The notes beneath the pieces were generated by a model. The model saw only the letters and a list, made by a program, of their open reading frames with translations, was not told the DNA's origin and did not search any database. Below, piece by piece: positions 1-64,000 of a DNA stretch of 64,000 nt; positions within the stretch are counted from its first letter, which is position 1; the number at the start of each line of letters is the position of its first letter. The translations under genes were made by a program, and so were the position numbers. Source of the stretch: a virus (Duplodnaviria > Caudoviricetes); the IMG/VR virus record IMGVR_UViG_3300044838_000031, positions 197 through 64,196 of that record, one strand, 5' to 3'.

Positions 1-20
1 CGGGTATACCAGCGCCTGTT

Positions 21-446
21 TCAACAATGCATGAGCATTAGTTGGTCACCGCATCCGGTCCAACTCTTCTCAAGGTTGCATCGCAGATGTGCGGCTTGGA
101 CATTGACGTACACATGCGGCCCTCCCAAGGACATCGGGAGGATATGGTCGAGGCTCACGCGCATAGGATTAGATTGCGTAGCACGCCTATTGATTGGCTT
201 GCGACAGATGCCGCACCGCCAACCATCTCTCTCGTACACCTTGGCCCGATCAATGTCTTCGTAGGACACACCCCAGTAGCGGGCTCTGGCTTTGTCATCG
301 CCCCCGAAGCTAGAGCGGTCATATAGTCGGCGCGCTCTTGACACTCCATATCGTGATCCGTGTGCGGCAACGGTCACATAATGCATGCGCCATGCGTTCC
401 ATTGATCTCTACCTTGTGGGCGTTCGAGGCGGCGTGCAGCAGTCAT
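21..446 (-). CDS. HNH endonuclease
   Basis: RDGWRCGIC...SLDHILPMSLGGPH...NVQAAHLRCN HNH motif; hairpin and RBS-like sequence upstream. Confidence 0.85.
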   Translation of the reverse strand: MTAARRLERPQGRDQWNAWRMHYVTVAAHGSRYGVSRARRLYDRSSFGGDDKARARYWGVSYEDIDRAKVYERDGWRCGICRKPINRRATQSNPMRVSLDHILPMSLGGPHVYVNVQAAHLRCNLEKSWTGCGDQLMLMHC

Positions 447-534
447 TGTTTTGTCCCTCCAACCTAGGGCGGGCGTGCCCCAGAGGTTGGCTGGGGCAGC
501 CCTACCGCAGAGATCAGGCTGCGGTTGTTTTATC

Positions 535-933
535 TTATGTGGTGAAGAAGGTGGTGGCTGCGCGGGAGGGGCGGCGGTGGCTGGCGATGCGTCGGCGTGC
601 GTAGCCGGGTGTGTGTTTGCGTAGGTGGGGTGGTATGTGGCCGGCTGCTATGAGGGCGCGTACTTCGGGCATGGGTAGGTCTCGGCGCCAGTCGTTGCAT
701 GGTTTGCATGCGCCGGCCAGGTTTGAGGGTGCCATGAACAGGTCGGGGCGGTGGGCTGCGGGGATGATGTGGTCGGCGGTGGTGGAGCGGACGGTGCAGA
801 CGCCTGGGACGCGTAGGTGGCAGATGGGGTTGGCAAGCACGGTGACGCGGGAGAGCGCACGCCATGCGCGGCTGGATCGCCAGGCCCGTATATCGGCTGC
901 TGTGGAGTTGATGGTGAGCGGTGCCAGGGTCAT
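535..933 (-). CDS. HNH endonuclease, probably terminase-associated packaging nuclease
   Basis: CHLRVPGVC...TADHIIP...NLAGACKPCN; lies near the genome end that would precede the terminase on circularisation; start trimmed to MTLAP. Confidence 0.75.
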   Translation of the reverse strand: MTLAPLTINSTAADIRAWRSSRAWRALSRVTVLANPICHLRVPGVCTVRSTTADHIIPAAHRPDLFMAPSNLAGACKPCNDWRRDLPMPEVRALIAAGHIPPHLRKHTPGYARRRIASHRRPSRAATTFFTT

Positions 934-1003
934 AGGACGTGTAGCAGCAGCCAGATGACCAGGAGCAGCATGAGGAGCCCTCCGACGCCGTACAGCATGG
1001 CTA

Positions 1004-1354
1004 CTACTGCTGCTGCTTGTCTTCGGCTTTGACGCGCGCGTCTTCGGCCTTGACGCGGTCGTCGTGTGCCTTGCGGACGTGTTTGTGTGCCGCGGTGAGC
1101 CCCTTCGCCAACGCATCCACAGCGTCGGGGTTGGCGAACTGCAGTTGGTCGGCAACGTGGTCGGTGAGGTCGTCTACGGGTACGCCTACCTCGAGAAGGC
1201 CCGCGACTTTGCCTACGAGCAAAGGCAGGCCGGCGAGGCTGACGTCTAGGTTGGCGTCTTGGCGGCGTTGGTGACGGTGGATGGCGGCTTGTTCGTCTAG
1301 GTGTTTGTGGGCGATGGCTTCGTCGTCTTTGGGGTCGTGTTCTTTGATGGTCAT
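1004..1354 (-). CDS. hypothetical coiled-coil protein
   Basis: Start MTIKEHD overlaps upstream stop (ATGA); GAGGAG RBS. Confidence 0.6.
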   Translation of the reverse strand: MTIKEHDPKDDEAIAHKHLDEQAAIHRHQRRQDANLDVSLAGLPLLVGKVAGLLEVGVPVDDLTDHVADQLQFANPDAVDALAKGLTAAHKHVRKAHDDRVKAEDARVKAEDKQQQ

Positions 1355-1617
1355 ATGGCTCCTCTGACGTCTTCGATGACGCGTTGGTGGTCGACGGTGA
1401 GGGTGTAGCCGCTGTCCCGGTTGGTGAGATCCAGGGTGATGTCTTGCCTGTTTTTGGCTGCGGTGGCGAAGGCGAGTAGGAGGGCGTTCATGCCTGGTTG
1501 GTTGCGGGCGGCGGGTGTGAGGAGTTTGGCCAGTTCGGTAGGTGGTGTAGGGCTCGACTGGCTGAGGTTGGTGTTGAGGATGGTGTCGCCGTCGATGGTG
1601 ATCCGCGCATACGACAT
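1351..1617 (-). CDS. hypothetical protein
   Basis: 88 aa ORF translationally coupled to the next gene. Confidence 0.6.
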   Translation of the reverse strand: MSYARITIDGDTILNTNLSQSSPTPPTELAKLLTPAARNQPGMNALLLAFATAAKNRQDITLDLTNRDSGYTLTVDHQRVIEDVRGAI

Positions 1618-1640
1618 CAGGGCGCGTCCCCGTGAATAGC

Positions 1641-1773
1641 GAACGCCGCCCTTCGCGATGTGTAACTGAGAGCCCGAAGCTCTGATCGCACACCAGGGCG
1701 GCGTTCTTTTGTGTGGGATGCGAGATGAAGGAACATCCTTCTGCTTCTCGGTGACCCGAATCCTGTCCCACGC
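1641..1773. other. two adjacent long stem-loops in an intergenic gap (candidate structured RNA or terminator)
   Basis: GAACGCCGCCCT/AGGGCGGCGTTC 12-bp stem followed by TTTT; second stem GTGTGGGA/TCCCACGC enclosing CGAGA-GAAGGA/TCCTTC-TCTCG. Confidence 0.45.
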
Positions 1774-1801
1774 AAGCCATTAAATGCTATCACCACAGGC
1801 A

Positions 1802-2230
1802 TTAGCTCGTCTCACATTCGGCTAGGTGTTTGTGTAGGCGGTCGCAGCGGATTTCGGCGGTGTCCGAACCTGGTTTGATGACCAGTTTGAGTAGTTGACG
1901 GTGTTTGCAGTGGACCGTGACGAGGTTGGGTTTGGCGTTGGCCGCCTTGGTGCGTAACTGCTCGAGATCCGATGTGCGCACCAGTTCCGCATCCAAACCC
2001 TTAAGCACCGTGTCGATCAATGCTTCGCCGAGCATGCGGGCGGTCTGCTGAATAGCGTCAACCACTTGCGGGTCAGGGTGGGCGGTGGTGTTGAAACCAG
2101 GCAGAAACAGGGGAACGTCGGGGCGATTGGGGTGACGGAGATTACCGGATGTGAGGGCTTCAGTGACCAGCTGCGCTGCGCTGGCGCGTAGGCCGTCAAC
2201 GTGAAGGTCGGCTATGGCAGTGTCAGGCAT
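1802..2230 (-). CDS. hypothetical protein
   Basis: 142 aa ORF with normal codon pattern. Confidence 0.65.
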   Translation of the reverse strand: MPDTAIADLHVDGLRASAAQLVTEALTSGNLRHPNRPDVPLFLPGFNTTAHPDPQVVDAIQQTARMLGEALIDTVLKGLDAELVRTSDLEQLRTKAANAKPNLVTVHCKHRQLLKLVIKPGSDTAEIRCDRLHKHLAECETS

Positions 2231-2278
2231 TGACGTGCTTCCACGTAGAACCCCTTATGACTTGACCGATCGGTAGTG

Positions 2279-2305
2279 GGTCAGTTTGAAAAGGTCAGTT
2301 TGAAA
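2279..2305. repeat. tandem 13-bp direct repeat GGTCAGTTTGAAA
   Basis: Two exact copies separated by 1 nt in an intergenic region. Confidence 0.6.
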
Positions 2306-2648
2306 TCGGTGACACAAACCTTCTTCTACGCTTGGAGCGCCAGTGACAAACGAAGGATGATTGCCTAGCATTTGCAGGTCCTCGGCCACTTGGGCCTTGA
2401 TGCCGATTAAAGCGTTCGTTCCGGACTCTCCACCGCGTGGACGTCGGCTAATTCGTCGCGGACGATGGCGCGTACCTCGTTAGTGGACAAGAAGCGACGT
2501 ACATCGTCTGGATGCAACGATGTCCCGGGTGGCGGGATAGGGATGTTTACCTTCGGCTGCGGGCTGCTCATGCTCTTTCGTCTCTTTCTTTAGTCGAGTA
2601 GCGCGGCGATATCGCGGACTGTCCAGACGCGGTTTTCGATCCCAGCGG

Positions 2649-3017
2649 TCATGCATAGTCAACACCCCGCGGCGAGGGGGTTTTGCTAGCCGGGTTGGTC
2701 GGATCAACTCCTACGGCCGTTAACGATTCAGACTCGGTCATTACACCTGTCCAGTGCATGACTGGCGCCGTGGGGAGGCCGACGCTCTCTGGGTAGCGTG
2801 GGCGTCGACGTTCAACCTCGGCCTCGACCACATCTCTAATCCACGAACTGACCGTCTTACGATCCGTGTCCGCGAGTTGCTTCACATCGCCAATAACCTC
2901 TGGGCTAAAACGGATCGGAACGTGCGTCGTCAGCGCCTTCGACACGCGGCGGCGTCCGGGTCCAGCGGGGACACGGTGTTCCGGGTCGGCGTAGTACTCA
3001 TAGTCAGTGGTGGTCAT
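2649..3017 (-). CDS. ribbon-helix-helix (CopG/antitoxin-like) DNA-binding protein
   Basis: HVPIRFSPEVIGDVKQLADTDRKTVSSWIRDVVEAEV is a typical RHH pattern. Confidence 0.7.
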   Translation of the reverse strand: MTTTDYEYYADPEHRVPAGPGRRRVSKALTTHVPIRFSPEVIGDVKQLADTDRKTVSSWIRDVVEAEVERRRPRYPESVGLPTAPVMHWTGVMTESESLTAVGVDPTNPASKTPSPRGVDYA

Positions 3018-3259
3018 CGCGGGACGCCTTCGGGATGGCGCCGATTAAGGATGTGGACTAGCCGGTTGTGGATGCGTGCAGCGATCGAGCGTTGCGGTGT
3101 GTAGTTCTCGCCGCGGTAGCAGATGACGAACGGGTATTCATCAGTTTCATCAAGGCGAACTCCGAAGCATTCGTCGCCAATCACGACGTAGTCGCAAAGG
3201 GGTGTTTTACTGTCGAAGTGATCAATGGCCCACAGGATGGCGCGGGTGTTGGCGTTCAT
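3014..3259 (-). CDS. hypothetical protein coupled to the RHH gene
   Basis: 81 aa ORF, ATGA overlap with the RHH gene. Confidence 0.5.
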   Translation of the reverse strand: MNANTRAILWAIDHFDSKTPLCDYVVIGDECFGVRLDETDEYPFVICYRGENYTPQRSIAARIHNRLVHILNRRHPEGVPR

Positions 3260-3454
3260 TCAGTAATACCATCGCCTGCCGCCGATGGGGCGTGTACCAC
3301 CGGCTACGAGGCCCCAAATCAGCAGGAATAGGCCGATGCAGATCAGTATCCAGCCGCCGACGCTCAAGACCTCGGGGACGCCTGACGGCACGCTGGGAAG
3401 CAGTTTGGGAAGTGCCCATGCGATGAATACGAGCAGTATTCCGGCAGCGATCAC
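3260..3454 (-). CDS. small two-helix membrane protein
   Basis: Two hydrophobic segments, basic C-terminus RRWYY; GTG start overlaps upstream stop. Confidence 0.6.
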   Translation of the reverse strand: MIAAGILLVFIAWALPKLLPSVPSGVPEVLSVGGWILICIGLFLLIWGLVAGGTRPIGGRRWYY

Positions 3455-3648
3455 GGGGCCTCCTGGCGTGGTAGTCGGTCGACGAGCCTGTTCAGCTGGC
3501 GCTCCATAACGCAAGCGAAGCAGCCGTCGCACGTCGACATTTCGTGGTTGGGGTTAGCGTCTGCCCGGGCATGACGCAGCCGGGTGAGTGTGTTGACGAG
3601 GTCGGCGACGAGCTGGGCCGGAATGTTTGGGTGGGTTGCGGTGGGCAT
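3451..3648 (-). CDS. hypothetical protein
   Basis: 65 aa ORF with CxxC-type motif. Confidence 0.5.
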   Translation of the reverse strand: MPTATHPNIPAQLVADLVNTLTRLRHARADANPNHEMSTCDGCFACVMERQLNRLVDRLPRQEAP

Positions 3649-3681
3649 TAGTGGGCCTCAGATCCGCTCGCAGAGATTGGA

Positions 3682-4164
3682 CTAGCTGGCAGCTTTCATG
3701 CGGTACATCGCCAACACTTCATCCGAGTAGGTGTCTGATTGCAGGTGGTTGATGTGCTGTTGCAGCCGATCGGATACCCGGAAGTCCTCGCGGCGTCCTA
3801 GTCGTTCGGCTGCGAATTCATGATGTCGCTGTGCCTCTAGCGTGTGGCTGCCTTGTTCTATGGCTAGCACGTATTGCAGGTCGGTGCGCAGGCCCTTCAG
3901 TCGTAACGGAAGGTTGGTTGTTGTCCCGATCTTCACCACTGTTGGTGAGAGTGCCACGTAGTAAACCAGTGGTGTTTTCGGCGCAGATAGGGGCAGATCC
4001 GTGGGTGTGGCCAGGATGATGTCCATCTCGCGACTCACCGACAGACCGTGAACGAAGCAGATGGCCCAGCCTGGGTGTGCTGGGTTTCGGCATTCGGGCC
4101 ATACACAATCCGGTTCGGCGCCGTAGTCGATTTCGGATGATGGCATAGGAGTACTAGCCGCCAC
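3682..4164 (-). CDS. GIY-YIG / T5orf172-like nuclease domain protein
   Basis: LVYYV...VKIGTTTNLPLRL...LEAQRHHEFAAERL..REDF. Confidence 0.75.
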   Translation of the reverse strand: MAASTPMPSSEIDYGAEPDCVWPECRNPAHPGWAICFVHGLSVSREMDIILATPTDLPLSAPKTPLVYYVALSPTVVKIGTTTNLPLRLKGLRTDLQYVLAIEQGSHTLEAQRHHEFAAERLGRREDFRVSDRLQQHINHLQSDTYSDEVLAMYRMKAAS

Positions 4165-4175
4165 TGTATGTCATG

Positions 4176-4550
4176 TTACGTCGAACTGCCATGATTACGC
4201 TTGGCGTGTCGATGCTTTTGATGCTCGATGACGTCGCCCCAACGGTAGAGGTTTCGGCCACCATCGCTGCGTCCGCGGCGATGTAACGGCCAACGACTGA
4301 CCCAGTTACGCACCGCGTCCTCGCTGACATCGGCCATCTCAGCCAAGTCCTGGGTGGTCATCAACGTTTCGGGATCGACCGCGAACCCGTCGATGATCCA
4401 CTGTTGCCCGTAGGCGAGCATGACCTGGTCGAGTTCGGCGCATGCGGCCGCGTCGGTGTCAAGAAGTCTGTCCCGGTACATCAATGCTATACGCGACCGC
4501 CGCTCGAATCTGTTGTCGGGCCAGGGCCATTTCATCGGCTCAGTCGACAC
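4176..4550 (-). CDS. helix-turn-helix DNA-binding protein
   Basis: LMTTQDLAEMADVSEDAVRNWVSR...RNLYRWGDV, MerR/Xis-like HTH. Confidence 0.7.
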   Translation of the reverse strand: MSTEPMKWPWPDNRFERRSRIALMYRDRLLDTDAAACAELDQVMLAYGQQWIIDGFAVDPETLMTTQDLAEMADVSEDAVRNWVSRWPLHRRGRSDGGRNLYRWGDVIEHQKHRHAKRNHGSST

Positions 4551-5343
4551 TCAAGACTCCCCTTCTGTGCAGTTCGAGAAGTATGCGGTCCTGGCGGCGT
4601 ATGTCATTTTCGGGGAATCGTGAGCCGCAGGCGGTGCAGTCGAAATGCTCCGATCCGGCCCAGCGTCCGACGGTCTTCGCGTGGCAGCGGCTGCAGGGAA
4701 TGTCGCGTTGGTAGCGGGCTCGGGTCTGGCCTAGCGTGAAGTGGGCGATCCCTGAGAGATGGTCTAGTTCGGCGATCAGTTGTAGCCCGGTGGTGCATTT
4801 GACGCCGTGCAACGAGCCTGCTGTGTTCCAGAACATCACATCGATAGCAGGGTCTTGCGGTTCGCGGCCGCCGACACCGCTGATGCACATGAGGGCTTCC
4901 AGGTGGGGAGCCACGATCCACGCGCAGGTCTGTATTTGTGTTGCTGCGGGCGCGGCGTGGCGGGTTGGTCGCCATGCGAGGATTTGGGCGGTTCGATCAG
5001 GGTGGTCGGGGTTTTCCATGGCGAGACGGTCGGCGATAACTTCGGCGGCAATTGTGAGGGTGTCGGTGATTCTGCCTAGGAGTGCTTCGACGCTGACGTT
5101 CAGCAGTACGGATCCTGATGGTTTCTGCCGGATTCCTACATCGATGCCGGCAGCGTTTTTCTCCCCGATAATTGCCTGAAGATATCCCCATTGTTCTGGG
5201 AATTTCTCGATGTTTTTTCTTGATCGGCGTAGGCATCGCAGGCACAGTGTGTTGTTTGTCTTGACTTCGTCGCCGTGGTTGTCGAATCCGTTTGTGCATC
5301 GGCGATCGTTCACACAAAATCGGGCGGCAGCGGTGTCGGTCAT
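4540..5343 (-). CDS. zinc-ribbon protein, possible transcriptional regulator
   Basis: N-terminal Cys cluster and C-terminal CSRC...CTAC; usual partner of the adjacent HTH gene in actinophages. Confidence 0.6.
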   Translation of the reverse strand: MTDTAAARFCVNDRRCTNGFDNHGDEVKTNNTLCLRCLRRSRKNIEKFPEQWGYLQAIIGEKNAAGIDVGIRQKPSGSVLLNVSVEALLGRITDTLTIAAEVIADRLAMENPDHPDRTAQILAWRPTRHAAPAATQIQTCAWIVAPHLEALMCISGVGGREPQDPAIDVMFWNTAGSLHGVKCTTGLQLIAELDHLSGIAHFTLGQTRARYQRDIPCSRCHAKTVGRWAGSEHFDCTACGSRFPENDIRRQDRILLELHRRGVLSVD

Positions 5344-5443
5344 GCGTGGTCTGCTTGGTCGATGGCGTGCGCCGCCAACACCAGGATGGCGAATGCGGCC
5401 ACAAATCCGGTGGCGAAACCGGCTACGAACCCGGCAGGGAATC

Positions 5444-5602
5444 TCATTGTGCAGCCTCGAAGTTGCGGCGCCGTTTCAGGTCGTGGGCTGCGTCGATGCG
5501 TGAGATGTTGGTGCCGGTGATGCGCCCGGTTTTCAGGGTGCGACACTTGCTACCTTTGGGTTGTCCGCAGATTGGGCAATCTATTAGCTGCCAGCTCAAC
5601 AT
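5444..5602 (-). CDS. small zinc-finger protein
   Basis: IDCPICGQPKGSKCRT motif; GGAGGA RBS. Confidence 0.55.
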   Translation of the reverse strand: MLSWQLIDCPICGQPKGSKCRTLKTGRITGTNISRIDAAHDLKRRRNFEAAQ

Positions 5603-5796
5603 CAGTATTCCTCCAGGTTGTCGAGTCCGTGGGATTCGAAGTACAACTTTTCGTACTTGTCGATAAGCCCCCGTAAGTAGCGGATGTCGGCGGCGTAGCA
5701 CTGTTGAGCGAGCGAGCCGGGCTCTTCTGCTGCGTAAAGCGTTTGCATTTTGGCCAGTAGGTCTCGATCTGCGAGAATTCCGCGCTCTGGGTTCAC
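5602..5796 (-). CDS. hypothetical protein
   Basis: 64 aa ORF with GAGGAG RBS. Confidence 0.5.
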   Translation of the reverse strand: MNPERGILADRDLLAKMQTLYAAEEPGSLAQQCYAADIRYLRGLIDKYEKLYFESHGLDNLEEY

Positions 5797-6027
5797 GACT
5801 CCTCGATTCTGTCGAGCATGGCGTCAATCCACGCGATAGCGGCATCCCAGTCGAATTCGACATCGTCGGTCATGTGACGGTCCTCGCGAAGTGAACTAGG
5901 CGTCCTTTGAGGAGGGGCACACCGTAGATGTCGGTGCAGTCCTGGTTGGGTGTGGCGTGGCAGACGATGCAGCGCCGTGTGAGGGCGTCGTGGACGGGTG
6001 GGCTGTCACGGTCGGTGAACGGGGTTG

Positions 6028-6414
6028 TCATGCGACCACATCCATCCGGTGGCCGTGGCGCTGGCCGGTGATCAGGGCTAGCAAATCGTCGACGGTGCAG
6101 TGGACCCAGAATTTGCCGGGGTTGGTGGTGCCGCGGCGCTTGGCGATCACTATTCCGGTGAGTGCGTCGTCGTTTCCGGCTTCGGTGTGGGCTTCGCCTG
6201 TCCAGCCGGGTAGGTCGAGGCGGGCGCAGTCTTTGACTTCGATGACGATGCGTTGGCCGTGTGCGCGGAGGCCGCTGATGTCGCCGCGGTCTTTTGCGCC
6301 GCGTTTGACTCTGCGGTCGATGCGGTCGTCGTCGAGGGTGGTGGCGATGTAGTCGGCGACGGCGCGTTCGGTGTGTCCGCCGGCGTTACGGGCTGAGGTT
6401 CTGGATCTGGTCAT
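6028..6414 (-). CDS. Holliday junction resolvase (PD-(D/E)XK type)
   Basis: AGGHTERAVADY...DRGDISG...VIEVKD...EAGN...VIAKRRG, typical actinophage resolvase. Confidence 0.8.
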   Translation of the reverse strand: MTRSRTSARNAGGHTERAVADYIATTLDDDRIDRRVKRGAKDRGDISGLRAHGQRIVIEVKDCARLDLPGWTGEAHTEAGNDDALTGIVIAKRRGTTNPGKFWVHCTVDDLLALITGQRHGHRMDVVA

Positions 6415-6450
6415 GGGTGGTGTTTCCTTTGTTAGCCGTAACTGGCAGAT

Positions 6451-6650
6451 AGGTTGGACAGGTTGGACATGTTGGACGCCCCCCCGCGGGTTTGGTGCCT
6501 CGTCATGAAATAGGATTTATATAGGTTATCTATATTAGCTAGTAGAGTACTATTTAGAGTTTTCTTAGTAAGGTAACCCTTATCAGAATTTTTGGGGGAG
6601 GGGTTGGACATGTCCAACCTTTGTCCAACCTTTCTTATATTTGCTGGACA
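6451..6650. promoter_or_regulatory. putative replication origin: AT-rich core flanked by GGTTGGACA iterons
   Basis: GGTTGGACA at 6452, 6461 and 6602, partial at 6471; inverted TGTCCAACC at 6611 and 6622; AT-rich 6505-6592; directly after primase-polymerase. Confidence 0.7.
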
Positions 6651-6652
6651 GG

Positions 6653-8884
6653 TCATAACTTCACCCACCTGACACCGTCCGCGCTGCGTTTGATCAGCCC
6701 GTCATCGACAGCGACAACAAGTACCGATTGCAGAATTGAGCGGTCCCGGCTGGACATTGCCCGCGTGATTTCCTGCCGGGACATGCCGTCGTCGCAGGCT
6801 TTGTCGAGCTTGTCCAGCAGCCAGCGCAGCACCCGCTGACCGCGCTCGCTGCGGCGGTGATCCCGCTCGGCATCCGATGTTTCGATCTCGATTCCGCGGA
6901 CCACACCGCGGGCTTCGGCTTCGCGGGCGGAGGCGTCTTTGATGGCGTCGAGGACTAGTTCGCGGGTGTAGGTGGAAATGTCGGAGGCGATGCCTGAGAG
7001 TTCCCAGTCTTCGGATGTCATGTCGGTGCGGCCGTCGAGCACGGTGAGGGCGTAGGCTATTTTTTCCCGCACGAACAGTGCGTGGCCGTCGAGGGCGTCG
7101 GATTGTCCGCGCATCGCTTTGACCCGTTCGGTGAGGATCAGTTCGCGCGCCTCGTCGGGGATGGTCAGTTCGATGGGGTAGAGCCACGCAGAGGGGGGTG
7201 GGAGGGTGAGTGCGCCGGATTCCCAGGGTGGTGATGCGGTGATGCGTGGGTCGGTTCCGGGGAACCACATGAAGCGTTGCGGGGTTCCACCCCCGGTGTC
7301 ATTGAGCAACGCGGTGGCTCGTTCTGGTTGGACGCTGACTACCAGTGTGAGCCGGTAGGTGTGTGCGTCGATGTTGCGGCGTTTGTCTTTGTCGGCGTAG
7401 GAGAATCCGAGTTGTTCGGCGGAGAAGGCGCTGCGCATGATGGACATCAGGGTGGCGCCGGTGCGGCTGCCGAGAGCGGTGAGTGTGTCGATTTCGTCGG
7501 CGCTGAACAGGATGGCTTCGCGGCGCGAATCGGGGTCTTTCATATCGCCGGCGAACGCCGCAACGAGACCTTCTCCGGAGCCGAGGTTGTGCTGCTGAAC
7601 GTGTCCTGGGACCAGTAGTCGGGCGGCCGCGGCGGCGGATCCTTTTCCGCCTCCGGAGACGGCGGTGATGGCGGCGAACCAGTTGAGGCTGCCGGGGCCG
7701 CCGATGAGTGGCGGGAGTGTGATGCAGGGCCGTACCTGTGTGAGTGCGCGGGCGGCGCAGTGCGCCAGGACTGCCCACGGGCTGCACATGCGTGCCATGG
7801 CGGTGGTGTACACCATTTGTAGGGATTCTCGGGCGTCCCAGAATCCGCGCTCAATGTCAACGATGTGGTTGTGCGGCTCATGTTCTGGATCTTGAGGTGG
7901 TTCTGTTTTGGCTGCGGTGGTGTCGATGGTGATGTTGCGCATCCAGTCGGTCAGCGATGGCTGGGCGAGTTCGCGGGCGGCGCCGTCGCCGGTGACCATC
8001 GCCCGGAATTCGTGGATGGCTTCGTCTTTGCCACCGGCCCGGTCGGGTGCTACGAGGGCGATGAACATTTCTCCGAGCGCCAATAGGGCGCTGTTGACGC
8101 CGGATTCGCCGCTTGTTCCCAGCCGTAGCAGGGCTAATACGTGTCCGCGGGTGGTGTCGTGGCGGGAATGCCCGGGCAGGTTGAGTTCTTTGATTGCTTG
8201 CCGAAGTCTGTCGACGACGGGTGTGGAGGGTTCGCCTTCGGTGAGTGCGTCTTTGATGCGGTAGGTGTGCCCGTGGAGTGTTGCCACCGATTTTTGGGCG
8301 CCCAGGCTGGTGATCCAGGTGTCGGGTAGTGGCGGTAGGTTGTCGGATTCGGGGATGCCGACGAGCTGGTCGGTGTCGTTAAGCCATTGGTATCCGCGGC
8401 CTTCGGGGTGAATGGATGGCCATGCGAGGACGTAGCGGTGGTGATGTTGAACGATTTCGATGTCACCGATTCCGAGTTCGGCGAATTCAATGCCTTCGGC
8501 GAGCTGTGTGCCTGGGGGGATGCGGTAGAGCCGGATGCCGGATACGCCGTCGCGGCGGCTGGTGGATCGGCTGGCCGGGGGGAGTTCACCCCAGCGGTGT
8601 TCGGCTTCTTTGAGGGTGCGGGCACCGGTTTTGGCGCCGTAGGCGTCGACGTCGATACCGATGATGCCGTCCGGTAGGCGTAGGCACAGGTTCCCGTCAG
8701 GATAGAGTTCTGCCCAGGACATGACGTCGGGGTAGGACGGATCGTTGCCGGCGCGGCCTGTGAAGCCTGTGGGTGGCGATTTTTTGTGTCCGCGCCGGAT
8801 GGGTAGGATTCCGCGCCAGCCGTTGCGCCAGTAGGTGTCTGCGGCGGCGCCGTAGCCGAGGGTTTGTTGCTGTTCGGGCATCAC
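6653..8884 (-). CDS. bifunctional primase-polymerase fused to helicase-like domain
   Basis: N-terminal GIIGIDVD Prim-Pol motif; C-terminal SGGGKG Walker A-like and ADEID Walker B-like. Confidence 0.85.
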   Translation of the reverse strand: MMPEQQQTLGYGAAADTYWRNGWRGILPIRRGHKKSPPTGFTGRAGNDPSYPDVMSWAELYPDGNLCLRLPDGIIGIDVDAYGAKTGARTLKEAEHRWGELPPASRSTSRRDGVSGIRLYRIPPGTQLAEGIEFAELGIGDIEIVQHHHRYVLAWPSIHPEGRGYQWLNDTDQLVGIPESDNLPPLPDTWITSLGAQKSVATLHGHTYRIKDALTEGEPSTPVVDRLRQAIKELNLPGHSRHDTTRGHVLALLRLGTSGESGVNSALLALGEMFIALVAPDRAGGKDEAIHEFRAMVTGDGAARELAQPSLTDWMRNITIDTTAAKTEPPQDPEHEPHNHIVDIERGFWDARESLQMVYTTAMARMCSPWAVLAHCAARALTQVRPCITLPPLIGGPGSLNWFAAITAVSGGGKGSAAAAARLLVPGHVQQHNLGSGEGLVAAFAGDMKDPDSRREAILFSADEIDTLTALGSRTGATLMSIMRSAFSAEQLGFSYADKDKRRNIDAHTYRLTLVVSVQPERATALLNDTGGGTPQRFMWFPGTDPRITASPPWESGALTLPPPSAWLYPIELTIPDEARELILTERVKAMRGQSDALDGHALFVREKIAYALTVLDGRTDMTSEDWELSGIASDISTYTRELVLDAIKDASAREAEARGVVRGIEIETSDAERDHRRSERGQRVLRWLLDKLDKACDDGMSRQEITRAMSSRDRSILQSVLVVAVDDGLIKRSADGVRWVKL

Positions 8885-9189
8885 GCTGTCACCGCTTTAC
8901 CCTTGTCGGCGATGACTTCGCGTCGCATTGTGTCGGCGCTGGCGATAGCTTTCAGGAGCATCGCCACCCGGTCAGCGTCGTCAGGTTTGGCTGATAGCCA
9001 GTGGATCATCTGGTCTTGTATGTGCGCCAGGTTCCCGATGAGCCTGTCGATCAGTGCCTTGATCGCTTTTTGCTTAGGTGCCGGGTAGGCGATCCACAGT
9101 TCACCGTTGTGGGTGAAGCGGGCGCTATGGCCGAGGGGCAGCCCAACCGAAAACGTAACCTGCACACGCTTCGTTACGTCCTCGGTCAT
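8881..9189 (-). CDS. hypothetical protein
   Basis: ORF from MTEDVTK, coupled to primase. Confidence 0.5.
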   Translation of the reverse strand: MTEDVTKRVQVTFSVGLPLGHSARFTHNGELWIAYPAPKQKAIKALIDRLIGNLAHIQDQMIHWLSAKPDDADRVAMLLKAIASADTMRREVIADKGKAVTA

Positions 9190-9232
9190 GGGTTGGGCTG
9201 CCCTCTCAGAATCGTTGTCGGTGGCGGATGGC

Positions 9233-9805
9233 TCAGAACGGTGGCTGCGCCATGGTGTTAGCGATGGCCTGTTTGGCGTCGGCCGGCATCGCGGCCCACG
9301 CTTTGGGGTCGATACCGGCGGGCGGCTGCACGGGGATCGGCACATTCTGCGGCTGCACGGCTTGAGCGGTGCCGTTTCCGAAGTAGCCTGCGGTCGCAGA
9401 CGTTGGCGGGGTGTAGCTGACGGTGTACTGCTTGGGCCCGTTGAGTCCCGGCCGCGACGGGGCACCATCGCTGGTGTAGGTCACCGACAGTTGGCCACCG
9501 ATCTTCGGCTCGGTCTCGCCGGCTTTGCGAAGGGCGTCGCCGACGGCGCCCTTCATCCAACCGCGAACGTAGAGGGTGCGGGAGCCGTCATCGAATTCGA
9601 TCTCGGGGTTGCGTTCCTCGGTTTGCAGTTCGATGCGTACCTGGGTTTTGCCGGGAATGTCTTGCCCGGTCTCGAAGTCCCGCTGTGGTTCTGGGGGGTG
9701 GACGGCGGTGATGGTTCCGTTGATGGCGGAGCCGATCGTCGGGAATTTGGCGGCTTTGCCCCCGCCGCTGAAGAATCCGGACAGACTTGGTGCTGGTTGT
9801 GACAT
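9233..9805 (-). CDS. putative single-stranded DNA-binding protein
   Basis: AAKFPTIGSAINGTI...QVRIELQT...RTLYVRG OB-fold-like core, Pro-rich tail ending PPF; next to exonuclease. Confidence 0.6.
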   Translation of the reverse strand: MSQPAPSLSGFFSGGGKAAKFPTIGSAINGTITAVHPPEPQRDFETGQDIPGKTQVRIELQTEERNPEIEFDDGSRTLYVRGWMKGAVGDALRKAGETEPKIGGQLSVTYTSDGAPSRPGLNGPKQYTVSYTPPTSATAGYFGNGTAQAVQPQNVPIPVQPPAGIDPKAWAAMPADAKQAIANTMAQPPF

Positions 9806-9865
9806 GATGTTTTCTCCTATTTCAACTGGTTGTTATTGCTGTATTTAATTGTGGGGCTGAGGATG

Positions 9866-10438
9866 TCAGGACGCCTTCCACTGAGTGATGCTGCTGGCAG
9901 TTGACCACATATCTTCGATTGCTTGCCGACCGCGTTTGATGTGCCCGAGATAGTGGTCACCGTCAGCATGTCCGCACGGTCGTCCCATGTAATAGTCGGT
10001 GTCGTGAAACACGTTTATTTCTAAGCACTTTAGGCAGTCATGCCATAGCCCGACTCCAATCGACCACTCGGGATCGTGAAGATCATTATCGGCGTAAAAC
10101 TCGCCAAGTAGCCCGGCGGCGGGATAATCACCGTCAAAAGTGTTATTTAACAAAGAGACTGGGCTAGCTCCGACAATCAGATAATCTCCCTTCCAATGGC
10201 CAGCTAGGCCGGCTTCCACCTTCGGGATCGGGTCAAGGAAATCCCCGCGCGTTACAGCTGGCTTAACTTCAACCAGAAGCGGTCGATCACCATGTATCAG
10301 AAAATCTGGGATGTAACCGTTCGTATCGAACGGTTCGTAGGTGTAGCACCAACCAATGACATCAAAGAATGCGGCCCATCGAGCTTCAAGCCGCGAACGG
10401 TATACATTGCCCCGATACAGGGTCGGGATCGCTTTCAT
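9866..10438 (-). CDS. PD-(D/E)XK endonuclease (YRSRLEARWA family)
   Basis: YRSRLEARWAAFFD...YEP...YIPDF...LVEVKP; lower GC than neighbours. Confidence 0.7.
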   Translation of the reverse strand: MKAIPTLYRGNVYRSRLEARWAAFFDVIGWCYTYEPFDTNGYIPDFLIHGDRPLLVEVKPAVTRGDFLDPIPKVEAGLAGHWKGDYLIVGASPVSLLNNTFDGDYPAAGLLGEFYADNDLHDPEWSIGVGLWHDCLKCLEINVFHDTDYYMGRPCGHADGDHYLGHIKRGRQAIEDMWSTASSITQWKAS

Positions 10439-11178
10439 ATGTCGATGCCTCCGCATTTGAGTGCCGAGTCCGGGTTTGGTGAAAACCACGGGCAGAACAT
10501 ACAATCCGGGCCGGAGCGTGAAAACCACTCGTAGTGATCGGGTTGGTGTTCGACGTCGAAATCGTGGATCAGCGCCGCGGCCTGGTGGCGGCGATAAATG
10601 ATGGCGTCGGCGATGGACTCGTCGTAGGGTTCGGACCACAGGTGCGCGTTGGAGAGGGTGCCGCCGCGGGGAATCAGCATGACCGCGACCACCTCGACGG
10701 AGAGGTTGGCGTTGCGGAATCCTTTGCCGTACAAGTGAACCTGCTGGCGGTAGACCTCGCTCATCTGCTTTTTATAGGCAGTGAATCGGCTGGCACCGGG
10801 CACCTTGTAGTCGATGACTGTTGCGGTGTCCGCATCGTAAAGGTCACACGACCCGGATAGCCAGCTGGTGACATTCACCCGGGTTTCGGTGTGCCAGCGC
10901 TGGCGGCCCAATTGCGTGTTCGCGTACATGGCAGCCGATTCCAGCCACTTGTGTGTCGCGGTCCCGATGATCGCCGGCAGCGGATCAAAGCTAGGGTTGG
11001 GTTTGTCGACTTCCATCAGCCCGTACGCCAGGCGGCGCATGCAGGGGTGCGCGATTTCGGAGGGGCCGAGCGCGCGTTGCAGGTGCCGGGGTGTGGCCTG
11101 GTCGCGGGCGTGGATAATTTCGACGATGTCACGCTTCAATGCCTCGGCGCGGTTGGTGGCGAAAAAGGCTGCAGTCAT
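10435..11178 (-). CDS. Cas4/RecB-like exonuclease
   Basis: LGPSEIAHPC...GTATH...GSCD...VIDYK...QVHLYG...CMFCPW. Confidence 0.85.
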   Translation of the reverse strand: MTAAFFATNRAEALKRDIVEIIHARDQATPRHLQRALGPSEIAHPCMRRLAYGLMEVDKPNPSFDPLPAIIGTATHKWLESAAMYANTQLGRQRWHTETRVNVTSWLSGSCDLYDADTATVIDYKVPGASRFTAYKKQMSEVYRQQVHLYGKGFRNANLSVEVVAVMLIPRGGTLSNAHLWSEPYDESIADAIIYRRHQAAALIHDFDVEHQPDHYEWFSRSGPDCMFCPWFSPNPDSALKCGGIDI

Positions 11179-11459
11179 TAGTCGCACACCTCGAAGCGGC
11201 GCACCTCGGTTGTGGACATGCACTCGGCGGCAGCCTCGGGATACAGACGCTTTAACAGCTGCTGATCCAGCGCGGTTCGCTTCTGCGACTTCCAGGTCAC
11301 CGCAACACCGCCGTCGACGGTGCCCACCATGTCGTCGTCGAGCGCGGACTGCACAGCGGCTTTCGCTTGGTCCTCAAGCTCTTTGATCTCCGCGCGTTTG
11401 TTTTTGCACCACCGCAGAATCTCCACCTGGGCCCGCATGTTACTGATATCTACGGTCAC
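11178..11459 (-). CDS. hypothetical protein resembling the C-terminal part of YqaJ-type proteins
   Basis: Coiled coil then VAVTWKSQKRTALD..LKRLYPE..RRF; GGAG RBS before GTG. Confidence 0.55.
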   Translation of the reverse strand: MTVDISNMRAQVEILRWCKNKRAEIKELEDQAKAAVQSALDDDMVGTVDGGVAVTWKSQKRTALDQQLLKRLYPEAAAECMSTTEVRRFEVCD

Positions 11460-11588
11460 GATGTGTGCTCCTTGCTGTTCCCGTTGGCTGAGGCTTCGGT
11501 TGCACCAGTTGGTAGGGGGGCGCAGCATTTTTTCGGCGTGCTCCGATGGTGACGTCGCTAATCAACTGGGGGATGTCTAGCCGGGCGC

Positions 11589-11793
11589 TCATTTGGTCTC
11601 TTCGCTGTAGACGTTTCCGGAGCAGTTGCCCCAGTCGGTGCGGCCTTCGGCGGTGTCGCCCTCGATGACGGCGGCTTCGTGGCGGAGTTCGGCTGGGGAC
11701 CAGGCTTGTTCGTCGGGCCAGCGGTAGCCGTACAAAAGAGGCTTCGGCGAGGGTGGCGGCAGCAGTGCGCATCCGCGCGGGAAGGGTGCTCAT
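11589..11793 (-). pseudogene. frameshifted paralog of the upstream 110-aa gene
   Basis: MSTLPARMRTAAATLAEAS continues sensibly only in +1 frame after TCTTTTG (LYGYRWPDEQAWSPAELRHEAA...EETK stop). Confidence 0.6.
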
Positions 11794-12122
11794 GCGGGAT
11801 CGCCTTTACGCCAGCCGGATTCGATGAGTTTTCGCGCAGCCGACCTAGCCACTTCCTGATAGGATTCTTTGGCTTTCGACCAGCCCATTGCTGCTCCAGG
11901 CGGCAGGCCCCAGAGTTCGCATGCCAGCTCTTCCACTAACTTCTGACGCTTGGCGTAATCGGCTTTGTTGAACTCTCCAGCGCGATCCAGAAGGCGCTCG
12001 GCCGACCACTTTCTCTCCTCAAAGACATTCTCCCGCAGCTCACGTTCGGTCGCCTCTTCGAGAACGCGTGCCGCGTAGCGCATCCGCTTCGGCAGCGTGG
12101 ACAGATCCGGTTGCTCACTCAT
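11790..12122 (-). CDS. hypothetical protein
   Basis: 110 aa, coupled overlaps at both ends. Confidence 0.6.
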   Translation of the reverse strand: MSEQPDLSTLPKRMRYAARVLEEATERELRENVFEERKWSAERLLDRAGEFNKADYAKRQKLVEELACELWGLPPGAAMGWSKAKESYQEVARSAARKLIESGWRKGDPA

Positions 12123-12349
12123 ATCCGACCTGCCTGGTGACGTTGCCGATCTGGTCGGGATGCCTTTGCCCTGTCCGCGTAGTCGCGCATGATGTAGGCG
12201 GTGACAGCGTGGATGACGTGTTCGGTGTCTTCTTTGCTCGCTCCTGTGATGACCATCAGAGCTTCTGTCGCGAAGTTGAAATTCAGTTCCGCGCGTTCAG
12301 ATGCGAAACGCTCGTCGGGGCCATACCTATCGTTTGATGGCTGCTTCAC
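12119..12349 (-). CDS. hypothetical protein
   Basis: 76 aa, coupled overlaps. Confidence 0.5.
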   Translation of the reverse strand: MKQPSNDRYGPDERFASERAELNFNFATEALMVITGASKEDTEHVIHAVTAYIMRDYADRAKASRPDRQRHQAGRI

Positions 12350-12874
12350 GAGCGGTCTCTGTCGAATGCGGCGAGACGCATAAGGTGCGCGGGTGTGGCG
12401 TGTTCAAAGATCGCCGTAGCTAGCCCGCGTAGGTACGCCATGTCGGCGTCAAACTCGTCCGGGTCTTCGGCTGTGATAAGTGGCTGTTCGGATTGAGGCC
12501 ATGACGGCTGATATGATTGGTGTGGCATGGGAACCACCCCTTCCTGTTGTTGTTTGCCCCGCCCGGTCAACCCCGGCGCGGGGCGCTTTTCCCCTATTTG
12601 TGGTGCAGAAACTGGGTGGGGAACCGTTCCTCGAGGAGTTGGCGGACGCCGACGATTTCGTCGCCGGTCAACACCGGCTCGAACGGTCGGTCGAGGGGTG
12701 CGTATGCGTTGAGGACCGCCGACATCACGGCACAGCACATGCGGAACGGGTTCACCACGGGTCCCCTAGTCTTCGAAGTGTTTGCGGTAGTCGCGTGCTT
12801 CAAGCCGGGCCTGCGCGGCGTGTTCAATGAACGCGAACGCAACCAGCGCGGCCGTAACCAAAGCAATGGTCATG

Positions 12875-13270
12875 TCACCGCTCCTGTCGGCTGTAGTAGC
12901 TCAGCTGTGCGCGGGCGGAGTCTAGTTGGGTGGACACGTTGGCGAGTTCGGTTGCCAGCCTTCGGTTTTCGGCGCGCAGGCGGGCACACTCGGCGCACTC
13001 AGCGCCCGGATCATCGAGGGGTGCCGAGATGTTACGAAAGACGTCAAGCCGACCCTTGGGGCCGGTCGGATTTAGGTGTTGCGGGTCAGCAGGGCTAACG
13101 CAAGCAAGCCCCAGGTCAGAATCTGGAACGTCCTGCTGCTTATCCTCCCTGACAGACGGCTTGCTGAAAGACGAAACCCTTGAGGGGGAGTCCGAATTAT
13201 GCCGTCTGCGAGGCTCGCTGCCGCACCAGCGAAGTATTTTTTTCATCCGAATCGCCTGCTTTCGCACCAT
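12875..13270 (-). CDS. hypothetical protein with C-terminal coiled coil
   Basis: CAECARLRAENRRLATEL; start uncertain. Confidence 0.45.
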   Translation of the reverse strand: MVRKQAIRMKKILRWCGSEPRRRHNSDSPSRVSSFSKPSVREDKQQDVPDSDLGLACVSPADPQHLNPTGPKGRLDVFRNISAPLDDPGAECAECARLRAENRRLATELANVSTQLDSARAQLSYYSRQER

Positions 13271-13542
13271 GGCGCGTCCGCACCGGTCAACCGAACAGAC
13301 ACACCCCCACCCGACGGGCGGGGCGGCACACGATGTCTAGGCGGGCAACCATCAATCTCAGGCACCAACAGGCGGCCACACTTCACACACCGGCGATGCA
13401 CCTGCGCCCGCCACAACTGCTCAGTCGGCCAATGCCGCCGCCGCTCAGCCGCAGCCGCGATACGGGCACCATGCTCGGCGTTCTCCTCAGGGGTTCGTTC
13501 ACGGTGCCGGCGACACGTGCAACCCGGCGCGCACGCAGTCAC
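13243..13542 (-). CDS. Cys-rich hypothetical protein
   Basis: 99 aa, GTGA overlap with HNH stop. Confidence 0.45.
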   Translation of the reverse strand: MTACAPGCTCRRHRERTPEENAEHGARIAAAAERRRHWPTEQLWRAQVHRRCVKCGRLLVPEIDGCPPRHRVPPRPSGGGVSVRLTGADAPWCESRRFG

Positions 13543-13985
13543 GACGCCGCCTTATGTGCGGCGCGATAGTCGCGCTGCCACTGATTCGCACACGCACGAC
13601 AATTCCGCTGAGTGCCGTTCTTTTTGTAGATCGTGTTCTCAGGCGTGTACTCGTGACCATTGACGCAGGAAGCTTGGTCTGCGTGGGATCGTTGGACGTT
13701 CACCCGTGGTGTGACGGGCTCTAGGTGTGCGGGGTTACAACACCGCTTGTTTCGGCAGAGGTGGTCGATCTGGAGGCCGGGCAGGATGGGACCTACGAGT
13801 AGCTCGTAGGACAGGCGGTGCGTGGAACAGACGCGGCCCTGGTAGCCGACGCTTCCGTAGCACTTGCTGCTGACAGCGCCCGTCCAGGTCCAGCAAGTGG
13901 GGTCATCCAGGTCGGAAGCCATGCATAGCTCAAACCGGATCTTCCGTTGCATATTCGGCGGCAACGCGCCAGCATCGGTGCTCAT
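13539..13985 (-). CDS. HNH endonuclease
   Basis: CWTWTG...YG...HRLSYE...IDHLCRNKRCCNPAHLEPVT..N plus GHEYTPEN zinc domain. Confidence 0.9.
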   Translation of the reverse strand: MSTDAGALPPNMQRKIRFELCMASDLDDPTCWTWTGAVSSKCYGSVGYQGRVCSTHRLSYELLVGPILPGLQIDHLCRNKRCCNPAHLEPVTPRVNVQRSHADQASCVNGHEYTPENTIYKKNGTQRNCRACANQWQRDYRAAHKAAS

Positions 13986-14194
13986 GCCGAAGCTTCGAGA
14001 ACCTCAAGCGCGGCGTCCACATCGTGCTGGTAGACGCGGTAACTACGTCCCCCCGGCAGGCGGATGGCGGTGAGTCGGCCGTCTTTGATCCACCGTTGGA
14101 CGGTGCGGGGACTGGTGCCGAGCTGGTCAGCAACCTGAGCGACGGTGAGAGGCTGATTCGTAGGTTTACGATCATAAATATGGTGATCTGCCAT
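13982..14194 (-). CDS. Cro/excisionase-like HTH protein
   Basis: LTVAQVADQLGTSPRTVQRWIKDGRLTAIRLPGGRSYRV; divergent from repressor. Confidence 0.85.
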   Translation of the reverse strand: MADHHIYDRKPTNQPLTVAQVADQLGTSPRTVQRWIKDGRLTAIRLPGGRSYRVYQHDVDAALEVLEASA

Positions 14195-14202
14195 AGCGTC
14201 AG

Positions 14203-14232
14203 AATGTATGGCGAGTTACCATAGTGTGTCAA
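14203..14232 (-). promoter_or_regulatory. SigA-like early lytic promoter
   Basis: TTGACA-18 bp-TACATT, 8 nt before the ATG; overlaps a GCCATA..TATGGC inverted repeat (candidate operator). Confidence 0.7.
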
Positions 14233-14246
14233 GTACGACATACCTA

Positions 14247-14276
14247 TTGGCGCGAATGGCGGTTATGGCTTATCGT
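14247..14276 (+). promoter_or_regulatory. repressor promoter (leaderless transcript)
   Basis: TTGGCG-18 bp-TATCGT, 7 nt before ATG at 14284. Confidence 0.55.
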
Positions 14277-14283
14277 GACGTCT

Positions 14284-14679
14284 ATGACGAGCACACCTAA
14301 CGAGGGGCTAGACCCCGTAAAACAGGGAAACGCGCTCATCGGAGAGCGGGTACATACCCTCATGTGGCGCGGCAGCCGTACCCAAAAGCAGCTCGCCGCG
14401 ATCCTGAACGTCGATCAGGGATCGATCTCAAACCGCTTGCGCGGGAAGACAAACTGGTCGGCCGTGGACGTTTCCGTAGTAGCGCAATGGCTGGGCGTGC
14501 CGGTCACCGACATCATGCCCGAGGTTGAACTAGGGTCGGACCCTCCTGAGCCCGGCGCCGCTGGATATCGCGTCGCCGGGCTTCCGCTCCCCTGGGTGTA
14601 TTCGAAACACCAACCCTTCGGTCAACGGTTTAGGGCGTGGTGGCTGCCGTCGCTGGCACCGGTATATAAGGCGGCGTGA
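14284..14679 (+). CDS. immunity repressor (XRE HTH) with internal attP and C-terminal degron-like tail
   Basis: TQKQLAAILNVDQGSISNRLRGKTNW HTH; LPWVYSKHQPFG is a translated antisense tRNA 3' half; ends VYKAA. Confidence 0.85.
   Translation: MTSTPNEGLDPVKQGNALIGERVHTLMWRGSRTQKQLAAILNVDQGSISNRLRGKTNWSAVDVSVVAQWLGVPVTDIMPEVELGSDPPEPGAAGYRVAGLPLPWVYSKHQPFGQRFRAWWLPSLAPVYKAA
14587..14630 (-). other. attP core resembling the 3' half of tRNA-Asn(GTT)
   Basis: Minus strand CCGTTGACCGAAGGGTT-GGTGT-TTCGAAT-ACACC-CAGGGGAG: anticodon-loop remnant, T-arm hairpin, acceptor 3' strand. Confidence 0.75.
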
Positions 14680-14852
14680 TGAGCGGCGTGAGGTGGCATT
14701 ACTGGCGGGTCAATCCTTGTGAGGTTCATGTTGTGCCGGAGTCTGAACGTACCCAGCATATGCCGTGTGGGTGTCCGTGCGGGGCTGATTTAGATGCGAT
14801 GTCGGATGGTGTTGTGAGGGTGACGCACCGTGAGTTTGGTGGGGCGGCGTGA
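14679..14852 (+). CDS. small Cys/His-rich protein (57 aa)
   Basis: ATG overlaps repressor stop; CGCPCG; ends GGAA. Confidence 0.5.
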   Translation: MSGVRWHYWRVNPCEVHVVPESERTQHMPCGCPCGADLDAMSDGVVRVTHREFGGAA

Positions 14853-14860
14853 TAAGCAGC

Positions 14861-14998
14861 ATGGCGCCTACTGATGTGTGTCGACGGTGCGGTCATACCC
14901 GTGACCGTCATTGGTACAGCGGGTTTGTGTGCATCGAATGCGGCTGCACACGGGGCCGAATCGCAGCAGCGTTCCGGCCTCTGGCCTCAGCAGCGTAG
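14861..14998 (+). CDS. small zinc-finger protein (45 aa)
   Basis: CRRCGH...CIECGC; ends SAA. Confidence 0.5.
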   Translation: MAPTDVCRRCGHTRDRHWYSGFVCIECGCTRGRIAAAFRPLASAA

Positions 14999-15010
14999 GA
15001 GAATAGAAGC

Positions 15011-15301
15011 ATGATTAATCTGCGGATCGGGCGCATAGGCCAGGTGTTCGCGCCAGGTTACGGATGGTGCTTGCGCTGTAAGACGCCGTGGCTATTCGTA
15101 AGCTGGCACGATACCCAATACGGCGCGGACGGTAACGGCTGCCTGCCGTTATGCGAGAAGTGTTGGGGCGAACTCACGCCGGCACAGAGATTGCCGTTCT
15201 ACCGCCAGTTGATTGAGTCCTGGCATGAGCGACCCGGTCGCGGGTTGACGCTCGATGAGGAATGGCCGCTAGTTGAATCTGCTGTGATGAGTGACCACTA
15301 A
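15011..15301 (+). CDS. cassette ORF, zinc-binding hypothetical protein
   Basis: AGGAG RBS; CLRC...CEKC; stop TAA is part of the repeat site. Confidence 0.65.
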   Translation: MINLRIGRIGQVFAPGYGWCLRCKTPWLFVSWHDTQYGADGNGCLPLCEKCWGELTPAQRLPFYRQLIESWHERPGRGLTLDEEWPLVESAVMSDH

Positions 15302-15340
15302 CCTGTTGGTTAACAGTCTGAGTGCTAGAGGATGGAAAGC

Positions 15341-15694
15341 ATGATTGACACACCAAACGAGCCAGCGGCAGGCGCGCGCAACGGACGATGGGTAAAGCTC
15401 GGCCATGTCGGCGTCGACTCCGCTTCCATCGGCATCACCGATCTACTCATGGGCGTCAAAAACTCGGTGTTGAACAACGTCGGCGCCGCCGAGTCGCGCT
15501 ATGCAGTGCCAGGCTCGGAGTTCGCGGGCGACTGGGGCACAGGTATCCGTTTCTGGGCCGGCTTTGGCGATGGTGGTTACGACGTATGGGGCTGGATCGT
15601 CGATTACGGCGACGACGAAGTAGACGAGCGAGTCGCCCAGATCGTCGTCACGATGATCAGCGCCGACGACCTGGACGATTGGCATGCAGGCTGA
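15341..15694 (+). CDS. cassette ORF, DUF4241-like protein
   Basis: LGHVGVDSASIGITD...AGFGDGGYDVW...VAQIVV pattern. Confidence 0.65.
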   Translation: MIDTPNEPAAGARNGRWVKLGHVGVDSASIGITDLLMGVKNSVLNNVGAAESRYAVPGSEFAGDWGTGIRFWAGFGDGGYDVWGWIVDYGDDEVDERVAQIVVTMISADDLDDWHAG

Positions 15695-15751
15695 CAGTTG
15701 GCCCGATTACCGACCACTAACTGTTTGGTTACCGACGGAAAGGATGAGCAC

Positions 15752-15946
15752 ATGAGCGACGCGATCTATCACGAATCGGTGCCGCTGTGCCCGCACATCA
15801 TGGGGTATTTCCGCAATGACATACCGCCCGAAGAACACCAGATCCTCACCGGCGAATGTGAGGAGTGCGGACCCGTCAGCGCGACAGCACCCCATCCTCG
15901 AATCGAGCGGCCTGGTTTCGGCTGCGGCATCAGAGCAGAACTCTAA
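15752..15946 (+). CDS. cassette ORF, Cys-containing hypothetical protein
   Basis: GAAAGGA RBS right after a site; stop lies within the next site. Confidence 0.6.
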   Translation: MSDAIYHESVPLCPHIMGYFRNDIPPEEHQILTGECEECGPVSATAPHPRIERPGFGCGIRAEL

Positions 15947-15978
15947 CCGGCTTGGTTAATGACCTAGAAAGGAAAAAC

Positions 15979-16371
15979 ATGGGAACGATGACATTTTGGG
16001 ATCGGCTCTGGCCGTGGCTGCGCCACCCTCTCGACAATGTGAGCGGGACTATCGCAGTGCGGTGGCTCGATCGGCACGACATGGTCATGGAGTATGCGGA
16101 CAAGTACAACGTCATGCACGCATCGTGGAAATCGTCAGAGCAGAACGAAGATTACGTCGAATACCCCATAAGTTCGGACTCACAGACTACTACCTGGACG
16201 CTGCCCAATCCCGACACCGTGTCTGATGGCTTTCGATTTGCGATTCGGACTCCAAAAGGCGACGAGGCGTGGGTATGCGTCTGGGAAGGCAAGCATGCGT
16301 TCTGGGAACGGGTCAGTATTGATCCCGTAACCAAGGAAGGTGAAACGAAAATGAGGATTGTTAACAGTTGA
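15979..16371 (+). CDS. cassette ORF, hypothetical protein
   Basis: GAAAGGA RBS after a site; ends across half-site GTTAACAG. Confidence 0.6.
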   Translation: MGTMTFWDRLWPWLRHPLDNVSGTIAVRWLDRHDMVMEYADKYNVMHASWKSSEQNEDYVEYPISSDSQTTTWTLPNPDTVSDGFRFAIRTPKGDEAWVCVWEGKHAFWERVSIDPVTKEGETKMRIVNS

Positions 16372-16380
16372 GAGGAAGAC

Positions 16381-16521
16381 ATGCAGGTCGACAAAGCTCT
16401 TGACGAACTCAAGTGGATTCACAAGGGGTTGGAAGACGCCCAGCAATGGCACGACTGGGATGAGGTCGTGCGGCTACGCGGGCGGGTAAGCCACGCGATG
16501 GCACTCCTGAATCCATCGTGA
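16381..16521 (+). CDS. cassette ORF, 46-aa hypothetical protein
   Basis: GAGAGGAAG RBS; MQVDKALDELKWIHKG...; followed by GACCACTAAC left arm. Confidence 0.5.
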   Translation: MQVDKALDELKWIHKGLEDAQQWHDWDEVVRLRGRVSHAMALLNPS

Positions 16522-16538
16522 CCACTAACCGTGGCGTC

Positions 16539-16709
16539 GTGAGCGACGAACATGACCGCCGAGCGCGGGAGTACATCGAGGACGTTCTTAGGATCAACAC
16601 GGAGCACGGGATACGTAACACTGAGGACCAACGCATCATCGAGGCTGCTGTCGCGGATGTCGCTGGCTGGGCGCGGCGACTTCACCAGTTGGCTAAAACA
16701 GAACCCTAA
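16539..16709 (+). CDS. cassette ORF, hypothetical protein
   Basis: Stop lies within the site at 16707; start uncertain. Confidence 0.45.
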   Translation: MSDEHDRRAREYIEDVLRINTEHGIRNTEDQRIIEAAVADVAGWARRLHQLAKTEP

Positions 16710-16751
16710 CCGGCTTAGTTAACGACGAGTCATCGGAAATAGGAGACACAA

Positions 16752-17222
16752 ATGGGCTATGACATGTACATCGTCGACGGCGGCGGAAACGAGATCGACG
16801 AAAGCGGCGATAGCTTCTACCTGCACCGCAACATATGGGGCGGCCAGCGCCTTGCGGACGCCCTAGTCGATGCCGGAATCGGGTACTGGCCGACCGGGCC
16901 GCAGCGCGAATATCCACGCGAGCCGGATGACGCCGAGTGGGGGGACTACAACTACTCACACGAGCTGCCACCAGCCAACCCGGCAGCCACGCAGTATCAG
17001 GCGACGATGTTTCGGCACCTTCAAGACACCCGCGACGAGCGTCCCGGCATCTCGGTCTACAAGCTGTGCGGCTCCAATGACGGCTGGTGGGTGACAAAGG
17101 TTGAGTGCGAGTCGGCGTTGAAGATGTGGGAGCAGGCCGGCAATCCCGAGGTTGACCAGTACGGCGACGTTATCCCGTTTCTCCGCGCGGCATCTAAGCA
17201 CGACGGATTCAGGGTTTGGTGA
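16752..17222 (+). CDS. cassette ORF, hypothetical protein
   Basis: AGGAG RBS; MGYDMY...GFRVW 156 aa; bounded by two sites. Confidence 0.75.
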   Translation: MGYDMYIVDGGGNEIDESGDSFYLHRNIWGGQRLADALVDAGIGYWPTGPQREYPREPDDAEWGDYNYSHELPPANPAATQYQATMFRHLQDTRDERPGISVYKLCGSNDGWWVTKVECESALKMWEQAGNPEVDQYGDVIPFLRAASKHDGFRVW

Positions 17223-17262
17223 CCGTTAATCTCGTAGTGTTAACAGTCTGAGAGAGGACAGC

Positions 17263-17457
17263 ATGAGGTATCTGTACCAGCGGGGACGCGGTGCGAAGCG
17301 TCGAGTCATGCATCTGTGCCGCTTCGATCAGTTCGGAAACGCGACTATGCAGCCGATTTGTGGCCGCAGCAACGGACTGCACTTCGATACAACGTGCAAC
17401 CTTCCGTTAGGTCAGCACTTATGCAAGCGGTGCCGAGCTGACGAGAGGATGAGATGA
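17263..17457 (+). CDS. cassette ORF, small Cys-rich protein
   Basis: GAGAGGA RBS after a site; ICGR...CKRC. Confidence 0.55.
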   Translation: MRYLYQRGRGAKRRVMHLCRFDQFGNATMQPICGRSNGLHFDTTCNLPLGQHLCKRCRADERMR

Positions 17458-17505
17458 GCGACGATCAGAAGTGCGCGGGCTGCGACGGTCCGCTATCCGA
17501 GGAGG

Positions 17506-17709
17506 ATGGCATCACCCCTCGTCATGGACGATGCCAGCCTCCGTGAGTATTACTGCGCGACGTGCAAACCACCAGGTACCGGCTACACGATCAGCGACCT
17601 GCAGCAGATGCGCGATGACGGCCAAGCCGAACGCGCCAAGTACGAGATGTCGCTGCTGGACAAAGGTCGGCCCAGACGTGTACTTCGCGGTCAAAGGTCG
17701 ACCCGATGA
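17506..17709 (+). CDS. cassette ORF, hypothetical protein
   Basis: GAGGAGG RBS; frame assignment uncertain. Confidence 0.4.
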   Translation: MASPLVMDDASLREYYCATCKPPGTGYTISDLQQMRDDGQAERAKYEMSLLDKGRPRRVLRGQRSTR

Positions 17710-17759
17710 CGACCTTTAACCGTATGGGGTTAACGGTTTGAAGCAGAAAGGAGGGCGTA

Positions 17760-17921
17760 ATGCCTGAGCCAGAGTGTGACGGTAAATGTGCTCGCGACGA
17801 ATGCATCTGCCCGGTTGACGACGCCTACGACTGGGTTGACGACGATTCGATGAGTGCAGAAGAGACCATGCGCCGATTCGAAGCGCTCGGACCTGAGGAG
17901 ACTGTAGGACCACCGCCATGA
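17760..17921 (+). CDS. cassette ORF, acidic 53-aa protein
   Basis: GAAAGGAGG RBS after a site; ATGA overlap with next gene. Confidence 0.5.
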   Translation: MPEPECDGKCARDECICPVDDAYDWVDDDSMSAEETMRRFEALGPEETVGPPP

Positions 17922-18244
17922 GAATTTCCATAGACCCGAATGTCCGCGTCGAGAACAACTGGACCTACTCGGGTTTCGAGGACGTGTTCGGCGATGTTCA
18001 CTTGCTCAATCCCGGCGACTGGGTGACGGCGATGTGGGCGGAAACCGATCAGATTTTTGACGCCAAGGTTGTGTGCTTGGAATTCGAGCGGCGAATCATC
18101 ACGCTCGCTGTCGACTGGAAATCCGTGCGAGTGGATCAGAGGCCGATCATCGTTGGCACGGTCACTATTTCGTCAGGTGGCCGCACTAGACGGCTGCCGC
18201 TAGGCGAAGCTATCTCTGTACCGATAGTGGGCCTTAATGGATAG
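17918..18244 (+). CDS. cassette ORF, hypothetical protein
   Basis: 108 aa, MRISIDPNVRV, beta-rich. Confidence 0.6.
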   Translation: MRISIDPNVRVENNWTYSGFEDVFGDVHLLNPGDWVTAMWAETDQIFDAKVVCLEFERRIITLAVDWKSVRVDQRPIIVGTVTISSGGRTRRLPLGEAISVPIVGLNG

Positions 18245-18497
18245 CGAGCCGTATGACGAGACCGGCACCACCGTCGAGCAGTTCGACGCGATGTGGAAAG
18301 AAGCAGAGCCAGTCGAGACTGTTGTAACGCCTCCGGGTAAATACGACTTCAAGACGCCGACCGACCTTGAGACACGAGTGCAGAACCTTATCAACTCGTG
18401 GCGACATTCGGTCGATGAGGCTTTCGGCGACGACGAGGGCTCGATCACCATCATGGCCGACCAGCTTGAGCGCGTTCTACGCGGACCAGAACTCTAA
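18237..18497 (+). CDS. cassette ORF, hypothetical protein
   Basis: 86 aa; stop within the site at 18495. Confidence 0.6.
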   Translation: MDSEPYDETGTTVEQFDAMWKEAEPVETVVTPPGKYDFKTPTDLETRVQNLINSWRHSVDEAFGDDEGSITIMADQLERVLRGPEL

Positions 18498-18530
18498 CCT
18501 AGGGGTTAACAGTCTGAGAAAGGATGACAT

Positions 18531-18758
18531 GTGAAACTTTCACGAACGAAACTGCGTGATCTGCGGCAAATCCTCGATCACTTCGCCCATCTTGCGCGCG
18601 AGTCCGCGCACGCGCATGCTCCCGCTGAGGGTGATCCGGCTAGCCCCTTCCATCAATACCTGATCGGAAAAGCTGAGGGACTGGAAGCAGCCCGCTACGA
18701 ACTCGACTTGCTGCGGGAAAAGCTAGCCGACACCAAGGCCGTAATTCGCCTGAGGTAG
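18531..18758 (+). CDS. cassette ORF, hypothetical protein
   Basis: GAAAGGA RBS after a site. Confidence 0.55.
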   Translation: MKLSRTKLRDLRQILDHFAHLARESAHAHAPAEGDPASPFHQYLIGKAEGLEAARYELDLLREKLADTKAVIRLR

Positions 18759-18768
18759 AGAGGAAAAC

Positions 18769-19059
18769 ATGAATGACGACGGTGATGAGTTCGGCTATGA
18801 GCTGGTGATGCCGTTTCTGCCAGTGCAATCCAAGGGTGGCCCGCACGATGATGCCGCCTATGTGGCTGGCTATGAGATGGGTCTACTGGACGCGCAATTG
18901 GGCAACAGCGAGTACGACCAGGGCCGCGCCATCCACGGGGAGAACCGCGAGCAAGCCGACCTCATCGCGATGCGCCACGGCTACCTCGCCGAATTCACCA
19001 ATGACAGCGGCGACGGATGGGTCCACATGAAGGTCCACGAGGTGCCCGTAAACCGATAA
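18769..19059 (+). CDS. cassette ORF, hypothetical protein
   Basis: GAGAGG RBS; stop within the site at 19057. Confidence 0.65.
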   Translation: MNDDGDEFGYELVMPFLPVQSKGGPHDDAAYVAGYEMGLLDAQLGNSEYDQGRAIHGENREQADLIAMRHGYLAEFTNDSGDGWVHMKVHEVPVNR

Positions 19060-19120
19060 CCGTGCGGTTACCGGTTTGGCTGTCGCAGTGGGGGCGATTT
19101 TTCGGAGAGGAAAAGGAGAA

Positions 19121-19396
19121 ATGATGACGGTGACCGAGCCGGGATCGATTGATATCCCGTTGAGGGGCGATCTGCGTGAGTGCGTCTTATATGAACTCGA
19201 CAGAATCATCGGCGAGTTGGATGCGCCGTTCACTACGGGCCTGATCCCGCGAACGCTGGTCGCGCATCTGCGAGGTGTTGTTGATGCGTGGCCCAACGTT
19301 CAGCAGCACATTTGGAAAGAACCCGATGGGACTATCCGCACTCTCGGCCAGGAGCGGGCTGGCGTTTACGGCTTTGGAGAGGCAGAGAAGCGGTGA
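19121..19396 (+). CDS. hypothetical protein
   Basis: AAGGAG RBS; 91 aa. Confidence 0.55.
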   Translation: MMTVTEPGSIDIPLRGDLRECVLYELDRIIGELDAPFTTGLIPRTLVAHLRGVVDAWPNVQQHIWKEPDGTIRTLGQERAGVYGFGEAEKR

Positions 19397-19533
19397 CCCG
19401 TGATGAGGCTATCGACCACATCTGGGACTTGTCGGATGGTATGGCTGCCGAATTTTTTTGCACCAGCGCCCAAGAAGACGAGCTCAGGCAGAAGACACGC
19501 GAGGCACTCGCCGCACTTGGGGTTCTGAAATGA
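19393..19533 (+). CDS. hypothetical protein (46 aa)
   Basis: GTGA overlap with upstream gene. Confidence 0.4.
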   Translation: MTRDEAIDHIWDLSDGMAAEFFCTSAQEDELRQKTREALAALGVLK

Positions 19534-19656
19534 GGATCGATCCGGCGAAAGTTCTAGCTGAAGCGGCAGCCATTACTAGACGCGAATCTGTCAAGGAACT
19601 GTCAACTTATCCGAGAACCGTCCGATCGAAAGTTACCTGAGAGTAGGCACAGTGTC

Positions 19657-20508
19657 ATGGATCACATACATGCGCTGTCCTACTCATTGCCCGGCCAATG
19701 GGACACAGCACTCGACGGATGGATAACCTGGCTGATCGCCTCCGGAACCTCGACGGCGACCCGAAAAACACGCCGGGCTCATGTGCGGCGGATCGCCCGC
19801 GAACTGGATTCTCAGCATCCCCGCGACATCACTGATGCGCAGCTGCTGGCGATCCTCGGCCGGCCGGAGTATTCGATGGAGCATCGCCGCGGCCTGCGCG
19901 CATCGCTGGCCTCGTTTTACCGCTGGTCCCTCGAACAAGGTGTCGTCGACGAAGACCCGACGTTGACGCTCCCCCACATCAAGGCGGCGCTCGGCGCCCC
20001 CAAACCCGCCACCGACGACATCTGGCGCGCCCTCCTCGAACAAGCTAGCCCCCGCACCGCACTCATGGCACGACTCGCCTGCGAAGCCGGCCTTCGGCGC
20101 GCCGAAGTCGCCTGCGTACACAGTGATGACCTGAACGCCGGCATCGGCGGCGCCGAACTGATTGTCCACGGCAAAGGATCGAAGCAGCGCGTCGTCCCGA
20201 TCACAGTCTCCCTGGCCACGGCGATCGCCAAAGCTCAGCCATTCGGCGGCTTCCTGTTCCCGGGGAAGATCGACGGGCATGCCAGCCCGGACTGGGTTGG
20301 GCGCCTCGTCAGTCGGGTGATGCCGCCCGGCTGGAGCATCCACAAGCTCCGACATCGGGCGGCCAGTCGTGGGTATGCTGGCACCGGCAACCTGAGAGCT
20401 GTGCAAGAATTTCTCGGCCACACATCGGTGGCTACGACACAGCGTTATGTGGCAGTGTCGTCAGCAGAGATCAGGCTCATCTCCGACGCTGCCGGCACCG
20501 CCTCCTGA
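19657..20508 (+). CDS. int: tyrosine integrase lacking an N-terminal arm-binding domain
   Basis: Full catalytic set R(GLRRAE), K(HGKGSK), HxxR(HKLRH), H(LGH), Y(TQRY); only 283 aa. Confidence 0.92.
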   Translation: MDHIHALSYSLPGQWDTALDGWITWLIASGTSTATRKTRRAHVRRIARELDSQHPRDITDAQLLAILGRPEYSMEHRRGLRASLASFYRWSLEQGVVDEDPTLTLPHIKAALGAPKPATDDIWRALLEQASPRTALMARLACEAGLRRAEVACVHSDDLNAGIGGAELIVHGKGSKQRVVPITVSLATAIAKAQPFGGFLFPGKIDGHASPDWVGRLVSRVMPPGWSIHKLRHRAASRGYAGTGNLRAVQEFLGHTSVATTQRYVAVSSAEIRLISDAAGTAS

Positions 20509-20510
20509 AA

Positions 20511-20577
20511 CGTCACGTGACGGTTACGACCGCACGGTTACCGGTCTTCGATACGGGTCAGTTTAACCCCTAGATAC
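20511..20577. repeat. cluster of site-like elements downstream of int
   Basis: Palindrome CGTCACGTGACG; ACCGCACGGTTA and TTAACCCCTAG are reverse complements of parts of the sites at 19057 and 18495. Confidence 0.55.
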
Positions 20578-20583
20578 TGGCGC

Positions 20584-20781
20584 TTATCTCTTGCCTACCC
20601 ATTTGCGTACGGTCATACGGTCCACACCGAGTAGTTCAGCGATGTCGCGTTGGGAGTAGTCGGCGTCTGCGGCTTCGATGGCCGCGTCCTTGGCGGCGTG
20701 CCGCTTTACCTCTACGTCGCTGCGCGCTGCGGTGAAAGCGTTACCTGTAGCGCGCCATCGTTCCTCCGTGGGAGTGCCCAT
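20584..20781 (-). CDS. small HTH protein
   Basis: YSQRDIAELLGVDRMTVRKWVGK. Confidence 0.75.
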   Translation of the reverse strand: MGTPTEERWRATGNAFTAARSDVEVKRHAAKDAAIEAADADYSQRDIAELLGVDRMTVRKWVGKR

Positions 20782-20816
20782 GCGGTGAGCCTAGCAGAGG
20801 TGGTAAAGTAATCCAC

Positions 20817-20999
20817 ATGAGTGATACGACGTTGAGCGGCTTGCAGCGGATCGTCATGGAGGCTGAGCGACTGCGCGAACCGGCGCCGCGCGGCTTTCCG
20901 GATGCGAAGCGCGTCGACCGGACCGATGCGATCTTGGATCTGATTATTCGCCTGGCGCGGGAGGTGGATGACGTGCTGCGTATTGCCACGCGCGACTAA
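20817..20999 (+). CDS. hypothetical protein
   Basis: 60 aa, divergent from the HTH gene. Confidence 0.45.
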   Translation: MSDTTLSGLQRIVMEAERLREPAPRGFPDAKRVDRTDAILDLIIRLAREVDDVLRIATRD

Positions 21000-21103
21000 A
21001 ATGGGCGGGGCCGCTAGATGTCGCATACTGGATCAGCTGCAGAACACTTCGGTGCAGTGGATGCAGTCAGCCGCCGGTATGCCGGAATCTGGAAAGCGTC
21101 GGT

Positions 21104-21394
21104 ATGAGCGCACGTAAACAACTCGAGGATCGCGCCCGCGAACTGGGCTGTTTCCCTGATCCCGAGAACTACACCGACGTGCAGCTGTGGGATGCCATCA
21201 AATGCGAGCTGGCCGCGACTGGCTGGATGCAGAAATACGAGGCACTACCCACTGACGAGGACCGTATGGACGCAGTACACCGGCTGCGGCTGTCATTAGA
21301 ACGAGAACGCCAACCTCGTGGTTGCCGACGCAAGGATGAGTACCGAAACGCCGCCCGCGCCGCGCTCGACGCGATGGAAGACCTAGAGAGGTAA
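21104..21394 (+). CDS. hypothetical protein
   Basis: 96 aa ORF in a plus-strand run. Confidence 0.55.
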   Translation: MSARKQLEDRARELGCFPDPENYTDVQLWDAIKCELAATGWMQKYEALPTDEDRMDAVHRLRLSLERERQPRGCRRKDEYRNAARAALDAMEDLER

Positions 21395-21396
21395 GT

Positions 21397-21579
21397 GTGA
21401 GCAGTGAGCCGCGCGAGGCAATCGCACGCATTCTCTACAACGAGGTGCTAGAGACTAGCGACGGTTACACCGAGCCCATCGGCGAGACCGAGTCTATGGA
21501 CACGGTTCTGACGATTGATGGCCGATTCAACTTCGTTGACCTAGCCGACGCGGTCATCGCCGCGCTGGGACTGAAATAA
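21397..21579 (+). CDS. hypothetical protein
   Basis: GAGAGG RBS; 60 aa. Confidence 0.55.
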   Translation: MSSEPREAIARILYNEVLETSDGYTEPIGETESMDTVLTIDGRFNFVDLADAVIAALGLK

Positions 21580-21606
21580 CAGACCGGCAAATGAAAGGTA
21601 GTTGCT

Positions 21607-21813
21607 ATGGCTCATGCAGGTGAAGTAACAATCAAGGTCAAGCCCGACCTCTCGGCGGTACAGAAGGCCAATCCCGAAGAAGTGACCGCTGTGTTGGCGG
21701 AACACGTCTACGGCGACCGAGGCCCTGCAGCTGGGCACCCCGACGCATTGAGCGTCTGCACCCGGGCCGCTATCGACCTCTGCGATCGGTTCTACATCCT
21801 GCCGCGCACCTGA
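21607..21813 (+). CDS. hypothetical protein
   Basis: GAAAGG RBS; 68 aa. Confidence 0.55.
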   Translation: MAHAGEVTIKVKPDLSAVQKANPEEVTAVLAEHVYGDRGPAAGHPDALSVCTRAAIDLCDRFYILPRT

Positions 21814-22058
21814 CAGAAATCTTACATCCTGACGTGCCATCCACCGCTGGTGCTGAACCTGGGCGCGGTGGCGTTGGGTCTGGTTGCGGTGCAAGACTTT
21901 ATCACCGCGCATCGACTATCGGGGTGACGTGAATGCGGACATTCTTCGTTATAGCCGCCTATGTAGCCCCAGTCATCGTCGTGGGGGTTATCGCCGTCGC
22001 CGCGATCACGGCAGTCTTGTACGGGTGTGCCAGGTTTTGGATCATGGTCATGGCGTAG

Positions 22059-22385
22059 CTACCAGTTGGCGCGGTCTGCTATCCGCCACGTCAACGAATA
22101 GGTTCGGCACGGTCCGCCCCACTGTAAACGCCAGCCGCCGAGCGTGGCGCCGGGCCGCGCCCGGGCGCCTGCGGGTAGCTGTCTGATGTTGAGCCGCCAG
22201 ATCCTCACCGCTGCTCTGAGTGGGGTGATTTCCCACAGGTGTTGTGGGGGCAGAACGGATTCGGCTTTTTCAACATCCATCGCCTTTCCTCGATGCCGCA
22301 TCTCAGCGAGCACACACATCAACACACCCAGCAATCCCACACACACCGCCCCCAAACCTAATACGGCAAAGCCGTATTCATTCAC
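22059..22385 (-). CDS. membrane protein
   Basis: N-terminal TM then AEMRHR; last gene of the late operon. Confidence 0.5.
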   Translation of the reverse strand: MNEYGFAVLGLGAVCVGLLGVLMCVLAEMRHRGKAMDVEKAESVLPPQHLWEITPLRAAVRIWRLNIRQLPAGARARPGATLGGWRLQWGGPCRTYSLTWRIADRANW

Positions 22386-22636
22386 GGCAGAATCGCGTGA
22401 TAGCAGCGCTTGACGCCGCGGTGCGCCACATTGTCGGCGTTAAACATGTCAGCCCACGCCGGCAATACCCCACCCAAATGGGCGCCCACAACCAACAAAA
22501 CCCCGCGCACCAGCCATTTGTGGCCGTCGCGGTAGCGGTCCGCCGCATCGCTCAACAGATCATCGGCGGCAAACTCATACACGATCGCCCCGGCCACTAT
22601 CGACGCCCACGCATAATCACCCGACTGGGGCTTCAT
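22382..22636 (-). CDS. small membrane protein
   Basis: YAWASIVAGAIVYE...LLSDAADRYR...HL pattern common in mycobacteriophages. Confidence 0.6.
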   Translation of the reverse strand: MKPQSGDYAWASIVAGAIVYEFAADDLLSDAADRYRDGHKWLVRGVLLVVGAHLGGVLPAWADMFNADNVAHRGVKRCYHAILP

Positions 22637-22735
22637 ATTGTCCGTCCGGTGGAAACGCCTGCTGCACAAGAAGCCTGCCCTGCCAATAGGCAATCCAGAA
22701 CCGGTCGATGAACTCCTCATCGCTGGTGTCAATGA

Positions 22736-23281
22736 TCATGGGGTTGGGTTCACGGTCGCGTCAGGGTTACCCTGATCCGGGTTCGTCACTGCCGGCGTGA
22801 TCCCTGATGGGGGTGGCGGGTCGACCGTGAAATTCGGTGGCGCATCCGGCGGCGGTTCAGGCGGCGGCACATCCAGTATCGGCGGATCAAGAGGCACACA
22901 GGGTTTCGGCCTCAGTGCGTACTTCCATTCAGACGGCGGATTCGGTGTCTTACTGCGTAGACCACCGGGACAGTCGTAGTGGCAGCCGCCTTTCATCCCA
23001 CCAACCGGCCCAGATATGCCGACCTCCACCATCATCGAAAACCCTAGATTCCCCTGTCCTGCGGCGCCATAGTAGTAGCAATGCCAAGTCGAACCGTTTT
23101 CCTCGACCGGGAAATCGCAGCTCCACCAAAACGTTGCCACCAGCGTGCCGACCATGCCCTGGTCGCTGACACCCGGATACGGGCACGAACCAGGCGGCGG
23201 GACTTCAACGTTGATATCGGCGTGTGCCACACCACAACCCAGCCACACAGCGGCGATCAGTAGCGCGATCAGTCTGCGCAT
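22736..23281 (-). CDS. secreted Cys/Pro-rich protein
   Basis: Signal peptide ending AHA-D, several Cys, Pro-rich tail. Confidence 0.7.
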   Translation of the reverse strand: MRRLIALLIAAVWLGCGVAHADINVEVPPPGSCPYPGVSDQGMVGTLVATFWWSCDFPVEENGSTWHCYYYGAAGQGNLGFSMMVEVGISGPVGGMKGGCHYDCPGGLRSKTPNPPSEWKYALRPKPCVPLDPPILDVPPPEPPPDAPPNFTVDPPPPSGITPAVTNPDQGNPDATVNPTP

Positions 23282-23844
23282 CAGTGCCCGATGTGAACGA
23301 CGAAAGCGTTAAACAGGGTGAGGATCAGTGTGAGGAATACGCTGGCACCCGCAATCCAAATCGCCATCTTGTTGTTGCCACTGTCCCGCGCATCAACAAC
23401 CTGGGTTTTCTGTCCAGCCGCCTCATACTGCACGCGCCGCAGGTCTGCGATGTCCTTTTGGATCGGGTCCATTGCAAGCGCAAGAGCGGCACGAGATTGA
23501 GTCGCCGACTGGTCTACCGCGATACGCAGAGCCTCAGCCGATGCTGCAACCTGCCCGGCAAGCGTAGCCGCTTGTGTGGCGGCCACTTCGGCTGCGCGCT
23601 GCACAGCGTTGATATCGACAGCCCGAATCGCGTCTAGCCGGGCGCTTTCCGTCTCGCGCAACTCTTTAGAATGGTTGTCACGCATCATATCTAGTTCGCG
23701 GATATGCTTAGCTTCCGATTCCCGTAGATCGTCCTGCCGTTTTATGGCAGCCTCGACAAGCTGCAGCACGTTTTGGGTTGGATCAATGACAGCTTGACCT
23801 GAGGCGTCTACGCCGGGCCCCGGCGGTGTATTAGCTACCATCAC
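23281..23844 (-). CDS. coiled-coil protein with C-terminal TM
   Basis: Long helical region then IWIAGASVFLTLILTLF. Confidence 0.7.
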   Translation of the reverse strand: MMVANTPPGPGVDASGQAVIDPTQNVLQLVEAAIKRQDDLRESEAKHIRELDMMRDNHSKELRETESARLDAIRAVDINAVQRAAEVAATQAATLAGQVAASAEALRIAVDQSATQSRAALALAMDPIQKDIADLRRVQYEAAGQKTQVVDARDSGNNKMAIWIAGASVFLTLILTLFNAFVVHIGH

Positions 23845-23853
23845 AGCCTCCCG

Positions 23854-24039
23854 TCACAGGTCGGGCTCCTGCTCCAAGTCGCGCATAACCTCACCGATGG
23901 GATGATGCGAGTAGATAGGCCGTCCGCACACCATGCACAGATAGCGGTACGACCCGGCCGCCTGGTTAGCGCGGTGAATCAGCCGCAACTCTTCGTGACA
24001 GAGGCCGCGGATTTCTGCGCGCTGATCACGGTCGAACAT
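23854..24039 (-). CDS. hypothetical protein
   Basis: 61 aa with CMVCG. Confidence 0.45.
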   Translation of the reverse strand: MFDRDQRAEIRGLCHEELRLIHRANQAAGSYRYLCMVCGRPIYSHHPIGEVMRDLEQEPDL

Positions 24040-24216
24040 GACCGCCGCTCACGATGTCACTACCCAACTGATCTGATCACCGCTCTGAAGGTGATTGAAG
24101 AAGCCCCTCTGTAGCCAGAGGCTGGTGGTGTCGATCACCGCGCCATCTGAATCAACCAGCGACAGCACCGCGTTGGGCTCGTTAAATGACAGCACCCATT
24201 GCACCATTGCGCACCT

Positions 24217-24423
24217 TTAACTTTCCGGCTGCTTGGCCGCCACTACCGGCGCGAGCACGACATGACCGAGCACGCTGATGATGATGGCCCCAGCCGCGGC
24301 CAGCCACGCACCCACCGAGGCGGGCACCAGCCCAGTGGTGTTCGCCGCCACCGTGACCAGCACGGTGCCGGTCACCGATATCACCGCAACAATGACATGC
24401 GCGTGTTTACCCACCCACGACAT
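24217..24423 (-). CDS. putative holin
   Basis: 68 aa, two TM helices, downstream of lysin B. Confidence 0.55.
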   Translation of the reverse strand: MSWVGKHAHVIVAVISVTGTVLVTVAANTTGLVPASVGAWLAAAGAIIISVLGHVVLAPVVAAKQPES

Positions 24424-24584
24424 CAGAGAGGCCGATTCCTGAACGCTGCCTTCAACTCGGCGGTCTGCTTCTCAAACTGCCCCTTGAGGAACAGGTGATG
24501 CCAAAGGTGGTTAATCCCGGTGATGACCGTGACTCCACCGACGATGATCAATCCTCCAACAATCATGGTGTGCTCCTTGATCTT

Positions 24585-24803
24585 TCAGGGTGTTGGGTTG
24601 AGGGCGGCGTTGAGTGCGTCGAGGGCTTTGTCGACGGCGTCGATAAGGGCGACAACCTTCTCGGCGTCCGGCCCGACGACGGGTAGTTTGCCGATGAACC
24701 CTGCGGCCGCGTCGGCGTATTTGGTGACCAGGTCGGCGTAGCTGGTGGCCTGTGCCACGATGCTGTCCAGCTCGGCCACCAGTGTGGTGACGTTTAATGC
24801 CAT
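24585..24803 (-). CDS. hypothetical helical protein
   Basis: AAAGGAG RBS; 72 aa. Confidence 0.55.
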   Translation of the reverse strand: MALNVTTLVAELDSIVAQATSYADLVTKYADAAAGFIGKLPVVGPDAEKVVALIDAVDKALDALNAALNPTP

Positions 24804-24817
24804 GGTGATCTCCTTTT

Positions 24818-25765
24818 TTAGTGCCCCGGTTGGTGGGGTAACGAATTCCCGATCGCCAGAGCGTCATCGATGACGGCGGTCAACGCCGGAAAATACTGGT
24901 AATGCGGGGCATTATTGCCGGCGGCAAAAAATGTGCCGGCGTTGATGAGGGCTTCAACATCCCCAATGGGATGGCCCAGAAGTGCTGCCAGACCCACGAT
25001 GTCGGAGAAGCTTGGTTGCATGACAATTTTGAATATCTTGTACTCGACACTGCTGGCTGTCGGTAGCGTCGTCCACGGCGTGCTGCCCACGGGTGCGTCT
25101 GCATACAAGTCCCCGGGATTCACAAACGAGTTGATCAGATATTTCCCATCGGGCGCAAGCAGGTTGGCTTGGGCGAGGGTGTAGTCGAGCGGGCCCGCGA
25201 TCCCGCCGGTCACCTGGCCGTCTACTTTCGGGGGGAGCGGCTGCCCTGCCATCTCGTTGCCGTGCGCCACGCCGGGACAGCGCATGGGGCAGCCGATTAG
25301 ATACAGCCGGTAAATGTGCGGTAGTAGGTAGTGCAGGGTGCCGGTGGCCGGGAGGATGTCCTGAAAGAAGGTTTGGCACCACACCATCGCGCCCTGGCTC
25401 CACGCCGACCCTAAGATGACGAGACCGTCGTAGCTGCCGTGTTGTACGTAGTAGGTGTTGGCGTACCAGCCGAGCGCCATATTCAAATTGGCGCGGCCCT
25501 GCTGGACCGATGGCCACATGGGCACCGTCAGGGCCTCGTAACCCACTCCCGGGGAAGCCCACAGTCCGTCTTGCGCGTTGATCAGGCCGCCGATGACAGC
25601 GGACGCAAAACCCGACCAATAGCCGTTACCGTCATCGGTGATGAAGCTCGGCGGAGCGGGTGCGCCCGCATAGGCGGTGCCTTCGACAGCGAACAGGTAG
25701 CCGGCCGGGCTGTATTGGAGCCCGTTTTGGTCGGCGCGGATCTGAGGCCACAAACCCGAGGTCAC
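24818..25765 (-). CDS. lysB: lysin B (cutinase-like esterase)
   Basis: FAVEGT, AWSQGA nucleophile elbow, GCPMR, GDLYA (Asp), PHYQY (His). Confidence 0.75.
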   Translation of the reverse strand: MTSGLWPQIRADQNGLQYSPAGYLFAVEGTAYAGAPAPPSFITDDGNGYWSGFASAVIGGLINAQDGLWASPGVGYEALTVPMWPSVQQGRANLNMALGWYANTYYVQHGSYDGLVILGSAWSQGAMVWCQTFFQDILPATGTLHYLLPHIYRLYLIGCPMRCPGVAHGNEMAGQPLPPKVDGQVTGGIAGPLDYTLAQANLLAPDGKYLINSFVNPGDLYADAPVGSTPWTTLPTASSVEYKIFKIVMQPSFSDIVGLAALLGHPIGDVEALINAGTFFAAGNNAPHYQYFPALTAVIDDALAIGNSLPHQPGH

Positions 25766-26145
25766 TACTTGCCGACCTCGAACGGCGGTGTGCCGGGGAA
25801 GTTCGCCGGCCACAGGCGTAACACCCCGGCAGCGGTGCGATAGCCGGCCAGCTTGCCTGGATCTGTTTCTGCTATCAGCTTTTCAACTGATACACGCAGG
25901 TAGTCGTGCAAGTCCCACACGTTGCCGTCGGAGGCGATGTAGCGGGACGCAACCTGCTCAGCGGTACCGACCATCGCGTCGTACAGGCTTGGGGTTGCCG
26001 GGGTGGTACCCCGCGAGAACGGAACAAGTTTAGTGCAGTGGCCGAGGATGGTGCGGGCGCGGACATACACCCACCGCCACGGCAACACGTTGTTGTTACC
26101 GTCAACACCATTATTGGCGTTGTTAACGTCTTGGTCTGCGGTCAC
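25765..26145 (-). CDS. hypothetical protein, possibly a free lysin C-terminal domain
   Basis: 126 aa in the lysis cluster; function inferred from position only. Confidence 0.55.
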   Translation of the reverse strand: MTADQDVNNANNGVDGNNNVLPWRWVYVRARTILGHCTKLVPFSRGTTPATPSLYDAMVGTAEQVASRYIASDGNVWDLHDYLRVSVEKLIAETDPGKLAGYRTAAGVLRLWPANFPGTPPFEVGK

Positions 26146-26465
26146 GAGTCGCTTCCTTGTGGTGCTTTCTCAAACAGCTTGATCGAGTGAACAGCCGTCT
26201 TGATCAGATCGGGCAATTCCGCCTTGAGTTGATCCAGATACTTCTGCAGCAGCGGGTCCACCGTCTTGACGAGCAGAGGGATAGCCTCCTTGATAGCCTC
26301 CGAAAGAAGTTTCGCCCCTTGGGCTTCCAGTTGCGCCAGGGTCGCGTCGAGAACCTGGTGGGCATCGATCGTCAGAGTGACCGGCTTGACGGCAGGAGTC
26401 AGAGGTTTCGGCTTGTTCGCCGGGTCCGGGGGCGGCGGAACCGGGACAGGGGTAGGTGCGCTCAT
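26142..26465 (-). CDS. hypothetical protein
   Basis: Pro-rich N-terminus then amphipathic helices. Confidence 0.55.
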   Translation of the reverse strand: MSAPTPVPVPPPPDPANKPKPLTPAVKPVTLTIDAHQVLDATLAQLEAQGAKLLSEAIKEAIPLLVKTVDPLLQKYLDQLKAELPDLIKTAVHSIKLFEKAPQGSDS

Positions 26466-26741
26466 GGCTTCTTCTTCCTCGGGTGAGTGATGCCGCTGAT
26501 GATCTTGTGGAGCTGGGTGACCTCGCCGAACATCCATCCGCCACAGGCACCGGCAGCGCCCATGACGATGGCCCCGGCAACGGTGGTGATCATGCTCCCA
26601 GCCGAACACGCAGCGCGGCATCCTTGGCCTGCAACGTCTTTGTTCTAGTGGCCTTGTGGAACAGCCAGCCGCCGAACGCGCTGACCGCGCCCCCGATCAG
26701 CCAGATCCCTACTGTACCAACGGTTATCATTGTTGTCTCCT

Positions 26742-27245
26742 TCAGACAATCGGACCAGGTAGTATCAGCCACTGGTTGAATTCGCTGGCGTTGATGGCAA
26801 CCTCGCCGAGATGGTAGTCGTTCGAATTGCCGCCCATCTCGATGACCACCCACGGCCCGCCGACAAAAGTCGGCACCTGGACGATCATGTGCGCGTCCTC
26901 GGGATCAGCCTCCTGACGTACCGCGATGATCATGGCCGTACCGAAAGGAGCTGCAGCGGGCGAGGATACGCACACCAGATCGCTTGTGCAGTCGACGCCC
27001 GAGAACGGGCCGGTATCGCCAGGCTGGGCACCGGCAAACGAGCCGGTATAGAACTGGCGCTGCCACAGCATGGCCGCCTCGCCATAACGCAGGGCGCACA
27101 GCTCGGCGGAACCTGCGCCCGTACAGTCAGTTCCGACCATCGGGTCGTCGCCCTGGAAGCTTCCGCCCCACACATATCCGACGCCGAGCCGGGGGTTGAC
27201 GACCGTCTCCCACAGAAACTGCAAATTTGCTACCGGAATGCTCAT
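26742..27245 (-). CDS. lysin A peptidase domain (NlpC/P60-like) as a stand-alone gene
   Basis: YVWGGS...GTDCTG (Cys)...AHMIV (His)...IEMGG. Confidence 0.7.
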   Translation of the reverse strand: MSIPVANLQFLWETVVNPRLGVGYVWGGSFQGDDPMVGTDCTGAGSAELCALRYGEAAMLWQRQFYTGSFAGAQPGDTGPFSGVDCTSDLVCVSSPAAAPFGTAMIIAVRQEADPEDAHMIVQVPTFVGGPWVVIEMGGNSNDYHLGEVAINASEFNQWLILPGPIV

Positions 27246-27757
27246 GCCGACCTACTCTCTGCATACTTTTCACGGCGACACTGTCGACACCAACGCCTAC
27301 CATCACGGACGTACGTGTTCTCTGGCGAATACTCATGCCCACGTGGGCAATGTGTTTTATTTGCCGCCCAGTGCTTTCCGTTGCGTACCAAATCAAACTT
27401 GTTGGCGCTGGGGGTGTTCCAGGATAGATTCGTCAGACGATTGTCAGTCTTAATATCGTTGGCATGTAGACACTCGCAACCAGAGGGACATGGACCAATA
27501 AATGCCCTTAACACCAGTCGATGAACTAGGACTACTTCGAACGCGCCGTTATGGTTCAGGGTGGCCTGCGGATAGCCTGTCGGTCCTGGACTGACCCTAA
27601 GATTCTGTCCCGGCTGGAACCGTGACTTACGTCCATCCTTGTAGGGAACCATCCGGTCAACGCTGCGCATTCGCCCCTGATCGGATACCTCATAGACTCC
27701 CTCATACCGGACGACCGGGAGCCATCGCTCAGTCAGGTTAGCCACGGGTATTGTCAT
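27242..27757 (-). CDS. NUMOD4-HNH homing endonuclease
   Basis: ERWLPVVRYEGVYEVSDQGRMRS, VHRLVLRAFIG, HANDIKTDNRLTNL, GHEYSPEN. Confidence 0.9.
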   Translation of the reverse strand: MTIPVANLTERWLPVVRYEGVYEVSDQGRMRSVDRMVPYKDGRKSRFQPGQNLRVSPGPTGYPQATLNHNGAFEVVLVHRLVLRAFIGPCPSGCECLHANDIKTDNRLTNLSWNTPSANKFDLVRNGKHWAANKTHCPRGHEYSPENTYVRDGRRWCRQCRREKYAESRSA

Positions 27758-28206
27758 GTGCCACCTGTCAACTGGTTGTAAAGGTTGACCGCGTCGCCCA
27801 TACGCTGGTCGTATCGGTCGGGGTATGCGGACTGCTGCACGTCCTGCGCATAGGAGCCTGGAGACTGGTCGCCGCTGGTGTAGTCGAGGTTGGCGAGGCG
27901 ACTGAAGAACAGTGCGGCCGACTTGTACGGGTCCATGCAGGTGGCGGCGTCGCCCCACCACCAGCCGTTGCCGCTGTCGACAACTTGTTGCTGGAACAGG
28001 CCGACTGAATGGCTGTCGTAACCTAGCGGGCAGCCGGGGCATAGTGTCACGCTGTCAGGTACTGCCGGGTTGGCGTAGATCGTCCAGTTCGACTCGACAA
28101 ATACCGTGGCGAAAGCGATTTGAATCCCCAGCGGGGTGACGCCCATTGACTGGCCACACGCGAGGACTGCTCGCGCGTAGCCAATCTGATTGTCCGATAG
28201 CGTCAT
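27754..28206 (-). CDS. lysin A lysozyme-like domain as a stand-alone gene
   Basis: IAFATVFVES...YAN...SVGLFQQ...WG...MDP...AQDVQQSAYPDRY. Confidence 0.75.
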   Translation of the reverse strand: MTLSDNQIGYARAVLACGQSMGVTPLGIQIAFATVFVESNWTIYANPAVPDSVTLCPGCPLGYDSHSVGLFQQQVVDSGNGWWWGDAATCMDPYKSAALFFSRLANLDYTSGDQSPGSYAQDVQQSAYPDRYDQRMGDAVNLYNQLTGGT

Positions 28207-28598
28207 CTGCCGAACAGCATGTGAGTCAGCCACCACAGCAGTGGTGGCGGGCGGTCGTAGTCCCAGTCGGGGCCGTAGCCGTATGGGCCCCATCCTTGGT
28301 GCCAGTGTGAGTCGCGGTCGCCGTCGCCGCCCCATCCGCGGCCACCGCCACCACCCCAGCCGCCGCCGTGGCCTCCGCCGCCCCAGCCGGGGCGCGGGCC
28401 GAAACCACCACCGCCGTGCGGGCCTTCATGCGGGCCTTCGTGCGGTCCCCCACCGCCCCCACGGGGACCACCGCCTCCGCCGCCAGGATGGCCACCACCG
28501 TGACCGCCAGGACCGGAGACAGGAGCGAACGGCGGGACACCCAGATGCCCGTGCAGATCTTCCAGCGCGGCGACCCGCGCCTCCAAGTCGTCGGTCAT
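28203..28598 (-). CDS. glycine-rich low-complexity protein
   Basis: DLEARVAALE coil, then G/H/P/W repeats. Confidence 0.6.
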   Translation of the reverse strand: MTDDLEARVAALEDLHGHLGVPPFAPVSGPGGHGGGHPGGGGGGPRGGGGGPHEGPHEGPHGGGGFGPRPGWGGGGHGGGWGGGGGRGWGGDGDRDSHWHQGWGPYGYGPDWDYDRPPPLLWWLTHMLFGR

Positions 28599-29071
28599 GG
28601 CGTGGGGGTGACCGGTACGGGCGGCTCAAGGGCCTCCCCCGCCGCAAGCGCTGCGGCCAGACCCGACTCGTCGGCGGCCGCCAGCGGAACAGCCTGATTG
28701 GCGACCAGCGTGGCGATGTATCCCTTCAGCGCCGTGAAAACATCGGTGAATCCGGAGGCGAACTTGGTCAGGTCACCCTGTGAAACCTGAACAAGATCAG
28801 TCGGAGCAGTCATTTCATGTCTTCCTTTTTGTTGTGGTACTAGACTTTTCAGATCAGACAGCGCCGCAGCGAGCGCGGTGGTGTCAGCTTTAGGGTGCGG
28901 CGTCAAAGCCGCTGCGATGGCTTCCAGTATTTCCAGCCATGGCGGTGTAGACAGACTGTCTGGCGCAACAACTTTGGCTAGCGCGATGTTGCGGTGCCGC
29001 ATCTCAAGTGCCAGCGACAACACGATGCCGACCAGGACGATGATGGTCGCCGTCAAGCCGATGATGATCAC
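28595..29071 (-). CDS. membrane protein with probable second in-frame start at 28813
   Basis: N-terminal TM plus LEMRHR; internal AAAGGAAG RBS before MTAPTDL. Confidence 0.55.
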   Translation of the reverse strand: MIIIGLTATIIVLVGIVLSLALEMRHRNIALAKVVAPDSLSTPPWLEILEAIAAALTPHPKADTTALAAALSDLKSLVPQQKGRHEMTAPTDLVQVSQGDLTKFASGFTDVFTALKGYIATLVANQAVPLAAADESGLAAALAAGEALEPPVPVTPTP

Positions 29072-29661
29072 TTCGCCGCCCGTTGCTGCGCCAGCCCGAT
29101 GGCGTGTTCACTATCCAGGTTTGCCGTGAACCGTGCCACGACAACTGGATTGACTGTCACCATGAGTGTGTTGCTTTGCGCCTTAACGTTTGTCGCGCCC
29201 TTCACATCGGTGCCGATCCCTTCACCACTCGCGGACCAGTTAGTGGAGCCCTCGAATGCCACACCCGTGCCGACGCACACTCCACCCTTGGTGTGCAAAA
29301 TCTGGTGGGTCGCGCTCTCGCAGATCACCACAGAGTTGGCGAAGCCGACCGGATCGAGCGTTTCATCTAGCGCCAGGATCTTGCGCTCATGTACGCCACC
29401 GGCTTGGCTTTTGTCGAGGCTGACCTGCACCCGGGTAGTGGGGGTTTTCAACATGTCCATGATGACGGTGTTCAGCTCGTCATCGTCGTACCCGAACATA
29501 CTCAGCTTAAGCGCCAGCTTCTCTTGCATCAGTAGAGCTTTGAGGACACCGTGCACGTCATCGCGGCCGACGAAGAACAGGTAGGCGTCGCCGTGGCCCG
29601 GTGTGAGCGCGCCCTCCAGCGTGAACTGTGCCAGCGCAGCGATTCTCGGATCGTCAGTCAT
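29068..29661 (-). CDS. phospholipase D-family protein (single HKD-type domain)
   Basis: SMFGYDD...VSLDKSQ...ILHTK...EGSTNWS...QSN. Confidence 0.75.
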   Translation of the reverse strand: MTDDPRIAALAQFTLEGALTPGHGDAYLFFVGRDDVHGVLKALLMQEKLALKLSMFGYDDDELNTVIMDMLKTPTTRVQVSLDKSQAGGVHERKILALDETLDPVGFANSVVICESATHQILHTKGGVCVGTGVAFEGSTNWSASGEGIGTDVKGATNVKAQSNTLMVTVNPVVVARFTANLDSEHAIGLAQQRAAK

Positions 29662-29880
29662 TTAATGATTCCAATGGTTATAGGGTTGGCGCCGCAGACC
29701 GCCCGGGCCTAGATAGCGGTCACCGAACCAGCGCCGAATCGGGGTTGGCACAAGGAGATAGCCGATCCAGCCGGTCGCGATCCGCAGAAGCGAGAAGGTC
29801 AGCAGGAATGGGATTACCGCCGCGAATAGGTAGCCGTTGGGGCTATCCCAGCATTTTGCTAACCGCTTCGAGAAAGACAT
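29662..29880 (-). CDS. small membrane protein
   Basis: Hydrophobic 72 aa ORF. Confidence 0.4.
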   Translation of the reverse strand: MSFSKRLAKCWDSPNGYLFAAVIPFLLTFSLLRIATGWIGYLLVPTPIRRWFGDRYLGPGGLRRQPYNHWNH

Positions 29881-29952
29881 GCAGACCCAGTCCGAGGAGT
29901 GTCGCGAGGTAGATCGCCGTCAGCGCGCATACGGCGATCTCCTTGTTAGACA

Positions 29953-30747
29953 TCACGATACTTTGGTGACTTCGGCCAGGTCTGCGCGTAGCTCTTTGTC
30001 TTTGACACCGTCGATGTCGACCATTTTGGTCAGCATTTCCTCGGACAAAATGCAGGCGCCTTGGTTGTTGTAGGTGGTGTAGAAGTTGTCCGTAAACGGT
30101 TGCAGTTGGCCCCATGTGGGGGCTTGGCCGAGGCCGGCGGCGCGCCCGAAGCAGGGCACGCAGTGCCCACCGGCGATGCTGGTGTCCGATGTGGCGTCCC
30201 AAGTTTGGTGTGCCTGGGTCTGCTCCAGCGCACTGTTAGGCAGGTCGAAACCCAGCGTGGCGCCCTGAAACAGGAACGCGGCGGCCCAGAGCTGGTCGAG
30301 GTTCCCGGGTTTCATCTCGACGTAGGCGGCGATCATGTGCCGCTTACCGGCCGCGTCGACCATCCCGGTGTTGCGCCAAAATTTCAGCATCGTGTCCAGG
30401 TCGGTTCCGGTGTCGGTGGGGTTGGTGCCATCGGGCCACGGCTGCCCGGTCGCCGGATTGTTCAGGACGAAGCCTGCTATGCCGGAATAGTTTTGGAGGA
30501 CTGATGGGGTGTCGAACGGTGCAGGGGTTTTAGACTCGGCGCACCAGAGCAGCGACTGGTGTGCGGCGGCGGCGGGGGCGCAGTCCCCGTACAGGTCGTT
30601 GCCGAGGACCCCCCAGTTTTTGACTAGCGGGTAGTGCCCGAAATCCGGTGGCGGGGTGGGCAGTTTGCGGGGGATGATGTAGTCGGCTAGTTGTAGTTTG
30701 ATCGAGCCGGGCCGCGGATCGCGCAATCCCAGCTTGAATCCATTCAT
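29953..30747 (-). CDS. papain-like cysteine peptidase
   Basis: LGNDLYGDC (Cys)...GGHCV (His)...TWG. Confidence 0.7.
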   Translation of the reverse strand: MNGFKLGLRDPRPGSIKLQLADYIIPRKLPTPPPDFGHYPLVKNWGVLGNDLYGDCAPAAAAHQSLLWCAESKTPAPFDTPSVLQNYSGIAGFVLNNPATGQPWPDGTNPTDTGTDLDTMLKFWRNTGMVDAAGKRHMIAAYVEMKPGNLDQLWAAAFLFQGATLGFDLPNSALEQTQAHQTWDATSDTSIAGGHCVPCFGRAAGLGQAPTWGQLQPFTDNFYTTYNNQGACILSEEMLTKMVDIDGVKDKELRADLAEVTKVS

Positions 30748-30764
30748 GCGAATTCCATTCCGTG

Positions 30765-32084
30765 TTATGACCAGTTACCTACGGTGGTGACGGTGGCGGA
30801 ACCGACCGACCAGACCCGGAAGTAGGAGTCGACACCCACAATGGGGGTGGCGGCGGTACTCAAACTGATTGAGGGAATCACGGTGCCCGCGGTGCCTATT
30901 CGCACCTTGCCCGTGATTTTGGCCCAACCGATCCCTGTGGTGTTCGCGGCGACAATCGCTGTGTTGGCGGCGCGATTCATCGTGCTCTGCGCGTTGATTG
31001 TCGGCGTCACAAGTACTGTTGAGCCACCTAGAGATTCCCAAAATTGGGCTGTGATTACAGCGGTGCCAGCAGCAAGAGCCCACCCAAAGACGCTGCTGGT
31101 GCCGGTGTTCAAGGAAGATAGCGTGAACATGCACTCGAAGAAGTAGCTGCCGATAGGCAGTGTGACCGCACCGTTGGTGCTGGTGTTGAACATTTTTTGT
31201 GCCGCGGTCTGTGACAGCGCAAGGGTGTACGCCGTTGTGAGGGTGCAGAATTGCTCAATGTCGTTGACGCATCGGGTGCTGGCTGCTGGTGTCAGATAGA
31301 ACGCTGTGCCGTCATACTCCTGGACCCCTGCGGTTGGGGTGGTGAGGTTGGTTCCAGAAGTTAGTTTTAACGGTGCCAGGCTTGTGGTGCCAGCCGGTAA
31401 GACTAGGCCACCAGCAACCAGGTTCACCAAACCTGTTGCGGCGGTGGACGCATTCGTGCCACCGGAGGCGATGGCCAGCGGTGTGCTGAAGGTTTGCACG
31501 CCAGTGAAGGTTTGCGCGGCATCGGTGCGCGCGATGGTTGCCGATGTTGACGGGAAAGTCATTACCGTGCCGTCAGTACCGATAAGGTAGAGACTGTTGA
31601 AGGTACTGAGAACTTTGCCCAGAGTGATGGATAGGCCAGTCCACTGGGTGAAATCAGTGGGAGTTGCGACAGAGGCGGTAACAACCACCGCTTGGAGAGC
31701 ACCCAGGAAGAAGAGTGCTGTCGCGTTTGACGCCTCCACGGTGACGGATTGAGTTGACTGATTGATAATCGTGTACTGCTGACCAGCGGGCACCGAAGTG
31801 GTTGGTAGTTTCACAATCTGACCGGCGGTAATTCCAGTGAATACCTGAACCTGAGCGGAAGCAATCGTTAAAACAAGGGTGCTTGCCGAGGTAACTGTCG
31901 AAGCGGTGCCTTGCAGGAAGGTATTCGCCGACAGGTTCAGGTTGGCATCCCACCCAGCCCACGCAGACGCCGCGGGCGCGGTGGTGACGCTCGAAGCGTT
32001 AGTGCCGCCGTTAGCGACCGGCAGTAGTCCTGCAACCTGCTCGGTGAGGTTGATCTGCTCGCGGGCCATTAGGATCAGTGCCAA
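30765..32084 (-). CDS. tail fibre / minor tail protein
   Basis: Thr/Ala-rich; LPVANGGT and LAIASGGT fibre motifs. Confidence 0.75.
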   Translation of the reverse strand: MALILMAREQINLTEQVAGLLPVANGGTNASSVTTAPAASAWAGWDANLNLSANTFLQGTASTVTSASTLVLTIASAQVQVFTGITAGQIVKLPTTSVPAGQQYTIINQSTQSVTVEASNATALFFLGALQAVVVTASVATPTDFTQWTGLSITLGKVLSTFNSLYLIGTDGTVMTFPSTSATIARTDAAQTFTGVQTFSTPLAIASGGTNASTAATGLVNLVAGGLVLPAGTTSLAPLKLTSGTNLTTPTAGVQEYDGTAFYLTPAASTRCVNDIEQFCTLTTAYTLALSQTAAQKMFNTSTNGAVTLPIGSYFFECMFTLSSLNTGTSSVFGWALAAGTAVITAQFWESLGGSTVLVTPTINAQSTMNRAANTAIVAANTTGIGWAKITGKVRIGTAGTVIPSISLSTAATPIVGVDSYFRVWSVGSATVTTVGNWS

Positions 32085-33583
32085 TACGTCGCGAAAAGTG
32101 TGTCACCGGTTTGTGGGGCGTTGATAAACGTGATCGAGCTACCCGAGATCGTGTAGTCATTGGATCCGCCGGCCGTCAGCAGCAGGCCCCGCTGGAAGAT
32201 CATTTCCGTACCGCTCACCGGCGTATTGACTAGGGTGAACGCGGTATTCGATGAGTTGACCGTCCCGCCGACAGCCTCACGCACAACGTATCCGCCGGCG
32301 AGCTGCGCGGTCGTAGCTGCCACCATAGCGTTAGAGCCGTTGGACGCCAACACCCCTGCCGCTAGCGATGTTTGGATGGTGATCGCCGGAGTTGACGTCG
32401 ATGTGGCTACAGTGCCCTGGAAGCCGTTAGCAGTCACCACCGATGCTGAAGTGACCGTGCCGGTGCCGCCGGCGGACAGGTAACCCACATCCCACGTGCC
32501 CGCCGTGGTGCCATTGGATATCAACGTCAAAATCAGCTGCGATCCGGCCGCCATGGTCTGCAGCAGACCGCCGCCGTTGGCGTTAACAGTGACCACACCG
32601 GTGGACCGGTTGGTGATGTAATACTCTTGCCCGTTGACCAGGGTGGTGCCGGATGGCATCACCACGGTTTGTGTGGTGCTGCCGGTGAACTGCTGCAACA
32701 TTGCCGACGCCACCGTCAACGTGGTCGTACCAGCTGCAGTCGCTGTGGTCGCGACACTGCCGATGAACGCCAACGCTGTCAGGGCGGCGTTAGCGTCACG
32801 CAGGGCCACCGTGGACGCGGTCGCGCCGGTCGCCATACCCACAGCGGTGGGTGTCGCGGACGAGCCGGTGCTGTTACCGATCACCGAGTTGGCGGCCAGG
32901 TTGGCCTGTTTCGCCAATGTCACCGCGGCGGCGGCGATGGTGGTGGCGTTGGATCCTGTCGATGCGGTCACATCCCCGGTCAAAGCCGGGCGCGATAGCT
33001 GGTTTCCGGTTTTGGTGAGTGTGGAGTCGACGGTGATCTCGCCGGCGCCGGAGAACTGGGTCCACTTGATGTTGTTAGTGCCGTAGGTGAACGCGCCGGT
33101 CGTACTCGGTGTGGAAACCACCCAGCCTGAGGCGGCGTTAGCGGTGCCGCCCTCGACATAGCAATACGCACCCTGCGGCAGGTTAGTACCGCTCATGTCG
33201 GTTGCGCGTGCCACCGTCAAGTTCGTCGTGGCGTTCGTGACCTGATACAAGCCGTTACCAGGCTGCGTCGACCCCGCGCTACCGGCGCCGGTCGCCGCCG
33301 GGGCATCCTTGATCAACACATAGTCGTTGACAGCCGGGGACTGCCCATCCAAGGTGGTGCCAGAGATTGTCGTGACACTGCCCGAGGCGATGGTGATCGT
33401 CGTCTCCGCGCCAGTCGTGGCAGCCACCGCCGACAGCTTCGCGTTCAACCCCGCCGCTACACCATCCACATAACCCTTGGTCGCCACCTGGCCCGACGTC
33501 GTCGGGGTGGCAACATTCAATTGGGTTTGCGTAATGGTGGCAGACGCAATTTGCGTTCCACCATTTATCTGGGTTTGGGCCAC
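32075..33583 (-). CDS. tail fibre protein
   Basis: ATKGYVD fibre motif, VLIKD...NGLY...WTQFSGAG; Thr-rich. Confidence 0.8.
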   Translation of the reverse strand: MAQTQINGGTQIASATITQTQLNVATPTTSGQVATKGYVDGVAAGLNAKLSAVAATTGAETTITIASGSVTTISGTTLDGQSPAVNDYVLIKDAPAATGAGSAGSTQPGNGLYQVTNATTNLTVARATDMSGTNLPQGAYCYVEGGTANAASGWVVSTPSTTGAFTYGTNNIKWTQFSGAGEITVDSTLTKTGNQLSRPALTGDVTASTGSNATTIAAAAVTLAKQANLAANSVIGNSTGSSATPTAVGMATGATASTVALRDANAALTALAFIGSVATTATAAGTTTLTVASAMLQQFTGSTTQTVVMPSGTTLVNGQEYYITNRSTGVVTVNANGGGLLQTMAAGSQLILTLISNGTTAGTWDVGYLSAGGTGTVTSASVVTANGFQGTVATSTSTPAITIQTSLAAGVLASNGSNAMVAATTAQLAGGYVVREAVGGTVNSSNTAFTLVNTPVSGTEMIFQRGLLLTAGGSNDYTISGSSITFINAPQTGDTLFATYWH

Positions 33584-33596
33584 TAGATGCTCCTAT

Positions 33597-33968
33597 TTAG
33601 ATGAGGTAATCGACCGTGAGAACATCGGTTACCAATGGTGCTGTCGTGAAAGTTATTTGCGCAGCACCGGATTCGTTGTAGCCGACGTTGAGGCGTTCAC
33701 GCAGACCGTTGCGGAAGACCTGCGTCGAACCGGCCAGATAAGAGTTGACGAGGGTGAACACCTCATTGACACCGTTCTGTGTTCCGCCCGGAATCTCGTT
33801 CTCCACAGGCGCATTCGAACCCGACGGCCCTTCCACACCGGGCACCCCCGGAACCGGCATAATCAACACCGGCGTCGGCCCCGGCGGCACAACAGCTATC
33901 TGGGGTGGACCGGGCGGCGCTAACGTCACCACCGCGCCCGACGGCAACAGGATCGGCTGCTCAGTCAT
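33597..33968 (-). CDS. minor structural protein
   Basis: C-terminal beta domain shared with the 32075 and 54365 gene products. Confidence 0.65.
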   Translation of the reverse strand: MTEQPILLPSGAVVTLAPPGPPQIAVVPPGPTPVLIMPVPGVPGVEGPSGSNAPVENEIPGGTQNGVNEVFTLVNSYLAGSTQVFRNGLRERLNVGYNESGAAQITFTTAPLVTDVLTVDYLI

Positions 33969-34329
33969 TTCTTTGAACGGTGCCCTTGGCCCAATTAAAA
34001 GTGTCCGGCGTCGGCGTATTTACGTAGGCGATACGGATACGGATCAGCGCCCCAGTCGGAATCAGGTCGGTCACCGACGATTCCACTTTCCATACGACGT
34101 TGTCGCCGTTGAAGATTCCCGGCCACGCATCCAACTGTGTCCACGATGTGACGGGCTGGGTAGTGTCGGTGGTAGCCGGATAGACGTAGACGGTTGCGGT
34201 GGTGCCGACCGGGTATAGCGGGGACGGGGAGCCGGGTTGGGGCACCAGCTGAATAATCCAGTCCTGTCCCATAGAGAGTAGGACGGTGACCGGTATCGGT
34301 TCCCAGCCCAGCTCAACCGGAAAAGTCAT
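33961..34329 (-). CDS. minor tail protein
   Basis: LGWEPI...LSMGQDW...WAKGTVQR pattern of actinophage tail-tip proteins. Confidence 0.65.
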   Translation of the reverse strand: MTFPVELGWEPIPVTVLLSMGQDWIIQLVPQPGSPSPLYPVGTTATVYVYPATTDTTQPVTSWTQLDAWPGIFNGDNVVWKVESSVTDLIPTGALIRIRIAYVNTPTPDTFNWAKGTVQRND

Positions 34330-34336
34330 GCGGCGC

Positions 34337-34771
34337 TCATGACGCGGTCAACTGGAGCACGACACCGCCAGCCCAGTTGATGGAAAACGTGACACCGACC
34401 GGGGATTGGGTGCCGCCGAAGTTGACGAAGCCGACCAGCGGATAGTTGGAATACGTGGAGCCGATACTTGTGTTGTAGATGATCCCGTAGGCGGTGTTGA
34501 ACGTTGCGGTAGGCCAGGATGTGTTGGCGGCGGACAGGGTCCAGATGTTGCTGCTGTTCGCTACCGTCATCGAGGACAGGGCGACCCCGCCGGCGGTGTA
34601 GCCGGTGCCGGTGATTTCGAAGGCGCCCGGGGTGGAGGCGTAGGTGTCGGTGGCCTGGTTGGGGGTGTAGGACGATGTGGTGAGCATGACTTTCAGCGTG
34701 TTAGCGGGAATGTTGCCGCCGGCGAGGGCGGTGCTGAGTCCTTGCCCGTACCAGTGCGCGGTGACAGTCAT
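34337..34771 (-). CDS. minor tail protein
   Basis: TLKVML...EITGTGYTAGG...FSINW. Confidence 0.7.
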   Translation of the reverse strand: MTVTAHWYGQGLSTALAGGNIPANTLKVMLTTSSYTPNQATDTYASTPGAFEITGTGYTAGGVALSSMTVANSSNIWTLSAANTSWPTATFNTAYGIIYNTSIGSTYSNYPLVGFVNFGGTQSPVGVTFSINWAGGVVLQLTAS

Positions 34772-34786
34772 TAAAGCGCCTGCTTT

Positions 34787-35722
34787 CTAAACGACGGTTG
34801 GCGTCGGGATGCTCGCCGTAACTACCAGGACGGGCCACTGAAGGGTGGGCGCGGGGATGACAGCTGTGACCCCCATAGCCGGTGCGGCGAGTCCGCCACT
34901 GACGGATGTGGACACACCCGGCGCGGGAATCACCCCCATCACAGTCACGGCCGGCGCGGTAATGCCCGCATCGAATGGCGACGGAATGTACACCGGCCGG
35001 TTGTAGGCGGACTCGATGGTAGGGCGGACAGCTTGATCGAGTGCCTGCGTGATCGGGTTCAAGGCGGTGCCGCAGATGGGTGCCGGATCGGTGAGCGACC
35101 AGATGTAGGTGATGTTGCCGACGACCTTGCTGACGTTTCCCGGGGCGGTGGGGTTGGGGTTGACATTCTCGTAGTGGGGGTGGACGTTGGCCTGCCCGGC
35201 GAAGGCGTTCATTTCCGCATCGAACAGGCCGGCCCCCGACCCGGTCGGCCAGTCGGCCCAGCCGTCGTATTGCCTTGCTATAGAAAGGCATTGGAAGCTA
35301 GTCCCAGATGGTGCGGTGATGCCGCTGGCGGCGAACCAGTTGGGTAGCCACGCGCCGGTGGCGGGGCCGAGCGCGCCGCCGTACACCGACACAGAATTCC
35401 CGATGAATACGAAAGATAGGTTTGAGGGACTGATGGTGGTGGTGCTGATCGGGCCGGTGACATAGTTGGACAGCCAGTAGTTACCGATCACCGCCCCCAG
35501 GCTGTGCCCGAACACCACCATCTGCCCGGTACCAGCCACCAAGTAGGTGTTGAGCATCGCCGCGCCCTGCTGCACAATGTTGAGGAACAGGCCGTTTGTG
35601 TTGATGGGAACGATGATTGCGGTGTTGCCGGCGGTGATCGCGCCTTGAAGCTGGGACGGCATGTAGTTGTAGATTTCAAGCTCGCTGAACGCTCCACCCA
35701 ACATGAACACCGTCGAGGTCAC
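34787..35722 (-). CDS. PE-PPE-type serine hydrolase in the tail module
   Basis: VFGHSLGA, LSFVFIGN, RQYDGWADWP, VHPHY. Confidence 0.8.
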   Translation of the reverse strand: MTSTVFMLGGAFSELEIYNYMPSQLQGAITAGNTAIIVPINTNGLFLNIVQQGAAMLNTYLVAGTGQMVVFGHSLGAVIGNYWLSNYVTGPISTTTISPSNLSFVFIGNSVSVYGGALGPATGAWLPNWFAASGITAPSGTSFQCLSIARQYDGWADWPTGSGAGLFDAEMNAFAGQANVHPHYENVNPNPTAPGNVSKVVGNITYIWSLTDPAPICGTALNPITQALDQAVRPTIESAYNRPVYIPSPFDAGITAPAVTVMGVIPAPGVSTSVSGGLAAPAMGVTAVIPAPTLQWPVLVVTASIPTPTVV

Positions 35723-37602
35723 ATCAGGCTCCGATTCTGTACTGCCGCACCGAAATAGGTGTCCGTTCCGGCTGTGGAGCCGAGCAGCGACAGCGACAAC
35801 ACGGTGCCGTTTCCGTCGATGTAGTAGCAGGGGGTGATGGTGTCGCCTGCGCTGCAGTAAACGCTGTGGAATACCGAATTAAACCGCGACGCAACGTATT
35901 GCGCACCGACTCCGTTGATTCCGATACCGGAGCCGACACCGATTTCGAGGAGGGCACCGTTTATTTTCAGCGCACCCGACACCGCGACCATCGAGGTGTT
36001 TACAACCAGGGTCATCAGGGATGAGATTTTGAACGTGTACCAGCCTGCATGGTTGATGGTCAGCGTGTTGGTGGACGATACGTAGGTGTAGTCCGCGGTT
36101 GAGAGGCTGGGTTGGGCCGTGTCGAAGAATGAGGCCGGGAATGCGAAGGCGGTGAAGAGGCTTGTTGAGGCGGCGACCGCTGTTGCGCTGGAACGGTATT
36201 GGCGGAACCCAGATCCGATTATGATTGATGGCAGTGGTAGTAGGTTGACCGCCACAGTAGCCCACTGGTTTGTTGTGGTGAACAACGCGGTGTCGGCGAA
36301 GCTGACCGAGGTGCCCCCGGCGGCGTCACCAGCGAGGAACGCCGCCTGTAGAGCACCACCAGAGCTGGTGAGAGCACCTGAATTATATTGTGTTGTATAG
36401 CCTGCCGGTGATGTCACGGTCAGTGTTTCGATGCCGCCGCTGCTTTCGACAGTGGCCGCGTGCAGAATGTACTCGCCGGTGAAGGATGGGACCGTGAGAG
36501 ACGGGCTGCTGTTGGAGCCGTTGTTGGAGTCGGTCGATCCCACCGAGCCGACACCGATAAGGGTGTCGGCGGTTGCGGCGGCGATATCCACCAATCCGAA
36601 CGGGCAGTAAAGCTGTACCTGGATGGCGTTGGCCACCCCGGTGGAAGGGTTTGGTATGCCGTAGATTTGGGCGGTGGTGGTGCCGTTGGGACTGACGATC
36701 GTATCCAAGAGTGCCAGCTGCACGCCGGCACACGTCGCGGTGACGAATGTGGCGCTGTTCGAATAGAATCCGACGCGCACCGTCAGATAGTTGGCGGTTG
36801 TGCCGGGGGTGATGTTCCACGGCACCATCGTGACCAAGGGGGATGGCGTGCCGTTGAACGGTGTGGCGTTAGCGTGCGCGTCATGGGTGATCGTGCCAGA
36901 ACCTGGGCTCGGCGGGATTGCCACACTCGTGTGGGGAATCCCGTTGATCCCCAACAGATTGTCCAGAAACGCCACCGGACTATTCACAGACGTTGGGGCG
37001 CTACCACCAGAAATCCCGTTGGACAGAAAGTTCGCGATGTCGTTCTCAACGGTCGTGATGGCGGCGACCGCCGGGGCACCGAACAGCGCGGTCGCGGCCG
37101 CGGTCAGGTCGTCGCCCAGACTGGGCCCCCCTAGCACGCTACCCAGTGCGGTCGGCAACACTTGCGTGCCGATAACCGGTGACCCGAACAGCAAGGTGAG
37201 CAGCGGGGTGAAGTCGCCGGTAGTGAGGGCTTCCGATACGTCGGTTGCCAGGTTCTGAAGCCACGTAATCGCCGCCACCACATCGGAATCGACAGCGCCG
37301 ACAATACCGTTGAACAGGTTCTGAAGGTTCAGCCACGACTGCTGCAGGCTCGCGCCGAACGCCGTGAACTGGGCTTGCAGATCCGCCCACCACGCCGCCA
37401 ACTGCTCCGACCCCGTGGTGTCAGGCAGCACAAAGCCATCCACAATCTGCAAGAAACCCTGCCACACGGATTGCAGCAACTGCGCCTGCATCGCCTCCAC
37501 CTGAGCGGTGGACAGCTGCGTGAACTGGAACGCCTTCGCCGTCGGCTGCTGCACCGGCGCGCTAGGGACTTGGGTGGCCCACGCGGGCGGCTCTACGGTC
37601 AT
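35719..37602 (-). CDS. minor tail protein
   Basis: Helical N-terminus and beta-rich C-terminus, 627 aa; position in tail operon. Confidence 0.75.
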   Translation of the reverse strand: MTVEPPAWATQVPSAPVQQPTAKAFQFTQLSTAQVEAMQAQLLQSVWQGFLQIVDGFVLPDTTGSEQLAAWWADLQAQFTAFGASLQQSWLNLQNLFNGIVGAVDSDVVAAITWLQNLATDVSEALTTGDFTPLLTLLFGSPVIGTQVLPTALGSVLGGPSLGDDLTAAATALFGAPAVAAITTVENDIANFLSNGISGGSAPTSVNSPVAFLDNLLGINGIPHTSVAIPPSPGSGTITHDAHANATPFNGTPSPLVTMVPWNITPGTTANYLTVRVGFYSNSATFVTATCAGVQLALLDTIVSPNGTTTAQIYGIPNPSTGVANAIQVQLYCPFGLVDIAAATADTLIGVGSVGSTDSNNGSNSSPSLTVPSFTGEYILHAATVESSGGIETLTVTSPAGYTTQYNSGALTSSGGALQAAFLAGDAAGGTSVSFADTALFTTTNQWATVAVNLLPLPSIIIGSGFRQYRSSATAVAASTSLFTAFAFPASFFDTAQPSLSTADYTYVSSTNTLTINHAGWYTFKISSLMTLVVNTSMVAVSGALKINGALLEIGVGSGIGINGVGAQYVASRFNSVFHSVYCSAGDTITPCYYIDGNGTVLSLSLLGSTAGTDTYFGAAVQNRSLM

Positions 37603-38495
37603 AGGTCGTAGGGGGTGGGCGCTACGCGCACCTTGAAGCGGGAGGCAGAGCCGACGGATGTGAAAGTGTCGGAGCCGGTTTGGCGTTCAAGGTTGAGGTA
37701 AACGGTGGCAATCGACCCCTTGGCGACCCGGTCCCACGAATCGGGGGAGCCGGACGGCAGCACCGACTCCAGCGACAGCGTGTAAGGGGTGGGCCCAGTC
37801 AGCCAACTACCAGCCGGCAACCCGCTGATGCGGCCCACCTCGTTACCCGTTGTGGCGTTGTTGAGCCGCGCCACCAAGTCCACCGTCACATTCAGCCCGG
37901 TGGGGGTGATAGGCACGAACCCGGCGACCTCAGGCCGCCAATCAGACGACCACGCCGGAATCGGCACACTACACAACGTGTAAAACGAATTCCCCGACGG
38001 GCACGACGCAATCGACGCAGGCACAAACCGGTCACCCACCCGCTGACTGGCATACACAAACCCAGTCGCGGACGGATTCACCACCAACATCTGCGTAGGG
38101 ATCGCACTCCCCGACCCCACAACATCCGCCGCCGACATCACCGCCGCCGACGGACCAGTCAAACCAGTAGCACCAAGATGCAACGCCAAATTCAACTGAT
38201 ACTGATTAGTACCAATCACCGACCACGACGCCGAATCAGGAGTCGAAGAACCGAACGCCAACGGCGTGAAATTAATGATCGGGGAAATAATGGGCGCCGG
38301 ACCCGGCGCACCAGTCACTAACGCAGGAAAACCACCCGAACCAATAGGCACCGCAGCATTCGGTGCAGCCACGGCTAGAAACATGTTCGAGTCTGGCGAC
38401 CAGTCCAGAGGCACGCGAAATTGGGCGGTGTTGATAACCAGCATTTTGACACCGTCTATGGTGGTGACATTCCAATTCGCGCTCGGTGTCGTCAT
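37599..38495 (-). CDS. minor tail protein
   Basis: 298 aa with short GxxGxxG stretches; position. Confidence 0.7.
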   Translation of the reverse strand: MTTPSANWNVTTIDGVKMLVINTAQFRVPLDWSPDSNMFLAVAAPNAAVPIGSGGFPALVTGAPGPAPIISPIINFTPLAFGSSTPDSASWSVIGTNQYQLNLALHLGATGLTGPSAAVMSAADVVGSGSAIPTQMLVVNPSATGFVYASQRVGDRFVPASIASCPSGNSFYTLCSVPIPAWSSDWRPEVAGFVPITPTGLNVTVDLVARLNNATTGNEVGRISGLPAGSWLTGPTPYTLSLESVLPSGSPDSWDRVAKGSIATVYLNLERQTGSDTFTSVGSASRFKVRVAPTPYDL

Positions 38496-39101
38496 TCATC
38501 GGCTCCTAGCTTCGCGGCGGAAACGCAGAACCGTACTTCGACTAACGCCAACTCCCTCAGCGATAAACCGATCAGGCAACCACGGGTCGGCCATTAGAAA
38601 CCAGTCAATAATTCCGTGCTTCTGCTCACGCGTAAGGCACCGACCGTTACGTTTGGCGATCTGCCTCGTCCGATTCTCGCCAGATCTGATGTTGTCCCGG
38701 GTACATATCCGGCAGTGCCTAGTCCCCGCTGGCGTGATATAAACATTTTCCGGTGTATATTCGTGGCCTTGCGGGCATTCTGTTTTTTTCGAATTAAAAA
38801 TAGTCCCATGACGTACCGCATCTTGTGAATTATCTTTATTGGTTCCATAGCACAGATTGCTGAGTGCAACGTGTTCTTTGATGCCATCAGCATGACGCGT
38901 TACCATCCCTGGCGGCCGCGGGCCTAGGAACGCTGCGGCAACCAACTGGTGGACCTTTTTCTTTCCCCTTTTTGGGACATACACGCGCAGGTAACCATTA
39001 GCGGCTGGCTTTGGAATAAGCTCGCCGCGCATGCCGCTGATAATGGTGCCGTCCATTCCTGCATAGAGATCGTCATATCCGGGTACTGGGCGATAGATCA
39101 T
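38496..39101 (-). CDS. HNH homing endonuclease
   Basis: YRPVPGY, VHQLVAAAFLGPRP, RHADG..NLCYGT..DN, GHEYTPEN; AT-richer. Confidence 0.9.
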   Translation of the reverse strand: MIYRPVPGYDDLYAGMDGTIISGMRGELIPKPAANGYLRVYVPKRGKKKVHQLVAAAFLGPRPPGMVTRHADGIKEHVALSNLCYGTNKDNSQDAVRHGTIFNSKKTECPQGHEYTPENVYITPAGTRHCRICTRDNIRSGENRTRQIAKRNGRCLTREQKHGIIDWFLMADPWLPDRFIAEGVGVSRSTVLRFRREARSR

Positions 39102-39119
39102 GTGTTTATCCTAGTTCCT

Positions 39120-40874
39120 TTATGAACCCTGTGGCGACAAAGTAATCGTGTTGATGGCCTCGAGAACTCCGGTCAAAAGCCGTTGTTGTTTGGCGAGGCC
39201 GCTCTCTTTTGCTTTTCCGTCCCCGATTTCGCAGAAAACATCACGGGTGTGCGCGTCCAGCTTCCACGAGACTGTGTACACGTAGTCGGTGTACATGCGG
39301 GTGCGTGACATGTAGGCGACTGAGGCCAACGCGCCTTTGAATATGTCTTTCCCGAGGGTGTAAACCTCGCCATTACGGAATTTGATTTGCGCCAGGGTGA
39401 AGCCTCGGCTGTCGAAAAAGGCGTTAATAAAATCGAATACGGTTTCTACATTGTACGGCGCTGACGAGGTGGCGTGGAATACTTCGACGGCGGGGTGGTA
39501 GGGGCCGACGGCGACGCGGCGCGGGAAATGCATGATCAGTTGAAAGGCGAGGAATGCGTTATTCAGGAAACCTGAGAGCAAATCGGAGGGGATGCCTGTG
39601 ACGCCGATCAGGATCGAGATTGAGTCGATGATCCATTCGTAAGTCACATTCATCAAATCATTCAGCCACTGCGGAGAACGACCGCCAATAATGTGCTGCC
39701 AGCCCTTAGGCGTGTGATCAGAAATTTTGCACGAATAGACGGAGCCCTTAGAGCCGTCAGGGTAGGGGGCAATAAACAGCACCCACGGCGGCACAAAATT
39801 CACGCCCAACGCCGGGTCGGTGAAAATACCCAAATCGGCTAGCGCCCCGGCGGATGTCATAGCGTTCTGCAGAGTGGTGTTAGGCGCCAGTACCGGCGCC
39901 ATAGCATCCCCGGTGGGGGTGTCCTCAAACAGGGCACCCAAAATTTCGACAGTGGTCACAATGGTGGAACCCACGAAACCTGCTGCCGGCGCCGTCAACG
40001 ACTCCCGGTCCTTCGCGGTGAACACATAGGTGGGGAGCTGCAGGTTCGCGTACTGGTCGGGCTGATCGTCCCCGGGGAGCCACAGTGAGAGTTCGCAGTC
40101 GACGCCGTAGGCGCGGGTGACATCTTTGATGACGGCGCCGACCGATTCCATGCGGACGGTGCGGGCAATGATTTCGGAGGTGTCCAGGCTGGGATCAATG
40201 CGGGACACGTAGACGGGTGTTTGTAGTGCGACAGCGATGTTGGGGTTGTTGAGGAGCAGCGCAGCGAACCACGCCTGAAAATCCGGGTTCAAGCTGAGCG
40301 CGTTGTTGACGAAATCCCAAATCCCAGACTGCAACCGCAACGCTGGGATGGCCACCATATTCTGCAGGCACGTCACCAGGCTGCCAATAAAGATGGCGTA
40401 GCTAATTGGCTGGGCTTGGATAGGCAGAAAATTGTCCGGCCAAATCTGCATATAGTTCAGGATGTCCCAGATGCCCAGAAGGTTGGCGGTGCTGGTCGAC
40501 TCCCCTTTCTCGTTGGTTTCATAGTCGTGGGTGTCAACGTAGAAAGCCCAGCGTTGGCCTTCGGTCTCGATGGTGATGCCCACCATGGTTTGGCGGCAAT
40601 TCATCAGGGCGGCGACGTATTCGCTGTCACCCTTAATCTTCAGCGTCGCCGTAGGCAGATCATTGCGGGGATCTCGGCCCGAGTTTTCGATGACGTCGCC
40701 AGTCAGTTCACCGATCGGGTTCCAGTAAGGATCAAACACCGTGATGACGAATTCAGGGTCGACCGCAGACGCAGCGACAGCCAGCAACTCCGCAGCCGCC
40801 GACGCTGTGGCGGGGTCGCCCGTGGTGAGCTTGAGATTGAGTTCGGTGAGTTCCGCAACAGTGAGTATCGTCAT
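39120..40874 (-). CDS. minor tail protein (baseplate hub-like)
   Basis: 584 aa; GGRSPQWLND and FLAFQ motifs of the second post-tape-measure protein in mycobacteriophages. Confidence 0.8.
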   Translation of the reverse strand: MTILTVAELTELNLKLTTGDPATASAAAELLAVAASAVDPEFVITVFDPYWNPIGELTGDVIENSGRDPRNDLPTATLKIKGDSEYVAALMNCRQTMVGITIETEGQRWAFYVDTHDYETNEKGESTSTANLLGIWDILNYMQIWPDNFLPIQAQPISYAIFIGSLVTCLQNMVAIPALRLQSGIWDFVNNALSLNPDFQAWFAALLLNNPNIAVALQTPVYVSRIDPSLDTSEIIARTVRMESVGAVIKDVTRAYGVDCELSLWLPGDDQPDQYANLQLPTYVFTAKDRESLTAPAAGFVGSTIVTTVEILGALFEDTPTGDAMAPVLAPNTTLQNAMTSAGALADLGIFTDPALGVNFVPPWVLFIAPYPDGSKGSVYSCKISDHTPKGWQHIIGGRSPQWLNDLMNVTYEWIIDSISILIGVTGIPSDLLSGFLNNAFLAFQLIMHFPRRVAVGPYHPAVEVFHATSSAPYNVETVFDFINAFFDSRGFTLAQIKFRNGEVYTLGKDIFKGALASVAYMSRTRMYTDYVYTVSWKLDAHTRDVFCEIGDGKAKESGLAKQQRLLTGVLEAINTITLSPQGS

Positions 40875-40888
40875 CTAGTTAGCACATC

Positions 40889-42670
40889 TCAGTAAGGAAA
40901 ACGACGTAACGGCGTACCGGCACTGACTATGCGGGAGTTGGCGTTGCCGCCGGTAATGGAGACTGGGATTTCGTAGGCTTGCAGCGGCCCCGCGACAGGC
41001 CTGGGTACGATGCCGGAGTTGTCGGAAAACCGGCCATTCAACAGCGAATAGATGTTGCCTTGCGGGGCTACGATACCGAACTCTGATTCAATCGCCGCCA
41101 CCAGCGGAATGGTGTTGTTCCCGATCGCGAAGCTCAGGAAGTCTTCGAGCGCGGTCTGCCACAGAGTGAGTGCTTGCGGGCTGGCGGGCTGGGAGGTGAT
41201 GTCGGTGACACCACGCTTACGCGGATCAGTACGCAACTGCACAATCTGATTGGGCAGCAATGGCCCCATCGTCACCGTATTACCTGCGTTATTCGGGCCG
41301 TCACCGATGATGAAGGTGCCGGGCCCATACAAGGTGTACCGCGGCCAGAGAGGTTGATCCCCGGCATTAACCATGGTGATCTGCCCGGACTGCGCTTCGG
41401 CGTTGTTGTCGCCGGCCGTCCACTGCAACACCGCCGCCGGAGTGGTATCCAGGGAGACGTGCATACCGAACCCGGCATGCCGATACGTGGAACCCATCAG
41501 CGAGCCGGCGCCGATCTCCGTTATCGGCGCCACCGCATTAGATTGGCCGGTAGCGTTACCCCGCTGAATCGTATACGTACGGCCCGAACAGATAACCGTC
41601 CAAATTTCGCCGGGCAGCGGCGGAATCAGCAGAAACTGCTGACTTAGCACCGTTTCCACGCTGTCGTTGAACGAGCTTAGACGCAGGAAACCCTGACCCA
41701 CCCGCAGCCGCATCCCATCCACCCCGGGCGCAACACTGCCCGGCGCCGGGCAGCGAAACCACAGATCGTTGAACGACGACCCATACACGAACCAGGTGGG
41801 AATGCTGCCCAAGGTGATGGACACCACCTGGTCATCAGAGGTGCTGACAAAGGTGTTGTTGATGGCGACCGCGTCAACACCACCAGAACCGATAGCATGC
41901 GCGGGGTCGTTAACCCATACCGCCATGCCGCCGTTACCCGGCGTGTAAATGGGAATACCGAGAACACTGAGGTCGCCGACGGCGGTCTCATTCAACCAGC
42001 CGCCGACACCGGAGTAGGTGATTGTCCACCCGGTTATGCCCGCAGCCTGCGTAGTAGTGGTAGAAGCGAAATTATCCGAACCACCCGCATAGGTGAAACC
42101 GAACGAATCCACACAATCGTAGGACTGCCAAAAAGCTGAGTATGCGATCGCACTCCAGATTAGTGACTGCGGCAAATTGTTGCCGCCAGTCAATTTATCC
42201 ACCGGAGCCTTATTCAACTGCACCGGCGCCCACCAATAACCCAGATCGTGGCTGAACCAACTTAGCGTGCCCGGCTTCTTGGCGTCCCAGGCTGCAATCC
42301 AATCCCGCAAAACCTGCCGAGTATGAGCCCCATCCCGGCCACGAATACGGACAGTCAGATCCGCCTCAATAGGGTTATATAGGCTATCTATATATGTGGC
42401 GCCATCCTGGGTAGCGCCGCGCTGCGTAATGGACTGCCATGGCGGAATTAAGCCCTTGAGGTCAGTTATTTGAACTGATTCGGGAGTTGTCGGGTCATAA
42501 ATGGCTTCACCGCCATACAAAGCGAACACGCAGCTATCATCATAGGACCTATACTTCATTGTTGGTATATGATTAGCCAATAAATGGTACGCGCCTGCAG
42601 GCGTTATTCCGGTTGGGTTATTGGGGTAGCGTTTTTTGACTGGGAAGAACGTTCCGGTCGGCGCCGTCAT
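40889..42670 (-). CDS. minor tail protein (distal tail-like)
   Basis: First structural gene after tape measure; LKGLIPPW..QDGAT, NAGDQPLWPRY. Confidence 0.8.
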   Translation of the reverse strand: MTAPTGTFFPVKKRYPNNPTGITPAGAYHLLANHIPTMKYRSYDDSCVFALYGGEAIYDPTTPESVQITDLKGLIPPWQSITQRGATQDGATYIDSLYNPIEADLTVRIRGRDGAHTRQVLRDWIAAWDAKKPGTLSWFSHDLGYWWAPVQLNKAPVDKLTGGNNLPQSLIWSAIAYSAFWQSYDCVDSFGFTYAGGSDNFASTTTTQAAGITGWTITYSGVGGWLNETAVGDLSVLGIPIYTPGNGGMAVWVNDPAHAIGSGGVDAVAINNTFVSTSDDQVVSITLGSIPTWFVYGSSFNDLWFRCPAPGSVAPGVDGMRLRVGQGFLRLSSFNDSVETVLSQQFLLIPPLPGEIWTVICSGRTYTIQRGNATGQSNAVAPITEIGAGSLMGSTYRHAGFGMHVSLDTTPAAVLQWTAGDNNAEAQSGQITMVNAGDQPLWPRYTLYGPGTFIIGDGPNNAGNTVTMGPLLPNQIVQLRTDPRKRGVTDITSQPASPQALTLWQTALEDFLSFAIGNNTIPLVAAIESEFGIVAPQGNIYSLLNGRFSDNSGIVPRPVAGPLQAYEIPVSITGGNANSRIVSAGTPLRRFPY

Positions 42671-42699
42671 CGAAGTCCCTGCAATGAAGGATGGGAACC

Positions 42700-43368
42700 A
42701 TGGCCTACGGCGGTTCGCCTGAGCAATACGCCGCCAACCTTGAGCGTCGGCGTGAAAAGTACGCCGCCAACCGCGAGCGATTCAATGAACTTGAGCGGAA
42801 GCGCCGCGCTAATCCTTACGTCCGTGAACGACGCAAGAAGCAAGGCCGAGAGTGGCGCGAGGACAACCGTGAATACCTTGAGCAGCGTAGGCGCGAATAT
42901 GAGGCCGACCCCGCCAACCGGGAACGGCGCAAAGAGCTCGACCGCCAGCGCCGCGCCGATCCTGAGTATCGCGCACGCCGCGCCCAGCAGAACCGTGATA
43001 ATCGCGCGGCCAACCGTGAACAGCGTAAACAGTACAACCGTGAATGGACTGCTGCCAACCGGGAGCGCTACCGCGAGTTGATTAACCAGGGCGGCCGTAA
43101 ACGGCGTGCCCTTATCGCCGATGCGCAAATCATCCCGTTTACGATCGAGCAGTGGGCGGCTAAGGTCGCCTATTGGGGTGGCCGCTGCTGGGTGTGTGGT
43201 GGAGAATGGTCGGACGCCGATCATGTGAAGCCGATCGCCGCAGGCGGCTCGCACGTATTGTGCAACTTCCGCCCCATATGCCGGTCGTGTAATAGCTCTA
43301 AGAAGGACAGGTGGCCGTTGGCGGATGTGCTGGGTGTTCATCAGCGACCTCCTTCCGTAGCTGCTTGA
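42700..43368 (+). CDS. HNH endonuclease, antisense to the tail operon
   Basis: Charged helical repeats, then CWVCG..DHVKPIAAGG.H..CNFRPICRSCNSSK. Confidence 0.9.
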   Translation: MAYGGSPEQYAANLERRREKYAANRERFNELERKRRANPYVRERRKKQGREWREDNREYLEQRRREYEADPANRERRKELDRQRRADPEYRARRAQQNRDNRAANREQRKQYNREWTAANRERYRELINQGGRKRRALIADAQIIPFTIEQWAAKVAYWGGRCWVCGGEWSDADHVKPIAAGGSHVLCNFRPICRSCNSSKKDRWPLADVLGVHQRPPSVAA

Positions 43369-43409
43369 AACTGCTGCTCATCGGCGTGATTCGGGCGTAC
43401 AGTCCAGCT

Positions 43410-43871
43410 ATGAGCATCGACACCACCGTTCTGGACACCTCTAAGGCTGCGACGCTGGACCTGGCGTGGTCGCTGGAGGTGACCGACACAGCCTCGCTAG
43501 GTGAGCCCGAGCCGCTGGTTGTTGACGACGAGCAGGCCCCGCCCGGGCGCTACAGCTGGTGGTTGGTTTGGCGAAACGCGGTATTGCTCGTCGTCGCAGC
43601 CGCGCTGGCCGCGCTGGCCGTTATTCTCGTGTCGATGCGTGAGGGCCACGCGGCCGCGCCAGCCGCATCGCCGCCCAGCTACGCGGCCCATGATCCTTCT
43701 CTCGACCCCCCCGTAGTGTGCGACTTCATCGCCTCCGGCTACACCCCACAACAGATCGCCGAGGGCGAGATGCGGAACGGCTTAACGACGGAGGACGCGC
43801 GTGCACATGTCGCGGCCGCCATCGCCGCCGACTGCCCGGCGAGTGCCGGGTCAGCGACGGCCGGGGGTTGA
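43410..43871 (+). CDS. membrane-anchored DUF732-like protein (moron)
   Basis: Single TM then VCDFIASG...AAIAADCP; TACAGT -10 element 6 nt before ATG. Confidence 0.7.
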   Translation: MSIDTTVLDTSKAATLDLAWSLEVTDTASLGEPEPLVVDDEQAPPGRYSWWLVWRNAVLLVVAAALAALAVILVSMREGHAAAPAASPPSYAAHDPSLDPPVVCDFIASGYTPQQIAEGEMRNGLTTEDARAHVAAAIAADCPASAGSATAGG

Positions 43872-46800
43872 TTGGGCAGCGTACGAGCTCTCCACATGCC
43901 GGCCGATGTCTTGCCCGGCACTATTACTGTCGCCCTCGTCGTGAAAATGCTCAATGTGGACCAGCGGCCCGCTGCTGCCACTGCCGACTGAGCCGCCTTG
44001 GTCGAACCCGCGGGGTGTTGGACCAGCGGGGCCGACCACAGAGTTGGGGGATGGTCCTTGGAACGGGGCCATGTTCGGCCCGACTGCGGCGTCCCCTAAT
44101 ACAGAGCTGGGACCTGGCCGCGGCCCGGCAGGCACCCCGCTGGGGTTAGTCACCGGCCCGGGTGCCGCTGGTGGCGCTGACGCTCCGGGTGCGATGCCGC
44201 GTGCCGGCCCGAACGGTGACACTTCCTGCGGCGGCGTCATCATCGGCGGCGTCATTCCTGGAACGCCTGCGGGTGAGCTGTTTTGGGATTTGCCGGCCAT
44301 GTTGGGGATTTGTGGTTGGGCGCCCATGAGGCCGCCGCCGATACGGGTCAACCACGAATTTTGGGCTAGTTTGCTGGCGCCGGTGGGTAGGAATGTTTCC
44401 GTGAATGCTTCGGCGCCGACGCCGGCTAGTTGGCCGGCGTATTTGATGGCGCGTTGCGCTTCTTGCGCGGCGATGCTGGCGCCGAAGGACATCACGCCGG
44501 CGACGGGGTCGGATAGGGCGGCGGCGCCGCCGCCGAATCCCGAGTAGATGGCGCCGGCGCCGCCGCTGCCGCCGGGTATCCCTGATCCCTCGCCTTTGTC
44601 TGGTGAGCCGCCCCCGATGTGGGTCGCCTCCCCTTGACCCGGTGGAACGGTGTCGCCGCCCGCCATGTGCAGCGATGACTTGAAGGACGCGACACCGGCG
44701 GGGCCGCCCATAGCGGTCACCTGGGGGACGCTGAACACTTCCTCACCGGGCGTTAGCCATGCCGGAACTGTGTCGGTTCCGCTGGGACCTCCGCCACCCG
44801 CATAGCCCTTCGGCGGCATGTTCGGGTTGGCTTGCTGAACGCCGCCGATGCCGCCGTAGCGGCCTTGAATGTATCGGATACCTGCGGCGATGTTGGCCAC
44901 CGGATCAGTGATCGACCCGGATGTCCCCGGTACGTGATTGCCCGCGAACGTGCCGGGAATGGTTTGCATCAACCCCTGTGATGGGTGTCCTGCTAGAGCG
45001 TTGCTGTCCGACAGATTGATGGCGTTGGGGTTGCCGCCGGATTCGCGGCCGATCAGGGTTTTCAGGCCTGAGGTCCAGGATGCGTCAACGCCGGCTGCGG
45101 TTTCTGCGGCGGTGATCCACGCATCTAAATTAGCCCCAGCGGGCGCCCCCGGAGCGCCGCCGCCCGCTAGCGCAGGTGCAGCGGCACCCGGTCCGCTGCC
45201 TGTGGCCGCGCCGGACCCACCCTGTGCGCCGAGACTGCCGGGGCCTCCGCCGAACGGGCCGCTCATAAAGCCGCCCAGGCCGCCGCCGCCGGGACCGCTG
45301 CTGATGCCGGCAGCGGAGGCGGCCATACCGATCAGGCCACTACCGCCAGTGGCCTTGGCGCCGGCAGCCATCTGATTCAGCGCAGCCAACGGGCCGGCCA
45401 TCATCAGATTCCCCAGGAAACGGGTCAGGTTGTCCGCGATCCCAGCTAAGCCTTTGCTGACACCGAAGTCTTTATCAATTTTGGCGCCGAGGTCGGACAT
45501 GTCGCTGGCGTGCTTTTTGGTCTGCTCAAGTTCGGCTTTGTTGTATTCGCTGATCGCTTTGAGCTGGTCGTTTTTGGCTTTTTGGATGGCGTCGGCGTCG
45601 TCGGCGTTGGTTTTCTCGAGCTGGTTGAGTCGCGCCGTGGTTTCGTCGATACCGTGCCGCTTCTCGAGGATGTCCTGTTCACGGCTGTACTGCTCGGCGC
45701 TCTCCCCCGGGCCGGGGGGTGCGCCGTAGCCGGCTCCGTACGGCACCTGAGGGGCTTCGGGTAGCCGCGGTCCTTTTTTGGGTTTGCCGCTGGCGTCGAA
45801 GTCGCCGGGGGTGAGTAGATCGCCCGGTGGGCCACCCGTGTCAGGGGTGCCCGGGGCGACAGGTGCTCCCGGCAGCCCCGGGCCTGCACGCCCACCCACG
45901 TCGGGGCCTTGACCGGGCCCGAATCGGCCCGTCCCCTGCCCGGCCGGTGGTTGGCCCGGCGCGCCGGCTGCTGCGCCGGGGGCCTGCATGTAGGGGCCCA
46001 TGCCGGCGGGCATCGGACCCTCCCCCTGCAGCCATTGTTGGTAGCCGGGCGGCATCTGGCCGCCGTGCGCCTGTTGGTAGCGTTGCCCGGCCTTCTGTTT
46101 GTCGGAAGCGTTGCCGGCGGTGGCGCCGCGGGCGTCGCCGGCTGTCGCCAACACCTCTGCGGCGGTGGTGCCGACCAAAAGTAGGTCCGCGACTATGGTG
46201 CCGAGGGTTGCTGCGAGCCCAAGCATGGCGGTCTCGCCGACTTCGGCGGCCGCGGCCACCGCAGCCCCAGCCGAGGCGGATGCGGTTTCGACGGTAGCGC
46301 CGGTCGCGACTGCGGTGGTTGCCTCAAGGCCCAGCCACGTCACAATCGATTCGATGCCGGTCAATACGAACCCGAACGCCTTAAGGCCAACCCACGCCTC
46401 GAACGCTAGCGTGATGGCGTCGATGAGGACTGGATGGCGCCCAAGGAACGCCCCGATGTTAGCGAGACCTCCGACGACATCTCCTATGGCGGTGAGAGAT
46501 GTTTCGAAAAGTTGTCGCAGGTCATTAGCGTGGGCGTCGATGAACTTGATGAGCCCATCCATTTTGCCGGCTACCACATCAACAACACTCATGCCCGGCG
46601 GCGCCAGGGCGGCATCAATCGCGTTCTTGACGTGTTCCCACTGATTGCCAAGTGTCGCAGTATCTTTCGCCATCTGGGCTAGGTACTGGGCGTCCCCGGC
46701 GTACGACGATTCCTTGGCTTTTTGTAGCGCGTTAATGGCCGCCAGCTCGTCAGTCCATTTCCGGGGGCCACCGATCCCGAGAGACACCGCTTCGGCGGCG

Positions 46801-47714
46801 GCCTCATTGCCGGCAACGTTCTTTCCTGCGGCGATCTGCTCCTGATAGTACTGAAGGCTGCGAGCGGCCCGATCCATGAAGGCGTTGAAGTCCACGCCCT
46901 CCTTGGCCGCCTCTTTCATGCCCATCTGTAGGCCCATGATGGCGGTGGCGGCGGGCACACCTTTCGCCGAGAGTTGGCCGAGCATGGCGCCGGCCTGCTC
47001 CGCGGTGAGGTGCATGGCTTTGAACAGCTCGCTGTTCGCGGCAAGGTTGGTGGCGAGTTCGGACAGTGGTATGTCGGTGCGCTGCACCGTCTGCGCGAGT
47101 GATGCGAGGACGTCGTTGGCGTTAGCGCCGGTGACGCCCATGTTTTGCAGCGCGCCAGCCATCGCGCCGACGTTGAAGTTGCCCATGCGGTCGCGCAACA
47201 TTTCAACGTTTTTCGCTAGGTCGTCAAGCGGTTTCCCGGCGCCCATCTGCAGCCGAGTCGCCAGCGTCGCCATATCGGAGCCGAGATGTGACGCCGAGGA
47301 ATCCAGCGACCCAACCAATGCGTCGGCGTGGGATTTCAGCTCCTCCAGGGCTTTACCTGATGCGGCGGTGTGCAGGGTGATGTCGCGGTTGATTTTCTCG
47401 AACGTCTCCCCCACCTTCACCCCGAGATCAACCAGCCCGGCGGCGGCGGCGACAGTGATACCACCGGCGAACGCCACCCCCAGAGCTTTACCGTGAGAGG
47501 CCGCCTGCCCCACCATGCCTGCGCTGGACAGCACCCCGGTCATCGATTCGAAGTCAGCGCTACGGAAACCACCGGTGAGACCCCTGGCTAGGTTGCCGCC
47601 GAATGAGACGCCGGCAGCCTCACCGCTTCGCTCGAACTGCTGCTCCAACTCCCGCGCTCCAGCCGCCGCCGACCGCTGATCGATATGTGTGAGGACATCC
47701 AAAATCAAAGGCAT
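43851..47714 (-). CDS. tape measure protein with lytic transglycosylase (SLT) domain
   Basis: 1287 aa Ala/Gly-rich; RESGGNPNAIN...SQGLMQTI...DPVANIAAGIRYI. Confidence 0.92.
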   Translation of the reverse strand: MPLILDVLTHIDQRSAAAGARELEQQFERSGEAAGVSFGGNLARGLTGGFRSADFESMTGVLSSAGMVGQAASHGKALGVAFAGGITVAAAAGLVDLGVKVGETFEKINRDITLHTAASGKALEELKSHADALVGSLDSSASHLGSDMATLATRLQMGAGKPLDDLAKNVEMLRDRMGNFNVGAMAGALQNMGVTGANANDVLASLAQTVQRTDIPLSELATNLAANSELFKAMHLTAEQAGAMLGQLSAKGVPAATAIMGLQMGMKEAAKEGVDFNAFMDRAARSLQYYQEQIAAGKNVAGNEAAAEAVSLGIGGPRKWTDELAAINALQKAKESSYAGDAQYLAQMAKDTATLGNQWEHVKNAIDAALAPPGMSVVDVVAGKMDGLIKFIDAHANDLRQLFETSLTAIGDVVGGLANIGAFLGRHPVLIDAITLAFEAWVGLKAFGFVLTGIESIVTWLGLEATTAVATGATVETASASAGAAVAAAAEVGETAMLGLAATLGTIVADLLLVGTTAAEVLATAGDARGATAGNASDKQKAGQRYQQAHGGQMPPGYQQWLQGEGPMPAGMGPYMQAPGAAAGAPGQPPAGQGTGRFGPGQGPDVGGRAGPGLPGAPVAPGTPDTGGPPGDLLTPGDFDASGKPKKGPRLPEAPQVPYGAGYGAPPGPGESAEQYSREQDILEKRHGIDETTARLNQLEKTNADDADAIQKAKNDQLKAISEYNKAELEQTKKHASDMSDLGAKIDKDFGVSKGLAGIADNLTRFLGNLMMAGPLAALNQMAAGAKATGGSGLIGMAASAAGISSGPGGGGLGGFMSGPFGGGPGSLGAQGGSGAATGSGPGAAAPALAGGGAPGAPAGANLDAWITAAETAAGVDASWTSGLKTLIGRESGGNPNAINLSDSNALAGHPSQGLMQTIPGTFAGNHVPGTSGSITDPVANIAAGIRYIQGRYGGIGGVQQANPNMPPKGYAGGGGPSGTDTVPAWLTPGEEVFSVPQVTAMGGPAGVASFKSSLHMAGGDTVPPGQGEATHIGGGSPDKGEGSGIPGGSGGAGAIYSGFGGGAAALSDPVAGVMSFGASIAAQEAQRAIKYAGQLAGVGAEAFTETFLPTGASKLAQNSWLTRIGGGLMGAQPQIPNMAGKSQNSSPAGVPGMTPPMMTPPQEVSPFGPARGIAPGASAPPAAPGPVTNPSGVPAGPRPGPSSVLGDAAVGPNMAPFQGPSPNSVVGPAGPTPRGFDQGGSVGSGSSGPLVHIEHFHDEGDSNSAGQDIGRHVESSYAAQSTPGRR

Positions 47715-47717
47715 GGG

Positions 47718-48122
47718 CTACACCGCCGCGTCCTGTTGGCGGCTGATGTCGGCCATGGCGAAGATGGATGCCCGCGCGCTGCCGGCTTCCTCCGCGCGTT
47801 CAGCCATGCCGCGCAACAAATGGAGTGGGATGAAGAGGTGCGAACCCCACGTGTCGCCGTCAGCGCCGGGCACCATCCCGGCCCGCAAAACGGCGGTGTC
47901 GCTGGCGGTTTGGAACACCGCCGACGCGAGTTCCGACCATTCGCCTTCGCGTGCGGCGGTTTTGTAGGCGCCGTCAGCATCCATAAACTCGCACAGCTCG
48001 AGCAGCTCGTAAGACAGCATGTCGCCGTAATGCCATTCCGCTATCCGGCGCCGATGGAATCGGGACAGGTCGGATGCGATTTCACGAGGATGCCGGCGCC
48101 ACACTTGTACGGCCTCGAACAC
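47718..48122 (-). CDS. tail assembly chaperone, frameshift extension
   Basis: Open frame VFEAVQVWRRHPREIASDLSRF, reached by a +1 shift at CCCAAAA (48123-48129). Confidence 0.7.
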   Translation of the reverse strand: MFEAVQVWRRHPREIASDLSRFHRRRIAEWHYGDMLSYELLELCEFMDADGAYKTAAREGEWSELASAVFQTASDTAVLRAGMVPGADGDTWGSHLFIPLHLLRGMAERAEEAGSARASIFAMADISRQQDAAV

Positions 48123-48633
48123 TTTTGGGATCGGCGGTCTCCCGTTCGGCCAACTCCAATCCCTGCTCATTCCAGATGGCCCACACGTCGGCCGCCGATT
48201 TACCGGCCGCCTTGAGTTTCTTGTAGGTTTCCTCGCCGAGGCACGCTTGGCACACTTTGACCGACCAGGGCGGCTTAACGAGTTCGGTGGTGCCGTCGTC
48301 GTGTTTGATGCGGTAGGGGGTTTTGAGGATGCCGCGCCTGGTTTCGGCGGGCAAAACGATGCCGTTCTCCAACTTCTGTTCGGGGATGAGGATGTCCGGC
48401 TCGCGGTCATAAATCTCCTCCGCTTCAAACAGCAGGTCTTCGTAGGCGTCGAGGTTGTCGTCGTCGAGGAGCCGCAGGTTGGGGTGCGGCGGGATCTCGA
48501 TGTCTTCGGTGGTTTCGTCCGGATAGTTGAGGGTCATGGTGGTGGGGGCGAACATGGAGTGGTAGGCGGTGGCCTGCTCTTTGGCTTTGCGGGGGCCGTC
48601 TCCTGCGGGGGGTGCCGGCTGGCGGGTAGACAT
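48082..48633 (-). CDS. tail assembly chaperone
   Basis: Between major tail and tape measure; GAGAGG RBS. Confidence 0.8.
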   Translation of the reverse strand: MSTRQPAPPAGDGPRKAKEQATAYHSMFAPTTMTLNYPDETTEDIEIPPHPNLRLLDDDNLDAYEDLLFEAEEIYDREPDILIPEQKLENGIVLPAETRRGILKTPYRIKHDDGTTELVKPPWSVKVCQACLGEETYKKLKAAGKSAADVWAIWNEQGLELAERETADPKSVRGRTSVAPASS

Positions 48634-48677
48634 GGGTGTTTCCTCTCGATTTGTGAAGTGTCGGCTTAAAGGTGTGG

Positions 48678-48714
48678 GCCCGGGCGGGCGCCAGCCGACG
48701 AACCCCGCCCGGGC
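48678..48714. promoter_or_regulatory. GC-rich stem-loop upstream of the tail chaperone
   Basis: 11-bp perfect stem GCCCGGGCGGG/CCCGCCCGGGC. Confidence 0.5.
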
Positions 48715-48732
48715 AGTTCTCGGTTATTCCGC

Positions 48733-49017
48733 TTAGTCAGGCCAGCGCCCGTGAAGCCGTCGGCCGTCATCACTGACGTTGCCGTCCAATAGCCAGATGA
48801 CACGTTGCCCGTCGCTCTCGTAGATCACCCGAGCACCTTTCAGGCAGTTCACGTGATGCGTCAGAGGCCGTGGCCAATGTGCTCCGCATGACGACGCCGT
48901 TGACCAATCCACTGTGAAACCTGGTGGCGGGTCAGCGAGAAGTTTGCGGCTGAACCAAAGAACGCTCATCTCCGCAGCCGACGGATCCTTGACGAGCAGG
49001 TAACGCCGCTTGCCCAT
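48733..49017 (-). CDS. hypothetical protein inserted after major tail gene
   Basis: 94 aa, starts immediately after the tail stop. Confidence 0.55.
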   Translation of the reverse strand: MGKRRYLLVKDPSAAEMSVLWFSRKLLADPPPGFTVDWSTASSCGAHWPRPLTHHVNCLKGARVIYESDGQRVIWLLDGNVSDDGRRLHGRWPD

Positions 49018-50139
49018 TTAGGTTGTGGTGACGATGGAGTTGGAGTACTGCGACGTCGCCGAACCCCCGTTAGTGCCGGTCGCGATCATCTGGAAACGCA
49101 CCGTCCCCGCCGCAATCCCCGAGGACAGCAGGAACGTGGTGTTCCCGCCCGACGGGGTGATCGACGTCGGTGTGATCGTCGTCCACAATGTGGGCCACAC
49201 CCCCGCCACCGCGATCTGATATTGGAACGTGTACGTGATCGACGCGCCACCACCAACCGGGGTAGCAGCAACCACCGACGCGCCCGCTGTGGAGACCGGG
49301 GTGGCGACAGGCGGGTTCCCAATCCACACCGGCACCCCACCGACCTGCGTCCACCCTGGCCCGGCGATCCACTCCGAATACAGCGCCGGAACCAACACCT
49401 GCGACGCCGGGTTGGTCGGATCAATGTCAACGTGGAACGGGTCCGGCAACACAGAGAACCCCAGGTTCGGGGAGTCGGATGCCGACTTGTCGCGCTTGTA
49501 GTTACCGATATCGTCGAGGCGGACCAGCGGATAGCCTTCGGCGGTGTAAATGTAGGCGCCCTGATGTAGGCGGGCGAACACCAGGATCAGCTGGTAGTCG
49601 GCGTCCAAAGTGGTGGTGGGGCGTGAAATCACGTACGGCGCCCCAGGATTCTCCACTATGTTGTTGCCGTTGTTGTCGGCGAGCGGCAGGTTCATCCGCA
49701 GCCGGCGCAGCAGCGGGGACAGCATTTGCACACCGTTGAACTGGATGGCCATCGCCATCCCGGTCAAATCGGAGTCGAACGGGAAAATCGACTGTAAGAC
49801 CATGGCGTCGTCGTGTTTCACCCCGGGTCGGCGTTCTGGGCCGCCTTTGTCTTCGAACGCGCCGATCAACCAGAAGCCCTGGTTGACGTTGGGGTTCACC
49901 GTCCAGACGCCGTTGGTCAGCACGTAGGAGAACAGGTCGGCGCGAAGGTTGCCGTCCGCGGCGAACGGCGACCAGTTATACACCGGCGGCGTTCCCGGCG
50001 CGTAGGGGGCGATGGAGGTGGCCAGGCCGCGGTTATCGCGGATCAGCGCCGCCGCCAACCCGCCCCTCGCGAAATAACGGTTATCAGTCGACTGGTAGCC
50101 GCCGGCCTGCATCGTGGTGCCGGTAGTTGGTTGAGTCAT
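49018..50139 (-). CDS. major tail protein with C-terminal beta-sandwich extension
   Basis: 373 aa; position after terminator; Thr-rich Ig/FN3-like tail. Confidence 0.8.
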   Translation of the reverse strand: MTQPTTGTTMQAGGYQSTDNRYFARGGLAAALIRDNRGLATSIAPYAPGTPPVYNWSPFAADGNLRADLFSYVLTNGVWTVNPNVNQGFWLIGAFEDKGGPERRPGVKHDDAMVLQSIFPFDSDLTGMAMAIQFNGVQMLSPLLRRLRMNLPLADNNGNNIVENPGAPYVISRPTTTLDADYQLILVFARLHQGAYIYTAEGYPLVRLDDIGNYKRDKSASDSPNLGFSVLPDPFHVDIDPTNPASQVLVPALYSEWIAGPGWTQVGGVPVWIGNPPVATPVSTAGASVVAATPVGGGASITYTFQYQIAVAGVWPTLWTTITPTSITPSGGNTTFLLSSGIAAGTVRFQMIATGTNGGSATSQYSNSIVTTT

Positions 50140-50160
50140 TTCTAGCCTTCCATCTTGGAA

Positions 50161-50598
50161 TTAACCGGGTGTGACGCTGACCGGGTTGTAGGAGACGCCG
50201 ATCTGATATCGGCCGACATAACGGATGACCGTCGTCATCCCGAACGGCAACCTTTGTTGGCCCTCAATGACCTTCACGTAGTCGGCGCCGAACACCCTGC
50301 CGCTCAACGGAACCGGGGGCAGATACCGCCCGAGTTCGAGCATCCGCTGGTGGGTGATGTTTTTTTCGTTACGCGCGTTTATGTAGCCCAACGCTTTATC
50401 GCACAGGGTGTCGACCTGCACGATCGGGTCGCCGAACCCCACCTCAATGTCTTCGGTTCCGGTGAGGTGGGTGATCAGGGTGAACGGGGTGCCGTCGCCG
50501 GTCTCCCACACCCACGACGACCGCCGGATCGGCCGAAACCATTCCACCAACGCTGTTTCGATGTCGTCCGGGCCGACAGGAAGCAGCAGCTCAGTCAT
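50161..50598 (-). CDS. tail terminator
   Basis: PDDIETALVEWFRP...IVQVDTL...RYVGRYQI. Confidence 0.75.
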   Translation of the reverse strand: MTELLLPVGPDDIETALVEWFRPIRRSSWVWETGDGTPFTLITHLTGTEDIEVGFGDPIVQVDTLCDKALGYINARNEKNITHQRMLELGRYLPPVPLSGRVFGADYVKVIEGQQRLPFGMTTVIRYVGRYQIGVSYNPVSVTPG

Positions 50599-50942
50599 CA
50601 GATGTGGATGTCCTTGGCGGCGATGCTGTCGATGAACGCCTTCGTCGACGTCAGGGTGTGGTGCGGCGGGGTGTCGTGGGTGCCGTACTCGATGGACACG
50701 GCGCCGGGGTCGTCGTTGCGTATCTGCGACATCGGCAGATCACCTTCACGGCGGGGCGCGTAATCCCGTACGCTCCAATACTTTTGGAAGTCGCCGGCGT
50801 GCGCATCGTCCCCGATGGGGGAGATGGATTGGGCGTAGTTGAGGCCTGCTTCGGCGAGGTCGTGTGTTTCTTTGGCGATGCGCTGCACATGGTCGGTGCG
50901 CACCATTTCCGCGATGAGTTCACCGACCGTGAAACTAGCCAT
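50598..50942 (-). CDS. HK97 gp10-like tail completion protein
   Basis: AQSISP...GDFQK...IEYGTHDTPPH. Confidence 0.75.
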   Translation of the reverse strand: MASFTVGELIAEMVRTDHVQRIAKETHDLAEAGLNYAQSISPIGDDAHAGDFQKYWSVRDYAPRREGDLPMSQIRNDDPGAVSIEYGTHDTPPHHTLTSTKAFIDSIAAKDIHI

Positions 50943-51180
50943 CGCCGCCCTCCTCGATTAAGGCTGCGGCTGCGGCGCGGTGGGGCTTGGCCTTGCTTTT
51001 GAACTCCTCGGGGGCCAGCTCATCCGGTACCGGCCCGGTGACCAACGGCTGCACCGCATCCCCCAACGCGGCGGCGGCGTCTTCGGGGATCTCGGCTATG
51101 ACGCCGCCCTCCATGTGCTGCACTGCAGCACCGAAAGCGTTGACGTACGCGCAGGGCTCTTTCACAAGATATTGCGGCAT
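50935..51180 (-). CDS. hypothetical structural protein
   Basis: 81 aa; AAAGGG RBS. Confidence 0.6.
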   Translation of the reverse strand: MPQYLVKEPCAYVNAFGAAVQHMEGGVIAEIPEDAAAALGDAVQPLVTGPVPDELAPEEFKSKAKPHRAAAAALIEEGGDG

Positions 51181-51195
51181 AACAGGTTCCCTTTT

Positions 51196-51594
51196 TTAGG
51201 CGACGGGGGATTGGCGTTCCGACAGAAACGACACCTTGACGACGTTCCCGCTGATGTCTTCGAACGGGCGTGCGTCCCCGAGGATGCGGTAAACAACACC
51301 GTTGACGGTGATGTTGTCGGACGCCTTCGCGGCCAAAGCGGCCGGCCACGCCGGACAGGTGGACTGCCACCAGTCGGTGGTGATACCCACCCCTTCTTCG
51401 GGGTATTCGGAGCGGGCGAAACGCGCACTGCGGCTGGTGTTACGGAACGGGCGGTGCCGGCATCCCGGCACCACACTCGGTGTCCCCTTCAACGGGGTGA
51501 AGGTGCCCGATTCGTCGGGGAACACCTGGGCCGGGTCGGGGTTGAATGAGGTGAACGTGATGGTGTCCCCGCCGAACGACAGACTGGCCGTCAT
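51196..51594 (-). CDS. head-to-tail stopper
   Basis: VPGCRHRP...ITVNGVVYRILG; position. Confidence 0.75.
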   Translation of the reverse strand: MTASLSFGGDTITFTSFNPDPAQVFPDESGTFTPLKGTPSVVPGCRHRPFRNTSRSARFARSEYPEEGVGITTDWWQSTCPAWPAALAAKASDNITVNGVVYRILGDARPFEDISGNVVKVSFLSERQSPVA

Positions 51595-51598
51595 GTCA

Positions 51599-52198
51599 TT
51601 AGACCCATTTGTAGAGGATCCGGTAGTGGGCCAGTATGTTTTCGATGGACGCCAAACCCTGGGTAGCACCCCATGCATAAATGACGTCGTCAATTTGTTT
51701 GGATTCCAGTTCGGAGTCGGGGCGGCCGGCGGCGACGATCTGCGAAATGTTGACCACCAGCGCGAGGATGGCTTGGCGCCAGTCGTCGGCGGTGGAACCC
51801 GTGAACCCGGTGATCGCCTTAGCTGCCGCGGTGTTTTCGGGGAATCCGTGATCCATGGTGACCACGACCCCGTTGTATTGGTTGGAGAACACGCCAACGT
51901 TTTTGATCAGCAGATTCGGGGTTTCGCAGTCCAGGGTTACATCCGTGGTGGGGTTCAGCGCTACCCCGTCATTGGTGATGGCGTCGATGTTGATGACTTG
52001 TTTTGTTGGTAGCCGTAGCCGGTTGGTGCCGGTCCCGTTCAACGTGATCACGTCAGTGGCGACGGGTGATACGTGCCAGCGGACGTCGCGGCGGGCGGTG
52101 GACAGCGCGGCGTCCAGCATGCGTTGCGTCTCCGGGGCGGCCGCCGACAGCCTGCCCCCAGTGAACTGCTCCACATCCGACGGCGCTAGTTCCGGCAT
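51599..52198 (-). CDS. head-to-tail adaptor
   Basis: LDAALSTARR...WHVSP...LRLPT...MDHGF...LAHYRI. Confidence 0.8.
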   Translation of the reverse strand: MPELAPSDVEQFTGGRLSAAAPETQRMLDAALSTARRDVRWHVSPVATDVITLNGTGTNRLRLPTKQVINIDAITNDGVALNPTTDVTLDCETPNLLIKNVGVFSNQYNGVVVTMDHGFPENTAAAKAITGFTGSTADDWRQAILALVVNISQIVAAGRPDSELESKQIDDVIYAWGATQGLASIENILAHYRILYKWV

Positions 52199-52216
52199 CA
52201 GGACACCACCCAGTGC

Positions 52217-53710
52217 CTACACATAAGCGGTCAAAAGCTCTGCGTACCAGGCGTTGTCGGACGGGTAGTAGGTGAGACGGACTTTGTCGACGGCGTTGTT
52301 GGCGGTGGATAGGGTGTGGGCGCCGCCAGCCCATTTCACGTTGGACGGCCAAGTGATAGTTCCGGCGGCACCCGAAGACGGTTGATGCCACAGTAATTCC
52401 AGCTTGCGTGCTCGAAGGACACCGCCCGGGTCTATAGCGGCGATGGTGCTGGCCCCGTTGTGCAGCACCCACTCCTGCACATCCCCGAATTGTGCGAAAA
52501 TGCTCCCGCCAGTGAAAAAAGCGTTCGTGTTACTGCCGTAGACAGCCCACTGTGTACCACCATGAAATGCGGCGGCATCACCGAACGCCATGTTCCCCAA
52601 CACCGCATCGCTGACGTAGCCGGAGAAGCCGAACAGGCTCCCTGGTGTGATCGCTGCACCCTGGAAAAGGGGACTGGCGAACACCATCACGCCGGTACCG
52701 GTGAGCTGGCAGTTGGGTAGGGAGCTGCCCATCACCAAGGTCTTGTGGCCGACACCGGAATTGTCCGCCTCCACCACGATGTCGTACTCGCCGTTTTGGA
52801 TGCTGCTTGTGCCCGACGTGTTGCCGGGGTCCAGTGCGAGCACCCACCCGGAGTTGCTGACCCCGGCTGCGAAGTTCCCTCGCATCGCCAGCCTGCAACC
52901 GAAAAGCGCGGCGCCGTTTTGTAGGGTCACGCCGGACTGGTTGAAATTGGATTCGATGAGGAACTCGTACGTCGAGTAGTCGAACGAGCCGTTGTTGAAA
53001 ACGACCCCGGTGGTGTTGAGATATGAGGTGATGCCGGTGAAGTTATTCCGCTCACAACTGTAGGACCCATTGTTGTTAAAATAGAGGCCAATTGAGCCGG
53101 TCTTATTGAAATTCTGCAAGCAGAGATCGCGTCCGAAAGAATTGTACAGCGAGCCCATCTGCAAACCGATGGCACCCGCGGCTGCTGCGCTGCCGTCGAT
53201 GCTGAAACCCTCGAAACCGCACGGGCTGTCCGCAGCGGTGACGGCAACGGTATTAACAGCCGAGACGCACGGACCCGTGCCGGTGTAGTTGAGGATGGTG
53301 TTGCTCTTGCCGTCCCCGCGTAGGCGTCCAAGCTGGTTGAACGTCAGCGTGCTAGAGATCTTGTAATTACCGGATGGCGCATACACCCAGCCGCCGGTCG
53401 ACGAGAGCGCGGCGATGGCAGCGGTGAACGCGGAAGTGCTGTCAGCTACCCCGGTTGGATCGGCACGATAAGCGGGGTCCAGGGCGTTGATCCAGGCGGG
53501 GCGTGCGTTGGTGTAGGCCACCGCCTCAACGGTCAGGCTTGATGTTGCCGGGATCTGAAAACTGAAGGCGGAGTTGACTTCTAGAGTCTGCAACGCCCTT
53601 GCTTTGGTGGATGCCGGCAGCACTTCGTTGTTTTGGGTGACCTCAGAAACGCCGCCGTAGGTTGGGGAGAGAATCCCCTGGACCTGATCGGGCAGATTGA
53701 TGTGCGCCAT
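52217..53710 (-). CDS. pectate-lyase-like beta-helix protein (depolymerase/spike)
   Basis: ADPTGVADSTSAFTAAI...VYAPSGNYKISSTL...LRGDG; C-terminal ITWPSNVKWAGG fibre domain. Confidence 0.8.
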   Translation of the reverse strand: MAHINLPDQVQGILSPTYGGVSEVTQNNEVLPASTKARALQTLEVNSAFSFQIPATSSLTVEAVAYTNARPAWINALDPAYRADPTGVADSTSAFTAAIAALSSTGGWVYAPSGNYKISSTLTFNQLGRLRGDGKSNTILNYTGTGPCVSAVNTVAVTAADSPCGFEGFSIDGSAAAAGAIGLQMGSLYNSFGRDLCLQNFNKTGSIGLYFNNNGSYSCERNNFTGITSYLNTTGVVFNNGSFDYSTYEFLIESNFNQSGVTLQNGAALFGCRLAMRGNFAAGVSNSGWVLALDPGNTSGTSSIQNGEYDIVVEADNSGVGHKTLVMGSSLPNCQLTGTGVMVFASPLFQGAAITPGSLFGFSGYVSDAVLGNMAFGDAAAFHGGTQWAVYGSNTNAFFTGGSIFAQFGDVQEWVLHNGASTIAAIDPGGVLRARKLELLWHQPSSGAAGTITWPSNVKWAGGAHTLSTANNAVDKVRLTYYPSDNAWYAELLTAYV

Positions 53711-54351
53711 CAGGACCAGTTGCCTAGAGCGACGGCGGTGTTGGTGCCGAACGGGGTGAACACAATGTAAGAGTTCGATAGCATTGTTTGCACGCCGCCC
53801 GGCGCGACGGAGAGTTGGACCTGCGGAATCAAGGTTCCGCCCGCGTTGATACGGACAACGCCGGTCAACGAAATCGACACGTTCTCTGTCACCGACGTCG
53901 ACGCCGCGGTCACCACGAACGCCGTCCCCAGCGTGGTGGTGTATCCGGCGGATGCTGCGCCGACCGCGTTAGATGTGTTCGAAATCGCCTGAGCGACAAG
54001 CTGACCGGATGTGAGGCTGGCTGTCCCCCCGAACAGCACAGCCCAGGTGTGGCTGGTGGTGCCGGTATTGGTGATCAGATAGTTCGCTTCGAAAAGCCAA
54101 CTACTGGACGCGGGCAGGGTGATAGCGCCGTTAGGGGTGGCGTTAAATGCTTTCTGCACTGCGGTCCCGTTTGTGAGCGTGTAGTTCGATGAGAGAGCGC
54201 AGAGCAGCATTTCTTGGATCGGCCACACATTGCCTGCACTATCCACCCGGGTCAGTCGCGGCAGGGTGGCGTTAGCCATGTAGATGCCGTCTTTACCCGA
54301 CGCGGGCGTGGACGGCTGCGCAACCTCATTGAGGATCAGTTCGCCTGCCAT
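53710..54351 (-). CDS. structural fibre-tip-like protein
   Basis: Similar to the C-terminus of the 30765-32084 product; both end GNWS. Confidence 0.65.
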   Translation of the reverse strand: MAGELILNEVAQPSTPASGKDGIYMANATLPRLTRVDSAGNVWPIQEMLLCALSSNYTLTNGTAVQKAFNATPNGAITLPASSSWLFEANYLITNTGTTSHTWAVLFGGTASLTSGQLVAQAISNTSNAVGAASAGYTTTLGTAFVVTAASTSVTENVSISLTGVVRINAGGTLIPQVQLSVAPGGVQTMLSNSYIVFTPFGTNTAVALGNWS

Positions 54352-54364
54352 GTATTTTCCCTTA

Positions 54365-55150
54365 TCAGTACCAGTAGGTGGCCAGCAGCACGCCCGCTAG
54401 CGGTGCTGTGACGAACGTTATTGTTGCGCCGGCGATGGTGTATTCCACACCGCCTGCGGTTTGCTCTAATCCGTTGTAGGCCAACACTTCTGTGCCCGAT
54501 ACGGGGGTGTGCGATAACAGGAATGTGAGGTTCGAGCCGTTGACACTGCCGGAGGGTGTTTCCCTGCCAAATGTTGCGTCGGCAAGCGCAGAGCCGGTGC
54601 TTTTCACCATGCCCGCGCCCGGTACAGCCGCCACACCGAGCAGGACTTGCGCGGCCGCCTCGTTTACCGCCCCCAGCAGCTCCACCCCAAACGCGGTGAT
54701 CCCCGCCGGCAAGCTAAATGTGGGGACGACACCGCCGTAGGCGTACCGGGTTAACGACGGACCCGTCAAACTCACCGGGGTTGCGGTGGTAGGCGCAGGG
54801 AACGAGAAATTTTCGATCTGGTAGCCCAAAGACACCTGCGTGAAGTTGACGTCATACCACAGTTGCGTGATACCGGCGGCCGCCAACGCCGGACCCAGCA
54901 CGGTGGGATCGTTGGCCAGCAAAGCCCCGGTCACCACCCCGTTGACGGAGACGAATGGCTGCGGGGGAAACGCCAGCGCAGTATCCGCCCCAATCCCGCC
55001 GCCGGTATCCAAATTACTGATCAGCGCGGTGAAACCGGCCGGCAACCTGGGGGTGCATACCACAGTGGCGTTGAACGGCAGCTCCGACCCGTTCACGGCG
55101 GTGGTGCCGAGAAACCCGCTGACGGGGAAAAATGTCAGCTCAGCTGCCAT
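54365..55150 (-). CDS. minor structural protein
   Basis: C-terminal RETPSG...ATYWY domain paralogous to the tail fibre C-terminus. Confidence 0.65.
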   Translation of the reverse strand: MAAELTFFPVSGFLGTTAVNGSELPFNATVVCTPRLPAGFTALISNLDTGGGIGADTALAFPPQPFVSVNGVVTGALLANDPTVLGPALAAAGITQLWYDVNFTQVSLGYQIENFSFPAPTTATPVSLTGPSLTRYAYGGVVPTFSLPAGITAFGVELLGAVNEAAAQVLLGVAAVPGAGMVKSTGSALADATFGRETPSGSVNGSNLTFLLSHTPVSGTEVLAYNGLEQTAGGVEYTIAGATITFVTAPLAGVLLATYWY

Positions 55151-55203
55151 CCGCTATTCCCCAATCACTATGTAGTTTTAGACAGACCAGTCGTCGGCGA
55201 AGG

Positions 55204-55443
55204 CTAGTCGTCGGCTAGCCGGCCGCCTTCGCCGCGAAGCCACGGATACGTGAAACGGCCCGCCGACGGCAAATCAGCACCGACGCCCGCGTCGTCACCG
55301 TCATCGTCGGGCAGTTGCGTGCTGAAACCCTCCGCGACCTGCGCCTCATGATCACTGGCAAGATCACCCGCAGTTGGATCACCGAAACCGTAGCTGCCGC
55401 CGGTGTAGCTGCCGTCGCGGCCCACGTCGAACGGGGAGCTCAT
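55204..55443 (-). CDS. small acidic protein, paralog 2
   Basis: MSSPFDVGRDGS...GDLAS..EAQVAEGFS. Confidence 0.6.
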   Translation of the reverse strand: MSSPFDVGRDGSYTGGSYGFGDPTAGDLASDHEAQVAEGFSTQLPDDDGDDAGVGADLPSAGRFTYPWLRGEGGRLADD

Positions 55444-55622
55444 GGCTTGTGCTCCGGGTCGCGGTAGTCCTTCTCGGACAGGTTGTCGCGCGTCCAGGAG
55501 AATCCCTCAGCGGCCTGCGCCTCAACCCCGCTGTTGAGGTCGCCCGGGACTGGGACGCCGAACATGTCACTGGAAGGGCCGGCGCTGGAATCGCGGCCCG
55601 CATTGAATGGTGAACTCATCAT
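55440..55622 (-). CDS. small acidic protein, paralog 1
   Basis: MSSPFNAGRDSS...GDLNS..EAQAAEGFS; AAGGAG RBS. Confidence 0.6.
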   Translation of the reverse strand: MMSSPFNAGRDSSAGPSSDMFGVPVPGDLNSGVEAQAAEGFSWTRDNLSEKDYRDPEHKP

Positions 55623-55631
55623 GTGCTCCTT

Positions 55632-55778
55632 CTAGACGGGATACGGTGCGGGACTATCGGTCAGGCTGTAAAACGGGTCATGCACCTGATCGAAATTGAT
55701 CTGTCGATCGACGGGCCCCCCGCGTTCGGTCGTGTAGGTTTCCTCGCCGAGATCATCGTGCGTGAACGGAACAGTCAT
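55632..55778 (-). CDS. small acidic protein (48 aa)
   Basis: GAAAGGAAG RBS; MTVPFTHDDLGEETY... Confidence 0.5.
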   Translation of the reverse strand: MTVPFTHDDLGEETYTTERGGPVDRQINFDQVHDPFYSLTDSPAPYPV

Positions 55779-55788
55779 GGTCTTCCTT

Positions 55789-56118
55789 TCAGAACCAGGG
55801 GCTGGCGGGCGTGGTCAACCCGGTCACCATCCGCGCGGCATCCGAGCAGCTCGAGCACGGCGCGGCGTCAGTGACGCCGAACGCGCCACACCCAGAACAC
55901 TTCTGCCCTAAATCCATGATGTAGCGGTCAGGTTTCGGCGGCGCAGCATTCGGAGGGTCACTGCTCAGCGGGTTATCGTCGCTGTCACCCACCTTCCATG
56001 GCAACCCCGCATCCGGCGGCGCCGGCGCAGCCCCGGTATACAGCTCCGTGTAGTAGCCGCCGGTCAGGGTTTTCTTGTAGCCTGGCATCGCCTTCGCCGC
56101 GTTCTCGCCGTTACTCAT
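55789..56118 (-). CDS. hypothetical protein with C-terminal zinc ribbon
   Basis: CSGC...CSSC; overlaps glycosyltransferase stop. Confidence 0.6.
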   Translation of the reverse strand: MSNGENAAKAMPGYKKTLTGGYYTELYTGAAPAPPDAGLPWKVGDSDDNPLSSDPPNAAPPKPDRYIMDLGQKCSGCGAFGVTDAAPCSSCSDAARMVTGLTTPASPWF

Positions 56119-57137
56119 AGAATGCTTTCGTATGCAATGGCCCAGTCTTTCCAGCCGGTTTGGATCGTGTGCTGCGACGCCACTTCTTTAGCCTTGCAAC
56201 CCATTTCGGTTCGCATGGCCTCATCGTTGACCAACTCGCGCAGCCGTTGCGCCCACTGCTCAGGGCGTCGCACCAGACAGCCGGTTACCCCATCAACAAT
56301 ATAATCAGCGTATGGGGTGACATCGCTTGCGACGCAAGGGATTCCGAGCGCACCGTACTCCATCACCTTAATGGCCGATTTGGCGTCGGTGAATATGCCG
56401 GGCCGCAAAGGTGCGATACCGATATCGAAGTCGATCAGCTTGTAGTAGTCGGCGGTGCGTTTCTCCCATGGGGTTACACGGGCCTCACAACGCATGATTC
56501 GGCGCATATCGGTACCGATAAGATGCGCCTCCACGGTTTTCGGGAACCAGGCCAGTACCCGCCGCAACCCGTACGCGCACTCTTGCATGTCCGCGAAATG
56601 GCTCGGACCACCCGTCCACCCGATAACCAGCTTGTCGCGGCGGGGACGCTCGAGCGCGAGCAAGGATTCGTCGATACGGTTCTTCAACACAACCACATTC
56701 GGATTCAACCGCCGCATCCGCTCAGCCAACGGTTCCACCGAACAGGTCACCAAATCCGCTGTCCGAATACAGAACTCGAAGGAATCCCGCGAGTTCGCCG
56801 CATTGTAGTCCATATGCGCCGGGTTCGAATGCTCTATCTCAAAAGGGTCATCATCCAACTCATAAACCCGGCGGCACGTCATCGCCATACGACGCCACCA
56901 CCGATGCACATCCGGCGCCTCCCGATGATGCACCGTCCCCGCCATATGGGCCACAACAACATCCGCCCCCCCCGCGGAGACATTCGTCAACGCCGGCTCA
57001 CAACTCGTGACGTGCCCGTGCCGGCCCAACTCCTCGAGCGGCATCCGAATGCGATACCAGCCGCCGCCCTCTGGAATGTTCCAGAGGCCCTTAACTTTCA
57101 GGGTTCGCGTCCTTCCAACCCGGCGCGTCCTCATCAT
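56115..57137 (-). CDS. glycosyltransferase (GT-B fold)
   Basis: YRIRMP, YELDD, IGWTGGPSH, DIGIAPL...KSAIKVMEYGALGIPCVASD; true start may be slightly downstream. Confidence 0.88.
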   Translation of the reverse strand: MMRTRRVGRTRTLKVKGLWNIPEGGGWYRIRMPLEELGRHGHVTSCEPALTNVSAGGADVVVAHMAGTVHHREAPDVHRWWRRMAMTCRRVYELDDDPFEIEHSNPAHMDYNAANSRDSFEFCIRTADLVTCSVEPLAERMRRLNPNVVVLKNRIDESLLALERPRRDKLVIGWTGGPSHFADMQECAYGLRRVLAWFPKTVEAHLIGTDMRRIMRCEARVTPWEKRTADYYKLIDFDIGIAPLRPGIFTDAKSAIKVMEYGALGIPCVASDVTPYADYIVDGVTGCLVRRPEQWAQRLRELVNDEAMRTEMGCKAKEVASQHTIQTGWKDWAIAYESIL

Positions 57138-57375
57138 GCCAGTCAGGATCTTTCTTCGGGCGCCCGCGCCGCGGTTTCACCACCGCCGCCTCCACCTTCT
57201 CATCGACGACCGCATGCTCCTCAACATCTTTGACCAGTTCAGCAAGACCGCTTTTGATGTAGCGGGCAGCGTTAGCATCGTCGACATCGACGACCTGGCC
57301 GACCTCCACACCACCCTCAATATGGTGGAAAGTCCCAGTCACAGGTTGACGAAGCTTGATGAGGGTCATGATCAC
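57091..57375 (-). CDS. small protein typical of the post-capsid position
   Basis: GQVVDVDDANAARYIKSGLAELV plus RRGRPKK. Confidence 0.65.
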   Translation of the reverse strand: MIMTLIKLRQPVTGTFHHIEGGVEVGQVVDVDDANAARYIKSGLAELVKDVEEHAVVDEKVEAAVVKPRRGRPKKDPDWHDEDAPGWKDANPES

Positions 57376-58310
57376 CTTTCTTTCTGGGACTGCAGATATC
57401 GAACCAACCCCAGCGCCCGTTCCTGCGAATCCAACAGCAAACCAAGAGCCCTATTGCAATTCCCGCACAGCAGCCCACGCACCGCGCCAGTCGCATGGTC
57501 GTGGTCGACATGTGGAACCTTGTCACCGAACTCGTCGCCGCAGCCAGCACACCTACCGCCTTGCGCTTCAAACAGCCGGTCGTAGTCCTCCGGGGTAAAC
57601 CCGTTGTAGAGACGTCTCCTCTGACGATTCCGCGCCAGAACCTTGACCTTCTCCGAATTGTTTGCAGCCCATATCTTTGTCTTCTCGATCACGATCTCGC
57701 GGTTCCGCACGTAGTAATCCCGATGACTATCTTTTTGACACGATTTGCAACGAGACTGAAAACCGCTCTTGTTCGCTCGGTGGTGACTGAACTGCCCGAT
57801 GGGCTTGATAACTTCACAGACAGTGCAGCGCTTCTCACGAATGGTCGGATCGGGATCATAGCTAAGAGCACGTCCATGTTCGCGATGGCATGACTTGCAC
57901 CACGCCGCAAGACCACTCTTATCCAGCCTATTTGGACTGAACTGATCGGCAGTCTTAACGAGTTTGCATCTGGTGCAACACTTCTCGGAAACCGACACAT
58001 CGTAGCTCAACCCAGATCGATACTCGCTGACGCAGGCTTTACACTGACCCGATAACCCGTCAGTAGCTAGTCTGTTTCGCTTAAACTGATCAGCGGGCTT
58101 AGTCAACTTACATGCGCTGCAACGCTTTTCGTCAGGAACATCGATAACGCTGCGCTGCCGGTTTCGTTCGCAGCGAGCGCGCTGCGCGGCCCTGTCGCAC
58201 TCTCGACATATGCGCGCCAAGCCGTCTTCCCTGGACCGGCACCAGTTGAACTGGTCCACAGACTTCGTCTGCTTACATTTACCGCAACGCTTCAGCGTAG
58301 TATCAGTCAC
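57372..58310 (-). CDS. endonuclease VII-family nuclease with four zinc-finger repeats
   Basis: 4x K.C..C...K...QF...CxxC; QGGRCAGC...VDHDHATGAVRGLLCGNCNRALG; AGGAGG RBS. Confidence 0.9.
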   Translation of the reverse strand: MTDTTLKRCGKCKQTKSVDQFNWCRSREDGLARICRECDRAAQRARCERNRQRSVIDVPDEKRCSACKLTKPADQFKRNRLATDGLSGQCKACVSEYRSGLSYDVSVSEKCCTRCKLVKTADQFSPNRLDKSGLAAWCKSCHREHGRALSYDPDPTIREKRCTVCEVIKPIGQFSHHRANKSGFQSRCKSCQKDSHRDYYVRNREIVIEKTKIWAANNSEKVKVLARNRQRRRLYNGFTPEDYDRLFEAQGGRCAGCGDEFGDKVPHVDHDHATGAVRGLLCGNCNRALGLLLDSQERALGLVRYLQSQKER

Positions 58311-58339
58311 GTCGAACCTCCTACATAGGTTTGGCCACA

Positions 58340-58372
58340 CCCGGGCCTGCTTGCGGCAGGCGCCGGGCTTTT
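58340..58372 (+). terminator. stem-loop with U-run between capsid and EndoVII genes
   Basis: CCCGG-GCCTGC/GCAGGC-CCGGG followed by CTTTT. Confidence 0.4.
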
Positions 58373-58490
58373 GATGCCTTCAGCTTACATGATACTCCAC
58401 TTAGTAGCAGAACATGATCTTGGGTCCGAGACTAGCAAACTACAACCCTTGGTCACATTTGTTTACTGGATAGACTGCGAACACGCCGAA

Positions 58491-59792
58491 TTATGTTGCA
58501 GGCGTTGCATATAGCTTGATTGCGTTGGTGTCCACGAGTACGCCATCAGTCCGCATCAGTGCCCTGAAGGCAATGGCATCTGAGCCGAATAAGTATTCGT
58601 CCGATCTTTCGAATCTCAATGGGCTAACATCTCGGATATAATAGGCGCTGAAATCTCCGAAGGCGATGACGCCGTTCACGCTGACACCGAATGTTGGGAA
58701 CGCCGGATTGGCGTACACCGGTTTGCCCATGATGGTGTCGGGGACTCCAGCTTGTAGTGATGGTTCCCAGATGAACCGTCCTAGGGTGTCTGTGACTTGG
58801 CGTAGCACTTTGATGGTGGAGTCGTTCATCATCCATGCGGCTCGCGGACGGTACTGCGGGATGATGCTGTGATACAGCGACACAATGACGCCGAAGCCGC
58901 CGCCTGCCCCGGTGGGGAGTCCGGCGGTGCCGCCTTGCCCGGCGGTACCGGTGAATGCGGTGGTCGCCGTACTGAAGAGCCCGAGTGGTTGGGTGGTGCC
59001 GGTACCGGACACGTAGGCAGCGTTGGATGCGATGCCGATGTTACGGCCGGATGATTGCGCCAAATATCCGATCAGGTCGAATCCGACGTCGGTGGCCAGT
59101 TCTTTGGACACCTGGATCAGCTTGCCGAGCTTGTGGGCATTCAGCGTGACACTCGACAGGGTTGGGTCGCCCGTCGGTAGCGCCGCAGCTTCAGCCACCC
59201 ACGCCGCAGCACCTTCAGCGGTTGCCCGAGGCACCATAATCGATTCACCGGTTTGGGTGGAGATGACGGTGGCGCCGGCCTGCCGAATCGAGCTGGTGTC
59301 GACCAGATAGGTGTAAAGCTGGTGGATGAAGCTGGTGGGCATCGGAACACCCGCCACCGCCAGGGCCCGCGACTCGTAGGCTCCCGGGTTGGTGATCATC
59401 CTGCGCTCGAACGTTGATGGCCACACGAAGTCCAGGCCCTCGCCCTTCGCCTTGTGGACGAGCTTGCGGAATTCCTCGGTCTCCTGCTCATACGACATGG
59501 CCGGGGAGGCGCCCGCAGCGGCGCCGGGGTCGATACCGGGTGCCGCTGGCTGTCCCAAGATCGCCGACGTGGTTTCCTTAAACGCTGCCGCGCGCTCTTC
59601 GCCAGACTTAATGGTCTGCACCGTTGTATCGATGCGGACGCATTCCGCATCCCACTCATCGAATTGACGCTTTTCCTCGCCCGTCATATCGCGCTTCTCT
59701 TCGAACGCTAACGCGGTGACAGCTTTGGCATGCTCCCAGCAGGACGCACGCTGTTCCATCATCCTGTCCAGAAGTGCTGCTTGTTCGCTCAT
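58491..59792 (-). CDS. major capsid protein (HK97 fold)
   Basis: N-terminal delta-like coiled coil, AWVAEAA, VSKELATD, GDFSAY, RALMRTDG. Confidence 0.93.
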   Translation of the reverse strand: MSEQAALLDRMMEQRASCWEHAKAVTALAFEEKRDMTGEEKRQFDEWDAECVRIDTTVQTIKSGEERAAAFKETTSAILGQPAAPGIDPGAAAGASPAMSYEQETEEFRKLVHKAKGEGLDFVWPSTFERRMITNPGAYESRALAVAGVPMPTSFIHQLYTYLVDTSSIRQAGATVISTQTGESIMVPRATAEGAAAWVAEAAALPTGDPTLSSVTLNAHKLGKLIQVSKELATDVGFDLIGYLAQSSGRNIGIASNAAYVSGTGTTQPLGLFSTATTAFTGTAGQGGTAGLPTGAGGGFGVIVSLYHSIIPQYRPRAAWMMNDSTIKVLRQVTDTLGRFIWEPSLQAGVPDTIMGKPVYANPAFPTFGVSVNGVIAFGDFSAYYIRDVSPLRFERSDEYLFGSDAIAFRALMRTDGVLVDTNAIKLYATPAT

Positions 59793-60733
59793 GGCCGAAC
59801 TCCTTCTTTCAGTGTTTCTTCGGCCATTGGCCGTGGGTGAACATTTATGGGGCATGCAAGTTCGAGGACGCGGAGTCTGGCAAGCGCCGTAGCCACCGGA
59901 ATGCCGTCCGGTTCAACATCCAGCTCGAGCTGCTGACCCGCCTCGGCCGGTTCGGCCGGGGGCGCATCAGGTGGCCCGGCGGGCGGCATATCGGGGGGAA
60001 CCAGCGGTGCCGCGTCGGTGCGCACAAAAAATCGGCGTAGCTCATATTGAGCGGCCGCCGCGGCAACATCGTCCTCTGGGACATCCAGAAAGGCCGCCAA
60101 GCTTCGCAGCGCGACATTGGCGTTCGGGTAGGCAGCAAGCGCGCTCACCGGGGCGACATCAACGAGCGTGCCCCGGACCAGGGTGCGCTGTGTCACGCCG
60201 TCCGTGTAGACCCAGTCGTCGCCGCCTTGGTCTGGCAGCCCGAAAGTGAAGCTAGAAGCCGCGATGTCGCGGCGCTCCACCCCTTCAAGCACATCCTCAC
60301 GGGAGCGCGGCACGTCCACCGTGTAATCCAGCCCGCGGCCATCTAATCGGAGTTGCAGGGTGCCGGATTGGCTGCTGCCAAGCAGGAACTCGTCTTTGTG
60401 GTTGTAGCGGCAGACGACGCCGTTGTCGCTGGGCCCGGGCCAATGAGCGGCGGCGTCGTGGTCAAAGAAGCCGGGCAGCACCCGCTCGGTGAATGGGCCT
60501 TGCCTGCCGGGGATGAGCCGCGACGGGCTGTTGAACACTGCCGCAAGGCCACCAATTAGCCTGCGGGGGGTTCCGTCTTCGCCTGCGGCGCTGCGCAACT
60601 CGACGGTGAGGTAGGTGATGCGCCGCTCAGTGTTATCGGAGGGCTTCGGGTCGGCCCGTGTTTTGCCCACGGCTATGTACATCCCATGCTCCTGATCCCA
60701 TTCCAATGGGGGGCGGTCATCAACCATGTTCAT
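59789..60733 (-). CDS. HK97-type prohead protease
   Basis: GLAAVFNS, FTERVLPG, YNH, SSFTF, DVAPV..AYP. Confidence 0.9.
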   Translation of the reverse strand: MNMVDDRPPLEWDQEHGMYIAVGKTRADPKPSDNTERRITYLTVELRSAAGEDGTPRRLIGGLAAVFNSPSRLIPGRQGPFTERVLPGFFDHDAAAHWPGPSDNGVVCRYNHKDEFLLGSSQSGTLQLRLDGRGLDYTVDVPRSREDVLEGVERRDIAASSFTFGLPDQGGDDWVYTDGVTQRTLVRGTLVDVAPVSALAAYPNANVALRSLAAFLDVPEDDVAAAAAQYELRRFFVRTDAAPLVPPDMPPAGPPDAPPAEPAEAGQQLELDVEPDGIPVATALARLRVLELACPINVHPRPMAEETLKEGVRP

Positions 60734-62085
60734 GTTCCTTTCGTCGCCGTAGCGGGCGCGTGCCCATTCGAGCCGTTGACGCGGCCGCGCATCATGCCGT
60801 TGACAGCGGCGGTGGCCGCCGACGACGCGCCCGGCGGCGCTGTCTTCGTGTTACCCGGCGTCGGCTGCGCACCAGACTCCTTTTTCGGTGCCGGGCCGCC
60901 GGCAGGCGCAGCTGGCGGCGCCATGGCCGCTGTCCATTGCGTGGGCACCTTGCCCGGTTTCAGGTTCCGGCCCGCCCGCACCTCGTCACGGTCCAGCCAG
61001 CCCGTGTTTTGGAAGCCCAAACTAATGTTGTCAATCTCCGCGCGAGTCTTCGCATCGATGCGGATGAATTCATCGTTCTCAAAACGCACAAATTGTCCCC
61101 GAGGAAAGCACGTAGAAAAGGCGTATTCGAACCGAGTTAGCCAAGGCCGGAACGAAAACTGCAACACATCAATCGATTCCTGCTCGACAGTGGAATATGT
61201 CAAGCTGTCGCCAATGGTGCCCCCAATTTTGTGCGGGGGCACTCCGTAAATCACCGCTATCTGGGAGGCGACCATCGACGACGTCTCGATGAAGCGGGCT
61301 TCCATCGCCGAAATCTGGATGGGGTTGTACTCCCAGTCCATGCCATACACCAGCGGCTCGCCGCGGCGTATGCGCCGCGCCTGGCGAGCCGCGATTTCAT
61401 CGGCATCGTCGGGTAATACCTTCTGCTGGGTGTTGCGGTAGGTGCCCGGCGGTACGCCGCCGTTGCGATACCAACCTTCCGCCATGTGCTCCGCACCTAA
61501 ACCCACGTTCATGGTGGCCGCGTACGCCATCATCGGGGTAAGACCGCGCACCCGCCACGGCATACAAAACCAAGGGATGTGCAGCAGATCGGCTGGGTCC
61601 ATCGGGCGCCCCCACCAATACCAGCGCGGATCCACATAGGAGCCGGGGCCCTCGATGGCCCGGTCCAACGTTTGGACGTTGATCGGGTTCAGCCACTCAA
61701 TCATGGTGGGGAAGCCGTAATAGTCGCGTTGGGTGATCAAGCCGATGCCGTCGCCGCGCAGACACATGCTGATGACCGCTTTGTGCAGCCAATCAAACAG
61801 GGTGCCGTGAATGGACGGGTTCGCGAACAGGCTGGGGGTGGGTTGGCGCTCCGCGATATCGTCGGCGCCGAGTTTGTACAGGCCCAGGCCGGGTGCCATG
61901 GCGGCAATGTTGTCTGCCAGGAACCGGATAGCGCCGAACACTGGGACCAGGCGCAGCGCCCGCTCCTCGCCGCCGCCCTCCCACGGTGCCGGACCGCCCG
62001 CACCCCACTGCTGCGTCGGGTTCCCCCACGGCACACTGTCGAGTGAGCGCCGCTCCTCAGAGCCACGCTTACTGAAGGGCCACAT
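60730..62085 (-). CDS. portal protein (HK97 family)
   Basis: VFGAIRFLA, LLHIP, GLTP, YRNGGVP, IAVIYGVPPHKIG. Confidence 0.93.
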   Translation of the reverse strand: MWPFSKRGSEERRSLDSVPWGNPTQQWGAGGPAPWEGGGEERALRLVPVFGAIRFLADNIAAMAPGLGLYKLGADDIAERQPTPSLFANPSIHGTLFDWLHKAVISMCLRGDGIGLITQRDYYGFPTMIEWLNPINVQTLDRAIEGPGSYVDPRWYWWGRPMDPADLLHIPWFCMPWRVRGLTPMMAYAATMNVGLGAEHMAEGWYRNGGVPPGTYRNTQQKVLPDDADEIAARQARRIRRGEPLVYGMDWEYNPIQISAMEARFIETSSMVASQIAVIYGVPPHKIGGTIGDSLTYSTVEQESIDVLQFSFRPWLTRFEYAFSTCFPRGQFVRFENDEFIRIDAKTRAEIDNISLGFQNTGWLDRDEVRAGRNLKPGKVPTQWTAAMAPPAAPAGGPAPKKESGAQPTPGNTKTAPPGASSAATAAVNGMMRGRVNGSNGHAPATATKGT

Positions 62086-63524
62086 CAGAGAATCGACGCC
62101 AGCACGTCGTAGGGAATATCAGCCAAAACACGCCACCGGTGATATGCCGCCGCCGCGCCTATCAGCGCAGACCCGGTGCCTTCTTCCCACGTCTCCGACG
62201 GACCCACCCTGCGGGTCTTCGCCTTAGCGACCGCACCATCAAGCTCATGGTGATACGTGTAACGAAGAGTCGGCCGCTCCTTCCGGGCCACCGCTGCGGC
62301 TGACTCGGTGACCGCCGCCTGAAACGCCGTACACGACGCCGCGATATCGGTCCCGGCGAGCTTCTTGAACTCGACACCAGCCGACGCCAACTCACCCTCC
62401 AAGCCGCGCGCCTCACCCGGGCACAACGCCACCTCGACGACATCATGCTTGGCTACCAGTGCGATCACCTTCTGCGTCACCCACTCCATTCCGTCACCGC
62501 AATCCACCAGCACCACCACACCACCATCGGCGGCGACACCAGCTACCGCGATTGCCGCCGTCTTGCGGTACTCACCGACATGCGCCACCAACGCGACCCG
62601 CCCCCCCGGTGCAACGTCGGCCACCAAGTCCAGCCACCCCACCAAATCGAACACCGTGCGAATGTTGCCGGGCCAAATCCCCAACCCCTCACGGCGGAAA
62701 CCATCCGGCCCCAACCGTTTCCGCAACCGCAAAATCGACTCCGCAGACGTGTGTTCCGGATACGACGGATTCGCCTTCGCCCACTGCTCCCGATCATCCA
62801 AATCAGCATCATCATCGGCGCCGCACTCCACCCACGCGGAGTCGAACTCCTGCCCCTCCTCCAGCGCCAAAGCCTCGGCCCGCATCTCCTCAAACGCCTC
62901 ACACGGATCACCCTGCTTCGGCGGAGTGCCCAAATAGACGTGCAAACCGAACGGGGAGCGGTTCATCGCCGCCAGCATGTTCTCCAACGCCTTCATGGAC
63001 AGGATTTGCGCCTCATCGAACACCTCAACGTCGACATTCGGGATACCGCGGCCAAACCCACGCTCCCGGGCACCGAACAAAATCCGCGACCCGTTCACGA
63101 ACCGCACCTCTTCATCACCAGACCCGGTGAACACATCGGCGATGAACTGCTCCACCCGCGGCTGCCGACAAAACGCCTGCATATACAGGAAGGTTTCGGC
63201 GTGCGTGCGGGAATGGTGCGCCGTCCACAACGACAACAAACCCGGTTTCTCAATGGACAACGTGAACAACGCCGCCGTCATGTAGTACGTCTTCCCAGAC
63301 TGACGGGCGAACGATGCGGCGAAGCCACCCACCGTGCAGGCCAATCGCCCGTCCGCACGTTTCGACAGCATGATCTGACCGCAGCCGTCCTGCCAGCCAT
63401 CGAACCGCACACCCAGCTTGCGATGAGCCGACAACCGAATCTTCGGCCACTCCGTCGACACAATCCCCGTCGGCATCACCAAATGCTTCGTCACCGCCGA
63501 CAACGGGCGACCATGCGGCTCCAT
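62085..63524 (-). CDS. terminase large subunit
   Basis: ARQSGKT Walker A, FDEAQ Walker B, GTPP coupling motif, WAKANPS, FRREGLG. Confidence 0.93.
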   Translation of the reverse strand: MEPHGRPLSAVTKHLVMPTGIVSTEWPKIRLSAHRKLGVRFDGWQDGCGQIMLSKRADGRLACTVGGFAASFARQSGKTYYMTAALFTLSIEKPGLLSLWTAHHSRTHAETFLYMQAFCRQPRVEQFIADVFTGSGDEEVRFVNGSRILFGARERGFGRGIPNVDVEVFDEAQILSMKALENMLAAMNRSPFGLHVYLGTPPKQGDPCEAFEEMRAEALALEEGQEFDSAWVECGADDDADLDDREQWAKANPSYPEHTSAESILRLRKRLGPDGFRREGLGIWPGNIRTVFDLVGWLDLVADVAPGGRVALVAHVGEYRKTAAIAVAGVAADGGVVVLVDCGDGMEWVTQKVIALVAKHDVVEVALCPGEARGLEGELASAGVEFKKLAGTDIAASCTAFQAAVTESAAAVARKERPTLRYTYHHELDGAVAKAKTRRVGPSETWEEGTGSALIGAAAAYHRWRVLADIPYDVLASIL

Positions 63525-63527
63525 CAG

Positions 63528-63863
63528 CTAGACAGTGGAGGCGTCCCAGACACCATCGCGATCCTCATCGCCGACCTCATCAGCGTTCTGCACGTCGTCG
63601 GCGCGGGCATCGATAGCCCGAATCTTGGTGTCCAACTGCTGGAATGTCCGCGCAATCCTGTCGAACACGTGCGCCGGCACGTCATCCTGGTCTAACTTCA
63701 CGGCAGCCATATGCCGCAAAATCACCAGCATCTCACGCTCAGTCGAACCCGAAGTGACAGCACTCAGAAGCGTCCTAGGACGCCTGCGCGTAGTGGCAGT
63801 TCGCGCACGTACGCGAGTCGCCGCCGTCTCGACGGCCCGCAATTTCCGTGCATCGCCAGCCAT
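63528..63863 (-). CDS. terminase small subunit
   Basis: 111 aa helical protein directly upstream of the large subunit; ends WDASTV. Confidence 0.75.
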   Translation of the reverse strand: MAGDARKLRAVETAATRVRARTATTRRRPRTLLSAVTSGSTEREMLVILRHMAAVKLDQDDVPAHVFDRIARTFQQLDTKIRAIDARADDVQNADEVGDEDRDGVWDASTV

Positions 63864-64000
63864 CTGTCACCAACTCCAAAACTGTTGTGTAATAACGATT
63901 TTCAAATCTATGGGGGTATATCCACCTGCATACGCGGAAACTGCGTTTTTGGATTTTCTGTTTTTACCACGGTGTATAAAACAAATTTGCCCGGCTCGGG

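What the first reader, a model, noticed from the sequence alone, without database searches (positions are those of the whole stretch)
14587..20577. Integron-like gene-cassette array between attP and an arm-less phage integrase
Seen: about 5 kb and about 19 small co-oriented ORFs separate the attP-containing repressor from its integrase. Gene boundaries carry a short inverted repeat TAAC-N6-8-GTTA, with these spacers: 15299 CTGTTG, 15718 TGTTTG, 15944 CGGCTTG, 16707 CGGCTTA, 17227 CTCGTAGT, 17717 CGTATGGG, 18495 CTAGGG, 19057 CGTGCG. Partial copies lie at 16360 and 16526. In at least five cases the upstream stop codon is the TAA of the site, and an RBS plus new ORF follows within about 15-50 nt. 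The motif has the same architecture as the attP core (CAAC-CCTTCG-GTCA-ACGGTTT, 14611) and the expected tRNA-Asn attB (CAAC-N6-GTTA-ACAG). I did not notice it at gene boundaries elsewhere in the window. Known: in integration-dependent immunity phages (BPs/Brujita type) rep and int are normally close together, and Brujita-type integrases are arm-less, directionless and promiscuous. Inference: this integrase has been co-opted to capture and shuffle gene cassettes at att-derived sites. That would be a phage analogue of an integron, unrelated to IntI/attC.
Basis: partly seen in the sequence, partly recalled or inferred. Interest (0 to 1): 0.92.

Follow-up and report, generated by a model that had tools for sequence, protein, structure and literature searches.

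The report
Attachment-site look-alikes between phage accessory genes
A soil phage has filled the normally tiny gap between its docking site and its integrase gene with many small genes, separated by 30-base copies of the integrase's own tRNA target, so the integrase may collect or swap genes there.

Summary
TAAC-N6-8-GTTA occurs 7 times in the window, all at 15299-19070, against 0.55 expected.

Each hit is the centre of a 30-bp element. It has two inverted 13-nt arms (consensus CAGACCGCTAACC) around a 4-6 nt spacer, and sits between a stop codon and the next ribosome-binding site.

The arms copy the arms of the phage attP and of the host tRNA-Asn attB.

In 17 of 19 relatives where I could place the attP tRNA arm, attP lies 130-307 bp from int. 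Two relatives have 2-4 inserted genes. The window has about 16-19.

Arms are re-assorted between sites. Spacers come from a small repertoire shared across genomes. At least two genes recur in other arrays.

Against the reading, the same sites also form arrays beside unrelated integrases in two incomplete phage records. No excision product was seen, and the cargo has no known function.

Best reading, about 45%: these are lox-like integrase sites that mark joints of gene gain and loss. It is not an IntI/attC integron.

The scan noted att-like modules in another phage before (e1-5838777).

The parts
14224..14679 (+). Immunity repressor (HTH). Its 3' end is the reverse complement of a tRNA-Asn 3' half.
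   Evidence: Pfam HTH_3 and PHROG repressor families. Six provirus relatives match only to residues 103-121 and then run into a tRNA.
14603..14632 (+). attP core: tRNA-derived arm CGAAACACCAACC, spacer CTTC, phage-specific arm GGTCAACGGTTTA.
   Evidence: The T arm GGTGT-ATTCGAA-ACACC lies at 14595-14611. The P' arm scores 11.1 bits on the site matrix, about p = 1.5e-4. A provirus of a relative ends ...CAACCCTTCGGTTAA.
15011..19533 (+). Array of about 16 small co-oriented genes (g3-g18). None has a Pfam family.
   Evidence: ORFs, codon-position GC and ribosome-binding sites. Pfam gave no hit for 17 cargo ORFs. Two ORFs have PHROG families of unknown function.
15291..15320 (+). Site 1: GTGACCACTAACC-TGTT-GGTTAACAGTCTG.
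15710..15739 (+). Site 2: left arm CCGACCACTAAC, spacer TGTTT, right arm GGTTACCGACGG.
15936..15966 (+). Site 3: CAGAACTCTAACC-GGCTT-GGTTAATGACCTA.
16359..16371 (+). Right arm only (TGTTAACAGTTGA), inside the end of g6 and just before g7.
16518..16530 (+). Left arm only (GTGACCACTAACC), at the g7 stop and g8 start.
16699..16729 (+). Site 4: CAGAACCCTAACC-GGCTT-AGTTAACGACGAG. It is a near-duplicate of site 3.
17219..17251 (+). Site 5: GTGACCGTTAATC-TCGTAG-TGTTAACAGTCTGA. This is the TAAT variant.
17709..17740 (+). Site 6: ACGACCTTTAACC-GTATGG-GGTTAACGGTTTG. The right arm resembles the attP P' arm.
18487..18516 (+). Site 7: CAGAACTCTAACC-TAGG-GGTTAACAGTCTG.
19049..19078 (+). Site 8: TAAACCGATAACC-GTGC-GGTTACCGGTTTG. 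The right arm resembles the attP P' arm.
19657..20508 (+). Arm-less (simple, Xer-like) tyrosine integrase, 283 aa.
   Evidence: PF00589 covers residues 129-269 and no other domain was found. The best NCBIfam match is XerC, below its cut-off. Relatives share 66-88% identity.
20519..20577 (.). Degenerate site copies between the converging int and HTH genes: a right arm GGTTACCGGTCTT at 20536-48, and TTAACCCCTAG at 20564-74, the inverse of the centre of site 7.
20584..20781 (-). Small HTH gene converging on int. It is conserved next to site arrays in two other phages.
   Evidence: Pfam HTH_23. It is 86% identical in L313 and 53% in G411.

Best explanation
The window is a complete temperate actinobacteriophage genome, Mycobacterium-like, with integration-dependent immunity. 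attP lies inside the repressor gene and targets tRNA-Asn. Integration is carried out by a simple, arm-less tyrosine integrase.

The repeats are 30-bp lox-like copies of the attachment-site core. Each has two inverted 13-nt arms of the kind that flank the crossover in attB and attP, around a 4-6 nt spacer that differs from site to site.

Most likely the integrase binds these sites, and they are the joints at which small accessory genes were gained, lost and exchanged. The donors could be other phage genomes or circles carrying a site with the same spacer. The result is the 5-kb array between attP and int.

Because neighbouring sites carry different spacers, the array should be stable against internal deletion. 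It could still exchange with sites of matching spacer elsewhere, as heterospecific lox sites do.

Shown: the sites, their confinement, their likeness to the att arms, the variable gene content in relatives, and the re-assorted arms. Inferred: Int binding, Int catalysis, and any present-day activity.
For: 1. Enrichment and confinement.

2. Arms equal att arms. A matrix built from 27 intergenic sites of other genomes, with att sites left out, scores the window's phage-specific P' arm at 11.1 bits (about 1.5e-4). The arms of 12 relatives' attP score p = 1e-4 to 1e-2. The L313 P arm scores 15.2 bits and is identical over 12 nt to the left arm of the palindrome 118 bp downstream.

3. The site pattern hits 156 of 401 Mycobacteriaceae-family genomes, mostly once each. 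Of 6 hits sampled, 4 are tRNA-Asn(GTT) genes, 1 is tRNA-Thr, and 1 is an attL-like tRNA-Asn fragment. The GGTTA and GATTA site variants both occur in tRNA-Asn at that place (GATTA; GGTTA).

4. Nearly every close relative has one such palindrome upstream of int (L222, L223, L224, L226, L313, L314). In L327 the site upstream of int is an inverted copy of its own attP core, 20 of 25 positions.

5. A genome's own attP core matches its own attP-int interval better than other genomes' intervals do. Permutation gave p = 0.009 for the full core and 0.012 for the P' arm, over 17 loci that are not independent.

6. The attP T arm lies 130-307 bp from int in 17 of 19 relatives where it was found. It is 706 bp away in L314 (2 genes) and 1310 bp away in L315 (about 4 genes and 3 sites). 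In the window it is 5062 bp away.

7. Sequence is conserved but pairing is not. Six of 8 window sites fold no better than shuffles (-0.1 to -7.3 kcal/mol), which favours a DNA-binding protein over an RNA hairpin.

8. Arms are re-assorted. Left types A and B and right types a and b occur in all four combinations (15299 A-a, 15718 A-b, 15944 and 16707 B-b, 18495 B-a). G409 and G411 share the spacer CCGT plus the right arm and RBS at 24 of 25 nt, with different left arms and different genes.

9. Thirty-one canonical sites use only 16 spacers. Chance gives about 27, and the minimum in 20,000 trials was 19. CGAT occurs 6 times, TGTT 4 times, and GTGC and TAGG are shared by the window and G411.

10. 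Gene recurrence. A 74-aa zinc-finger gene flanked by two sites beside int in L314 is 81% identical to a gene inside the G411 array. The g11 homologue in G411 ends at a TAGG site.

11. A soil-metagenome contig joins 17716 to 18495, site to site, with 5 shared letters. This is weak, because the shorter side is only 25 nt.
Against: 1. Arrays of the same site family lie beside canonical integrases of 374 and 434 aa in G409 and G411. These integrases are unrelated to the window's Int and to each other beyond family level. No arm-less Int and no tRNA-like attP was found in those records, which are 65-66% complete.

2. Only 10 of about 17 gene junctions carry a full or half site. No site lies between g18 and int or near attP.

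3. Two breakpoints against relatives are not at sites in the window: the homology with L222 starts at 19575, and an X1 contig lacks 14664-14992.

4. In G411 the zinc-finger gene lacks the downstream site that L314 has. So sites come and go independently of genes.

5. Four of 8 window sites have 5-6 nt spacers, which is odd for one recombinase.

6. The tight 22-35 nt distance to start codons fits an expression signal as well.

7. None of the window's cargo genes was found in the closest Int relatives' loci.

8. A first version of the covariation test was not significant (p = 0.08). The spacer statistics are inflated by orthologous sites.
Confidence: 0.45

Rival explanations
1. Int binds the sites, but they act in regulation and not in recombination. 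Int accumulating early in infection would sit on the sites. There it could block or attenuate the long repressor-array-int transcript (autoregulation, stoperator-like), or the sites could act as decoys that buffer Int.
For: The sites are att-arm look-alikes. A single palindrome upstream of int is conserved in relatives that have no array. The spacers differ from the attP/attB spacer CTTC, so exchange with att is unlikely. All sites lie in one operon that ends in int.
Against: This reading does not explain the re-assorted arms, the spacer alleles shared between genomes, the half-sites flanking g7, or the recurrence of genes in other arrays. Arrays also exist beside unrelated integrases.
Confidence: 0.2
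2. The repeats are start- and stop-associated intergenic palindromes of the kind described as ESAS in Cluster K mycobacteriophages. Some factor other than Int would read them for gene expression. Being conserved 30-45 bp stretches, they would also serve as short homologies for ordinary recombination, which would explain the mosaic joints.
For: The position is fixed between the stop codon and the RBS, and the start codon follows 22-35 nt after the right arm at 8 of 9 junctions. The right arm plus RBS is conserved across genomes in front of different genes. Arrays occur beside three unrelated integrases. There is a published precedent: imperfect 17-bp inverted repeats with 4-13 bp spacers upstream of starts, of unknown function (PMC3203893, passages read).
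Against: There is no reason for such a signal to copy both arms and the spacing of the tRNA-Asn attB. In relatives the single palindrome lies about 110 nt from the int start, so it is not start-associated. No protein is shared by all site-bearing genomes in the parts fetched. The Cluster K SAS motif is absent, with 0 hits at up to 2 mismatches.
Confidence: 0.22
3. The repeats are RNA hairpins, acting as terminators, attenuators or mRNA stabilisers between cistrons.
For: They are palindromic. Two window sites and the single palindromes of relatives fold well, at -11.3 to -15.2 kcal/mol with z from -2.6 to -7.4. One copy in G410 lies between converging genes.
Against: Six of 8 window sites fold no better than shuffles, and one folds at -0.1 kcal/mol, yet all keep the arm sequence. 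C/A mismatches occur at the variable arm position. None of the sites was called by the terminator scan, which found 2 terminator-like sites elsewhere in the region against 5.3 expected.
Confidence: 0.05
4. The repeats are inert scars. They would be leftovers of attL/attB junctions picked up when the prophage excised together with neighbouring elements stacked at tRNA-Asn (tandem accretion), with no present function.
For: The array lies exactly where DNA next to attL would be captured. Sites 6 and 8 combine a B-like left arm with a P'-like right arm, as attL does. Sites 1, 5 and 7 carry GGTTAACAG or TGTTAACAG, as attB does.
Against: No site carries the tRNA spacer CTTC or the rest of the tRNA. 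The arms are kept well, and the same spacer alleles recur in unrelated genomes. The cargo resembles phage genes, not host flank.
Confidence: 0.08

Closest known systems
Integrons (IntI, attI, attC cassette arrays; CALIN clusters without integrase)
   Same: A tyrosine recombinase gene lies next to an array of short, co-oriented, mostly promoterless genes separated by imperfect palindromic sites. Array length varies between relatives. Arrays are also found without the cognate recombinase.
   Different: Int is a Xer-like phage integrase, not IntI (TIGR02249 scored 45 bits against a cut-off of 265). The sites are 30 bp and mimic the phage's tRNA attB. They are not long folded attC sites (attC features are recalled, not tested). 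Only about half of the junctions have a site. No cassette circles were seen. Classical IntI/attC elements in phages are reported in PMC9892861 (search listing only).
Tandem accretion at att sites and CIMEs of integrative elements (ICESt1/ICESt3 type; recalled, and named in earlier scan note e1-5623178)
   Same: Internal att-like sites separate blocks of accessory DNA next to an integrase and a tRNA-type attachment site.
   Different: Here the array is inside a phage genome in the attP form. The units are single small genes. The spacers differ from the att spacer and from each other.
Simple tyrosine-recombinase sites (lox, FRT, dif) and cassette exchange between heterospecific sites
   Same: Two inverted 11-13 nt arms flank a short asymmetric centre. 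Sites with different centres would not cross with each other.
   Different: No biochemical evidence exists here. Spacer length varies (4, 5 or 6 nt between the pentamers).
BPs/Brujita/Charlie integration-dependent immunity
   Same: attP lies inside the repressor gene, the integrase is arm-less, and the prophage repressor is truncated. PMC4557955 and PMC7194413 were read in passages.
   Different: The repressor and integrase are 5 kb apart instead of adjacent. Extra att-like sites are present. Lunt and Hatfull 2016 (Brujita Int; 'promiscuous', and an extra half-site in attP) is not held here and is cited from memory and from passages of citing papers only.
ESAS/SAS start-associated repeats of Cluster K mycobacteriophages (PMC3203893)
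   Same: Imperfect inverted repeats with a variable spacer lie just upstream of starts of non-structural genes, in one orientation. Their function is unknown.
   Different: The sequence is different. There is no 13-bp SAS. The present repeats copy the att core and cluster by the integrase gene.

Membership tests
Integration-dependent immunity (BPs/Brujita type) | attP core lies inside the 3' end of the repressor gene. | tested here: met
   A tRNA T arm and acceptor lie in reverse complement at 14586-14622, inside ORF 14224-14679.
Integration-dependent immunity (BPs/Brujita type) | Tyrosine integrase without an arm-binding N-terminal domain. | tested here: met
   The protein is 283 aa, and only PF00589 (residues 129-269) is found. 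Its best NCBIfam matches are Xer-type models.
Integration-dependent immunity (BPs/Brujita type) | Integration truncates the repressor. | tested here: met
   Tested in relatives only. Six provirus repressors match to residues 103-121 and then meet a tRNA. The G408 provirus ends ...GGTTAA, a stop in the repressor frame.
Integration-dependent immunity (BPs/Brujita type) | Repressor and integrase genes are adjacent. | tested here: not met
   The attP T arm is 5062 bp from int in the window, against 130-307 bp in 17 of 19 relatives.
Integron | IntI-type integrase. | tested here: not met
   TIGR02249 scored 45.1 bits (cut-off 265) and NF011946 scored 24.7 bits (cut-off 435).
Integron | attC-type sites: long imperfect palindromes read as folded single strands (definition recalled). 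| tested here: not met
   The sites are 30 bp, and most do not fold better than shuffles.
Integron | Array of co-oriented cassettes beside the recombinase, read from an upstream promoter. | tested here: inconclusive
   The co-oriented array is shown. The promoter is not shown: the scan found only the divergent early promoter at 14232-14203.
Integron | Cassettes move as units bounded by the sites. | tested here: inconclusive
   One gene is flanked by two sites in L314 and recurs in G411. One weak site-to-site contig joint was seen. Other breakpoints are not at sites.
Simple tyrosine-recombinase core site (lox/FRT/dif type) | Two inverted recombinase-binding arms around a 6-8 bp crossover region. 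| tested here: met
   The architecture is met: 13-nt arms and a 4-nt spacer between the conserved pentamers, which gives 6 nt between TAAC and GTTA, in 31 sites.
Simple tyrosine-recombinase core site (lox/FRT/dif type) | Bound and cleaved by the cognate recombinase. | not testable with these tools
   This needs EMSA or footprinting and recombination assays.
Cluster K SAS/ESAS | A 13-bp SAS at the start codon, preceded by 17-bp inverted repeats. | tested here: not met
   The SAS motif from PMC3203893 gave 0 hits at up to 2 mismatches. Only the general layout is alike.
Repressor operators (BPs 12-bp palindrome) or stoperators | The site also occurs at the early lytic promoter between the repressor and cro genes. 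| tested here: not met
   No site or half-site of 10 bits or more lies in 14100-14300. The BPs palindrome has only 3 loose matches, none in the array.

The most novel reading that the evidence does not exclude
An arm-less, Cre-like phage integrase uses a set of heterospecific, lox-like mimics of its tRNA-Asn target to capture and exchange single accessory genes between co-resident phages and prophages. This would be a natural recombinase-mediated cassette-exchange system. It would be a phage counterpart of the integron that arose independently of IntI/attC. Orphan arrays in phages with other integrases would then be the equivalent of integrase-less attC clusters.
Probability: 0.3. Interest if true: 0.9.

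Novelty: new variant of a known kind. Interest (0 to 1): 0.74.

Why it matters
How phages acquire and shuffle single small accessory genes at gene boundaries is a long-standing question about phage mosaicism. The usual answers are illegitimate recombination followed by selection, or short conserved boundary sequences.

This locus offers a concrete, testable alternative: boundary elements that copy the integrase's own target. If the integrase acts on them, three things follow:
- A mechanism for rapid turnover of accessory genes next to the integration module.
- A natural set of orthogonal recombination sites for a simple integrase, useful for mycobacterial genetics.
- An explanation for why the region beside int is so variable in temperate actinophages.

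If instead the sites are regulatory, they would be a new kind of integrase-linked operator array.

Tried and rejected
Searches and tests that led nowhere:
- Close DNA relatives in named phages. Megablast found nothing. Distant blastn found only scattered single-gene hits: the repressor, and g4, g9, g10 and g11 homologues in M. abscessus prophages, MooMoo and Nocardia NTR1.
- The exact 14-mer of the right arm in IMG/VR gave 115 or more single chance hits and no array.
- A palindrome pattern in IMG/VR gave 104 hits. About 20 of the GC-rich ones are one conserved coding stretch inside a roughly 283-304-aa ORF and are irrelevant. It did yield G409, G411 and G410.
- The left-arm B pattern found only G411 plus 5 single hits.
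- The zinc-finger cassette protein found only G411 and L314.
- Blastn of the G411 array found only a methyltransferase gene. The G409 array found nothing.
- Searching 401 family genomes and 27 genus genomes with Int gave at most 52% identity.
- L341's apparent 942-bp gap is a host tRNA cluster.
- The repressor as the binder was rejected: there is no site at the rep-cro region.
- A shared binder protein was not found with the parts fetched.
- The first covariation test was not significant (p = 0.08).
- Sequencing runs: only two soil-metagenome DNA runs hold 5-6% of the words, as contigs. No RNA holder was listed. Parts without cover say nothing.
- timed out and was rerun.
- (locus list) added nothing.

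Literature. Searches found no paper describing att-mimic site arrays beside an arm-less phage integrase. This covers only the held library. Supplements were not opened. Lunt and Hatfull 2016 is not held.

Full report
WHAT THE WINDOW IS

The window is all but the first 196 bases of a 64196-b IMG/VR virus record that CheckV rates complete. Structural and lysis genes lie on the minus strand from about 24 to 64 kb.

The region in question has these parts on the plus strand:
- An HTH repressor at 14224-14679 (Pfam HTH_3, PHROG repressor families).
- A run of small genes.
- A 283-aa tyrosine integrase at 19657-20508. Its only Pfam domain is PF00589, at residues 129-269. Its best NCBIfam matches are Xer-type models far below their cut-offs.

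On the minus strand, a 65-aa HTH gene (20584-20781) converges on int.

The nearest named DNA relatives are mycobacteriophage and M. abscessus prophage genes, each hitting a single gene.

THE IMMUNITY SYSTEM

The repressor's 3' end is the reverse complement of a tRNA 3' half. The acceptor and the T arm GGTGT-ATTCGAA-ACACC lie at 14586-14611. Then come AACC, CTTC and GGTCAACGG, which keeps the anticodon GTT.

Six provirus relatives of the repressor match only up to residues 103-121 and then meet a tRNA gene. ARAGORN called tRNA-Lys in 3 of the 6, a tRNA at the record end in 1, and nothing in 2.

A provirus whose integrase is 69% identical ends ...CGAACCTCCAACCCTTCGGTTAA. After integration the repressor frame therefore stops in the anticodon loop.

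THE REPEAT

TAAC-N6-8-GTTA occurs 7 times, all between 15299 and 19070, against 0.55 expected. An eighth copy (17227) has TAAT, and there are two half copies.

Aligned with copies from other genomes, the unit is 30 bp. It has a 13-nt left arm, a spacer and a 13-nt right arm that is the inverse of the left. The half-site consensus is CAGACCGCTAACC. The strongest positions are ACC at 4-6 and TAA(C/T)C at 9-13.

The spacer is 4 nt in all 30 copies the fixed-spacing pattern drew from other genomes (27 kept for the matrix) and in 4 of the window's 8 full sites. The other four window sites have 5, 5, 6 and 6 nt.

A matrix trained only on other genomes finds 16 half-sites of 12 bits or more in the window. 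Fourteen lie in 15291-20548.

The left arm usually supplies the TAA stop of the upstream gene (6 of 8). Several unrelated proteins therefore end in Glu-Leu. The right arm runs into the ribosome-binding site, and the start codon follows 22-35 nt later at 8 of 9 junctions.

Ten of about 17 gene junctions carry a full or half site.

THE REPEAT COPIES THE ATTACHMENT SITE

attP reads CGAAACACCAACC-CTTC-GGTCAACGGTTTA. This is the same arm-4-arm layout as the repeat.

- The phage-specific right arm scores 11.1 bits on the matrix, about 1.5e-4 of window positions.
- The arms of 12 relatives' attP score p = 1e-4 to 1e-2.
- In the terminally redundant genome G404 (L313) the repressor reads through the 5' half of tRNA-Asn instead of the 3' half. 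The phage-specific arm, AAACCTGTAATC, is identical to the left arm of a palindrome 118 bp further on.
- In L327 the site upstream of int is an inverted copy of its own attP core, 20 of 25 positions.

The site pattern ACCNNTAAYCNNNNGRTTA hits 156 of 401 sampled genomes of the GTDB family that holds Mycobacterium and Corynebacterium. Nearly always it hits once per genome, with a few conserved sequences (the tally includes the unpublished G072).

I sampled six of these hits:
- Four lie in tRNA-Asn(GTT) genes.
- One lies in a tRNA-Thr gene.
- One is the partial tRNA-Asn copy at the far end of a roughly 43-kb insert.

So the intergenic repeat is a symmetrised mimic of the stretch of tRNA-Asn from T stem to anticodon loop. 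That is where this integrase family crosses over. The two site variants, GGTTA and GATTA, both occur in tRNA-Asn at that place.

A test of whether each genome's attP core matches its own attP-int interval better than other genomes' intervals gave mixed results. It gave p = 0.009 for the full core and 0.012 for the P' arm. It gave 0.07 for a third cut, and 0.08 in a first, shorter-interval version. The 17 loci are not independent.

DNA SITE OR RNA HAIRPIN

As RNA, 6 of the window's 8 sites fold no better than shuffles (-0.1 to -7.3 kcal/mol, z from -1.5 to +1.6). All keep the arm sequence. The near-perfect single palindromes of relatives fold at -11.4 to -15.2 kcal/mol.

Conserved sequence without conserved pairing points to a protein reading each half-site on DNA. 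The repressor is unlikely to be that protein, because the rep-cro region has no site. No protein is shared by all site-bearing genomes in the parts I hold.

RELATIVES

I looked for a tRNA T arm upstream of int in 36 loci.
- In 19 loci a plausible one was found.
- In 17 of those it is 130-307 bp from int.
- In L314 it is 706 bp away, with two small genes in between.
- In L315 it is 1310 bp away, with about four genes and three sites of the same kind (TAACC-CGAT-GGTTA, TAACC-TGTT-GGTTA, TAACC-TCGT-GGTTG).
- The window's 5062 bp is the extreme.

Close relatives without an array still carry one palindrome about 100-150 bp upstream of int: L222, L223, L224, L226, L313 and L314. Several carry further copies downstream of int.

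In L314 a 74-aa zinc-finger gene lying right behind int is flanked by two sites. Its 81%-identical homologue sits inside the array of another phage, G411. There the downstream site is missing and the two genes abut.

The g11 homologue of G411 ends at a TAACC-TAGG-GGTTA site. In the window that spacer sits three genes further on.

Contigs of two soil metagenomes show three things:
- One relative joins attP (14622) to the int start (19651).
- One lacks 14664-14992.
- One 2.3-fold-depth contig joins 17716 to 18495, exactly site to site. This joint is weak, because the shorter side is 25 nt and the sites are repeats.

SIGNS OF EXCHANGE AT THE SITES

In the window, two left-arm types (GTGACCACTAACC and CAGAACTCTAACC) and two right-arm types (GGTTAACAGTCTGAG and GGTTA(A/C)CGAC...) occur in all four combinations.

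Sites 3 and 4 are near-duplicates with the same spacer GGCTT, and they enclose g6-g8. Inside that block, g7 is flanked by a lone right arm and a lone left arm.

G409 and G411 share the spacer CCGT plus the right arm and RBS at 24 of 25 nt. Their left arms differ and the genes on both sides differ.

Thirty-one canonical sites use only 16 spacers, against about 27 expected and never fewer than 19 in 20,000 trials. CGAT occurs 6 times and TGTT 4 times. The window shares GTGC and TAGG with G411. Some of these sites are orthologous, which inflates the figure.

WHAT SPEAKS AGAINST AN INTEGRASE-DRIVEN CASSETTE SYSTEM

G409 has five sites in 2.3 kb and G411 has six or seven. These arrays of the same family lie within 1-3 kb of canonical integrases of 374 and 434 aa. 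Those integrases are about 22-30% identical to each other and to the window's Int over parts only.

A profile of the arm-less family found nothing in those records. No tRNA-like attP was seen. Both records are only 65-66% complete.

Other points against:
- Seven junctions in the window have no site, including the one before int.
- The homology with L222 begins at 19575, where L222 has its palindrome but the window has none.
- None of the window's cargo genes occurs in the close relatives' loci.
- The fixed distance to start codons fits an expression signal. It recalls the ESAS repeats of Cluster K phages, whose function is unknown (PMC3203893).

VERDICT

The repeat is an att-core mimic.

The integron analogy is a fair description of how the locus may work. 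Membership in the integron family fails on the integrase and the site type.

My odds:
- 45%: integrase-recognised sites that are joints of gene gain, loss and exchange.
- 20%: integrase-bound regulatory sites.
- 22%: an expression-linked palindrome read by another factor.
- The rest: RNA hairpins or inert scars.

Searches of the held library found no description of such arrays. A similar idea was noted once before by this scan in another phage (e1-5838777, not checked here).

The cargo is 16-19 small proteins without known families.

Noticed in passing
L313 9342-9834 (record G404, direct terminal repeats): This is a variant of integration-dependent immunity. The 164-aa repressor reads through the reverse complement of the 5' half of tRNA-Asn, not the usual 3' half, and ends in ...PMAA. 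After integration the phage would have to supply the tRNA's 5' half and its promoter.
   Followed up: partly
window 17454-17719: The g11 region is split over three overlapping frames. Homologues in G411 and phage MooMoo gene 34 align across two of them. The window's copy probably carries a frameshift.
   Followed up: partly
window 19049-19078 versus 20519-20548, and 18499-18509 versus 20564-20574: Degenerate copies of sites 8 and 7 lie just behind int. One is a direct repeat of the right arm with the spacer inverted. The other is an 11-bp inverted copy. In relatives, int is also flanked by sites on both sides.
   Followed up: partly
window 14664-14992: A soil-metagenome contig about 99% identical to the repressor gene lacks this 329-bp stretch. 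The ORFs called in it have poor codon-position GC.
   Followed up: partly
window 20584-20781 (-): This small HTH protein converges on int. It is 86% identical in L313 and 53% in G411, where it diverges from the site array. It is a candidate regulator.
   Followed up: partly
L516 231-260 and L517 3974-4003 (genome G047): A roughly 43-kb insert with a different, canonical integrase is flanked by direct repeats of the tRNA-Asn 3' half up to the anticodon loop. The same spot of tRNA-Asn is therefore used by unrelated integrases.
   Followed up: partly
L400 4605, L457 6263, L425 446 and about 17 more IMG/VR loci: A near-identical 30-bp palindrome of the same pattern lies inside a conserved coding region of a roughly 283-304-aa ORF in unrelated phages. 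It is a false-positive class for the site pattern.
   Followed up: yes
window 2829-2841 and 3043-3055: Two lone half-site matches (14.5 and 12.5 bits) lie in inverted orientation 214 bp apart in the early region.
   Followed up: no
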